Assembly (NCBI GenBank): GCA_965235115.1
Contig: OZ249436.1
Coordinates: forward strand, 37,078,001-37,142,000
Source of the DNA: Laetmonice hystrix
Taxonomy: Eukaryota
Direction of reading: 5' to 3'
Length of the DNA stretch: 64,000 bases
Positions within the stretch are counted from its first letter, which is position 1; every line of letters starts with the position of its first letter. The notes under the pieces were generated by a model. The model searched no databases and was not told where the DNA came from. It was given only the letters and a program-made list of their open reading frames with translations. This document shows, piece by piece, positions 1 through 64,000 of this stretch. The position numbers were made by a program, and so were the translations under genes.

Positions 1-128
1 ACACTCGTCTTTTTGACTAACGTTGTTAGACAAATCTGACTAGGGTTAGTCTTTGATGAAATGTCTAACCCGATCTTAGCGAAAATTGACTAAGTTAGTC
101 AAATGACTAAGGGTTGAGATTTTCAGTG
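1..128. mobile_element. Right end of a CACTA/EnSpm-like non-autonomous element, truncated by the window start
   Basis: Ends in ...GAGATTTTCAGTG followed by TA (reverse complement CACTGAAAATCTC). Short subterminal GACTAA/TTAGTC repeats occur in both orientations. A similar terminus is at 63190-63204. Confidence 0.55.
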
Positions 129-132
129 TAGC

Positions 133-276
133 AGCGATCGTCTTATGGCTGGCTGTTGGCATGGCATTGACTTGAAGAGCCAATGGAATTCACCGGGCGA
201 TAAACCGATGAATTTCATTGGCTGTTCAAGTCTACAGCCCGCATTTTTGAGGCATTGAAAATAAGAGACAGTCGCT
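133..276. repeat. Small foldback (palindromic) element
   Basis: Inner arms GACTTGAAGAGCCAATGGAATTCA (169-192) and TGAATTTCATTGGCTGTTCAAGTC (209-232). Weaker outer arms AGCGATCGTCTTA and TAAGAGACAGTCGCT. Confidence 0.55.
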
Positions 277-3174
277 ATTTGCTTTAAGCCTTAGCGATGT
301 ATCATTATATATTGAACTAATTATGCATCTGACATTCACGTACAATCAAGAGATGCTGATGATATCATAACCACAACAATGACCATTTCTGTAATAAAAA
401 ATAGTATTATAATATAACCATAGTATGTAATATTCCTTTTATCGCTGCTAGGTTAAATAATTAATGTATTCCAATAATAATTCCACTTCGGCGCTATAAT
501 TATGTGGTATGGAGTATGGATGGCATGCCATTAGAAGCAAAGTCCATTAACGAAAAAACTATTGAGTTGCTGTTTCTATTATCACACAATTTACATTAAT
601 CCTTAAGGTGAATGTTGATGTAACCAAAACGTTCCGACAGTCAAATGTAATGCCATTAAAAGGCGAAAAATGGGGCGAGGGTTGGTCTGTTCAAAGTTCG
701 GATTGCAAAATTATGTGCGCAATCATGTATGGCACATATCGATTTGCATCCTTCCTAAAGCCTTTATCTCACTGCCCCCCAAGTGCTCGGCAAAGGGGTC
801 TTTGGTATGTTCAGCAGTGTCTGCGCGACTGGGCATAGAAATTTACCCTGCTTTATTTCGAAAAAAAAGAGTAGGGGGTTTTGGTTTCATATCGCCCAGA
901 ATATGGCTGAAATACTGCCGAGAGGGAGTAAAATCCCCCGGCTCACAATTCATTCACTCACACACCTTGCTCTGGTAATGTGAGTTTTTGATAAATAATC
1001 TGACACATATCTTTTCAGACCCCCCCACCTCTTCCCCCGACTAATGCTGGCTGCACCCCTGCACTTCTACATAATGGGAACATGTTAGAGTCATTCCTCA
1101 ATTACCTATTCCTCTCAAAATGCTGCGTGTATTGTCAGATAAGTGGTTTGTTTTCATGACACACTTATTAATAGAATGTATGTCAATGGTCCTGTATCAT
1201 GGATGCGTCACCTTCAAGTATACAATAACAGACTAGAGCATCGGTTAAGTCTGATACAGTTGGCATTTATACAGTGTCACACTATAAAATAACATGGTCG
1301 ACTTCTATCATAAGATTCTTCGCTACAAATGGAAGGAATTAATATGATCGTATGGTCATTGTATAGGCTACAACATTTCAAGTTTATTATGCAGGGTCAA
1401 TATAAAACCTTATGCCAAGCATGTGGGTTTTAGGGGCATGTGCATAAGTGCATACATGTGGCCATTAAAGAAAATATTTTTCGAATTTTGACGTTAAATA
1501 TTTCGAAAACATCAATTTTTGGGACACAATTTTAATTTGGTCCAAGTGTGTGAAAGACTTAACGTCACAACTCAACAGATCATTTTCTGTCCGCCGAATA
1601 TATGTATAAGCTCTGCCGCTCATCATGACTGTATACATTTACACGCGTCGGTCACATGTAACTGTGACGGATATAATATTTTTAATGTTTTCCTTCCTAT
1701 TATGATAATGCAAATTGTTCGACTCAACCATCGTGTCCCCTCCCGAGCTTCAACTTGTTTGGTACGGCGTGAATCTAAGATTAGCTATTCCTCCTTTGTT
1801 CAGTGAGCGCTCGAGTGATTCAGTTTCGTCACTTACTAATTTGCCAGAAACTGTATCTATTTTGACGTAATGACCTTTCCGACACCTCCAAGGAGGTGTT
1901 AATAATGTATGGAGAACAGTGCGCTCCACTCCACATTCCTAAATAGAAACGTTGGCCTTCAACTCCGGGTTTCCCAGGGATGTGGGCAGGTGGTGCAAGT
2001 TGCAGTGACTGTGCGATAGGGAGACTGACACCATTAGACCACATGAGCTCCTCGCGGCTCCTGTAAGGATTCTCTCTAATTAAATCACAGACTGATCTCC
2101 TGAGCGCAGATACCCTTTATTTGGATACAGTAAAACCTGATAAATACCCCGAATTGAGGGTGGTCTTTAAGTAGTGCTCTCAACTAAGTAGAGCGCTAAT
2201 GCACTCATCGGAAATCTCAAGGGAAAAGTTGACTGACTCAAATTACGCAGAACCGAGCGGTTAGCTGGTCTTGCCAAAAGGTCACAATGACCCTATAAAT
2301 ATTTCACATTTGAATGGCCTATGTATGACGTTTCTGATCACAGCAATTATTGTCTTACGTGCGTCATGTACGGAAAAATCTATCCATATCTTACTAATAG
2401 AGTTAGTCGTGTAGTTATAAATATCGTCGAGTGATATTCCTTCGGTGACATTCCAAGTAGGTAGGTAGTTTATTTCTAAACAGTGCCAAGCAGTCTGGTG
2501 CCCAAACAATGGGGTTGGGTATGAAAATGTTGTAAAGCACCATGTTAAAGTCTGCCCTATTCCCCTAAGCCCCCATTGTATCACTGAAGATTTAGGCCTA
2601 TAGGTCCAATGCCGTCACCCGAAGGCCTATAGCCGACGTCCTGTTCTTTTTACCCCCTGACCATGTCCTGACTTACCACTAGTCTTGCCATGTAACAACT
2701 CATCTGATTGGGCAGTAGGTCTATATCGTCGATTTATATACAAGGCATCGATTGGTGATTTTGAAGGACGAAGGACCTGAACTTGGCACTTTAGTCTTCA
2801 AAACTCGAATTGACCTTTGAAGAATGAAGTCGCGCGGTGGACTTCACTCTCCAAAATTCATATCTGAAGTTTGAGGTAAGAATGCACCTTCTGGGCTTTC
2901 GTACTACGCATTGTGTAACCCCCCCCCCCCCCCCGCTAATGAGGGAGGGGGTAGGGTAGCCGAGGGTTTCGAGTCTCTGACTAAGGATGTGGTGTACCGT
3001 AGTGCCTCTCACCGCCGGTTGAGCCCCCCCCCCCACCCCCACCCCGGCTGGTGCCCATGACTTGTTTTCAAAAGTCGGGTATGTAACACCGTGGTTATGC
3101 AGTGTTGCACGTGCAATTTAGCCATTGTCACCTATAATCACTTAGGCTATCACTTATATCATTTCATCCCTTAA

Positions 3175-3566
3175 AGGGAGTCGTAAAATTCATTTTTTTC
3201 GATTTATGGCAGTCTTAGAAACATATGATTCGCATACCTTAGACTCCCAGTAACATCATGTTAGACTGTTATGGCCCAGCCATGCGGTATTTAGGTCAAC
3301 ACTAGACTAGAGGGAGATTCCCTTCCACACCCGGAAGTCACGTGATCACGCGTCATCATCGCCCGACCGCGGCCAACTCAAATATCCTGTGGGCCGCTCG
3401 CTAATTCTGAGCTACGTATTTGCGAGAGATTTGGCATATTTTCCTTACTAAATACTGGTCGCTGGGCCATAACAGTCTCACATGATGTTACTGGGAGTCC
3501 AAGGTATGCGAATCATATGTTTCTAAGACTGCCATAAATCGAAAAAAATGAATTTTACGACTCCCT
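3175..3566. mobile_element. Young MITE with TTAA target duplication (Kolobok-like)
   Basis: TTAA|AGGGAGTCGTAAAATTC...GAATTTTACGACTCCCT|TTAA, with near-perfect ~106-bp terminal inverted repeats. Confidence 0.92.
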
Positions 3567-5599
3567 TTAATCATCGCCACCATCATCACTGGAGAGAAAG
3601 AAAACATCGGCAGTCCCATCATTTGAATTCGGAATCGAAAAAAAAACAGCCTCTCAGATTATGGTGGGTGACAGTGTTTCGCCAGACAGAGGGTTGAGCT
3701 AATATCTATAGGCATATAAGCAGGACCATTTTCGTCATTGACAATATGCATAGGTATAAATTGCATAATATGCAAGACGCTAAATATTCATAAATAATAA
3801 TGAACAATACATTGAGTGGAAATACTTTGACAAGCAGGAGATGTATCGTCCTTCTTTGATCTTTTATTCCTCTTGTAAACAAAGATATATCATATATTTT
3901 AAGGATGCGGGCATGGCATGTTCATCAGTGCTCAAATAATTTCTCAATATTCTAAGATCATCCATAAATTAAAGGCAGCTACATAGCTCGCACAAACTTG
4001 TCAAATATATAAAAAATTAGAATACCCGACGGACCTGATAGCTCTGTGGTTTGTACAGAATGAGACGTCAAATTCAATCGATAGCGCGCGATTATTAGAG
4101 CTATTCATCTCTCCAGCTGAGAGGTAATCTAGTGTGATATGTGTCTAGATTATATACCCGAGCGGAAACGTCGCTGTTTTCTACGAGACGGAGCGAGCGC
4201 CGACTGTTTGCTGATGTTTGTGAGCTCACACTCACACAGTATCGACTCCACGTATCTAGGCCCTCAACAAACACACACCCTTGTCCTTGTTACTTTGCCA
4301 CGTGGCGCCTATACCTCCGAATGGCGCCTCTCGCTCGGTCTGAGCTGTTTGGTGCCCGAGGGTACGTCCTTACACCAAGGACATCAACGCGACACCCTCA
4401 ATGATTATAGGCAAACCGCTGCAGACACATCCGTCAACAAGTCTGAAGGCACCCGGCAATGCTAATCCGGAAAACGTACTGTTTCGCGCACATATAAAGG
4501 TTCGGAGAGAAAATATTATTTTGGAAGAGAAATAGGTCTATAGGGCTATGTACCGCTATAAGAGCAGTTTCGTTTGTAAGTTTCCGTCTCTATCGACTAT
4601 AGACAAAAGTCGCGTTTCCACTGCGCGGTTTATAACACAACACAGATAACACAACACAGATAAAAAAAAGTGTTTAAATAAATGCACCAATCCTTTATCT
4701 AATAGTTATGTCGGGAAATCCATATTATCTTTGTTTATATTGATATAGTAAAAAGTATCATTGATAAAATCCCTTTGAGTGTGTATTTCCCGGAAGCCGG
4801 GAAGAAAAGACCATTGCTCAATAAGGCTCAGTATGGGGGATAGGTACAGCTCAGCTGCGAAAGGTTTAAGCAAACAAAGCGAACGACTGAAACCTGTCTG
4901 CTGGTCACTATAATGTGTTGTTTCTCAGGAGTGTGCATGGATGCCAATTAACGTTTTATGTCACTTTCAATGCAGAAGTATTTTGTAGTACATGTAGATC
5001 TATATATATGCAACCCCTCGATATGCTGCCCTCTATCGCCATCTTTCCGCTGTACCTGATTTTATTCCGATATAATGACCGTCATAGATCTATATAACCC
5101 ATAACGGACACAAAGGTTACCGCAGGCGAAACAAGGGTATTATATCGGTCAGCCGAGTTCAAGGCAGGCGATGGGATTACAGCTCTGCTGCATTTGACCG
5201 TCGAACGGTGGCATTTTGACGAGCTCTCGGCAGAGATTGTACATAGGAATCTTGTTACGTAGGAGAAGTAACCGTATATAGTTGCTTTCAGAACGTTGTC
5301 GTATCAAGTGCCCTGAGTGCATGGAACTTTGTAACATGGAACTTTCAATGATTAATGTTTTGGAAGCATATACTATATGATGCAAGGATATTGTATACAC
5401 TCAATAAGATAGAAACAAAAAACGATGACTTTATCCCTGAGATTACATTCAGGAAAAGTAGTACCGGGAACTCCTTGGCAACATAATGGCAAATAATGAT
5501 GTACACAACGTACACATGTACTTATATCCCGGTATAGTGGTTACAGAAATAATGGTAATCTGAATGTGAAAAAAGGGACAAAAACATAACAATATTAAA

Positions 5600-5706
5600 T
5601 GTAACGGGACGGAGGGTCCTCACGGCACGAAAATATGGAACGACATGCCTGGTGCATGAATACGCCACGACACCAAAGATGGAGTGCCATAATCATGCGC
5701 CAGGCA
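5600..5706. repeat. Dispersed palindromic repeat family, copy 1
   Basis: Hairpin TGCCTGGTGCATGA...TCATGCGCCAGGCA. Homologous to 47455-47560 (opposite orientation) and 49240-49350. Confidence 0.65.
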
Positions 5707-6471
5707 AGGAGCCGAATCCCTTTAAGTGTTTATTATATGTGCTTGGATTAATTATAGTTTAAGGAAAACAAACAACATTACTCCAAAAACAATACTTTTT
5801 AAAGAGTTCCAGCAAGAATAGTAAGTGTCCATCTACTGGCCTAATGTATAGGCCTAATATATATTCTTGTGCTTCCACAGGGCCCCATAGCGTCGCATCA
5901 CCCCGAAACGTGTACTTAAATCAGTCTGTATGTCTTCCCCCCGAATGGCACTGGCAGAATGAATGATTATAGAATGCGCATACAATAAACTGCTTGTATT
6001 TCGCTTCGTAACTAGTGTGTCATCAATAGTAGATCTATAAGGAAGCATAGCCTATAGGTGGCGAACCTTCGAACGCTATACTAGGCGGAAGAGGATGTGC
6101 TCATGACCAAATCCAAAGTTATGTAGGCCTACGGCTGTCTGCTTACAATAGAATGTCTGTCAGTCTTATCTAGAGAGCTTTTACTGACTCCCACGCAAGG
6201 TAAATTTAATGGATAAAATCTGACCGTATGGTCTATCGTTGCAAACTAAGGACATCTCTACCAACAACATCGCAGCCATTGTTGAAATCCTAGAGCTGTC
6301 GCGCATGCGCTCATTAGATTATAGTATTATGACAGTAATGGAGACAGGTACAGACACTGAAAATTTCATTATAACGTTGACTCAGATGGCTGTAAAACAG
6401 GCACGCTACAGAAGATAAAATCACCGAGACACATAGTTCATTTATTTTTTGTCAGGCAAATTTTGGAACGA

Positions 6472-6648
6472 CATGACAAAGCCTTTGATGACCCAGTTGC
6501 GGAGCAAATAAATAGGGTTAGTGAGAAAGAAATGGTACTGTGGAAGGATGGAAATCCATCCGACACTCAACCACTTCCCCACACCAGCCCTCGCCCCATT
6601 TATCGCCTTTGAACTGAAGATCATTCTTACCCCTGATCCCCAAGGGGG
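6472..6648 (-). mobile_element. SINE-like retroposon family A, 5' part
   Basis: Reverse complement starts CCCCCTTGGGGATCAGGGGTAAGAATGATCTTCAG and is collinear with 55770-56193. Confidence 0.75.
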
Positions 6649-7221
6649 TGGCGAGGATCAGGATTCAAAGATTTAAGTGACCCGTTGACCCCAGGGGGTC
6701 GACTTTCGACTCTTGAAACACCACGCTCACCAGTCTAAATGCCACGTATACGCGGCGAAAACAACTTTTACTGCTAAAGACGTGACGAATTCTATTTAAT
6801 TAGATCTACGGGTATATGAAATTGATTCAAAGGACTGACTGAGAAAGAAAAAAAACGCCCAACAGTTTTCACTGACCATTTGAACGTGAAGCACAGAGGG
6901 ACCTCATCGTCAGTCAGCTCGTTGCAATATTGATCGACTGCACTAACAGTATCGCCGGCTCTTTTGACAATTATGTAAGTTCCGCATTTAATTGTTCGCG
7001 CCAGTGGTTCTGTCTCCCTGCTGCTTGATTTTCACAGTGCGTAGATAAAAGCTGGCTCAGTCCAGCTCAGTATTTTTTGCACTTTGAAAATCTGAGAGTA
7101 ATTTTTATCACTAAAGTGAATTGTGTGCTGTAGGCTACCTGGCCCAATGGAATCGATAGAGATGTCATGTGTCTCCTGGCAGGTCTATGCAGTCGGACCA
7201 GGCCCAGAAATCATTAGTACA

Positions 7222-7414
7222 CAGGGCCTGATCCACTAAGGCGATTTTCCTTGCGACGTCCTTGCGATTTTGACATCGCCCTTTTATTTTACTGTGAGTT
7301 CGAGATTAAAGGATGTAACCCATTTCCTTAAACAGGGAAGGCCAGCCAGGAAAGATTTCAGAGTACATCGTAGGGCCGTCGCAAGGGAAATCGCCTTAAT
7401 GGATGATAACCTGT
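7222..7414. mobile_element. Degenerate MITE
   Basis: Inverted arms ATCCACTAAGGCGATTTTCCTTGCGACG and CGTCGCAAGGGAAATCGCCTTAATGGAT. Confidence 0.55.
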
Positions 7415-7906
7415 AGCTGAGAAGCTGCATGGGCTTTCAGTACCTATGCCGAATACCTTCTTTGCAAGAAACATCATTACGTGACATTAGGATAGCTTCC
7501 TCTTCTCCTGCGAAATAGAGAGCGTCCTATTTTTGTGGTTGTTGAAGTCACGTCACGAATGGAGGGATACCCCTCAAATAATCCCAATGTATGAGTCACG
7601 ATAGCTAGAGTAAGAAAGTAAGACATCCATCTACATTCACGGCCAAAACTAAAATTCTATACATTAAAGCGAGGGCAAAGATATATCCACAGGTGTGTCT
7701 GAAATCCAATAAAAAAATCAACGCCCAACTTGATGCCCTAATGATAGTAGACCCGAAGATAGGGCCTACATATAGTTTGTCTCGGCCGGGTGCCCCCTTC
7801 CCGAATCCGCCACTGGTAACTGTATATTATATTGACATCTCGATCTGACATGCCAAGTTGGCGAGTGGGTAACGGCGGCTTGGTTGCCTTCATGTAAAAT
7901 ACTTAA

Positions 7907-8710
7907 AGGGATTAGAAAAGTTCAAACTATCAATATAAGGGTGTTCAGCATGGACAAGCTTGTTCCTACCTACAATCCTGTTATGGTCTGATCTTTAAAA
8001 AAGGAATAATCAACTGAAATGTAGCTAGACATTCTTCCCCTGGCTTCGTCTGCTTGTCTGCCCTACTTGTCCACGAATTGTTATGTGGCCGCCAGGAGGA
8101 ATGAACCACGCAGATTCCCGGCCAGAGTGCTGCTATTCACGTCCCGCTGCGATTCCACTTTTACCAGAAACATGCCCATGACGTCACCGCTAAAACAATT
8201 CGAAGCAAGATGGCGACAGATTCATCGACGATTTCAGAGAGGGTTACAAACGATAGCCGCACACAAACTCTGTATTTGTTAACATATACCCCAATAAGGG
8301 TGTGAAGAGAGAGAAAAACGGTGTCTTCGTGTTTTAGCAGACTTGAAAAACTTCTCGTGAAACTAAAACCAAGATTAGCTGGTGTTGGGACGCCGCGTCA
8401 TAGCTACCCCTGACTCGTGTGAAAATAGCGCATGACCCGAACGGTATTTTTAAAAGTCGCCTTAGACAGTGTTCCACTTATCGGTGCGACCTTAAGCAGC
8501 CCATCCACGTACAATATTATTGAGTCAAAAATATTGAAACAATACTTGAAACAATGGTGCAGTGCTTCAATATGACAAATAGACGGTCAATAATATTGCG
8601 CAAACCTGAATATTGTACAATAATATTTTACGTGGATGGGCCGCTTTAGACACTTCACATGGTGTTACTGGTGTTCAAAGGTACGTTAGTGAGGAACTTT
8701 TCTAATCCCT
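7907..8710. mobile_element. TTAA-flanked non-autonomous DNA transposon (Kolobok-like)
   Basis: TTAA|AGGGATTAGAAAAGTTC...GAACTTTTCTAATCCCT|TTAA, a 17-bp perfect TIR. Confidence 0.85.
8495..8645. mobile_element. PIF/Harbinger-like MITE nested in the 7907-8710 element
   Basis: TTA|AGCAGCCCATCCACGTA...TACGTGGATGGGCCGCT|TTA, a 3-bp TTA duplication. Confidence 0.8.
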
Positions 8711-9459
8711 TTAATACTTAATATTATGGAATACTCAATTTTTGGACCACTTTTTTCCTATCTCTGTTCCACCCTTCTCCCTCCATGTTCGCCGCCTTTA
8801 GTTTCCTAAATCTAAGTAACTTAACTACTACAGCGCTTGTTCTCCTCATCTAAATGGGCTGGCGATGTTTAAACCTGATGCTCTGCTCAGGACTGCCTCT
8901 TACATTTCGCTACATCCCTACATTCGCAGAATCCCAAGTCGTGTTCAGCTTAAACCAATCCGCACACAGACCAACACTACTAGAAGAAGGATAAAAAGGG
9001 AAGAGGTGGGAAGACATTGCCGGAAGATTAGGAGGACTTGTACGCTGGGCGGTTACATAGTCAATCGCTTGCTTACCCTCTTCTGCTCCTTCCATTATGG
9101 CTTCACTAGATCGAGTGGACCCTTGTCGCCTTCAATGATGGAACAAGCTATCGACAGACACTCGGTGTGGACAGCGACTTGAGAACCTCTATGCTCTCTA
9201 TTTCCCCCATGTCAAGTCACCCAAGGGAATTTAAAAATTGTCACAACTAATGAAACACCTTTGCTGATTCCCTCCAGATTTAAGATTTGGTGACTGTTTT
9301 CTTTTAATTTGAGGATGGGGTATGTTAGTTAATTTTGTGCCGGGGCCACTAAAAGAAATGAACGTCAACTGCAAAAAATATCTGTAATTAGAAAAAGAAA
9401 AATAATAGAAATTATAGGCATATTTGTACTTCACGCCAACTTTACCCCTTGTTTTCTGA

Positions 9460-9762
9460 TTGTGTGTTTATCACAGCCGAATGCTGCACACCGCGGCATA
9501 TTGCGTAACATTACGTGTTACTCTGCTCACAGACCTTATCTACACGATGTTTGGAGTCCCAGTTTTGTAAACGTTTGTAAACGTCCGAGGTGATGAACAC
9601 ACCAGTAGGTCAAGGTCAGAACCAGCGGCGTCACACGTCGGGCGGTTACACGTTAATTACTTCATTCAGACAACGTAATTGTGGCATTTATTGCCCTGAG
9701 GTGAATGCTGGTGTTCCATTTGGTCTACGAAACCATATTTGCCGTGTGGGTTTTCCCTCCCT
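9460..9762 (-). mobile_element. TTAA-type MITE, inverted paralogue of 15053-15351
   Basis: About 280 bp of high-identity reverse-complement match to 15060-15310. Ends TTTTCCCTCCCT|TTAA; the other terminus is not visible. Confidence 0.75.
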
Positions 9763-12700
9763 TTAACTCTGCACCAACCTGGGACTATAACTACCACGCC
9801 ACAACGTGTACGGTCGAGTCTATTTGTACTGATATATGTTGCCGTGTTTAAAAAACAACGTGCAACGCCTCTGGTCATTTGGTGTTAGTGTTCATCCGGG
9901 TGGATGTTATAGAACTCTTTTATGGTTCATGTCCTCGAGTTTGATGCTATGGCTTGTCACATCGCGGGTCGTCCACTTCAGTCCGTCCGAGCCTTATGGG
10001 CCGTTAGCAACGAGCATTTGCAAGTCGGAACACTCCTAAGTGACTGTTGAGCAGGAGATTTTGGCCACATTTTCCTATCACCACCATGTTGTTACATGTT
10101 CCCCAGGGTGCCTCCATCACCTTTTTTGGATCCCTTTCATGTTCTTTAGTACCGGATGAGAGCAACTTCTAAAAAAGTAATACGATTAAGGTGCACGTCA
10201 TCCAGATTTGCCGCCTTTTGTGTGGTCTGTTTATTGTCAATTAGTGAAACATTTTACAGAAATCCGGATCTGGCTGGCCAGCCGAGGACATTTTGTGCAT
10301 ATTTAATGACACACAAAACCTATTTGACTCTGACGAAAATGTCGTCTGCTGCTAATAGATTATACTCGTTTCCAAGCTACAAACACATTTTACGTCTCGC
10401 AAATAGTTATTGGCGAGCTCAGTCACCATATTTGTATCGTAAATAGTCCGATTATTTCTAACTGCGGGGCTAGTGGAACGCCTCCATTTCGGGTATAACG
10501 CTCTACCCCCAACTGATCTTCGTCATAAATCCGATAAAGGATCTCTCTTTGACCAGCACTCTCGTTTGATGGGAATAGTTAGGATATATTGCGAAGTGCA
10601 ATGGGGGTTCCGTCCAGGAAAGGTGCCATTTATATGCGAACACAGAGATGGGTATCACAGCAGGTGGTGTGAGACTTAACAAGATAAATGTTCCACCGGC
10701 ATACATTCTGTACATCATAGTGGTTTCTTATGCCAAGGCAGACCCTCGCATGATGAGCCTCAATGGGAAAAGTGCGCGCTTTAACTATACGTAAACTAGA
10801 GTGATTATTAACTCATCTACAATATCGCCCTTCTGGAGGGAACCAATCGAGGGTGGGGGAAGATGTGAATTCGTCTTGATAATCTATAAATGGACGGAAC
10901 TTTACAACTTGAGGCGTTATCATGATGATAGACGTTTTGCCTTTATGAATCCTGTGGAGGAGCACCTTGCGTGTGGAAAATCTTCGGCGTCCTCCGGCCC
11001 ACTCGGCTATGTTTAATGGTTAAGGCGCAAACACTTTCAGGGTACACAGAGAAAAATGCACGCAAGAGTCGTCAATCTTTCTTGTGGAGAGTGTTCTTTT
11101 TAGTTAGTCACGCAAGAACAGGTCGCGACGCTGGCTAGACATTAAATCATTCCTAGACCGAGCAGAGAGAAGTAGGACGCTTTTACTCTTTACGTACATG
11201 AACGGATCTGACGTAATAAAGGAATGACGGCGACGTTTCGACGCGGATTTGACGGATCAGTGTCGTCGAACGACGTTTGAGGCCATGGAGAGAGTTAGTC
11301 GTGTGTGGCAATATGACTCAATAATAAGCTGGCAGTGCGAGGCCCCGTGATGAGCCGATCACAGCTTGAAAAATACCTTTATTATTCCAACGAGGCAAAG
11401 GGATGCTCTGCCATCGAGGCCTAGAACAGTGTGGGCCCGCTGTCTCCATGATATTGTTTCACGTTGTGAATCCATCATGTTTCGCGAAGTGAATGTCGTG
11501 AATATATCCTGATATGGGCAGCAACGACGCTCAGTGGAATGGCGTGTTTCTGTTAAGGTATACGTGACGCCCTGGAGGGACAGATAAGTCACGGCTTTCA
11601 AACCAGACTGGGCAGGAGGACACATCCAGGCGTGCCCGCCGCGTTGCCTCCATCGTCAGGGCATGGAGGACCTTCGCTGACGTCGGCTCCGATGTAAGTG
11701 AGTTATCCATCGTCATTCAGTCCACTTCGACATGCCACACCCCCTAGGCAGCCAAACCGCTCCCGGCAGCAGGTAGCTAGGATGCCCGGCCCAGACTGGC
11801 GTGTCATTAGGTCTGATCTCAGCGCCAACCCCACGGCCTCGTGATGGACAGCAAACGTCAGCAGTTTGCAGACGACACATCACTCTTCAGTTTCTATCGT
11901 CTGCGGAGTCCTTCCGGTTAGTTTCCTCGGATAAATGCCTGGCATCCGTGCTCCGACTTGCGATTGTTTTCCCAACGAATGTGTTTGTCGCAAAAACCAA
12001 TGCTTAAACAGCAAATTACCTTTACTTCTAGACTTAAGTGAACTAATTTACTGTAAAAAGTCACACTGTAACAAAAAGCGATTTGATTATCACGACGCCG
12101 TGACTAAAGACCCTGCCGAAGCGTGACTATAATAGGTGGTCCCGTTATTGTTTGTTGGCATTCATATTACAACGAATAATACTGCGATCATAACCGTACA
12201 CTAGACATCTATAGAATTAAACGTTTCTAATTACCAAAGAATGGCAATACATGCACTAGAATTGTTTCAGCACAATGTGTTTGAAAATTCGTGCTTTGTA
12301 TCTTTCTAGTGGCGTCAAACTACGCTGGGTATGTTTATAGTGGAGTTCTTCACTAGTTACAGTACATATATAAGATTTCAAGCGAGTAAATAATGCATTA
12401 GGTGTATGTCCCCAAAGACAGTGATGCATTAAAATACGAAAAATGGCTAGATATCCTAAAAGGGGCGCCTATAGCTTCCGCACAATTATAACCTATTGCA
12501 CACTTTAGTGTATGTTTTTGACAGGAGTAAACGCATGTTCTCTAGGGAGTTTAATAAAACAAACTCTTTAAGTTAGTGCACTACATTAGCACCGCATTAT
12601 TTATGAGCCAGGTGTATTTGTGTCATCTGTAGCCATTATCTTTTGATTGAGATATTAGTGTCTCTTGGTTTTGGCAATTAAATGCACCCTGTCACCAAAA

Positions 12701-12920
12701 AAACCCACCAATTTCACTCAATATAACCCATTTTCAGATATTATCATGAGAAATGGTTATGGGCATCTCTAAAATCTCGTCGTTTAAAAATACCTTAGCA
12801 CACAACTCTTTTCTAAAATACGACCTAAGAACAAAATAGGATCAATAATATTTACGTATCACATTAATTATAAATTTATTTATAAGCATCTTTTTATGGT
12901 GACTTCCCCATAAAATCTTT

Positions 12921-13028
12921 GGTTCGGGGTTCAGGTTAAGGTCAGGGATAGGAATAGGTATATAGGATAGGGATATGTTCTTGGGAGGTGTCGGGATTAG
13001 GGGTTAGGGGTTAGGGATAAGGTCAGGG
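12921..13028. repeat. Degenerate GGTTAG/GGGATA-like low-complexity tract
   Basis: Repeated GGTTAGG/GGTCAGG/GGATAGG units; not a clean telomeric array. Confidence 0.5.
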
Positions 13029-13667
13029 CTATGGATCTTTACTTTCGACCAAATTTCATGGGTTTGAAGTTATCACGGGCGATGTACCCAAATCCTGCAA
13101 TGCTCAGTTTCCCAACGGCTACGTATAATTCTTATATGGACAAATACCAAATTATATAAATGTTAATTACAACATCATTATCTTTGCATCGATGATTTAT
13201 TCAAAGGCAAGGAACACACATTATTCAAAGCTATATTAATAAGCCTGCGTTAAGATGAAACCACCATGGCTTTGTTGAGCACGTCTCACTTCTGTAAAAG
13301 TCGTCGATAATATTCATGCACATTAAGGCAATAGTAACACTCAGACTCGAACGCATAATAAGACTTGTTCCTCTCTTTAGTATTTATTTCGTGATATATG
13401 TAAGGCTGTTTGAATAATCTGCCCCCATGGTATTCCATGAGGACGTCTTGCGAGTGGCCTGTAACACATGACCTGGCATAGGTCGAAGGCATGCCCACCA
13501 GCGGGGAATTGATCAATCGATCAACCGGAGCAGTCATATAAATGCAACGGTTCACCTCGGATTAACCATGAAGTTAAGGTCATCTTCACGGCGTAAACAG
13601 AGGTAGAAGGGGCCTAGTTTATCCCGGTGTAACGTTTTGTTCTGCCCGACTCCACCCCCACACCACC

Positions 13668-13860
13668 CCCGGAATTCTAAACGTTTTCGAATTCCCTACT
13701 GGGAATTAACTTTCCTTCGCCCAGGAACTTGAAAACGTTTTGATGTTGCCTCCCCGGGAAATTGAAAACGTTTTGATGTTCGCTCCCCGGGAATTTGAAA
13801 AAGTGTTGGTGTTCCCTTGGAAGATTCAGATTTTCCTCCCAGTGAATTGAAAACGTTTTG
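13668..13860. repeat. Degenerate ~32-bp minisatellite
   Basis: Repeated TTGAAAACGTTTTGATGTT..CTCCCCGGGAA units. Confidence 0.6.
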
Positions 13861-13981
13861 CAAACTTTCAAACCACGAACTTTAATCAATTATATAACGC
13901 GGTAGATAAAACGCGGACAGTTTCTACGTATCCCATAATGAGGCGACACGAAGGTTTTGAAATCGGCCGTGTTTCTAAAAG

Positions 13982-14185
13982 AGGCCACCAGTAGAATACG
14001 GGGGGGGGGGGGGGTCAAATAAATATTTTGGGAAGAATTATAGGTGAAATAAATTCACGGAGGAGGTTGAAATAACTGTAACACTTCGCAGGAAAATCAG
14101 CCTATATAATTGAGGTGAAAAAAACAGTGAAATTTGTGAAATAAAGGAAAATTCAGCCCCCCCCCCAAATATCTAATGGTGGCCC
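13982..14185. mobile_element. MITE with poly-G/poly-C subtermini
   Basis: GGCCACCAGTAGAATAC(G)n ... (C)nAAATATCTAATGGTGGCC, imperfect inverted ends. Confidence 0.55.
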
Positions 14186-15052
14186 TCGATCATGGTATCA
14201 AGCTCTCCAGATGGCGGCCAATAAAAAAAATGGCGTGCGGCAATTTTAGGCAATGGCCTAACTCCCAAAATAATGGTTGAAATTGCATCAAATTCGGGTT
14301 GGAGGGGGAAGGGGCATTGAGGCCAATTTCCATTTTTGTTTTACTTTGATCTTGGTTTGACCTCACATGACCTTTTTGTGACCTTGGCCGTTTTTGGCAT
14401 AAATGAACGTTAGAACAGTCAGCGAGTATCTCTCACTTCTCCCCTCATCGGCAATTCGGTAATAACCTCGTTGAATAAGGTGTTATTGGTCTGACGCATT
14501 GTTGGCATCTGAGGACATCGACAATGAAAAACAGATCAACTCCCTGCAAGATGGAGTTTCCGTATAAGATGATACTTTCGAAATATAAACATCTGATTAA
14601 TCTTCTTAAGGGAACTTGATTGCAAACAAACAAAAAATCCACAGTATACTAATTGTGGTATCACGTGACCACTTGCATTATGCTTCAGTCTGACACTGAC
14701 GAATCATGTTGTAATCTACTGTTAGCATTCCAATCTTCCACCAGTTGACGTTTTTATGTACAGTGGATCGCTTGTGTTTTTATATATGCTTGACGTCACT
14801 AAAAACACGAGTCATCAAGATCTCAGATTAAGTGAATGTTCTTCTTTCAGATGATCATACGTTCACTCTGACGTTGTTAAAAGACGTATGACACCGTGCT
14901 CGAGGAATGAATGCCACACCAACTGCGAGTATTCAATCGGGCGAAGGTTTACCGTCTCTCGGGTGCTCGCATGTAACTGCAGTATATTTTAGGGCTGCTT
15001 GTAGAACACCCCATGCAAACCTTGGAAACAGAGATGGTACAGATTCTTTTAA

Positions 15053-15351
15053 AGGGATGGAAAATAAGGTTTCGTAGATCAAATGAAACACCAGCATTTA
15101 CCTCAGGGCAATAAATGCCACAATTACGTTGTCTGAATGAAGTAATTAACGTGTAACTGCCCGATGTGTGACGCCGCTGCTAGTTCTAACCTTGCTCTGC
15201 TTGTGTGTTCATCACCTCGGACGTTTACAAACGTTGGGACTCCAAACATCGTGTAGACAAGGTCATTGAGCCGTGGTGTGCAGCATTCGGCTCTGATGAA
15301 CACACAAGCAGGTCAAGGTCAGAACCAGCGGCGTGTGTGTTTACCCTCCCT
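15053..15351 (+). mobile_element. TTAA-flanked MITE (Kolobok-like)
   Basis: TTAA|AGGGATGGAAAA...TTTACCCTCCCT|TTAA, with an internal inverted repeat. Paralogue at 9460-9762. Confidence 0.8.
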
Positions 15352-16557
15352 TTAAAGACAATCGCCTCCATCTTAATGTTGTTTTCCCAAAACTGGCTTA
15401 GAGCGACCGCTCTCCTCCCCTCCTCCCCCAAGTCATAATTTACCATGCTCCAACCTTACACCTCCCGGACTTCACTGCGAGGCCAGAACGATGCCACAGG
15501 GAGATATAAATATATAACTCGTTCATGTGGAAAGATTTCCCCTGAAATCTTTGAGCAGGGTTGCCAGCTCCTGCATGATACTAAAACAGAGCTCAAACGG
15601 CGATACTGGACCTATATGAATAATTTGAGGTCATATATACAGAAGGTAAGTGGCATGCTTTCATTAAGATCTCTTTAAGGTGCAGAATTTCATTAACATG
15701 CTTTCTCGTCGTTTTTATCTCCACTGAATACATGCCATTTATATGTTTAAGCGGCTTTGTGCATCCCTGATGTTAGTTTTATGGCGTCAGATCAGATCAT
15801 TTCAATAATAGTCTAGCCACCAGTAAAGAAGTAACGCTCTTTCTACCAGCTACACTGGCTTTATTGCACATACGCGAAACAACGCCGTCTTTTCCTCACT
15901 CTCAAAAATCGATTTAATTAAAATAATCACCATTATGGTTGTTATAATTACAGCGTTACGAATTTGGTGTTCGTTTTTAACGTAAAAAAACAACAACAAA
16001 AGGAGACAAAGGCCGTATAGCGGGTGTGTATTATTGGGAGGACAATGCCGGCAGCAAACGTGCCTAAGGCAGTATAATGACAACATAGGATGTTCATTGT
16101 CAGATTGAAAGGAACGACCGGTGGCCTCTTTGAATGGTTATTAGAGCCGACAAAGATCTGGAGAGGCACAATGCTGCTGTAGGAACAGCACAGGCCTTCG
16201 CCCCTTTTGACAACATAATTCTGCGCGATAGGTTCTTTCATTAACCATAGCTGTGGCATCATCAGCATTCTTTGTCGCATTACATTTAGCAGGAGAAAAT
16301 CCACAGGTTTTTTTTAGGTCAATTGGTGATACAACATTGGAAACATAACGACAAATACGGCTTCTGCTGCATACATGTGAAGATCTGTAATACGGAGAAA
16401 GCAAAATATCAAGATGTTATTGTGAAAAATTTAAATTGAAAATATTATAATTTTATAACGATTCTTTCATTATTCCTAACACATAATTTATTCGACGCCA
16501 CCTATCGGAAACGCAGCGTCATCTTTAGAAGTGTCAGAGAGGCCATCGATGGGCTAG

Positions 16558-16920
16558 AGCCTAGATCCACTGCAACGTTTCGGTTACGTTACTTTACTGG
16601 CGGTTCTTGACGGCCGACGGCGGCGCGTTTTTACCGTCACATAAATGCTGAGCAGACGCCACGTTGTGGTCAGCTGCACGCACGTCATTTTCAGCAGATC
16701 CACCAACGTTCACTGACGGCTACCTGGCGGTATGCTTGGTATATCAGCGGTTGTGACGTCAGGTGCACGCCAAACAACGTCACCTGCCGCGAAGCAGCCG
16801 TCACTTTCCCGCAATATCAGATCCACAGCAGCGTCTGTCCGACGGCCGTCTGACGGTCGAGTCGTCCGTCTGACGACCGTCACGAAAACGTGATATTCTC
16901 CGTCGCAGTGGATTTAGGCT
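16558..16920. mobile_element. Harbinger-like MITE
   Basis: TIR AGCCTAGATCCACTGC / GCAGTGGATTTAGGCT and a CpG-rich interior. The TSD is not clean. Confidence 0.6.
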
Positions 16921-18085
16921 TTTAAGTTTGCCGAGGGGCGGTTGAGAAAGGCTCGCGACAGATCTACAGGGGACGGGACATTGTGTGTTCTGTAAACTCT
17001 ACCTTATAGGGCTTGATAACTTGGTGAAAGGTGCAAGATGATCACTTCCAGAATGCTAAAAATACTCTTGTAACATCGATGTTCCACAACTGGTCAAGGC
17101 GTTTCTCCAACGTGACTCACTGAGGCAGATCCAGTAGTGATTTCCAATGAGCAAAAGCTCTAGGGGACACAAACATTTTTGGTCTATGGACCGAACCTAT
17201 ATTTTGAAAGGGGGAGGGGGGTCGTGATCCTGGATTCGCGTCTGATTACCCGTGGAATTTGACACTAGGCGCTATAAGGCTCGGTACGTTGTACTGATTT
17301 GAAATGATCCACGCGTAAGGATAACCTGTGAACGACTTGTTTAGACTTGACCATAAGGCAGGCACTGAAGACTTCTATATTGAAAAACGCCAACACCGGC
17401 CGCTGATGGCACCATACGTCCCAGGTGGTCTATACAGTTGCAAGTAACCGCGTTCATAAAGGCGTGGCTTGTACCAAAGCCATAAACATTACCCACTTCA
17501 GTAGAAAAGCCCTCTGGTAATTTGAAAGCATTAGACTAATGGCTATTCATTCGCCTGGTGTATTTCATGAACTTCTGGAAGGTTACCAATGAATGTCATT
17601 TTTTGTGCATCAAAGAACTCCAACCACCAGTATGGATGGGATTTCCAACAACAATGTATCAGATTACTCTACTAACGGCACCCGCCGGACAACCAAACAC
17701 TTTGGCTTTGAAAGCCTGTCTCGTATCCATATCACATCAATATGGATTAAACGTACTATGCTTGTACATACTGATTTTTTTTTACAAATAGGCCAATCTA
17801 TCCATACGTCAACATACCATACCTTGCAGTAACAGAGTTGATGATCCAAAATGTCGGTATCAGTTTTATCTATAAAGACACATATTCAAGTTCGTCCTGT
17901 TAATGCCTGACTTAATATACTGACAATCCAAAGAAACGCTCAGGTAACATTTTCACCCAGAATTTTATTATACTGACTGACATACAATCAATGTAAATAC
18001 ATCACAAACAGTCTAATAATAGAACCACGACGTCAGTCGTGTTCTCATGCTGTTGATGACGTACGAATCCTGGCCTGAAGGATGC

Positions 18086-18205
18086 TCAGCTATTCCTCCC
18101 GAAGACCAGTGAGAAGCCCAGTCGATGTCCAACTTCACTGTAAGTAAGGCCAGCTTCCACCATGCCCAGGGCGCGCAAACATTCATCTCTTGGTAATCGT
18201 GCCAT
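18086..18205 (-). pseudogene. N-terminal (HTH) fragment of a Tc1-like transposase
   Basis: Translates as MARLPRDECLRALGMVEAGLTYSEVGHRLGFS, matching the typical Tc1 N-terminus MxRL...RAIGMLEAGxTxxEVARRLG. Truncated after about 32 aa and not in the ORF track. Confidence 0.7.
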
Positions 18206-19028
18206 GGTAATACTGATCCAGTGACTGATAGTGGTTTTTTAATGGAGAGTAATCACACCCTACTGACCAACTACTTCCAAATCATGCCACAGTCCTTGCC
18301 CAAACACCTAATCTTCTTCAATCTGATTAACATCAAGACCAGTGAAGTGTATGCGGGGGGGGGGGGGGGGGGGGGGGTGAACATCAAATCATTCCCTGAC
18401 TTGTCTGGTTCAATATAAATTTAAAGGGTAAGTGTCAATTATTTCATATAGATTTTACAAATTAGCGAAACCACTGCTTGTATATAGTCCATAGCACTGC
18501 CTACTTGCCTGATTGGATTTCGTGACTATTTTTTTAAATATTTTAAAAAACCAGCAAATGACGCACGTCTTTTCCTAGACCTGCAGCCTACCTACGCGAT
18601 AGAGTTTTAGCCGGGCGACTTTGCACCCTTTTGACAGAACGCGAGACTATAGCCGCAATCACGTGATCATCTCACCCGTTACAACGCTATGTCTGCAGGT
18701 CAGACATTCCCGATGGCGGAAAGCAGCGTTGTTTATGAGTGTTCTCGACAAGAAATGTGGAATGTGAAGCTGACCGTGCATTTCGCTGCTGTCTGTTTAC
18801 AATACGTATATTAAACTTAGGAAGTATCCTCGGGACAGAAGGTGCATAGATTTTGATGAGGTAAGCGTAAAACCAGGCCGAACCAGGTTGACCTGATTCC
18901 TTAAAAGGAAGCCTGGACCAGTCATGGCCGTTTTGGGGGAAAAAGCATTATGACAGACCTGGACGTTTCTTTTGACTGTCAGTATAGATTCTTTTTGTGT
19001 CTACAATTCAGAGGATTTAGAACTTGCA

Positions 19029-19223
19029 CCCCCTCGGGTACAAGAGGTAAGAATGATCCTCGGCTCCTCACCCCTGGCTCGTGGCGACGAACGAGGCTGG
19101 TATGGAGAAGTGGTCGGATATCGGATCAATGCTGAGTCTTCCGCATGGATTTAGATCATTCCAACACTTCTCTCACTGCGCCTCGCCACTGCTCCCTAAC
19201 TATAGGCCATAAAGTATGTTGTA
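19029..19223 (+). mobile_element. SINE-like family A, 5' half (interrupted by the EnSpm-like element)
   Basis: CCCCCTCGGGTACAAGAGGTAAGAATGATCCTC...GAAGTGGTCG...ATGGATTT...CACTGCTCC, collinear with 55770-55960. Confidence 0.65.
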
Positions 19224-19469
19224 CACTGTTAGAAAAAACAGTAGATTTTACAGAATATTTTGTACAGAATTATTCTGTAAATCATAACAACTGGGAATTT
19301 CCTTTAGTTTTACAGTATATTTGGTTTTAAAAGCGGAATCACAGTTCTTCTACAGAGAAGTTCTGTAAATTTACACAAAACGCCTTAGTTTTCGTAATTT
19401 AATCTATACATTACAGGCAGATTGCGATAAAAGTTGTTTTTTTACAGCAACCCATGGCAAGTTATCGTT

Positions 19470-19537
19470 TTGTGCATGCGCAGTAGGCACTTCCGATAGC
19501 TCCCGGCGCCCATGTTGGATTCTGAGCTAAGGTGAGT
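19470..19537 (+). promoter_or_regulatory. Putative element-internal promoter and first exon
   Basis: TGCATGCGCA (NRF1-like), ACTTCCG (ETS-like) and GCCCATGTTG (YY1-like) are clustered about 250 bp inside the TIR, followed by a strong donor AAG|GTGAGT (GT at 19532). Confidence 0.5.
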
Positions 19538-20905
19538 TTTTTCAAGTTAATCTGATTAAATCGTTGGAAAATCTGTTTTTTTTTCACGAAATCAAAAGGG
19601 GCATTTTAAAAGTAGGGGCCTACAGGATTCGATGATTATTTAACCTCGCTGTGACTGTCCGCACTGGCGGCGTGAGACCGCATAGGCTACTCACGCCCGC
19701 GCGTGCAGAGCCCTCAGCCCGGCCCATCCATGGACTGCCGGGCTAAGCCCAACGGCAACGTGAGCCCAAAGCGGGCACTTGACTCTTGACTTGAGGGACC
19801 CCAATTCTCGCTAAATTGCGGAATGGTTCGGTACCCTAGCCGACATTTATTTAGCCTGAGCCTGTTGTAGTTATGTTTTGAGGGGTCTCTTTTTGAAATA
19901 AGGTGTGTGTCTTTTTTAGTTTTGGACCACATGACGTCATATCCTCGAGGGTTCCCGAATGTAGAGAAGTGGCGCTGTGGTCGTTAATGACCGGAGCATG
20001 GCAGGGTTACCACACAGACGTTGCATCAACGATTCCCCCCCCCCCCCCGTCTGCCTCTGCCGGATAACTGTTATGCCCAGAGCCGAGGTTAGTCCCTATT
20101 TCAAGTGTTCGGGTGATCACCTGTACAGGTGTTATTGGTATTAAAGGTAAACCCCAGGATTCAGGGTGGCAACACATTATAATCCTCAATAGGTTTATGG
20201 GACGAGGAAAAGGCCATTGTTGGCAGAAATGTAGATTTTCATTTTCCCCTTTTTTTCAAAGACAAAGTGCGAGTGGCAACTCTGGTTCAATAGTAGGAAA
20301 CGGTACTAAGGGCTGTGGCTGTCGCCTACTGACTAGATCTACTGTTCGTGCTCTTGTGCGATTTAACGTTTTAACGATTTAACGTTGCACAGGACTGCTC
20401 CTGGGGTAACAACATGCTGTTCATGGCAGTTTCACTGTCCAGTCTGTTGATTCTGTTCATACGGGACAGATAATTTTAATTTTTCTTCAATTGATTCTAA
20501 AAGTTTACCGACGGATTGGGTGTAACTTTAGTTAAATAACTTAGTGATCAGTGCATGGTGATTATCATTCAGCAATTTTAATTATTATTCTGTAAAGTGT
20601 CATGTGCCTGTCACAATAAAATTATAATATAAGCCATAAGGTCAGTCTCTCAATGTGTGTAACAATGTCAGGCCAAGGGAGTAGGCCGCCATTGTTTTCA
20701 GGGTTAGGACTTTAGTTTTGCTTGTTTTAAGACATATAATCTTACACCTTTTACACTTGGTGACAGCTTTCCTTTCTTTTTTGCAGGTTTACCCGAATTG
20801 GAACCCCAGAAACTGGTTCAGCACCCGCCTTGTCTTCAGCATTGGCCTTAGGCTGGGTGAGTTGTAGGTATACTTGTACTGACTGTCACTGTTAGTGTTA
20901 CTACC

Positions 20906-21239
20906 ATGTACAAGTGTCATCATTGTCATTACCGTTCAAATTCACCGAAAAATTATTCACACCACTATGCTATTCATAGGTATAGCAATAAGGTCGAATT
21001 TCCATGTGGCATACCTGGATGTGACAGGGTATTTAGGATTTACGAAAGCTTTAATACTCATCTGTCTCGAGATCACCACAATATTAGGCATTTACACAAG
21101 TCTAAGAGCACTGAGGACGCATCAGGTGGCAGTCCCAGTCAGAATGGTCAGGTTAGGCAGGTAGATCATACAGTGAATTTAACCTGTTCTCACTGTCAAA
21201 AGGTTTGTGACCAGTTCACTGATTTTATTGCAATCCTGG
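20906..21239 (+). CDS. Exon 1 of the transposon-borne 218-aa protein: two C2H2 zinc fingers plus a truncated third
   Basis: ACCATG start. Motifs CHHC..HYAIH and CGIPGC..HLSRDH, then CSHC without its histidines. Phase-1 donor CTGG|GTGAGT. Confidence 0.75.
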
Positions 21240-21617
21240 GTGAGTTTCATGACTTCCTTCAAATGACTTTAGGCTGTGCTACTGTTAGCTTGTTGTCCTT
21301 TGCTTGTACACATGTAGTTTTAAACAGCATAGCCTGTTGTGAGACAAATATTTGTTTGGCAGAAGCTTTAGTGACAGATTGTTGAAAAATGTTTTAGTTG
21401 CTGTCATGTCCTATACTTTTCCGGATGTCAGCCCGGGATGGAGATATGGGTTCGGTGGTTGAGAGTAGAGATAGATACCACAGGTCTATATTCCGGCCAT
21501 ATTGGGAAGCCTCGTTGACTGACCTCTAGTGTTTCAGAAGATTCAGAATTCTGACAGAAACACACATTCACTTAAATGCTTTAACCTGCCGTAATAATTG
21601 TATGTCCTTTATTTCAG

Positions 21618-21795
21618 GGAGGCGAGAAGACATATTCCATGGTCAACATATGTTCTACTTAGTCATTGAAGGGGAAGTGGTAAATGACAAAATACGCACC
21701 TTCCGAGAGGCTGTCATAAGCCTGTTCACGTCTTACTACACTCTATCTATAGAGTACCCACCAGGCGCAGAGGTGACACTGGAGTTTATCCAAAG
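21618..21795 (+). CDS. Exon 2: C-terminal region of the EnSpm accessory (SAMD3-like) protein
   Basis: Acceptor TTTATTTCAG and donor AAAG|GTAAT. Motif FYLVIEG...LFTSYYTLSIEYP...TLEFIQR. Enters in phase 1 and leaves in phase 2. Confidence 0.75.
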
Positions 21796-21982
21796 GTAAT
21801 CTTCAAATTCGAGGCTTGATAATTTGAAATAATGTTTGCTGTTTTAACATGTAAATGTGCCCCTTTGAATTAGATACAACTATAGGCATGCCCATAATGA
21901 CAATCTTCAGATTTCTTTCCTAATTTACATGTACATGTAAAGTTTGGGAATCCCTATTTCCAAGTAATTTCTTTGTTTTTAA

Positions 21983-22475
21983 GGGATACTCAACTGGTTG
22001 CACGAAATTTAGAACATCATTTGGAATAAAAGCATAGACAATTTTGTTCACTCAAAAAATTCATCAGGTTTAAGATTCGGGAAAAGGTGATTTGAGGCCA
22101 TTGAGCCGAGTTGTGATGTCACAAGTGCTCAAGGAAATACAGGTAAAATGAATGGTCCTGATCATTTGTGACAGTATTATAAAACCAAATGTTGTGCAAT
22201 CCACATACAATAACTGCTCTATGGCCATCATTATAGTGGATTGCACAGTGACTTTGCAACAAGGTGACAAAATTATCAGGTCCCTACAGTTGACCTGTGT
22301 GAATGAATATTCATTCAGCACTTGTGACATCACAACTCAGTTATCGGATTGATAGCAATTCCCCAAATGGGCCTTTCCTGATTCTTAAAGTAAACCCGAT
22401 GGAATTTTTTGAGTATATACAAAATTGTATAAAGCTTTTATTCCAAATGATATTTTAAATTTCTTGCAACCAGTT
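21983..22475. mobile_element. Old foldback MITE within intron 2 of the transposon ORF
   Basis: Starts TTAA|GGGATACTCAACTGGTTGCA. About 150-bp imperfect inverted arms, e.g. GAGTTGTGATGTCACAAGTGCT / AGCACTTGTGACATCACAACTC. The right terminus is eroded. Confidence 0.7.
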
Positions 22476-22561
22476 TTTTTTATATAATTTTGCTGCATTT
22501 TCATGTGTGTAGATTGTATTGAACTCTACCTAAGATGAAATTGTTACCCTCAAATTTCCAG

Positions 22562-22706
22562 GGAACTGCTTAGCATTAACCCGGACAGTGAGTGTACGGC
22601 CATGAAGAGCAGCAAGAAGAAAAGAAAAACGGCAGTGGCACCAAGGATAGTGATGCTTCTTCAGCGAATAATGGAGTTCGAGTCTGACTGGAATGGTGAA
22701 AGCTAG
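22562..22706 (+). CDS. Exon 3 (terminal) of the transposon-borne protein
   Basis: Acceptor AATTTCCAG. A phase-2 join gives ...FIQR-ELLSINPDSECTAMKSSKKKRKTAVAPRIVMLLQRIMEFESDWNGES*, with an NLS-like KKKRK. Not in the ORF track. Confidence 0.75.
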
Positions 22707-22792
22707 ATGATAGGCACCGACAGAGAATCTAGGCTTAAAAAGTTTTATTTTCTCTACTCATTTTAACACAATATAAGTGTCTCTGTTTTTTT

Positions 22793-23329
22793 CACTGTTA
22801 CAGGGTTATTGATTGTTCTTTCTGTATTTGCCTCTGAGTTATTCTTGGATGTATTTCTGTGATGCTAACTTCCGATCATTTAAAAATCAGTATTTCAATC
22901 TAAAAATTCTTGTAAAACTTGCATTTTTGGTCTGATTTTAAAAGTTTAATGTGCATCTTGGAACATCGTTGTAGTTCTCCTTAATTCTCATTCAGGAGTA
23001 CCTGTCATGTTTCAAAGCCTCTTTCAATAGGTGACTAGGGTGCTTGTAGATATCTTCTCGCTTTCACCAGTCCAACAGCAAGGTGTTATGCATGAAGACC
23101 TCCAAAATATTCTGTTTTTACTGTGACAGGGTTAGCACTTTAATTGTTCTTTTCTGTATTTGCCTCTAGGCAGAGTTATTCTTGGATGTAATTATGTGAT
23201 GCTAGCTTCCGATAATTTCTAAATCAGTATTTCAATCTAAATGTTTTGGTAAAACTTGCATTTTTGGTCCGATTTTAAAAATTCAGTGTTCATCTTGAAA
23301 CATCGTTGTAGTTTTCCTTAGTTCTCATT
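22793..23329 (+). repeat. ~200-bp direct duplication in the element's 3' region
   Basis: 22793-22993 and 23120-23329 align, e.g. GAGTTATTCTTGGATGTA, AAATCAGTATTTCAATCTAAA and AACATCGTTGTAGTT. Confidence 0.8.
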
Positions 23330-23375
23330 GAAGATTCATCAGATTTAATACCCTCAAACTGGCCCAGATATTGCC

Positions 23376-23799
23376 CTTGCTAGCCAACATACCTGGTTTA
23401 AATATACCCGTATGTACACAGTATATGTACAGGCAATATTATTGTTGCCAAGTGATTTTGTGGCCTTTGCTAGCCAACGTACCTGGTTTAAATACATGTA
23501 CACAGTATCTAGGCAATATTATTGTTGCCAAGTGATTTTGTGGCCTTTGCTAGCCAACGTACCTGGTTTAAATACATGTACACAGTATATGTATCTAGGC
23601 AATATTATTGTTGCCAAGTGATTTTGTGGCCTTTGCTAGCCAACGTACCTGGTTTAAATACATGTACACAGTATATGTATCTAGGCAATATTATTGTTGC
23701 CAAGTGAATTTGCGGCCTTTGCTAGCCAACGTACCTGGTTTAAATACATGTACACAGTACATGTATCTAGGCAATATTATTGTTGCCAAGTGATTTTGT
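23376..23799 (+). repeat. Tandem array of five 80-90-bp units
   Basis: Unit TTGCTAGCCAACGTACCTGGTTTAAATACATGTACACAGTATATGTATCTAGGCAATATTATTGTTGCCAAGTGATTTTGTGGCCT, with periods 90, 80, 86, 86. Confidence 0.95.
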
Positions 23800-24165
23800 T
23801 GTTTTTTAATAAATAATACTTTTAAAATACAGTATATGGTAGTTGAGTCGATTTTATGCTGAAATGGTACAGCTGTAATTTTATAGAAAGTGCCTGCAGC
23901 AGAGTCCCCAGCAGTTCTGTGGTTTTACAGGGAGTTGTAAATGCAAATTACAAATCTTTCTGTACATAGCATAATACAGATTACTTGTTTAAATACAGAT
24001 GATCTGTAATTGTGATAAAATTCAGTACTATTTAATAACAATGAAATTGTAACTTCTGTTCACAGATTTCTTTATTTTTAACTTCAACTGTAAAAATACA
24101 GAAAGTGATGGGGACTCTGCTGCAGGCACTTTTCTGTTATTTTACCAAAGAATTTTCTAACAGTG

Positions 24166-24327
24166 TAGGACCTACCTAGCTATGTCCATGCGACTGGAAA
24201 AACCTTCGCCATTTTTCGAGAGTCGGAGATGGGTTTTTTCTCACTTCCTCCACATCATCGTCACCTGTGACTCGGGGGTGAACCAGTTGGAAGGTTTTAT
24301 CGTCGCCCTGAATGAGGCTGTAATAGA
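24166..24327 (+). mobile_element. SINE-like family A, 3' half
   Basis: GCCATTTTTCGA...TTTCTCACTTCCTCC...TCGCCCTGAAT, collinear with 55960-56160. Confidence 0.65.
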
Positions 24328-25508
24328 ACACAAGATGTTCAACATGAAAATGGGTCTAGGTATAGGTGGGCATGAAACCACACTAGATAAAATTAAATAT
24401 ACAACTTTTCATAACTTTTCTCAACCGCTTCATATTTAGCATTCCAAGCATATATTGCTTTATCTATCATTATAGACTTGTGGCTATCCGAACCGTTTTA
24501 TTGATTGAGACTAGGTTCTTCATGTTTTCAGAGTGCTTTTTAATTTCGGTGTAAATGATCAGACCCTCTATTGATGCCATTGGGCAGAGTCCAGGAAACC
24601 TTTTATTGACATTATGCATAGTCATCGTACCATCTCTCTGGTTCCGTTATTCCGTGTTTACGCTGTCAGTTGGTGTAAAATATAGTTTGAAATATTAGAC
24701 GGCGACAACGCCTACGGCCGACCGAATTGGCCGTTATAGTTTGTCGTCTTTGCTCACATTTTATGGATCCCAGCCTCTTTACACGTTTATGCATGGGCCA
24801 CGACCGCCGGGGCAAACCGGATGAATTATACGAGCGTTCACGTGACAGGCGTGTGTCCCGGCAGATGGCGCTGTCCGAGTTGTGAGGCAGGCTGGACACG
24901 GTTTCTTTCACCACGGTACCAAGGGCGCCCTCAGACAGCAGCGAGGAGGGCGGGGAGAGGGTAACCTCGTCTGACCCCCAACGGGACCTCGGCGTGCTAT
25001 AAAATCTCGACCCACTGATCACATGTGCTTCTACTGGCGATGCTCTACAACTCATGGGTTAATGTCTCCCCAGGGAGACCCTTACGCCATCGTAGGTTTT
25101 CTTTTTATGCTATTGTGGACAGCTACTTCTTTCCGCTGAGATGTCACGCTCGAGAAGCCAATATTACCGCCTCCAAGTGTCGGGTCGACGGGTTGTGAAG
25201 ATATTTCATGGCTAAGTAGCGTCTAAAAGAAGGTTGATGTATAAGGTTTAGCCTCATCCCAATTCCAGAAAAAAAAGAGTATAAAAATATGTATACGGCC
25301 ACAAATCGTGTCAAGGGGTAGGGTTACAATATCGTACCTTTTATTTGTTTTTGGTGGACAGTCAAATGTTATAGGCCGACTTTCTACAGATGGTGTTTGA
25401 CCATACAGCCTGTCGGAACTCAACAATCCTACGACGTAAGGACATGTCTTTTTTCATGTTTCCTGCTTCAATATCCACTGAAAAAAAGATCTTTTCCTAG
25501 GATTTTCC

Positions 25509-25554
25509 TGCCTCTGCCTCTCTGTCTCTGTCATCTGTCTCTCTCTCTGTACTG

Positions 25555-25604
<50 letters not shown>

Positions 25605-25640
25605 CTGATTCTCTCTCTCTCTCTGTCTCTCTCTCTCTCT
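25509..25640. repeat. (CT)n microsatellite, compound
   Basis: Direct inspection. Confidence 0.95.
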
Positions 25641-27082
25641 TTTTCCTGATTCTTTAAAGTATTCATAACATCGCTCAGAGTTGATTTGTGTATTCATCGC
25701 GGTAGTCACCTATAATATTAAAAAAAGAAAATACCAGTGTATACTTTAAAATATCCTATTTATATTCATGTCAGTGGTTCTGATATCACCAGACAAACTT
25801 CGGGAGTTCATCATAGCCACATCATGTGTAGTTTAGGACGCCGATGTTTGGCAAATCGGTTTGGAGTAATGTTGTGATCTCTTTGGTCGTATACGCATTG
25901 GTTGAAGGAGCAGGGGGTGCAAAAACCTAGAGTTTGACCTTTCTGGAAGGGATCGCCTCCCCAAACGGGCTCAGCAGATTGGAAACCCTTTAAAACGCTA
26001 ACAGCGCGACACTGGCGCCGCCAAGGCCGGATATTCGCGCCATGAAAGTTTAGTCCGGGCAGAAAGGGCGCTCCGAAAATCCTGGTAGCAGATAGTGACA
26101 ACAGTTAAAGCCAGGCCCCCGGGAGGACGCAGATATGCGCCGAACCAACCGCAGTGCGGGACATGGCAGACTGCGAAGGTCACCCAGAACAGAGGAGACG
26201 CAGAAAGTAGACTTGGCGCGGTAGAAAAGGATAAGCACCGGCTTAGCCCATTTTGAAGAGGATTCCCTAGGCATAGCACGAATAAGGGGAAAGGGGCGTG
26301 GAACTTAGCTGACGAAGCGAGAAGTAACATCTGGCAAGGCTAAGTGGAGATTGATTAAAAAAAGACCCACTGGAAAAGCAGAAGCTGTATTATACCGTGT
26401 TTGGGATCATAAGGAGAGGGCCCTGTCACTTGAGAATCTTAATCAATAACGGAAGATTGCGGGTCTTCAATCAGTGGAGGTGTTAATTTTATACTGCACC
26501 AATATCCCTGTGAAATATTCTCATTGCACTTTAGATATCTCAATGGTGAAACAATGATATTTCATTTCGAAGAGACAAATAATTATGGGAACAGCATGCA
26601 TTTTATGTCTGTATGAATAGATAATAATATTCGCAAGACAGGCCATTGGAGAGGGATACTCCCTGAGCCTCTATCGTTCCGTGATCTCTGTGGCCAGCGG
26701 TTGCATCTGCTTGCTTCCCCCCTCAAGTCCTCTGATACTTACCCGAGCTATGGCCGCCGACGACCTCCACCTCCTATCTCCATATCACCGTTGTGATCGA
26801 AACAGATCCATTCCGGAGATTTAGAGGTATTTAATCCAAGCTGCTTAAGCAGCGAGAAGAGTACATTGGGAGCCATTTGTAAGCAGTCCGACAGGGATAG
26901 CCTGCCTGCATCTAAACGCTGGTTCGATGGTGAGGACCGCCCGCCGCCACGTCGTTATGCGAGTGGTGCGGCTTTTCTACTCTCTACACGTTCAGGAACA
27001 TTGCCATTTCTTGTATTTGGAGAGAGCTATACGACTAGTTTGTTAAAATATAAGAGATGGTAAATTGCTTTTATTGCATTAA

Positions 27083-27143
27083 GGAGAGAGAGAGAGAGGG
27101 AGAGAGAGAGAGGGGGGAGAGAGAGGGCAGACAGAGAGACAGA
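27083..27143. repeat. (GA)n microsatellite
   Basis: Direct inspection. Confidence 0.9.
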
Positions 27144-27167
27144 AACAGCGGGAGTGAGAAAGTTGAT

Positions 27168-27271
27168 GTTTTACGCAGTGTCAGCAGCCAAGGCCATCTT
27201 CACGGCAAAAACAAGGTGAACCCAGAAAAAGGTGACAATTAAGATCCTATTGCCTCCTGGGTTCCCACGGG
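27168..27271 (-). mobile_element. Short retroposon family B copy
   Basis: TTTTACGCAGTGTCAGCAGCCAAGGCCATCTTCACGGCAAAAACA...GGGTTCCCACGGG, homologous to 54066-54186. Confidence 0.6.
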
Positions 27272-30200
27272 AACTATTACACCAAGTAATTCGTGTAAAT
27301 TATCCTCTCACATGGAATTTTCGGACGATACATTATCACAAGGTACTTTTTCTCGTCATTTAGTAATCCATTAAAGCGACATCGTTAGTATCTTCGAGAA
27401 TAAAACACTTACCTGTCCCCTATAACAACCTATTGACATATATATGAAGACAAACTGTCACTGCAATACTGCAGTATGATGATTTTTGTTAACTAAAACT
27501 CGGACCGAAGCTAAAACATGATGATTAGCAGGAGTTTGAATTTGCCTCCGCTCTCCGAAAGGGGCGCTGCAAATGGCGTCGAACAACATTCCATAATAGT
27601 ACTAGGTCTTCATTTATCGGCCATATCTGATCATCATCATACGCTTGCTGTGCTCGTGGCATTGAAATAGATCGGTGGATAGCCTTGAAACCCCACGCTC
27701 CGACTAGTCCGAGCGTCACCTGAGAGGGTGAGAGTCACTGAAACTCAGCGTGGGAATTCCGCCGTTATACGGTTATCCGAAATGGCCAAGCGGTTCGAAG
27801 GTAGAGCGTTAGATTGCAACGGAGCCAGCTGAGCGTTCTCACATTACATTTGGTTGGTCTCACTTCAATTTATTTGAGTTTTACATGTGACACTAAGCTG
27901 ATTTATATGGCAGGGTGTCGATATTACAGGTTTTAAAAACAGTGGACTTTTAAAATAACGTGTGTGCACGACCACCAATACTAGGCCTATACATCTATAC
28001 GCCTGAACGAAAAATGAGAAGGAACAATTCTAATCTACATGACCGCATCATTTCCTATAAAGGTAAGGCTGGGTCAGTACAGAAAAGGTTGTTGAATATG
28101 TGATATGTCATCTTCACTGTTTGGTAACAAAAGCAGGTGTTCGAATGATAGAGGACTACACGGGTCATATACTTTCATTGTTGTGCGCAGTTAATCGGCG
28201 AATCGTTTCCCCCAACCGTCCATGTTGAGGGAAGCCATAATGAATATGGGGGGCGTTTCACAACCTGTCGTTATCTTGTCGTATCGTTAAAGCCAATGTA
28301 GTTGCAGTGGAGAATTTAGCGTGCCCCTGTTCTTTTGTCAGTTGCAGATGACGGATTCAGGCCAGACACAGTTCTGTCCAAAAAGTTCTGTCATGCCAAA
28401 GTAACATGTGCTTATACTCGGCTGTTCCAACAGTAGATTCCGCAAGAGGTTCTTTTAATACTCAATGATTAGTACAGAAAGCCCCTTTGAGGGTAGAGGT
28501 AATCGATAGCTAAAGTACCCGGACAAGGCACAACGACGATGACATTACTGGGCACCTCGTTGGTGGCGGATTATGAAAAGACAGCTGCCAAGACTGCAAA
28601 GTCTTCTTGTCGCTTACATCAGTGCTTTTCAAAGCTTTTTGCTTCTTGCGTCTGTTTTTATAACTTTGCACAGCCGGAAAGGTATAGCACGATGGCTTTC
28701 CGCCATCTTCTTTGCAAGTAAGGTCAAGAGTATATAGCACCGTATATTATTAAATATATGATCCCACAAAGTCTTATAATATCCGTAAAAATAAAGATCC
28801 CAGGTTACAAGAAATACAGCAAATGGTCATACAAGATTATTTTTAGTGCCTCCACTATGTATACGTTTTTATTTTGTTGACTGTGATAGAAGGGCATGGG
28901 GGCGTTCGTCTAGATGTATTAAATTGAGAGCCAGGCGGGCCATGGGGCAAAGGTGACGTTTTAATATACACCTTGACTGAGGACAGCAGTATGAGCCTGG
29001 GACATGAAATATCGGTCCACTCGGCGCTTTAGGCGGGAGAAAGACTAGATTCGCCATGCTGTATTCTCATGTATTCTTTAGAATATGACATAGTTTATCC
29101 AATAATCCTATTTAACATGCGCCTTGATGAAAATGCGCGGGTCGAGAAAAACTGCATATACCTTAGCAACGTAATAGCAAAAATTCTCTCATATCAATCA
29201 AAATGATTGCTTTTTTAGATGAAAATCTCATAAATTATGAGTCTAATTTCTCTGAGGTCTCAGTTCAATATTATATAATATTTCGATCACAAGTTCACTT
29301 GGACAAAAACGTGCGAATTCATAGTACGAATTCATAGTGTGTTTCTTAGACATTATCCGATAAATGAAGGTGCCTGCCCTTTAAGACGTTCCTCGAAATC
29401 GCAATTGCCGCACATCAGGCTGGTGTCACTACAGGTCATTGTCTTGTTATCAACTAAAAGCCGCACATGTGTTTAATCACATCAACGTCCTTAGAATCTC
29501 CATTTGGTAGATAATACAAATCATGGGCACGTGTTGAGGGTCGATGAGTGACGATTCCTTTAAAGTCGGAAGTACTTCACACACCCTGAAGGGGAGGGGG
29601 GGGTCATTCGGATGATAGGGGAGATAAGTTATATTCTGATAAAGTGTGTATGTGATATAGGAACAATCTGTTTCATACGCATGGCAGCATTAGCTGTAGC
29701 CTCCTCAAAATTGTAGATCCATCACAGCGAGGGTAACTGAGGCACCGGATTCCCTACGAATGCGATTTATAGCATATGGTGCATGAAACACTATAAATGT
29801 CACATAACTTGGACAAGAACCCTTTATACTAAATGGGCAAGACAGTAACTTGACATGGTGTTGGGCAATAACCGTAATCTATCAAACGACATCCAAGAGG
29901 CATGGTTGGGATAAGGGGAATTAATTAACGGGAAGATTTAATGTGAATTTTAAAACAAAAAGATTAATCATTCTGGTCACCAATGATACACAATACAACA
30001 TTCCTAAATTATCACATTTTTAAGCACGATTGATTCCTTCGCCTATAAATTAAGCCAAACAGGTTTGATGCCTAAATCCTTACAAAAATAAATGCCACAT
30101 TGGAGATTGTGATTCATCAGTTGTATCACCAAATCTATTCTTGTCCTTTTCTACATTGAAAGGAGACCGATGTTTTGTTGTTGCCATAAGACTTAGATGC

Positions 30201-33037
30201 CACTGTGTTAAATAACGTTAAATTATCTCTTCACCCTGTATAAGACGCTAGTCGTGTAAAATGTGGCTTCGTTGATGAAAATCGTTTTTAACGCAGACAC
30301 TGCAGATTGTAAGACGTGTTCCTTAATCTAAGCAAATGGTGCGACAAAGCGACGATTGTATATGATATATTGCCAACTTTTTTACTCTTGGTCATATGAT
30401 TTCCAGGCGGGCTTGACGATAAAAACAAATTTGAGTGATCATGTCTAGAGACTTGGCAAAGTATTATAGATTCTGATAACTTATACGTCAGTTGAGAAAG
30501 AGAACAGGGCGAACGTGCTTACTTATGCGTCTTTTGGAGCAAAGGAACATAGGTTTGGTTGGACGGTATACGCAATCCATCATTGTAAGAAGGCTGAGGC
30601 CGCGGACTGTAGCGCTCAGTCTAGTCTTGCTGCTCTGACCAGCCTAGCGGTGGCGTATGCGAAAGGCAACCTCGGCCTTTGTGAGCCTCTACCCTTGAAC
30701 GTTGCTAGAAGCAACGCCGCCGGAACCACTTTGGATAGAATACTGTCTACAAATGATAGCGTTTCTGCAAACAGCAATGCATCATCTTGTATGCTATCAG
30801 GCGACAGATTCTAGCCTACAATATCATCCGATTATATTTGTTCACATTCTGTCCTTGATAAGAGGAATTGTGTCCGGGCCACCGTCACATGATCCCCAGG
30901 GTAATATTTGTACTAAGTGTGGGACCACAATAGACAATGGAGCTTTTGATAAAAATGGATGACCAGACTCATTGCCCTGCAAGCGTAATTGCTTCCTTGA
31001 ATTGGAGACAATTGAGGATAATGGATTTAGGCCTGGTTCAGACGTCTAGCTTTTGGACTAGTGGAGCGTTCAGACATGTACACTATGGGCAATGGTGACA
31101 TCAGAATCGCTAGTTACCAACCACTCAACTCTTCGACTGAGTTCGATTCCTGAGGTACATGTGTATAGAGAGGTGTTTGTCAGCTGCATAATGTCGTTAC
31201 TAGATGAGGAAGGACTCCTGCATTCCGGTTTTATCCGGGGAAAACCACAAAAGAGTATCTATAGTTATGGTTATTCTCATAAAATGTTACATGTATTTGA
31301 TAAAAACAGGCATGGAAATAGTAAGAAAAAAAGGAATAGGCGAATTTCAAAACACAAACCCCATGTTGCAATGCGAGGAGGCAGTCACTGGAAAGGGGCC
31401 ATCTAACAATCTGCACGATCTCTAATAGCTAATAGCATCCATTTATGGTGATTATCTTGCGTGTTGGCTAATAAAGATAACCTATAATGGTCCTACAATA
31501 AAAGGAGAGCCTGTCGATCGCAATAAATGTCAGAAGATACGGCACCGTTTAACCTAGATTTATTATACCCTATGTCATCCCGTGGAGTTCAGCTGCTATG
31601 ACTGATATGAATATATATGTTTTAGTAGAGTGATGTTTTAGACTATTCGATCTGGTTCCTGTACACTCTCGAAAGATCCCAGACTAACGCTCTTTAACAA
31701 GTACCACTGCGCTAGTTCGATTCCCCAGAACCAGACAGGGTCACAAGTCAAGAACGTTTCTCGTGATGTGACTCACTACTCGTGCTACTCGGGTAATCAC
31801 TTACTTTTTATTCCATATTTTGTGTCTAATGCAACACGGTCCAAACTGAAACGGTCGCTTTGTGATGGAGAGAATAGGAGTATCCCGAAAAGGGAAACAC
31901 CTGCAGCAAGTATGCCTGACACTGACAACCTTCAGAGGAGGAGGGGGTGCTATCCTCGTGTCCCGGAAAGATATTTGCCCGAACCCGTATATCAATAGTG
32001 ATTTTACGTTTGTTCCTTTTATTCCTGTAGACTCTGACCTGTTTCCCCGGACTTAAAATCTCCTTGTCTCGATCCCGACGTCCTGAAATAGCCGCCCCCT
32101 TCTTACACAACACAAGGGGGATTCTAACCCACAGGTGAAAAGCCCCTTGATCACCCGCGGAACAAAACACACACACAATGTCAGACCGTTGAGCTATTGT
32201 GGCCGCCCACAAGGCAGATTTGACATTGGAAACACTACAAATTTGACATTGGAAACACTACAAGAGAACTGCCTCATATAATCCCATCTGGGAGAATGAT
32301 TGATCTCTCGAACAGTGATCAGTTCTCCGACCTCGACATTGAATAATATCTTTAGACCTTGCGGTTTTAACGGCGTACTATTTGATAGTGCATACTGCAT
32401 GGAATATTACAATATTGCACCCACTTGATCAGGACAGAGAGGACAATGCATCATTCCAGTATTTGTCAGACTTCCTACAGTCTCTGGTCCATCCAGCTCT
32501 ACTCAAGTACAGAGCTCAACTGGTTATCATTCGGGGACTCCCGAGCTATAATTAGGCACTATATACGTCTTTGTAATTTGAGTTGCTATAGTTTTCATCA
32601 TGACTTTACGTAATAATGTGCATGTATTAGGCAGCAAATATTGACAAAGCTGTCGTGATGGAAATATGTGGTTGACGCGGGGATTGGGAAGAGCTTAGAG
32701 TATTTATAAGGCACTCTTTGCGTGACTCCCCACGATTAGGGTCAGACTGCTGATCACAGTTCTCAAGCTATAGTAGAGGGGGCGCCAGGAAGTTGGGTAG
32801 TCTACGTATATTTCTCGTTTGGAAGCTTCTCCTGGCTGTCATGTTAAGTAGACCATCAGCGGAAGGTCATTATTACCCTGGCGGACATGATCGAGCATAG
32901 ACACCGATGCATTGCTTATAATTGGAGACTGACCAATGTGCTCCTTAATCAAAATGGTAGCATCCGTATCTATACATATTCATTAAAGTATTTGCAAAAT
33001 GCATTGAGTTGATCTTCTACTTTGGCCTTGTGATATA

Positions 33038-33806
33038 CAGTAGAACCTCACAAATACGACCACCTCAGGGACTGGCCGAAAGTGGTCGTAATTCTGAGAT
33101 GGTCGTAATTCTGAAATTTGACCTGGATTAGAAGGGTTTTGGGTATAGGGGGGCCTATCATTTAACCTGGATTAGGGATGCTCATAGGTATATCAGCATG
33201 ATATCAGTAAAGGATGCCATAGACAAAGATTCATGGGCCTACATTTACATACATGTATAGTCCTCCTCTATCCTTTTCCAGTGTTTATTTGCATGAAGAG
33301 AAAGACCAACTTGAAACACTCTAAAACTTGGGAATAACTGAAAACTATGACAAGACTGAGTTGGATGAACAGGAACAAGTGTGTGGGATACAAAAATCAG
33401 TCTCGGTTTATAGTGACTCAAGTAGGGTCTAGGTGGACTGAAACACCTCGGCCCATTAATCCAAGTCGCACCTCCCATTGTGTTCATAAAGTCTCTACAA
33501 ACACTGCTGTTATTTAGGGTCAAGGTGGGCAGAAGCCGGGTCTGTTAATCCAAGTCGCACCTCCCATTGTCTTACAACTACATAAACACTGCCAGCCACT
33601 CCATCTGGTCACTGACTGGTCGTTATTGTGAGGTTGAATCCAATTTGGGACTGAAATAAGTGGTCGTAAAAGTGAATTCCGAGGTGGTCGTATTTCTGAA
33701 ACTTAAATGCATTGAAAATATAGGGATAATTTTGGGACTGCTCAAAAGTGGTCGTATTTTTGAGGTGGTCTTATTTCTGAGGTGGTCGTTAGGTGAGGTT
33801 CTACTG
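33038..33806. mobile_element. Tc1/mariner (pogo/Tigger-like) MITE
   Basis: TA|CAGTAGAACCTCAC...GTGAGGTTCTACTG|TA, with subterminal GAGGTGGTCGTA repeats. Confidence 0.9.
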
Positions 33807-34151
33807 TATTGTAGAGCCGTGCCCTTTTGGAAATGTTTTGTTCTTTATGGTTCCTAATTCTAATCATGTATTAGAGGGGGTCTCGTTTTTCATGGGTCAC
33901 TAAATGTATGAAACAGACAATAAGCCCAATGAGTACAAATATGAACTAGACATCATGATTGCAAGCAATACACTAATCCCATTTCCTCCGGACGTCATGA
34001 GGAAAACGCCAGGTGCCATTCATATGCTATCAAGTAACTAAAGTGGCCCATAGCCTTACCACTCTGCCATCTTGGTTTTACTGTCACTGTCAGTCCTGGA
34101 ACCTTTGTCCCAAATCTCAGAAAGGGTAATTGACAGAGGTCAAGTTATGGG

Positions 34152-34898
34152 AAAATTATCTCTGAAAACCATGTATGTCAAAATATTTCATAACTATGAT
34201 TTTGACAAGGCCTCATATCCTGCCTGGTGGTGTTTTGGTATTCAGAGTCTGAAAAATGAGGAAAAAAAATTCCATATTTGGTGGGATTCGAACCCATGAT
34301 CTCCGGCCTTTAGGTCGGGCATGCTACCAACTCAGCTATTGAGACTCACGCTTGTAGAGGTACCTAGGTCCTATTTGAAATAGGTGGATGACGTCATGAC
34401 ACAAAAGAGTGACGTCACAGAAAAAAGTTTGCATAAATCTAGCTCAGCATCCTATCCTCTTTAAGCCTATTAAGTTTCGTTAAGATCTGTTAAAAACTGC
34501 CAGAGATATGACCGATTTCTGGTAAACTTTATCTTTGAGAACCATGTATGTCAAAACATTTCATAACTATGACTGTGACAAGGCCTCATATGCTGCCTGG
34601 TGGTGCTTTGGTTTTCAGAGTGTGAAAAATGAGAAAAAAGTTTTTGTACTTGGTGGGATTCGAACCGATGATCTCCAGCCTTTAGGTCGGGCATGCTACC
34701 CACTCAGCTATTGAGACTCACGGGTATAGAGGTACCTGGGTCCTATTTGAAATAGGTGGATGACTTCATGACACAAAAAAGTGACGTCACAGAAAAAAGT
34801 TTGCATAAATCTAGCTCAGCATCCCATCCTCTTTAAGCCTACCAAGTTTCATTAAGATCTGTTAAAAACTGCCAGAGATATGACCGATTTCTGGTAAA
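34152..34898 (+). repeat. Two tandem ~372-bp units, each with a tRNA-like cassette
   Basis: 34152-34523 and 34524-34898 align end to end. A diverged third unit lies at about 36100-36500. Confidence 0.9.
34272..34346 (-). pseudogene. tRNA-derived cassette (A and B box); further copies at ~34645-34718, ~36170-36210 (partial) and ~36240-36314
   Basis: Reverse complement GTCTCAATAGCTGAGTTGGTAGCATGCCCGACCTAAAGGCCGGAGATCATGGGTTCGAATCCCACCAA has A box TAGCTGAGTTGG and T-arm TGGG-TTCGAAT-CCCA. Acceptor and anticodon arms are degenerate. Confidence 0.7.
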
Positions 34899-35500
34899 CT
34901 GACCAAAAAATCAAACTTTGATGTCACGTGATTCAGTGAAAAAAGGTCCGATCGCTAAACAACGGCCCCACAATTTTAAGCTATCCACTAGGAACATCCA
35001 GAAGTGGTTTGGTCAAGATTTTCATAAAAATGAGAGAGTAGTAAGGATTTAACCATATTGTGACCTTTGACCCGAATCTCAGAAAGGGTAATGATCGAAG
35101 GTCAAGTTATGGAACAAGTATCTTAGAGAACCATCCACGAAGAGGATCTATAACCAATATTTCCCCAAGTAACAGTAGTTTTGTGTTGGGAGTTGATAAA
35201 TTGATGCTCCATGTGACGTGTTTGAGACGTCATAAAACCAAGACATGACGTCGCATGAAGTCCTGCTTCATATGCACAGATCTTCATCCCATGATGAACC
35301 CTCCCTGCAAGTTTCAACCTGCTATCTTAAAAAGTGACCGAGATATACACTTTGTCTTACAACAGGAATAATAACTAGTCAGGCTTGTTGCAGGCAACAA
35401 TGGATCCCATTCCCTGTTAATGGTTAATTCCATGATGGTTAAGAATTAAAACAAAACATTTATTGCATTTCTTGCATGCAAAGGGTAATTTTTGCTGAAT

Positions 35501-35709
35501 TTAATCCTCCATAAAGAGTTCTTCAACATGGAATCCATGGTTGCCTTCACAGATCACTGCTCGGCGTCACATACTTTCGATTGCTCTGGTTACCATATCA
35601 TGCAGAATTTCTTGAAAAGCTATGATTATGGGATTGCGAAGTTCATCAAGTGTTCCTGGGGGACTGGTGTACACCTTGGTTTTCACATAACCCCAGAGAA
35701 AAAATGGTT
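35501..35709 (-). pseudogene. C-terminal fragment of an IS630-Tc1-mariner transposase
   Basis: FFLWGYVKTKVYTSPPGTLDELRNPIIIAFQEILHDMVTRAIESM*RRAVICEGNHGFHVEELFMED*, the classic region downstream of the last catalytic residue, with one in-frame stop. Confidence 0.85.
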
Positions 35710-38224
35710 TTAATTTTGTGAGCAATTTTGTCAAAACATTTCCACATAAATAAAGTTTTGACTGTTTCCAAACCTGTGATCTGTACCTGACAAATGGCAT
35801 AGGTCAGAGGTCAAATGAATTTTAACATTTAGAGACCCCTAAGGGGCACGAAGATGGCATAAAAGAATTCTGGATAGCTTTTCCTGGTGCAGTACCAGGT
35901 TGCACTATTCATAATGTATTCATGACGTCATGGTGTCACATGATGTATTATTATATAAGTCGAGGAATTCCTCCTGTGGTCAATTTTTACTGCAAGTTTC
36001 ATCCAGATAACTCGAAAAATGAGTTAGAAACCGCTACTGTCTCAGTACTCCAATTCTATATCAAAAATTAATAAAGAAAAAAAAACATGACAACATTTCC
36101 CCTGCCTAGGCCTCCTAAGCATTTAAAGAGATGAGCTGTACTGTCTGACAAGAAAAACGAAAAAAAAAATCTGTCCTTGGTGGGAATTGAACCCATGATC
36201 TTCAGCCTTTGTGACAAGAAAAACGAAAAAAAAAAGATCTGCCCTTGGTGGGAATTGAACCCATGATCTTCAGCCGTTATGTCGGGTGTATTACCCACTG
36301 AGCTATCGAGGATCACATCTATTTAACTACTGAAGTCCTATTTTAATTAGGTGGATGACGTCACTGTTACGTCATTGAAGAAAATTTGCATAAATTTGGC
36401 TCTGCATCCCACCCTGTTAAAGCACACGAAGTTTCATTGGGATCGGTCGAAAACTGGTTGAGCTATGACTTAATTCTGGTACACTGGCCAAAGAACCAAA
36501 TTTTGATGTCAGGTGACTGGGTCATATGACGTCACATTTCAAAAATTTTGGCATCAGTCGATCAGCCCCAATATGGAGAAGGTATAAACCAAAGCAGGAG
36601 AAGAGTCTGCGAAAAATGAAAGAGGAGAAACATTTTGACTGTTATCTATGTTTTGACCTTCAAGTCAGACAGGTCATAGGACAGAGGTCAAACTGATGAA
36701 GAAAATTATTGCCCCCTAAGTGCTAAGGCCCTGCTTTGAATGACTTTTGGCTAGATGCTCTTGGTACTCGAAGATGAGGTGGCTTCCATGCCCTTAAAAA
36801 CCGTCTTTATGACGTCATAACGTCATGACGGTATGTCATATGACTTGACGCAAAATGATATGAGCTCTTAGGCCCATGATCTATGGTTCGGCCAAGTTTC
36901 ATTGAGATATTCTGAAAACTTGTTGAGATATGACCCTTGTCTTACAACCACAATAATAATAATAATAATAATAAAGTACACGCAAACACGACAACTTCAA
37001 AATCCCATTCCCCTGTACAGGGGAATGGGATAATAATAATAATAGTGTAGACGAAACCATACAAAATCAAAATCCCATTTCCCCGTCAGGGAAATGGGAT
37101 AATCAAATCTAAGAAATATACTGGCACCCTTCCTGCGGTCCTAACTATCTTAGAGTCACAACAGTCATAGTTTACACTCTAAACTATTGCACATCCTGCT
37201 ATACAGACCCGTCAAGGACTGAAATGAGTTGATGTTTGGGAAAGAAAACAAAAGCTATAGCAGGGTGTGGTTTGACTGTACTCTACAATACATTAAGGTT
37301 AATAATCTGCGATATGCCAGCATGTAGTAGAGATGATTGGGGAGTGTGACAAGATGAGGCGATATACGATTGGTGCACATTCAGCTAAAACAAGGGTGAG
37401 GTAGGTCACCTGTACGTCCAGTCATAATCACTCACTTTATTTGTGAAGACGAATTGAAAGAAGCACGGTGTTCCTTCCACCATCTTGTTTCTAAGAGATC
37501 TCATAATAATGAATTGCAAAATGAAATTGCAAAGTTTCAAACAGGTGACATAGGCATATCAACAGAGTCTGACGTGGTAACTACAATTTGATATTCTGTT
37601 GATATCTCACTTCCTGCAACCCCCTAATATTTTGTATGTCATTATTGATTTTGGATGATATCCCATTATGCCACAACTTCCTTCCGTCGTCCCCTCCCCT
37701 CAAAGTAAAACGAGTTGTCCTTCTATTGACCCGACTTCCCGACGGAATAACGACGCGTGTTTCTTGCCTCCAGGGATATCAAGTGGAGTCCCTCCTTCTT
37801 GTGTTAAGACACCGTATAGTTCAGATTACACAAGTGGGAATAACTTTACCATTGTTCAGGTACGCGAGAACACTTTTCAAATGGATATGAGGGATAAGGT
37901 AACGTTCTCCACATTGTTCTTCTGTTCCATAGGCCTATTGTGATACAGTAACCCACTGTATCTCTACCTCCTGTATCTCTTACCGTTGCTAAATAATTGG
38001 GTTATCCTTCTCTTTCTCTATCGTGTATGAACCTGGCAGTATTTTATTTTCGCTAGGAATATTACTGAAAAAACCACCGACAGAGTGCAAGGCCCTAATT
38101 TCTTTCCACTCACCTTATGCCATGCAATATACATTTACCTTTGCCTCAACATTTCCACCTACCGGAATTACGTTTGGTAGTTTGATGCTACTGCTGATCG
38201 TCCTAAAAAGGTTTGCTCCATTAA

Positions 38225-38292
38225 AGAGAGAGAGAGAGAGAAACAGAGAGAGAGACAGAGAAAGAGACAGAGAGACGGAGTGAGAGAGAGAG
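38225..38292. repeat. (GA)n/(GACA) microsatellite
   Basis: Direct inspection. Confidence 0.9.
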
Positions 38293-38734
38293 TTTAGTCA
38301 GTGGGTATTGAAGACCTCTCACTGATTTAAAAGGCTATCAATCAACCTTATTCTTCATCCACATTCCTGCACCTATTAGATGGCATGATGATGGCTTCAG
38401 TCGAACCAACCAAATTGCAACCTTAGAGTTAGCCATTTTACGGTCGCATTGCCTAAACTGCTTCAACACGAAATGGTCATATATTCTTAAAAGTGGGGCG
38501 GATGCAACTGGAAACCGCAAATTAAGGGCAACCTCAGACAAGTCCTTTGACTAACTACCTGACTGCATGTCAGGACGGAAGCACCACCAAACCGAGGGGA
38601 GGCCATACCCAGACTGTGATTTCCTATATTAGAACTGCAGCAACATTCTGATATGAATATCATTACCAGGGACTCGAGCTATTTTTGAGCGTAAATCAGA
38701 ATGTGTCAGTCAGGCACATTAGATCGGTTGTGTC

Positions 38735-38951
38735 TGTGGTAGGGAATTTTCTATGTGTATATATATAGCACGGCCTAATTAAAATAAAAATAGTTATGGA
38801 TTTAAAATAAACTGAACTTATGGTAATGGCTACCATGGCTACCATAGGTGATGCTGACCGGCGCGCTCAGTGTGGTAAGAGTGGCCGGTCCTAACAACTG
38901 TTTTTAATTAGGCCGTGCTATATATATACACATAGAAAATTCCCTACCACA
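38735..38951. mobile_element. Ginger-like MITE (TGT...ACA ends, 4-bp TSD)
   Basis: TGTC|TGTGGTAGGGAATTTTC...GAAAATTCCCTACCACA|TGTC, with 50-bp perfect TIRs. Confidence 0.85.
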
Positions 38952-39429
38952 TGTCTACTTGAGAAAGATATAGTGAGACAAGAGGAATAATCAACTTGTC
39001 TGAACTTGTTATTTTAACGACAGGCAGGACTGTGATCATGTCACATTGGGTGCGCCTTATTCCTTTGTAATCAATGTGGCCAAGGAATTAAGGGCCCTGG
39101 CGTTTTTCATTCGAATATGATGTGGAAATCCTATCTTCAGAGGTTTTATGTACCCACAGTCAAGTTGGAATATCATTTCCACTTGGCATTAAAGCCATCA
39201 ATACAAATGATCTTATTTCATACGTAATTATGCAAGTTGTATAGCAATTGCTGCGATACCACTGAGATACTTGAGGGAAACTTGTCTTTGATATATTGCA
39301 ATCTTACACGTCCATAAATCCGCAAAAGATAAAGCATCTTACATTGTTTCTGGTAGTATTGCATTTAACTTGATATTGGACGCTAGTTAAGACGTAATGG
39401 CTCCATCCATACAACATCTGGGTTACATT

Positions 39430-39551
39430 TCCCCTCGAGCCGGGTGTGATAAAGTTTCTCAGCTACCTGCACTGTTTTCAGTGACACTCCGGTTTCTCCC
39501 ACCAGTAAAACTGACCACCTTGATATGACTCTAGCTATTGCGAAGGCGTTA
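39430..39551 (+). mobile_element. SINE 3' region (RUDI/MetaSINE-like core); the tail resumes at 40362
   Basis: CACTCCGGTTTCTCCCACCAGTAAAACTGACCACCTTGATATGACTCTAGCTATTGCGAAGGCGTTA, homologous to 54005-54257 (minus strand). Confidence 0.65.
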
Positions 39552-39821
39552 CAGGGCCGGATCCGGGGGGGGGGGGGGTTGTGGGGGTTGCAATCCCCCT
39601 CAGAAATCCCCCCCAAAAAAAGAAAAAAAGAAAGAAAAAAGAAAAGAAAAGGAAAACAAAGGTGTCAAATGTTCGTCCTCCAGCCCAGGAACCACAGTGT
39701 CAATCTAGAATCTAAAGCGATAAGTAGCCTAACATTATATATTTCATAAAATAATATTAATTTCGGACTAGATGACTGCAACCCCCCCCCCCCCTTGAAA
39801 AAAATCCTGGATCCGGCCCTG
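39552..39821. mobile_element. hAT-like MITE with 5-bp TSD
   Basis: CGTTA|CAGGGCCGGATCC...GGATCCGGCCCTG|CGTTA. Confidence 0.9.
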
Positions 39822-39827
39822 CGTTAA

Positions 39828-40357
39828 AGGGGCATATTATGAGGAAACGTGAAAAATCGGTATTTCAAAGAACTTTTGCTGTTTTCATAAGGAGATCCTT
39901 CATTAAAATTGCTTGGTAAACAAAGACAGACTTATCAGTTTCATTTTGTGTGAGAAATCGAAGTTTATGAAGCTCCCTTGCCCGCTTTTCTGCCGATTTC
40001 GTAAAATATTTTTTGGGTGGCATTCTGATGCCGGACGATCGAGTGCAGCTGCTGAATTGTTTACAACTAAGCGAAGCACGTGACTAAGCACATGCAGAGA
40101 GTGCACACGCAGGATTTGACACAGTATGCAATTACACGGGTTGATGGGAGGCTGTCTATAGCAAATTATGGCGGGAGATGTGCTATCGGGAGAAATCTAT
40201 AGGTTTGGTCGTATAGAATCTACTTGTGCTGCATACGCAGCGAAAACACGTCGGAGGACAAAATGCTGTGGTAGGATTATTTACTTGGATCCCTAGTACA
40301 CGGTCATGTTGGATAATTGCCGGAAATCATCCAAAACGTGTTTCATAGCATGCCCCT
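39828..40357. mobile_element. TTAA-flanked non-autonomous element (Kolobok-like)
   Basis: TTAA|AGGGGCATATTATGA...TCATAGCATGCCCCT|TTAA. Confidence 0.8.
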
Positions 40358-40727
40358 TTAACGCCCAATCCAACTCGAAATCCAAACACAAAGTTTCTTC
40401 CCACAAGATAATCTCTCTGTCACTAGGCCTACATGTCGCTTCTAATTACACGTGAATAAAAACATCTATATTTAGATTATTAAAGAGCTACGGGAAGTCT
40501 TTGATCATAAAAAATGAAAATTAAACGTTCAGCGAATGATATTCGCCCACACCTAATGTTTTCAGACTAATTACGAAATCAATATTAGAGAATATGATAT
40601 CATTGTTTCATGATTGATTCTTTTCAATATTCCCCTGACTTTCACAATTATTGCATGATATTAATGACGATTAGGCCCATCTACTGGTGGGTTTATACGA
40701 ATGCCTAAACCTTGGTACAACCCAGGG

Positions 40728-41068
40728 TCAGTGAATTGGAGGTTTTACGCCCAGTCGACAGTATTTTAATCATATTTAGGGCGATAGGGACCATTTTAAT
40801 TCAGTCAAGGGACCCATTTTACTCAGGCGGTACGTGATGATGAGGAAGAAGTGAGAAAGAACCCCGCCACCGGGAGGCAATACCGTACTCTTTTAAATAG
40901 GGTCAAGGGTTCTTTTATATGCCAGTCGCACAGACACCGCTGGACATACCAAAGTCAGCTGCGGAGCACTGGGGAGGGTCAGTGAGAAAAATGGTAAATC
41001 CATCTGTGCCACCCCATCTGTCGCCTTTTAAGAACAGCCAGGGGTTGAGCCTAGGATCATGAACCTGG
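40728..41068 (-). mobile_element. SINE-like family A copy
   Basis: Reverse complement is collinear with 55790-56193. Confidence 0.8.
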
Positions 41069-41384
41069 GCAAAGCTGATAAAGATTTCGCATGAAATTTA
41101 TAGGCCAAGTTTGGGTTAAAGGCAAATGAAGGTAAACTGGTTCAAGCAATATAATAGTATGATCCAACAATGCCACTGTAAGGGGACAACTTTAAAAGGA
41201 AGCGAATATAATCATTATGGAATTTATAGGTACTATAGTAAGTAAGCTGGCAGGCAGGCAATATGGAGAATATTTTAACTGAGTCTTGTCTGTTGTCCTA
41301 ATTATGCCTAATTACTCTGCCCAATTTGATTGGTAAAAAGGTTCTTTTATTGGAACTTGTACAGCCATCTAGATAGTTCCCAGT

Positions 41385-41498
41385 CGCCCTGGGACTCGGG
41401 GGTAAAATAGGTCCCTTGACTGAAATAAACGGCCCTATCGCCCTGAATATGACTGAAGTACTGTCGACAGGGCGTAAAATCTCTAATTCACTCACTCA
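41385..41498 (+). mobile_element. SINE-like family A, 3' fragment with (CACT)n tail
   Basis: CCCTTGACTGAAATAAAC...ACTGTCGACAGGGCGTAAAATCTCTAATTCACTCACTCAC. Confidence 0.8.
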
Positions 41499-43877
41499 CA
41501 TAGTTCCCAGTGATGTCTGTCTCCATCTGTCTCTGTCTGTCTCTGTCTCTCTCTTTTATACAATACCGTCATTCAATTGGAAGAGACAAGGATTGGCACC
41601 AAAACCTTATGATTATGTGACTAATGAGCCAAAGACGCACCTTTCTCTGTTAATACCGTCCCTGCCTGAAATGTTTTCTCTGACAACTGGCTGTGTGCTG
41701 TCTGAGTGAGGACTGAAAGCAATTCTATCTGAAAGACAAATCAGTTGGAGAAACCAGGGAGAAATTTAATGACTTCATCTGTCAGAACACGCCATTGTCT
41801 ATAGCTAAAACAATTCAGAAACGGCCCGTCCACGAAACAGCAGTCGAATAGTTTGCAAGTATGAAAAAGCGTAATGGTTTCCTGGTGAATATTTCACGAT
41901 GAATGTAATAGTTAAAGTGCAATTTGTTTGTGTTAATTGAATATCATGTTCTAAAGCAAATAAAAGAGGCGTGTTGAAAGGGTTTTACATTTAAACGTGA
42001 GTAACACTACAACATGACCATGCCTGGGAACCTGTTTGTTGCCGGTATAGAAATAAATGATAATGATAGTGTGAGCCCTCATAAATGAGTGATGGGCTTG
42101 CTATGCCAACATTAGCATCTCATGATGACACTATCTAGTCAAAAAGGGGCAAAACTAGCGATGCCAGACATTATAACTCAGGGTTGGGGCAAGAAGAAGA
42201 AAGCGGGTACATGTATTTTGGAAGCTACTATGGGGCTTCTTTAAACAAAAAGGGGCGCCTCTTGTCACCCCCCCCCCCCCCCCCCATCACAGCACCGTCA
42301 CTGGAGTGCGTCACTTAAGTATCTTAAGAACAAAAGTGCGAATAAACAAGCCATACCAATAGGGCCTACCACAAATTGGCGAAAAGAAAGTGTCAACTTA
42401 AATTAAAATTAGTTTCTGGCAGAACGCAACAAATTCTGTTTTATCAACGCGTCCAATCAAACGCCTATTTTCTCATTTCTTCCTTTTCAACTTTTGAATT
42501 CATTTTCTAAGTAGTTTTCTATTGTTCTTGTCGTTACAAAGTTGCTAGCCCTTCCGCTTATTTGTTTAAAAAAAAGTTCACATCATCATGTATCACAAAT
42601 GGCTATATAATGCGTGTGTATTGAGATTGATATTTGCCTACCGTAATTCTATCCGGTGAAACAAAGTCTCTGCAGGAGTCTCTGCATAAAGCAATGCAGG
42701 AAGTCCAATGGAAATTTATTTTGTTCTAATCGTGTTATGTTTGGCGTTCACGTTTCTTTTAGGATAGGTACATTTGTTAAGCAGATATGTTGCCAATAAT
42801 ATTTAAAACTACCCCGTGGGAATATTCACAACTTGAAGCACAAAATGCATAGACATTAATCAAGTCTACCGGTAAATATGGCAATCGTGTCCATAATCTA
42901 CCTCTAAAAGACCCGAAGGCATACCTTCTGATTCGCTTGACTGATTTTGATGAAATAAAGACTATTTACCCCGTAGGAAGATTCTCCCTCGGAACCCGGG
43001 GACATATTTCGGCATTTCTGGGGGGACACCCTGTTTAGCACTCTTCAGCACCGAAAACAACAAATTGCCAGAGGCAGTTCGAAGTTCTTTGTTCTATCAA
43101 AAAGGGACACATTTTGTTGAAAAGAGCACCTACTTGTTAAAAAAGGATCCCCCTACAGCCCTATTATCATTTGTAATCGTTTTGTACCGGACTCCTATTA
43201 TGTGAGTAATAGAGATAGGAGTTGGTCCAAGCGATCTGGGTTTCAATTAGTGTTGCTTTCCATTAAGGAACAGTTTACAAGCGGTTTCCGCTGTTTAGGA
43301 TCTTCTGTTTAAGACTGATCAACCACAAAAAATATCCTATCGATCTTGTTCTATCGAAACGATTGTACGTAAGACGGACTAAATGTAACCGGTTACACGT
43401 AACAAAACTACATTTTGAACATGATATGGCACGCAAAATCGGCATTGTAAGCACCTGGATAACTCCTGAAATCTGTCACCAGATAGGGTACGTTATACCA
43501 TAGCACAAAGGCGACTGGAGAAATCAAAGGATTTTACCTCCCTCTCTAATCTTGATCAAAGGTATCTTATGTCACCAGTGTCAACCTCTTCACCGCTGCA
43601 CCCAGCAGAAATAAAATATCAGTAGTATAGCTGAACACTATAGCATAAAGATCGACGAATGTGGTGTAATGCGTACATGGCGGGGGGCGCTGTTAACAGT
43701 AGCGTCGGAAGATCACTTTTTTAGGGGGGAGGGCTGAAGTCAGCTTGGGCCAAGTCTGGCCCTGTTCTGGCCCACTCGTTGACAAAATAGGCCGATAAAT
43801 ATGGCTGAGTGAGTTTCAGCGGAGGGGGGCTCCACCCCCTACTTGGAACACAGGGGGGGGGAATCCTCCCTTGGGGG

Positions 43878-44010
43878 GTGAGTGAGTGAGGGGGAGTGAG
43901 TGAGTAAGTGAATTGGAGGTTGTACGCCCTGTCGACAGTATTCCAGCCATATTCAGGGCTATAAGAATAATTTAATTCAGTCAAGGGGCCTATTTTACCG
44001 CCTAGCCCCA
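43878..44010 (-). mobile_element. SINE-like family A, 3' fragment
   Basis: GTGAGTGAG...GTGAATTGGAGGTTGTACGCCCTGTCGACAGTATT...ATTCAGTCAAGGG. Confidence 0.8.
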
Positions 44011-45959
44011 GAGAGTAGAAGTAGGCCTACACCAAAAATGTCCTTTTTTCATGTAGACTCTATTCCTTCTGTCTGACGATAGTGATGATGATGACATTTT
44101 GTCAAAAAGACGGTAAACGGTCTAGGTTACTCTTTATTTAAGCTATATATTATGCAGTAATCAGGTAACGACTGCTTCGCCTGTAACAGCTGAAAGCAAA
44201 ACTTTTTGACTTTTTGCTTACTTTACCAACTCATCTGTTTCATTTGGCTTCCACTCTCGAAGCTTCCAATATCAATACTTTGACATCTGTCATTCGATCT
44301 GTTTGGCCCTTTCCGATTACAAAACTCTCGATTGCCTATATAGGCCAATCGCTGTGGGATGAAAGCGTAAGAAGCTCTGTCACTGTCAAGACAACACGTA
44401 ATATAAGGTTTTCCTGTATACAGCTGTCATCTTCTGAACTTTATATTGGTGGCAAGACGTAAGAGCTAATGAACTATCTGGAGCGTGCAGACAGACGTTA
44501 TTCACTCTGCCACTTACAATTAGCGTCCCAGACGAGAAACACAATGACAAATACCTATTTACCCATTTATGACAAATACTCCTGTTTTACAGCGCATGCA
44601 AGGGTGTCATCAACAGTCTAGGAAACAAATAGTTGTGCATAAAGTTTGGTGGAGTAGCTGGCTTCGACTCACAGGATATTATTTCTTTCAATCAAAATTT
44701 TATAACTGCTGAATGCCAATAGAGGCTCAACAAATATTAAAAAAACCCGTCAGTGCGAATCTATACCCAATATAGGGCCTTACTGCCGCCTAGCTGCATG
44801 CATGTCTGGTTCATTGTCTGAGCAGTACTACGTAGGATAAAGTGTTTTTGACATTCATGGCACATGGCGTGTAGAATGTGTCTGGCCTTCAGGGCTACAG
44901 TCGCTATTATGTTTTATATCAGGATTTGTGGATCGCACCAACACAAGTACAAATTGTTAATGAAAATCATTTGTCATAATGTACCTATAATCTGAATCTC
45001 TTATCCTTACTACTTCTGACAGAGGATTTCCCCTTTTTTTTCTTCGCTAAAGATATGCGAAGATAAATAACTTCTTTTTTTCCATTATAAAGCAACTCGG
45101 TACATCCGCGCTTCGGATTTAACTTTGTTTGAGTGAGCAAGAAAGTGCTACTAGTTTTGCACAGTGTCCGCAAGTGAAGCGGCGACATCATGGGGACGCT
45201 AAAATGGGGTGAACAATGGACCTTTTGTCTCCTGTGTCCCCAAGGAAAGCCGCGCATTAGAACACATATTGGCAACAAAGGGCCTAATTAGAGATGCGGA
45301 TGTTACCTTAACTTCGTGTTTTAAAGGTAATTAGGAAGGATCGACTAGAGAAAACAATGCTATTTCAATCCTGTTTCTATTATTTATAGCTCAGAATGAT
45401 GTATCGCTCCGTTGCAATTGATGCACACTCATTCTGGGCATGTTGATGCATTCGATCGAAATTCAGATAAGTACCTCATGCCCAAAGTTTTCATTAGGCT
45501 CCACTGTCCAACGGTCAAACGCTTTAGAGCGTGGCATGTCGTGCAGCACTCAATCATTACAGATAATAGCAATGATTTTGCAGTGGTATCGCACGATATT
45601 TCTTACGACATATCATCGATCAAGAAGCGCATACGTACTGTTAGGTCCTTGTCAGAATTAACCGATGTTCCTCTACAAGAGACGAATTCTGACGACAGGT
45701 TGATATCTGGATGGAATGGTAAATGATCGAATCCATACCGAACATGTGGCAAGTAATCAGCAGCCTTGTCAACCGCTTATCATCCCGGTAAAAGAATGAC
45801 TCAAGAGTTGTGCAGCTCGTCCAATAGTCAATTTGCAAAAATGATTCAAGTGGTGATTTTACCGCTATATTCAAGGAGAAAGGCAGAACATTCATAAAAT
45901 GTTCATTCTAGGTAGGACCTGAGGGGGTTATGCGGGGGACATGCATCTAAATATAATAT

Positions 45960-46117
45960 CAGTAGTGTAGGAAGGAAAAAAATATTGGGGGGGGCAGAAG
46001 TGACGTCACAATGACTTACGCCTATGCTTTTGCATTGAGCCATGCGGTCATTTTATAAATATTGGGGAGGGGGGGGGGGGCAGCAGCCCCCTCTGCCCCC
46101 AGCTTCCTACGCCCCTG
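45960..46117. mobile_element. hAT-like MITE with 5-bp TSD
   Basis: AATAT|CAGTAGTGTAGGAAG...CTTCCTACGCCCCTG|AATAT. Confidence 0.8.
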
Positions 46118-47454
46118 AATATGGCATACAGATTACTGGTTGACTTTTTTGTTTTTATATCATGGCACTCTATGAGGTTTAAGACATAATTACTTTTAAT
46201 GTAATAACCCATACACCTGAGGCATTGGCTTCACATTTACATTACCAGTTAATGCTCACATACACAAAGGATACAGAAACAATAACCTTTCTACGTGTGT
46301 GCACCTGGCTCAAATGCGCGGACGAGATTCAGAACACGCCATCGTGTCTGTCAATAGCAACGATGCATCAGCTACCCCTAATTGTTCGTCCCATCCAACC
46401 AGAATAACACGGATCCATCAGGTCAATTATAGGTTGTTCGATTCCCGAGCCCTGGTACACAATCTCAACAATTGGAGCTGACATACCATCTAATGTACTC
46501 GCTGGAACTTGCACGAACAATAGGTACCACCTCGATTGTGCATTTGTAGCAGTGATTCTGACCTTTCCCTACATCATGAAGGAGAGATATTTGACGACTG
46601 TAGCACAAACAACGGCTCTTGGTCGGGGAACACAAAATACAAAACCGATAAACTGATTAGATGTTGACTACTGAAGTTACGCCTTACAAAGTTAAGCCTT
46701 TTATTAAACTTTGAACATTTCCACAGCGGAGTATAATAATAGTGGAAGTTGAGGTAAGGCTTGCCATAAATCGACTCTTACCTTCAACCGGTAAACGTAT
46801 ACACTTTACAGATTTGCATGCGTCGTGAGTTTCCGTTGGTGGTTAATGTATCACTCATCTCCGCCTACTCCACACTTTTCAGGCGGGTTTACCGTCCGCT
46901 TGCGTTTCGATCGCCATGTGTACGCTTCTGTTATCCAGTTCGCTGTTCGTTTAGAGTACTGCACAAAACGTTTGCGCAAGTCTTTCGTCTGACACTCGTC
47001 CCAATTACATATTGATTACAAAATATTATACCTCGTCTAATTCCGGCCACACTACTGAAGGTTGACAAACAAAACAAAACAACCATAATAAGTTGTGGTC
47101 GATATGCGCTTAATTTGTTGAGGCTATCTTCAAATAATCCTTTAGGGCCCCTTTACACACACGGAGATCGTTGGGTGTGTTACGGCATATATTGTCGCCG
47201 TGCATATTTTGTCGCCGGCGACAATATGTGCTACTGGGCGGCAATATATGTCATGAACATTGTCATATATTGTCGCCGGCAACACTATATGCACGGCGAA
47301 AATATATTCCGTAACAGGGTAACCGTTGAGCCATCAACAAATGGCCCGATCTCTCAACGATCTCCTAAAGCCTCGAAAAAGCCGTTTCTGCGTAAATGTT
47401 TGGGAGATCCTTGTGCGCTCGTTGTGCGATCAAAAATGCAATTTTCGCCAACTC

Positions 47455-47560
47455 GATGCATGGCGCATGGATACGGCACTCCACCTTCAGTGTCGTGTAG
47501 CCATGCGCCAGGCATCTGTTCCATACTTGGCGCCGTAAAGGAGCCTCATCCCGTTATGTG
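47455..47560. repeat. Dispersed palindromic repeat family, copy 2
   Basis: Hairpin GATGCATGGCGCATGG...CCATGCGCCAGGCATC, with a flank shared with 5600-5645 and 49320-49350. Confidence 0.65.
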
Positions 47561-49239
47561 TTTGTATGAAACACGCGTTCCATACGGACCACCGTATGGT
47601 ACGTCTCGGAATGACACTAGCAGATATAATGCTCATAATAAAAACACTAATTTACTCACAAATCACCAAATGTGATTGGTATAGCCCTTGCCTTCGTTTA
47701 ATTCATCATAATCGATATTGTACTCGATGTTTCGAACAAACGTTGTAGTGACTGTAAATTAAAATTTGCTTAGAACAGCTATAATGCATCGCCTGTACAC
47801 TTGACTGGTTACGTGCAGTAAGTTATCGACGACCTCCTTCATTCAGAGTGAGCCTGCCTCGAGTATCAGAAACTATTAGACTACCGCGACTCTTGTTTCT
47901 ATCTTTTTTCTTTTTTTACAAAACCGGCCAGGACCTGACGGCGAGACATTCAATCTAGATTTTTTTGTACTCTACAGAAAATTATTATGATACTTCCCAG
48001 CAGACACAAAGCGTACTGGTAGACATAAAATCTGTATAATGGATGTGCCATTCACAGTTGTTTATCCTTAATTAAGGCTGATGTTTACCACCAGGGTCTG
48101 GAAACACAGGCGACCCGCCCCGACTGCCATATCGATGGCTTCAAATCTCTTCATCAAAGAAGACGTACGCACTTTCTGCAGTGCATTCATGGTCAGTGCA
48201 TCTAATCAGAGGCGATCTTTAGAGGAACTTCTGTCACTCCTACATCAAAATAAGGAAACTTTGTGTTTCAGGAGGGTAAAAGTTCTATTCGGTTATAGAA
48301 ATGTCTATTCAAAAACAAAATTAGTATTATATAGGGTGTCTGATAAAAGAAGCAAAACCATATTTACATGAGTCTACTCTGAACTCCTACATATTAGAGG
48401 AAATCTGTTTCCAAGGACATTGGTCTTTATTTCACCCTGGCAGGTCAATCCGTTCAGGAATTAGATCATTTTTCTGTTCAGGAGAATCACCTTTTTGGTA
48501 GGTAGGCAAGCGACAGTCATCGGTTTAAACATTACATTTCTTTATCATTATGGTCAAGTGATCATCACACTACATGTTTATTGATTTTTTCAAACTAGAA
48601 TTTATTCTTTTTTTCACTTTATTAATAAATTGTTCGATTTATGTTGCATTCATTTGGTGACATTATTCCTTTTCACTTTGATTCAGAAGTAAAATGTTTA
48701 ATTAGCCGATCTGGTTGGCCTTTCTGAATTTATATTTTTATGTTATGATGTGGACAATTTTGTATTCTCCCAGGCATGTATACTTGCAAAATCAGAACAG
48801 CAATATTTCAATGTGTAAATTAATCATATGTTTGTAACTGGCGGAAAATAATAAAGACCTTGCTTCTGTTGATGTTTCTTTTTGCTCTCGACAATGGAAG
48901 GTAGCCAGTTGGCTTTTTGTGTAACTACAAAGAGTTTCAGATTGGTGCTCGCTTTTCACCGGATCAGCTTTCAACTGGTCTTATATCTTAAAGGTTACCG
49001 ATCGTGCGTCCTTGCTAAATCAGAATCCTGACCTTTAAACATTATTACCATATGGCAATATCCTGCCACTATTACAGGCAGTTGTTTAACTTTTCAGGTT
49101 CTATTTAAAAGAGATCAGCTGTATATGCTTCGAAAAAGAAAGTTCATTCAAAGAGGTATTAAATACACGAAGGGTGACTGGCATATCTGAACATGTGCAA
49201 TATAAATTTAAATTTCATAAGGAATGTAATGTATAAACA

Positions 49240-49350
49240 CGTAACGGGATGAGTGTCCTTCACTGCAAGAAAGAGATGGAACGAGATGGTGGAGTGCCGT
49301 ATTCATGCGCCAGGCATCTCGTTCCATACTTTCCCGCAGTGAAGGACCCG
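49240..49350. repeat. Dispersed palindromic repeat family, copy 3
   Basis: Arms GTCCTTCACTGC..ATGGAACGAGATG and CATCTCGTTCCAT..GCAGTGAAGGAC. Confidence 0.65.
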
Positions 49351-50694
49351 TGTTTGTTATATGCGCTCGGATTTTTGGAAATTTGAAGAACAGAGCCAAC
49401 AGTAAACAATACTTAACAACAAATAAGCGTCTATATCCACGGGGCCACAGGACGGAGCGGTTTGTTAAGTTGACACCCTCCTCCCCCGATTTTTTCTACA
49501 CGGTGCCCACAAAGTGGTAGCAATCTGAGGGGGTGGGGCCTGCTGTTGGAACAGCCTATCGTAATTTATAATACATGTTACGGCGCTTCCATATGACCTC
49601 ATGGTTAACGTTTCATCTCCCCGTAACGTGTACAATCAAATCAGTCCATACGAAACAGGCGTTCCATGGCGTCCCCTGAATGTCACTGGCAGACAGAATG
49701 CGCATAGGCCTAGGCCTATATAATAAATGTCGCAAAGGCCCATTCCAAGTACTACCTAATGCAACAGGTACTCCCTTCTCAGGAGGGAGTTCACCCAATC
49801 ACGGGGACACCGATGCTGACACATATCACACTAAGGGCATCTGTCTATAGATGTCGATCTCTGTATCGGCTGTGGTATGAATATTGGAACTATACTCTGT
49901 TGTATGTCAGCATCAACTCGGTCAGCATCAACACCTTTACCCACTCTAGGCAGACATACAGTGACATATCTATTGCTCCTCGGCAGCCTGCTATACCTTT
50001 GTCTCGTGAGACCTTGCCCTTCCCATCCAACCGGAAATTTGATTCATCTTCATCACCACCAATCATTTAGGTCAAGATGGCAGCATTTTTGAAGTTTCTG
50101 ACTTTTCTGATTTGCCCTCTAGGGCAATGTTTCTAGCGCGGAAGCCTCCTTTCAGACTCCAGATGTATTTGTGACTATTACTCATTTTTTAATATCAAGT
50201 CAGAATGAGCAGATAATAATTCTTTGTACAATTTATTTCCCTAGTCATGCAGTGACTCCTAGCTTTTATTAAATCGAGGCAATCAATGAGATATTTTTTG
50301 TGCTAAAAAATCCCAGTTATCCTATAAGGTTATGGCATTAATCTTGATCTATTATAGGATGAAAATCTTTGTTTGCAGAAGCAGGCAGATTGTTAGAAAG
50401 GGGAGAAAGCGCCATTTCAGTCTCCCAGGTCGTAATGGGCTGAACCTGGTCAAATTCCCATATGGAATTAAGGCCCTCGAAACATTGCCTCTGAATTTGA
50501 CTTTCCTGGAAATCCACAACCCTCTTGAAAGCCAGTGGGATATCATAATTCGTCTGTTCTGTTAAAATATGGGCCTTCGATGCAACTTATAATTCTTCAT
50601 CTGAATCAAACCGAAATAATGTCGGCAAGATGGAACAATCTGAGGTCCCATTAATGAAAAAGTTTTAAACATCCTATTCACTCGGTCACTATCA

Positions 50695-50935
50695 TACGAA
50701 AGCCAGGTTGGGGACATAAAAAAAATTCGTATCATAAGTCGTAGTATAACGAGTTAATAATGTCACTAAGTCGTAATAACGACGTCACTAAATCGTTATT
50801 ACGGGATCTTCGCAATTTTCCTCGCGAATCGTAATAACGTAATAGTGACGTCACTAAATCGTTATTACGAGATCTCTACAAATTAGTTTTCATGATACGA
50901 ATAATTCTTCTTCATGTCCCCAACCGGACTCCGTA
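50695..50935. mobile_element. MITE with TAC...GTA ends (IS3EU-like)
   Basis: TACGAAAGCCAGGTTGGGGACAT...ATGTCCCCAACCGGACTCCGTA, with internal TCGTAATAAC/GTTATTACG repeats. The 6-bp flanks match at only 4 of 6 positions. Confidence 0.6.
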
Positions 50936-51807
50936 CAATTACGTACTTTTGCCGTTAAACTCACTTTCCCCGACACCATACGACAACCTCCCGCCCCCTC
51001 CCAACCGCGGACACATTTTTGGGGAGCCTTAATTTGATACACCCCGGTGTTTTGGAACGCAATGACGAAGGAACCAAGAAAAGAATCTATTTCCTGCAAA
51101 GATCGATATATTTCCATGAAGGTCGGTAATAACTTTTGATGTGGCTTATGATCAACACCTTAGTGGGATCCGACAGCAGAGGGCCGACTTTATTGCATCC
51201 AGACCGAGGGGCAGGTGTTGAATGGTGCTACGACCTTATATGGCATAATGGACAAGGGCATACGTTAAGGTTGATATAAATCTTTCCAATGTGAATCTCT
51301 ATCCCCGGGGCGACAGAATCTGTGGTTGTATATATAACCCCCTGAAGGGCGAAATTGTGCCTTTACATTTTAGATGTCGAACGCCGACCATCTAGATGTG
51401 ATCACGTTCAATGTCGTTAATATTAGCCTTATCAACACTGCCTTCTCTCTATCCTTGCCTGCGGCTCGCGTTCTCAGATAGTATCTTTTCGACAGATCTA
51501 CCAGGAATTTACTTTTATGAAGTCAAAACTCTGAGAATAGTCCATGAGCCAGATAGGTTGATCGGTACCAGTTTGGGGGGCAAATTGTCACTAGTACCAT
51601 CTTGTAGTACTACCCAAAGGTAAATAAATTTGGTATGATAGACATTCCAAAGTAGTAGCTTAATCACTGTTTTACAGTGTTACATTTTACCAAGATATGC
51701 CCCCATTAATACAAAGGATTTAGCTTATAACACTCGTAACCATGTATCAGGAATGGCCATAACGGGTTCTATACTTCCTATGAAGCATAGAATTACTTCC
51801 TATCCAA

Positions 51808-52038
51808 CAGGGGCGGATCCAGGATTTTGGAAAGGGGGGGGGGGCGGTTGAAAAGGGGGGCTGAGCCCTGCTAGGGGGGTCCGGGGGCATGCTCCCCGGA
51901 AATTTTGAACATTTATAGAGTCTCTGAAATGGTATTTCCTGCATTTTGAGGAAGCAAAATGTTTGCTTTTACAGTTGCAAACAACAAAATTTTGCCTTTT
52001 TTCTGATTGGTACCCCTCGCCCCCTAAATCCGCCCCTG
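51808..52038. mobile_element. hAT-like MITE with 5-bp TSD
   Basis: TCCAA|CAGGGGCGGAT...ATCCGCCCCTG|TCCAA. Confidence 0.9.
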
Positions 52039-52155
52039 TCCAATATTATTTGGTGTAAGATTCAGATAAAATTTGTATTTGCATCTCGGAGATTTACTTT
52101 TGTATCATTTTGGATGATAGTACATGAATTCAATATGAAATTTTCCGTCTGGTTA

Positions 52156-52809
52156 AGCTGTATCCTCACTGGACGCGAGCGACGCGCGCGTTTTTTTTAG
52201 AAGTAATGGAAATGAATTGAGCCATCTGCACTGGCCGCGCGCGACGCGCGCGACATTTTTTGTGACGCGCGCGTCGCGACACAGATAGGACTGGTTCTAT
52301 TTTTGTCGCGCTACGCTCGCGACAAAAGACATCTTGACCAATCAAAAGTGAGATCTACGACCTTGAACTTTGTTCAAGAGTGTCAAGAGACTAATATACA
52401 CCTATACACGCCTATAGCCTACTCATTTTTAATTAATTTTAACACTGACGGTGTATCTCATGGAAGCCCCGAGCTATTATGTAGGCCTATAGGCCTACCT
52501 CTAGAACTCTCATTCAAGAGCATGGCTTTAATTCGTAATGCAAACAATTATGAATTGCTTTCCTGTGCCCCCTCCCCCTTTAGGCTTTAGTGATATCCTG
52601 GACCCGCAATTGATAGACGGGCATAATGTAAATACCTCTATGTTCCTAGGCCCGTAGCCTATACGCAGACGTATCACGCGCATCTGGTGAAGATAGAAAA
52701 AATATCGCGTCGCATTACTTCTATTTTTTGTGACGCGCTCCATTCATTTCCATTACTTTAAAAAACGCGCGCGTCGCTCGCGTCGCACGCGTCCAGTGAG
52801 GATACAGCT
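52156..52809. mobile_element. PIF/Harbinger-like MITE
   Basis: TTA|AGCTGTATCCTCACTGGACGCG...CGCGTCCAGTGAGGATACAGCT|TCA, with long imperfect inverted arms. Confidence 0.85.
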
Positions 52810-52849
52810 TCAGCCCTTTCCTACGAAGACGCTGGCATTAATACAAAGA

Positions 52850-53965
52850 AACGTGATGTAAAGACATCTTGTTACATAAGGAACTCCTCGAGAACTTGAA
52901 ACTGGTGAAAAACAATAAAACACCTGGCTCTGATGGTCTCCCTGCTGAATTTTACAAATTCTTCTGGACAGACACCAATAACCTTGTCTTTTCCTCACTA
53001 AATTATGCCTACTCTGCTGGACATCTTTCTATGGAGCAGAAGCGTGGAGTCATAACCCTAATCCCCAAAAGGGCACAAATAAACTATTCATAACTAACTG
53101 GAGACCTATCTCTCTCCTTAATACCGACTATTGCTAAAACACTCACTGCTCGTCTCTGTGCCGTTTTACCAGATATTATTAGCGCGGATCAGACCGCTTA
53201 TATCAAAGATCGTTTCATTGGTGAACATATCCGTGTGATATACACGATATACCGTCCATTGAAACACGCGGATTATCCTGCATTATAACTACGGTCGATT
53301 TTGAAAAGGCTTTCCATACTGTCTCCTGGACCTTCATTAATAAAACCCTTCAGGCCTTTTATTTTAGCTTCCATAGCTTCTAACATAAGAAAAGATAAAG
53401 ATGTAAAAGATGTCAAAAGTTGCCAAAAGTGTCATCACTCAAACGATAGATAATGGTGGTTTGAAAATGGTGGATTTTAACAGGTAAGCCAGGTCTCTCT
53501 TAAACCTATACCTGAACACAAAACCATTCCATTTTTTCAATATACAGATATTGTGACTTGAAAGCGCTGCCTCCCTTTTATAGCCTAGGGAGTTATTAAC
53601 CTTCTGGAACGATATAAAGAATGTTAACCCCACCAATCGGGAACATTATTCTCAAACAATATATTTGGAATAACAATTCTCTATTAATTGGCAAAAAACC
53701 CTTTTGTTGGAAACAGTGGATTAATATGGGTGTATACTTTACATTTCTGACTTACTTTTGTTGGAAACAGTGGATTAATATGGGTGTACTTTACATTTCT
53801 GACTTACTAACACCTGACTCTGGCTTTATGTCACATACTGATCTCCATACCAAGGGAGTCCGATGTAACTTTCTAGACATATTACAAATACATGTACGTC
53901 AATGTATACCCTTTGAGTGTAAGGTTATCCTATTTTTAAAGATTCCAACGAATTTTTTAATATAA
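52850..53965 (+). pseudogene. Decayed L1/Tx1-clade LINE ORF2 (reverse transcriptase) with frameshifts and deletions
   Basis: KNNKTPGSDGLPAEFYKFFW...QKRGVITLIPK, then NWRPISLLNTDY, IISADQTAYIKDRFIGEHIR and VDFEKAF. The downstream C-terminal region reads IWNN...W...G...ISDL. Confidence 0.92.
53701..53807 (+). repeat. 54-bp tandem duplication inside the LINE relic
   Basis: CTTTTGTTGGAAACAGTGGATTAATATGGGTGTA(TA)CTTTACATTTCTGACTTA occurs twice. Confidence 0.9.
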
Positions 53966-54004
53966 GTCATGACAAAATCTATATCTTATCCTATGACATC
54001 ATTT

Positions 54005-54257
54005 GGGTGGGTGGGTATTTGGGGTTTTACGCCTTGCAACAGCGAGGGTCATATCATGGCGGTGAGTGAGTGAGTGAGTAGTGGTGGTTTCCCGCCGTGT
54101 CGGCATCCGGGGCCATCTTCACGGCGAAAACAGAGTTATAAGACCATAAAACCAAAGGAATCTATTTTATCCCGGGTCCCAACGGGATCATGGCGGTGAA
54201 GATGATGATGAAAGTTAGTTTTTCTTGGTGGAGGAAACCGGAGTACCCGCAGAAAAA
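54005..54257 (-). mobile_element. SINE 3' region (RUDI/MetaSINE-like) interrupted by a family B insertion
   Basis: Reverse complement GGGTACTCCGGTTTCCTCCACCA...CCGCCATGATATGACCCTCGCTGTTGCAAGGCGTAAAACCCCAAATACCCACCC. Confidence 0.7.
54066..54186 (-). mobile_element. 121-bp retroposon (family B) with 13-bp TSD
   Basis: Flanked by ATCATGGCGGTGA (54053-54065 and 54187-54199). Begins CCCGTTGGGACCCGGGATAAAATAGATTCC and ends in (CACT)n. Confidence 0.85.
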
Positions 54258-55769
54258 GATGTCAGTAGACTTGTAAATAAACATATACTACCTTATAAGA
54301 AGAAAACTGCACATTATGTACTTATCAGGTTGTGTTCCAGAAAGTTCTACCCTGCTTGTATCATATAACAGTCTACTTGTATACAAATAATTATTTACCA
54401 AGCCATAAATGTATCTAAATACTATAAATTGTTATATAACAATACCTATCATATTTCAAGTTAGTCTATAACGGTTTAAAAGGAAAATAAAAGCCCGGAT
54501 GCCTAAATATTGGGCAAACCAAGCTGATTGGCGATATATCCCTAATTTTGGAGTAGCAAGTTGCACTGACCCACCCATGAAAACCCGTTGATATAACACA
54601 TTAAGCTACTACTTACAAATGTCTATCATGCAGAAATATTAAGTAGGGATATCATACTTAACAAAAATGCATATTAGAATTTGCCCCCCAAACTGGTACC
54701 GATTGGCCATTTTTGGCCCAACTGGCTCATGGACTAGAACGGGAATGTTATCGTAGGCTACATGTCGATCACCCCATGCAATGGGGGACTCTACAAACAT
54801 CATTATAATATGGTAAATGCTAAATCCATATAACGTGTAACTGATATTATGTAACCTATAACATAACAATACCATAGTAATATCATACCATAACTGATAA
54901 TACATTATATGAAAATACATAGTCCAAAATTACATGGATATAAGAATGGTAATGCCAAATTAGGTGGACACAATGCCCACAAAGTCCTGGAACCCAAATA
55001 CCCTCCCCACCCACTCAAACCGAGAAAAGAACTCGGGCAGCCATGCTCACCCCGAGCAACCCACCCCTAGCCAAACCCAGTAGCCCTATACATACAAACA
55101 TAAGTAAACCCAGCCAAGTGAACATGAAAGCATGCAGGAGTCGGGGCGGAGGTGAGCCGTCTGATCGCCACAATGCTTTCAAAGGTCGAGAACTCGACTC
55201 TGTCTGCTTGGTTGTATTTATACCCTTCGGATCGTCTCGCAAGTCTCCTCCGTCACTTCCGCCTCAAACCGCGCGAGAGGTGGGAACTAAGATGGCGGTT
55301 AACGGCAGTACAGCTATTGTTTCATTGACAATACATACTGAGCACATGCCATGGGTCCTAGATCTCCTAAGATATAATCATGTGCAAGTACCTATACTAA
55401 TCGCATACCTACAACACAACCCCTTGTTTCTCCTCCATAAAGGATCCCGGCGTGTCGGGCCGAGCTCTGATATTTCCTGCTTCTGCATTCCTGACGTGCT
55501 ATTTTAAATTCCAGGTCGGCCTGGACATCGTGCAGCTCTGGGAGGCAGTGGACAATTATCATACACTGCAGACGGCAGGTTCCCCTTGAGGGCCACGGGC
55601 AACACCGGTCCTCATCTTCCACCCCATCTCGATGGTCCGTAAGAGGCGATGATTGGGACAAGGGATGGCTATTATTGAAGGTGAACGGCTTGCCTGCTGC
55701 CAGTGCGTGAACATAATCGACACATTCTAGGCGTCCTATGGCCCTTTCCTGGCGAGAACTGAATGCGTG

Positions 55770-56193
55770 CCACTTTGGAGATCAGGGGTAAGAATGGTCC
55801 TCAGCTCGACCTCTGGCTGTTCGTAAAAGGCGATGAATTGGGCGAGGGTTGATGTGAGGAAGTGGTCGAGTGACGGGAAGTCTATGGATTTCCATCTTTC
55901 CAGTATCATTTTTCTCATTAGCCCTCCCCAGTGCTCCGCAACTGGGTCATCAAAGGTTTTGGTATGCCCCGCCGTGTCTGTAAGATTGGGCATATAAACG
56001 AACCCTTGCCATTTTTCGAAAAGTATACTGGATTTCCTCCGGGTGGCAAGTTTCTTTCTCACCTCATCCTTATTATCACCCACTCCCTGAGACTCTGGAC
56101 CGAAAATAGATCCCTTGACTGAAATAAATGGTTCCTATCGCCCTGAATATGATTGAAATACTGTCGACAGGGCGTAAAGCCTCCAATTCACTC
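55770..56193 (+). mobile_element. Full-length SINE-like retroposon family A with 12-bp TSD
   Basis: Flanked by ACTGAATGCGTG (55758-55769 and 56194-56205). 3' tail CCAATTCACTC. No tRNA A/B boxes seen at the 5' end. Confidence 0.88.
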
Positions 56194-57425
56194 ACTGAAT
56201 GCGTGTTAAGGATCCCCCCCCCCCCCCAAAAAAAAAATTCTCTTCCCCACCATGCAGCTTCTTGATATCATCCCTTCCCCGCCTTCAATTCTCATTCGAT
56301 ATTCCCTGGAACATTTCATACTAGTAGCATTTCATAGCAGTCGTCATTTTCCTCATAGCGGTCGCATGCAGGCCCTTTTCCTGCGATAGTGTTTCTACGA
56401 TTATCTGGTGGGCCAAACGAATCAATCTATTCTGTCGGCAGTAACCCATCAAACATGGACTGAATATCATTAAGACACACTTCCGGATTGCATGTACAAT
56501 TATCCTCGATAGTTATGCTTGCATTGTAAAAACAAAATATACATGGGCGACCTTGAACCAGAGTTACGTTGGAAAATGCATTTGAATAATGCATTTTTGA
56601 CTCGAAGAGGTGGTCTCCTTCCCATTCATAATTTCGGATGGCTTTGGTTTCTTTCTACACTAAAACTGATTGTTATGGCGAATTGCATCTCAGCTTTTAT
56701 AAAAACAAGAAACGTTGCCTTTCAGTCATTAGACATTGTAGTTCTAGAAAGGCGCATCATAGTGCCGTCTGGAGGTACGGCAACAAATTGCTTTCTTTTT
56801 CTGCCTCTGAAATTTGCTCCTCGTGTTTCATAAAAGGGAAGCACGTCTCTCCGGGGAAAAATGCCAAAACGGCATGTAATCATTTCTCTAATCTTTCGAG
56901 TTAAATTTTTGTGTTCTTAAGCAACCGCAGTGATTCAATGCCACTGAAAACAATGATTCAGAGCCACTGGTGTACTGTAAATTCTGACCTTAATGACCGA
57001 TTTATAGTATAAAATAAAATGTTATCAGTGTATGGGGAGAGCTAAAGAGGAAATAGGCATTCATCACTGTGAGAGACATCCTCCAAGTACCTTTAAATAA
57101 TACCAACTGGAGCATCATCGATAAGATGATTCGTTGCAATAGTTAGCTGTAGAGAGGCTGAAATGATTATATAATGAAATAGCTAAGCTATTTAGTACAA
57201 ATCTCTCTGAAAATGAAATTATTTAAGAGAATAAGTCTTCATTCTTTCGTATGAATCTTTACGCCATTTTATCTCTTTAGATTCTAGGAGAACTTTATTT
57301 TTACAACGCACATTGAGGTATAGCTACTAATTACGGTAACATCTCGGTGGTGACAATTCTATCAGTATCTCTCACCCTAACTCTTAACCTTCGGCCCTAA
57401 GACCTCCGCCCCCAAAACATAACAG

Positions 57426-57465
57426 CCCCTGACCCCTGACCCCTGACCCCTGACCCCTGACCCCC
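57426..57465. repeat. (GACCCCT)n microsatellite
   Basis: Five or more tandem heptamers. Confidence 0.9.
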
Positions 57466-57600
57466 AATTTCGCGGGTATATTACCATGGTTTATAGCCTC
57501 ATCGAGGTAGCAAGAGAACGCATACGATTACTGGAATTAATATGTTAGTGAGTGACCTGTGGCAACTCTGTGTCATATCAGCAAATGAGGCTCTATTCAC

Positions 57601-57779
57601 CGGGGGCGGATCCAGGCACCAAAGGGGGGGGGGGGCTGTAGGTGCCGAGGGTGGGGTGCGTGGCTGTTTATTTTGATTTGAACTTTTCTTGCAGAAAAAA
57701 GACAAATTACTTCGTAAGGGGGGGGGGGGGGAGTTGTAACCCACATAACCCCCCCCCCCCCGCGCCGGATCCTCCACTG
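57601..57779. mobile_element. Degenerate hAT-like MITE (same group as 51808-52038)
   Basis: CGGGGGCGGATCCAGG...CCGGATCCTCCACTG. Flanks TTCAC/TTTAT form an imperfect TSD. Confidence 0.65.
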
Positions 57780-58120
57780 TTTATGAAGAAAATATTATCG
57801 TAAAGCGTCGAAGTAAATGGAGTGTACACATGCACGTAGATAACCTAACACAACGTACGATGGATATTGCTAGTAGCAAGCAAGCGAGGAGATAAAAAAT
57901 GGCTTAGGAGCAGACAAGAGCAGATCAGTTTTGCAACTCGGCGACATCCTTTGATGCTGCGATGTGTGTACTTCAAAGGGAAACGTATCTTCGACAAGAA
58001 TAAGAGGGCCCTTTTCCGTAATGTTGCCTAATAGTTGCGACGTCTGTTCCCTCGTATTCAGCAAAACCCACATTTCTGCAAACTGTCATGATGACTTTCA
58101 TTGTCGGGGTGGGAGTAATT

Positions 58121-58420
58121 GAGTGAATTGGGGGGGGGGGGGGGGGGGGGGGGTTACGCCCTGTCGGCATTTAATTCAGTCATGGGACCTATTGCACCCC
58201 CAGGAGGTGATGATGAGGATGAAGAAAAATGTCAAGGGTTCTCGAGCCTTTGATGACCCAGTCGCGGAGCACTGGGGAGGGCCAGTGAGCTGGAAGGATG
58301 GAAAACCATCTGTGCAATCCGACTCTCGACAACTTCCCCACACTGACCCTCGTACCATTCATATTTTACGAACAGCCAGGGAGGGGTTAAGCTGAGAATC
58401 ATTGTCACCCCTGATTCACA
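58121..58420 (-). mobile_element. SINE-like family A copy
   Basis: GCCTTTGATGACCCAGTCGCGGAGCACTGGGGAGG...TTTTACGAACAGCCAGG...ACCCCTGATTC. Confidence 0.8.
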
Positions 58421-59002
58421 GAAAACATTCTTATCCTAGAATTTAGGCTAAATTAATCTTAATTAGAGTATACTGTCCGCCATTACCTTATCGGCATAAG
58501 TTATACCCGACGTATGCCCCCCACCCCGTTTGGCTTCTCTTTTCTTTTCTTTTTTTGCATTGTTAAAGACTTTTTCTTTTTTTCTTTTTTTTTGCTTGTC
58601 AGATTTTCCTTTAAAAAAATTTACGCCCCCCCCCCCTTTACGCCCCCCCCTTCCACTAATTCCTGGCTACGTCACTGACAGTAGTCGTGTACCAGTACAG
58701 CACTGCTATATCATGTTGCTGGATACATTTTATAGCCTGCATAGTTCCCTGCGGGCATTAAATCCACTTCAATAGCCAACTTGGCTGACTTTGAAAGATA
58801 TAGATTTACCAATATGCAATACTAGAACCATACGGACTGCAGACCTAACACCGTGTACCATGTCAAAAAAAGCGAACAGAAACTTGTTACGTGCCACCCG
58901 ATGTAGAAAAGCCAATTTCAAAGTCAGATATGATTTCCAATAACTTGTATAATTTTTTGTTAGTTCAATGCTACACCGGTGTTCTCGTAGAGCTCTGTGC
59001 CC

Positions 59003-59271
59003 TTCTCGGCAGGACTTCGTATAGCGTGTATAACGTTCTAGGCAGGACTTCGTATAGCGTGTATAACGTTCTCGGCAGGACTTCGTATAGCGTGTATAAC
59101 GTTCTCGGCAGGACTCCGTATAGCGTGTATAACGTTCTCGGCAGGACTTCGTATAGCGTGTATAACGTTCTCGGCAGGACTTCGTATAGCGTGTATAACG
59201 TTCTCGGCAGGACTTCGTATAGCGTGTATAACGTTCTCGGCAGGACTTCGTATAGCGTGTATAACGTTCTC
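59003..59271. repeat. 33-bp minisatellite, 8 copies
   Basis: Unit TTCTCGGCAGGACTTCGTATAGCGTGTATAACG, with only two single-base variants. Confidence 0.97.
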
Positions 59272-60431
59272 CAGTCTGCACCATATCATTATAGATTGGA
59301 GTATGTTCAGCCCTGCCAGTTTTGGAGAACGTTGTCTCTAGTAAAATGTCGAGTGAACGTAATTTTGTGCGTGAAAACGTAAAAACACATTTAGCACTAA
59401 AGTAGTTTGTGATATTTCATTTGTAAGTCATTTCCCTAAAACATAAAGGCCAATGCGTATTTTTTCCCGATTTAGATCATAAAACTGCACTTCAAACGCC
59501 TTTCCATTCATTACACTACACTGTCATTAGATTATCTATTACCATCAAACATGCATGAAGTAAGCATAATGTACCACTCGAGAAATTGTAGGCCCATATT
59601 GCACGGCTCCATCAGCATCTTTAATATAAAAGATCAGCACTGGTAAAGAGCTTGCTGTCTATCGGAATATGCTGACTTTAAACAGCACTTGGCTTGGGTT
59701 AATTAGCAATGACCTACTTTTGAAGTCGGCGCGTGTCATTAGCGGATCTTTTGTCCTAATCATATAATCGGTCCTATTATGCCTACATACTATTCAACAT
59801 GAGGTTCTCAGATAATTATATTAATGACTTTCTTCACGGCACTGAGAAGACAATGGATCCTACTCGTTAAAAAGACTGAACTGACTATTTCCCCCAGCGT
59901 TACGTATCCAGAGATCTCCAAGGATAATCAACACTAGTACTGTCATGATATAGTCCGGGAAGCAGCTTCTCCTCTCTCTTTCGTACTAAATTGTTCATAG
60001 CCGCCTAGGTTTACACGTTTGTGCCTATTCCATTGGGAATCTCGGGTAAGGATGATCCACAGCTCAACCTCCGGGCCAGTTTTTTGTTGTTTACTTTTCC
60101 ACCCTTAGCAAGGATGAGCTGAGAAAAGCTGAGGTTCGGTCAGCTAGAAAAACGTGCTCAGCCCATGTCAGCTCAGCTGACGGGAAGCGGTAAACCAAAA
60201 AAAAAAAAAACAAGAAAAAAAAATCTCGGTAAACCAACCCCCAAAAAAGGTGAAAGGTGACAAATGGGGCAAATGCTGGTTTGATGCTCATCTGTGTGGC
60301 AAGATGGATTTGAATGCTTCCAATAACAGACATGAGCATTTTCAGTGAATTCGCGGTTTTCCTCTTTTTCCGGGTCGAAAGTTGTGGTCCTCGAGATCGA
60401 TGTGAATATGATAACATCTCAAAAACGCATA

Positions 60432-60649
60432 CAGGGCCGTAGCTAGCGGGGGGATACCTTGGATTTTGTTTCCAGATGCCAGGAAAACGCGTATTTGGCC
60501 CTGTAATTTTTTTTTCTGGGGGAAGGGCCCCCAGACCCGCCACTCACGACTTCGCGCCTTCGGCACTTGTATGGGGACACCCCCTTTTCAAAATTCATGG
60601 ATCCACTCGTGACTGCCGCCCTACTCAGAAATTTCTAGCTACGGCCCTG
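60432..60649. mobile_element. hAT-like MITE with 5-bp TSD
   Basis: GCATA|CAGGGCCGTAGCTAG...CTAGCTACGGCCCTG|GCATA, a 15-bp perfect TIR. Confidence 0.92.
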
Positions 60650-63585
60650 GCATATTTGGGGGGGGGGGGGGTGCGGGGGGGTTAGGGGGAAACTTGTCCT
60701 AATCCATGTTAGGTGATGTACCTTTTAATATCCCTCTCAAATGCCACCAAAATACACTCAATTAATGTCAACATTTTCTCATTTTCCTCTCCCTCCCCCT
60801 CCGAGGCCGATGACCTCGGCTTGTAGCCTACGGCCACAAACTAGAAACTTTCAGCGAATTTGCTTATTCCTTCTGCTCATGTCTGCAATACCATTTTTCT
60901 CACTATACCCCAGTGCCTTGCAACTAGGTTAACAAAGGCTTTGGTATGTCCTCAACTATGCTTGTACAACTGGACATTCGTTTTCGAAAAGAGTGGGGAA
61001 TTACCCCCGGTGACAGGTGTCATAAAGTCATCATTATCACCCTCTGGGCTCCCTTGGTTGTATTAAATATTTAGATATCGCCCCAAATCTGGCTGAAAAG
61101 TCAATGCCAGGTCAACAACCAGCCATGAAACGTTCGCTTCATGGCAACAACAGGCAACTAGAATGTTGAATTTCATTAGATTTCTCCATTTCTGTGGGTA
61201 AACATTTATTGATTTATGTAGTCTAAAGGCTTATCTAACCCAACAGCCCATGTCTGCATTACTTGCTAATTGCTTTAAGCAATATATTTTAGCAATATCA
61301 TATCATCAACAGTTTATAATAAACACGTTATCAGGTATAGAAGAATACTGACGGTGCTTTAAATTCAACTAATAGACAAACTAGTAGTTTTCCAGGCAAA
61401 GTTAGCGTTACCTCTGGGATTACCTCAGGAACCCATGAAGATAAGATTATCACACATACTAAAATTAGAAACTCGTACGATCATTCAACTCCCACACGAG
61501 AGCCTTTGGTGAGCGGCATAGACGCTTATGTAGCAATTTATGCAAATGTCAGACACATTAAAGGTTTGGGAAGATGTTACAGAATTGACAAATTCAACCG
61601 CAGTTAAGAAAAGAGGGAACAGAAGAAGAATAGTACTTGGTATTTAAAGAGATAAAACGCCATTGTAAGAAGGACGGCCCTGAAAGGTTTGGTGGTAGAA
61701 AATGTCAATGACTTATAAATAATACAAGGATATAACTAATTCAGACAGACCTTGATTAGGGAGGCTCTCTTTCATCTTCATCAGAACTTACTGTATTCTT
61801 AATCCTGCGTTATTATCCATAATTTTGGTATAACGAACAAGATGAACTACTAACGCTTACCTAAATTGTGACCATCTTTCCATTCCGAGAACTATCAAAT
61901 GGCCCCAGGGTCAGACAGAAAAAAACAAATTTCGATTTACTGCTTTGGTAGTGGTTTTCAGATAGTAATTAAACCCAATTTAGTTCAATATAAACATTTC
62001 TGCAGGCTCCGGGATGAATTGAGACAAGGTTTATGTCAAGCTGAAGTAGTTTTCTCTATATCAACTTACAGATAAACAGCGACAGAAGTTTACGGGCATT
62101 TCCTCGAAGGATTATCTGAACTTGAAATGAAATTTATCGAACTTTCGGGAGAGCAATAACAATGTTTCTTCGACTGCAGAGGTCTTCAGGCGAGCACCAA
62201 GATATAAATCGAAGGGTCATAATTGTGCCTTAAGGGTGGGCGTCTTGCACGATGGCAGAGCTCGGAGCTCGGCGACCACATGTTCAATCTACCCGACCTG
62301 AAGATCCATACTGAACATGCCAGAGACTACAGTAAGATTATTAGGAATGCAATCTGCATGCAATTGAAGGAGGATTATCGTCGATGGCCATTTGTGCATA
62401 TATGCATGTCCTGTCGAGATGATGTATTTCCAGTTTCTTCTAAATCAACCGGAACGGGCCTAAAACGAAGACGAAGGGATCAAGATTATTGACAGATGTT
62501 TAAAACATGCTACCTGTTTCTGCCTTTTTCTTTCCGTTTGTAAATTAAGTTTGTCACTTGCTTGATTGTATAAAACATTGCATGGGTCCGCTGGCGAGCC
62601 CTGAAGCCGGTGGGTAAAGGGCTATGAAAGGCAGGCATGTAGGGTGTATAATTGATCGATCCTCATTGATGCCTTCGGACCGTTTTTACCACAGGATAAC
62701 TTAATTACATGAACCAAACGTACCAATAACCCTCCGACCGTGAAAGTCTGCAAGATAATTCCACGCCTAGCTGCTATGTTGTTTTTGGAGTAGGGAGTAA
62801 ATACAAGTAAATATATCTGTTCATATTCAGTTTAGGAGTCGGCCTAAATACATGACCGTACAATATCAGTCGTTGCAATATCATCAAATGAAACTGAAGT
62901 TGCACAATTTCACAACATATTTCACAGCATTCATCTTCTTACCTCTCAATCCACAGGATATTTCTGAAGAATCATTAGATCGTCAACATAAACTGTATAC
63001 ATTTTTTTGGAGGTAGGAGATTCCTACAGCAGTCTTTAAAACAATCAGGAATGGGACAGGCCAACAATGAAAACAAACGAGAGAGAATTTTATACACCCG
63101 AACTGTACACCAGTCAGAGATGATACTTTTGGTTGAGAAAAAGGCGGAAAAATCTCATCCCTGAACAATTTATTATCTTAATTCGATCTAAGATTTTCAG
63201 TGTAATACATTAGAAGCAATAATGTATGGGGGAACATGAGCTCGATCATAAGAAACAAACGTGACTCTCCGTCTGTCTGCGAAGTCTCATTACAGTTCCC
63301 TATTGTTTCGTTCCGTATAGTCAGATTAGAAATACAAAAACAACTGTATAATAATAATCTTGTTTAAATTTCAAATTGTGTTGATCCAATGAGCATATCA
63401 GACCCGACGTCAGCCTTTCCTGCGTACGCTCTGCTGCGAATTCTACCTCTAATAAGTGATACTAAAAATAATATCAGTTATTCCTGCTTCAGTTCCGTCA
63501 ACTACCCGTTCGATCTCAGGAGGAGAAAACATCTAAATTACAAACGTGATCACTTTAAAATGCATATATTATGGTACAGGATTTT

Positions 63586-63657
<72 letters not shown>

Positions 63658-63686
63658 GACAGAGAAGACAGACACAGAGAGAGAGC
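63586..63686. repeat. (GA)n(GACA)n microsatellite
   Basis: Direct inspection. Confidence 0.95.
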
Positions 63687-63958
63687 GCACAGATTATGGA
63701 AGATACATTGTCCATAAGAGTTTGCACGTAACGCGTGTTCATTATAAAAAAAACACGACTTTCGGGTAATACACAATGAGCGTCAATATTCCATCACAGT
63801 GGCATCTTTTGGAAGATAATCTGAGGATCAGAACAGCACAGATTATCCACAATACATTGTCCATAAGAGTTTGCACGTAAGAGCGTGTCAATTATAACAA
63901 ACACGACCTTCCGTTAATACACGAGGAGTGTCAATATTCCATCACAGTGGCATCTTTT
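63687..63958 (+). repeat. ~150-bp tandem duplication
   Basis: GCACAGATTAT...ATACATTGTCCATAAGAGTTTGCACGTAA...GTCAATATTCCATCACAGTGGCATCTTTT occurs twice. Confidence 0.9.
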
Positions 63959-64000
63959 TTTGTTTACGTTTCCGCCGTGAGCAAAGGTGAGCTGAGCTGA

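Follow-up and report, generated by a model that had tools for sequence, protein, structure and literature searches.

A chimeric reading frame in a deleted EnSpm/CACTA element of Laetmonice hystrix, probably a neutral by-product of internal deletion

The target-site duplication of CACTA elements is 3 bp long in plants and 2 bp in animals, and the product of the maize derivative En-I102 is reportedly itself a chimera of two ORFs. En-I102 is a deletion derivative of En/Spm whose product is reported to be aberrant and to compete for sites on the element (bioRxiv 10.1101/2024.06.24.600476); it has genetic and transcript support, whereas the element presented here is known from sequence alone. Drosophila KP, which encodes a 207-aa repressor, is a small deletion derivative that retains the N-terminal zinc-binding part, has no catalytic core and can outnumber the full-length copies (PMC7776569, PMC12393704). 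The second of these sources also describes repressor-type P derivatives with one dominant junction and no full-length parent (PMC12393704). In maize, tnpD lies within intron 1 of tnpA, and the shorter message, from which tnpD is spliced out, is about 100 times more abundant (PMC2613891).

The element described here resembles maize dSpm/I, soybean Tgm1-7 and truncated SmTRC1, for which the same internal deletion, kept ends and mobilisation in trans are described (PMC2613891, PMC1636069), and its transposase ORF apparently has the maize layout. An animal element, it differs from plant En/Spm in its CACTG ends, its duplication of 2 bp, the C2H2 fingers at the N-terminus of the transposase and the SAM domain of the second protein, as well as in the in-frame fusion of two genes by the deletion. 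The DNA-binding domain of KP is complete, and its binding and repression are proven, in contrast to the half finger array and second-gene tail found here. Since expression, binding and repression of the element's protein are candidate properties only, the element is not filed as a repressor.

The window is a stretch of 64,000 nucleotides of contig OZ249436.1 (assembly GCA_965235115.1), and all coordinates without further label refer to it. The features are as follows.

19222..19223, no strand: target-site duplication TA, left copy; the right copy is at 24166-24167
19224..24165, + strand: non-autonomous EnSpm/CACTA element, whole, 4,942 bp, delimited by terminal inverted repeats (TIRs), TA duplication, empty-site contigs and aligned copies
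19224..19236, + strand: 5' TIR, 13 bp, CACTGTTAGAAAA, starting CACTG
19512..19531, + strand: predicted end of the first leader exon, with upstream ATG; donor at 19532, 9/9 consensus letters, the best of the region
20787..20856, + strand: predicted second leader exon, donor at 20857
20906..21225, + strand: transposase-derived part, residues 1-106, by homology to the N-termini of P0001-P0003
20915-20977, + strand: finger 1
21005-21076, + strand: finger 2
from 21185, + strand: first half of finger 3, cut before its histidines
21224..21225, + strand: deletion junction; the second-gene side starts at 21224
21224..21239, + strand: tail of a native second-gene exon, residues 107-112, with phase-1 donor; homologous exons in L080 and L102
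21618..21795, + strand: penultimate exon of the second (SAMD3-like) gene, by comparison with the sister family on C11 and P0004
21992..22475, no strand: palindromic MITE-like segment in the second intron, arms 21992-22033 and 22434-22475
22562..22706, + strand: last exon of the second gene, with basic patch and stop; aligns with the last exons of L080, L099, L103, L108 and P0004
23373..23806, + strand: tandem array of 80-90-bp units in the 3' region, copy number varying between copies
23808: AATAAA polyA signal, 3' region of the element
24153..24165, - strand: 3' TIR, CACTGTTAGAAAA inverted, TA adjoining

The element is a member of the non-autonomous EnSpm/CACTA class. The short TIRs start with CACTG at both ends over 13 bp, the target-site duplication is 2 bp long and is accompanied by a clean empty site, and residues 1-106 of the fused frame represent a coding remnant related to Transposase_21 (tnp2). 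The EnSpm identity proposed in the earlier note, which was made from the letters of the sequence, is thus borne out by the ends, the duplication and the transposase homology. A search of the genome with the 28 nt of the 5' end gave 14 places (none with the reversed-pattern control), and the 30 nt of the 3' end also gave 14 (control 0). Two-bp duplications are present in 11 of the 12 copies having both ends (nine TA, one CA, one TG). The ends of the intact relatives start with CACTGT, and those of the intact families begin CACTGTAAAAAA. Short motifs of the TACAG type, candidate subterminal repeats, are grouped near both element ends, and an inverted repeat of 30 nt lies inside the element at 23887/24103. 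Contigs from all three runs of one sample connect 19219 directly to 24164, skipping a span of 4,944 nt that equals the element plus one duplication; these clean empty-site contigs mean that the insertion is polymorphic or that an unfilled paralogous site exists. Upstream of the element, inverted-repeat pairs of 40 and 30 nt, at 15175-15333 and 17916-18986, are probably other small mobile elements.

At the DNA level the 218-aa chimeric frame is confirmed. The three segments (334, 178 and 145 nt) join into 657 nt without a stop, across two GT-AG introns, one of 378 nt in phase 1 and one of 766 nt in phase 2, reproducing the three-segment coding sequence described before. The two C2H2 fingers ascribed to it are present, with canonical patterns beginning at residues 4 and 34; Pfam zf-C2H2 reports an E value of 5e-4 on the frame, below that model's cut-off. 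The third finger is indeed cut, although nine residues past CSHC and not directly after it. The intron phases do match, but this is no new coincidence, as sister families share intron places and phases; the gain of a new intron was rejected on the same ground. Since the introns are inherited, the frame at the break is the sole chance event, at approximately 1 in 3. Random deletions simulated on L080 give an exon-to-exon in-frame fusion in ~3.5% of cases, a value of rough size only, given that the end of the first exon was approximate and the phases did not close.

Segment 1 is 52-59% identical to the N-termini of P0001-P0003 across 98% of its length, with E values for residues 1-106 of 1.6e-33 against P0002 and 2.4e-28 against P0003. 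These proteins, of 922 aa (P0002) and 926 aa (P0003), hit Transposase_21 (PF02992) with E values of 1e-4 to 2e-4, which fall short of the curated cut-off. Full-length related transposases carry four N-terminal fingers, of which the element keeps two and half of the third. Residues up to D106 can still be aligned with the full-length proteins; at the point where the window switches, all four close transposases carry finger 3 on through its histidines. The match to P0003 is confined to its residues 1-115, in agreement with the proposed loss of the catalytic core.

The homologous exon of the intact relative L080 ends at the same phase as the second-gene tail at the junction, and that of the sister family L102 has the same start. 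The penultimate exon is 56% identical to the sister family on C11, with equal intron positions, and residues 120-214 of the chimera align with P0004 at 36% identity (E 3e-16). Segment 2 alone found no match in Pfam and none among 19 longer candidates. The motif KKKRK was considered as a new feature and rejected, the basic residues at that place being inherited from the second gene. The look-alike clusters of the second ORF of L080 are named SAMD3-like (scores 0.95 and 0.92, names assigned automatically), and the model of P0004, a homologue of the second protein, features an N-terminal SAM fold with a middling best Z of 7.4, most of the top rows being SAM domains. Comparison of P0004 with solved sequences gave no match, and Foldseek gave none at E 0.001 or better. 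In the relatives, the second gene thus appears to encode a SAM-domain, SAMD3-like protein, as judged from cluster names and predicted fold. The two genes of the intact relatives have the architecture given in the earlier note, a transposase plus a SAMD3-like accessory protein. The chimera keeps only the C-terminal ~110 residues of the latter, for which the domain model is poor (pLDDT 58, best Z 3.9); the SAM domain and the well-folded middle domain are absent. A side result is that animal EnSpm elements apparently carry a SAMD3-like second gene with the layout of maize tnpA. Literature searches for EnSpm or CACTA with SAMD3 or sterile alpha motif gave no relevant paper by title and opening of the abstract, although repeat databases may record the association.

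The intact relatives L080 and L082, which belong to other families, have a transposase frame of 908-917 aa followed by the second gene. They encode the two halves of the chimera as separate proteins, in support of an in-frame fusion by internal deletion, and the breakpoint, previously placed near 21225, was correct within 2 nt. One copy of the family, L076, keeps an intron piece and the uncut 70-nt native exon, whose terminal residues are those of segment 1; L076 has sequence in common with the window only from 21224. The 21-mer upstream of the junction is carried by 13 of 13 copies of the main type. It could be argued that the 218-aa frame is native to the family, as a splice product or an ORF, since the searches gave no full-length parent for direct comparison. 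This is very improbable, and was rejected, because the join lies inside an exon without a splice site, L076 shows the second-gene exon uncut, and the histidines of finger 3 continue in the four transposases. Among the contigs listed, one ends at 21225 in two of the three runs (X2 and X3) and one starts at 21224 in all three, with a step up in depth; this break may be a fork to a less-deleted parent without a copy in the assembly, or a one-base variant of a T run. Record 11 of X2 and record 23 of X3 (~2.6 kb) represent a related element which shares 19663-19753, 21784-21810 and 23870-24145 with the window; its depth is roughly one ninth of that of the family, and no copy of it was located in the assembly.

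The assembly contains at least 16 loci of the family: 14 with the coding region, one copy of 3,346 bp (C6) without segments 1 and 2, and one 165-bp end (C18). The last two were rejected as parents, being a further-deleted copy and a mere end. The window element aligns end to end, or nearly so, with 13 other copies; the mean pairwise difference between copies is 0.6%. The palindromic MITE-like segment is present in other copies and partly deleted in L074. No full-length member was found among these loci. Outside the family, the best matches to the fingers are 29-48% identical, and the best transposase candidates are 39-49% identical to P0003 (49 of 129 candidates scored); the 172 nt specific to L076 occur once in the genome. 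The count of copies with the same fusion, proposed earlier, gives 13 of the 14 coding copies with the main junction and L076 with a different one nearby. Apparently intact EnSpm elements with a SAMD3-like second gene are seen in other families, at L080 (G000:C8, about 22964840-22975760), L082/L083 and L100/L101. The transposase may have been supplied by a parent missing from the assembly or by one of the intact families.

Nested insertions, each in a single copy, are present at window positions 21160 (L075, 2,736 bp, short inverted ends), 21318 (L077, 343 bp, inverted ends, TTTAAA site) and 19789 (L065, about 410 bp, 8-bp duplication); several DNA-transposon families are recently active here. 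The sister copies L070 and L074 conflict at two linked sites (window 21554-21560), which suggests gene conversion or template switching among copies.

The main junction in 13 of 16 loci, with no parent found, is the repressor-type pattern, and this counts against the explanation preferred below. In the rival explanation, the fusion would be expressed when the leader donor is skipped, and the catalytically dead protein would damp the family in trans, in the manner of KP or En-I102. Such a role, which we consider unlikely though not far-fetched, would have the fingers bind the element ends and the C-terminal domain bind partners. The derivative does dominate a family whose parent is absent from the assembly, and 8 of the 13 main-type copies are in frame. 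As in KP and En-I102, transposase translation is interrupted and the core is absent; interruption together with retention of part of the finger array are the two marks of putative P repressors (PMC12393704). Against this, two of the four fingers are left, giving a candidate DNA-binding capacity only, and the SAM domain and the well-folded middle domain are lost.

The arrangement of the leader also bears on the production of such a protein. The donor at 20857, which lies 49 nt upstream of the ATG, matches the one at 21240 in all nine letters and, to judge from this match, could skip the finger segment altogether. In L080, a strong donor is found 13 nt before the transposase ATG and acceptors just before the second ATG, suggesting that, on the maize pattern, the transcript of the second gene has the transposase ORF within one of its introns. 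The predominant message of the deleted element would then lack the fingers and encode a peptide of 44 aa starting at the upstream ATG; the chimera would require a minor splice form and would lie behind an upstream frame of 42 codons. The same-letter upstream donor and this frame could limit production of a repressor. In L080 itself, the leader exon and its donor form a tandem triplicate ahead of the transposase ATG (L080 2370-2920). In three runs of one sample, no joint was seen at either predicted intron, with full cover and DNA-like behaviour.

The frame is intact in 8 of the 14 copies. The broken copies comprise L072 and L073, which share a frameshift, two with stops, one with a 2.7-kb insertion, and L076, with a frameshift. 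Substitutions were counted in 15 copies, leaving out the tandem array, 19941-20259 and the L076 junction columns. The coding sequence carries 18 missense, 2 nonsense and 6 silent changes (expected silent share 20%), corresponding to a ratio of amino-acid-changing to silent change of 0.85, without transition correction (neutrality p = 0.81). Ratios up to 0.3 can be rejected (p = 0.014), whereas 0.5 cannot (p = 0.17). The substitution density is 4.0% in the coding sequence versus 2.4% and 2.7% in the introns, and 5 of 19 indel events fall in the coding sequence (expected share 34%, p = 0.63). Branches common to at least two copies carry only 4 missense changes, 2 silent changes and 1 frameshift, and have low power. 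Broken frames among sibling copies, named in the earlier note as evidence against its proposal, are seen in 6 of 14, with the neutral ratio, whereas 8 of 14 remain intact; the functional role itself is not supported. L072 and L073 have one frameshift in different flanking DNA, so the frameshifted lineage still transposed. Together with the C6 copy, which lacks segments 1 and 2, this indicates that the frame is not needed in cis. The absence of visible constraint also speaks against damping in trans; young copies, however, drift in any case, so the neutral pattern does not rule on an incidental trans effect.

The same data bear on domestication, which had been suggested as a possible fate. In the window copy the frame is unbroken and comes with a leader, a basic patch and a polyA signal, as might be the case for a gene being recruited by the host. 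A single fixed, immobile locus under purifying selection would be expected in that case; instead there are 14 young coding copies with intact TIRs, an empty allele, a ratio of 0.85 and six broken frames, and we give this explanation next to no credence.

Breaks in finger 3 are seen more than once, which is the chief result against the explanation preferred below. P0021, from another lineage, is the sole one among the 150 listed matches to residues 1-106 (of 176 passing) that also has the C-terminal domain of the second protein (E 3e-12). It is 33% identical to the chimera and so represents an independent fusion, keeps two fingers and also switches at the start of finger 3. Its source is an unannotated contig of 906 bp, a length that favours short fusions; two-finger fusions to the second-protein C-terminus are seen in P0021 and P0155, on public contigs of 906-918 bp. 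The second junction of the family, at L076 2705-2876 (G000:C10:4294204-4294375), is single-copy with the frame broken upstream. It lies 17 nt from the main one on the left and about 170 nt on the right, and cuts finger 3; the fusion would be in frame with use of the donor at 21203 (7/9 consensus letters) and out of frame with use of the donor 4 nt further. That three junctions (main, L076 and P0021) all fall in finger 3 favours a repressor. However, with left breaks 17 nt apart the main and L076 junctions may share one intermediate, and the P0021 contig can show short fusions only. A wider version, in which animal EnSpm elements repeatedly spawn finger-3 breaks (twice in this family, once in an unrelated lineage) whose expressed, dominant-negative products let the derivative exceed its parent in number and silence it, in a KP-like self-limiting circuit made by the fusion of two transposon genes, is distinctly improbable.

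In four other families of the same genome, the final exons of the second gene are retained with no fusion to fingers. In L103 (5007-6216, G000:C4:32059009-32060218), a transposase core fragment lies ~350 nt before the last three second-gene exons, with a stop before the join. L113, L102/L112 and L099 are CACTG-ended; L113 has only the second gene, with stops, and the others the last exons.

As discussed above, the fused frame is best regarded as a neutral by-product in a preferentially mobilised deletion derivative, with a probability of roughly 0.7. A full-length animal EnSpm consists of a transposase ORF, with four fingers and the catalytic core, followed by a multi-exon SAMD3-like gene, the leader exon probably splicing over the former to the latter as maize tnpA does over tnpD. 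One internal deletion took out the sequence between mid-finger 3 and the final 16 nt of the second gene's third-last exon; the break is in frame by chance, and the inherited introns complete the frame. Both ends were kept, so the derivative would be mobilised in trans, and its numbers have very recently risen to 13 copies or more. The frame would be a passenger, with mobility independent of it, and it undergoes neutral decay. The limits of the element, its copy number, the derivation of both halves, the junction, the inheritance of the introns and the neutral pattern of substitution are established by the data, and we infer the leader splicing, the source of the transposase and the absence of a selected effect of any protein made.

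Read as a by-product, the element offers a clean, dated example of how a deletion and inherited introns create a new multi-exon frame, whose neutral decay can be followed in 14 copies. If the product were a repressor, self-regulation of the KP and En-I102 kind would extend to animal EnSpm elements, and the fusion would provide an assay for a little-studied SAM-domain accessory protein.
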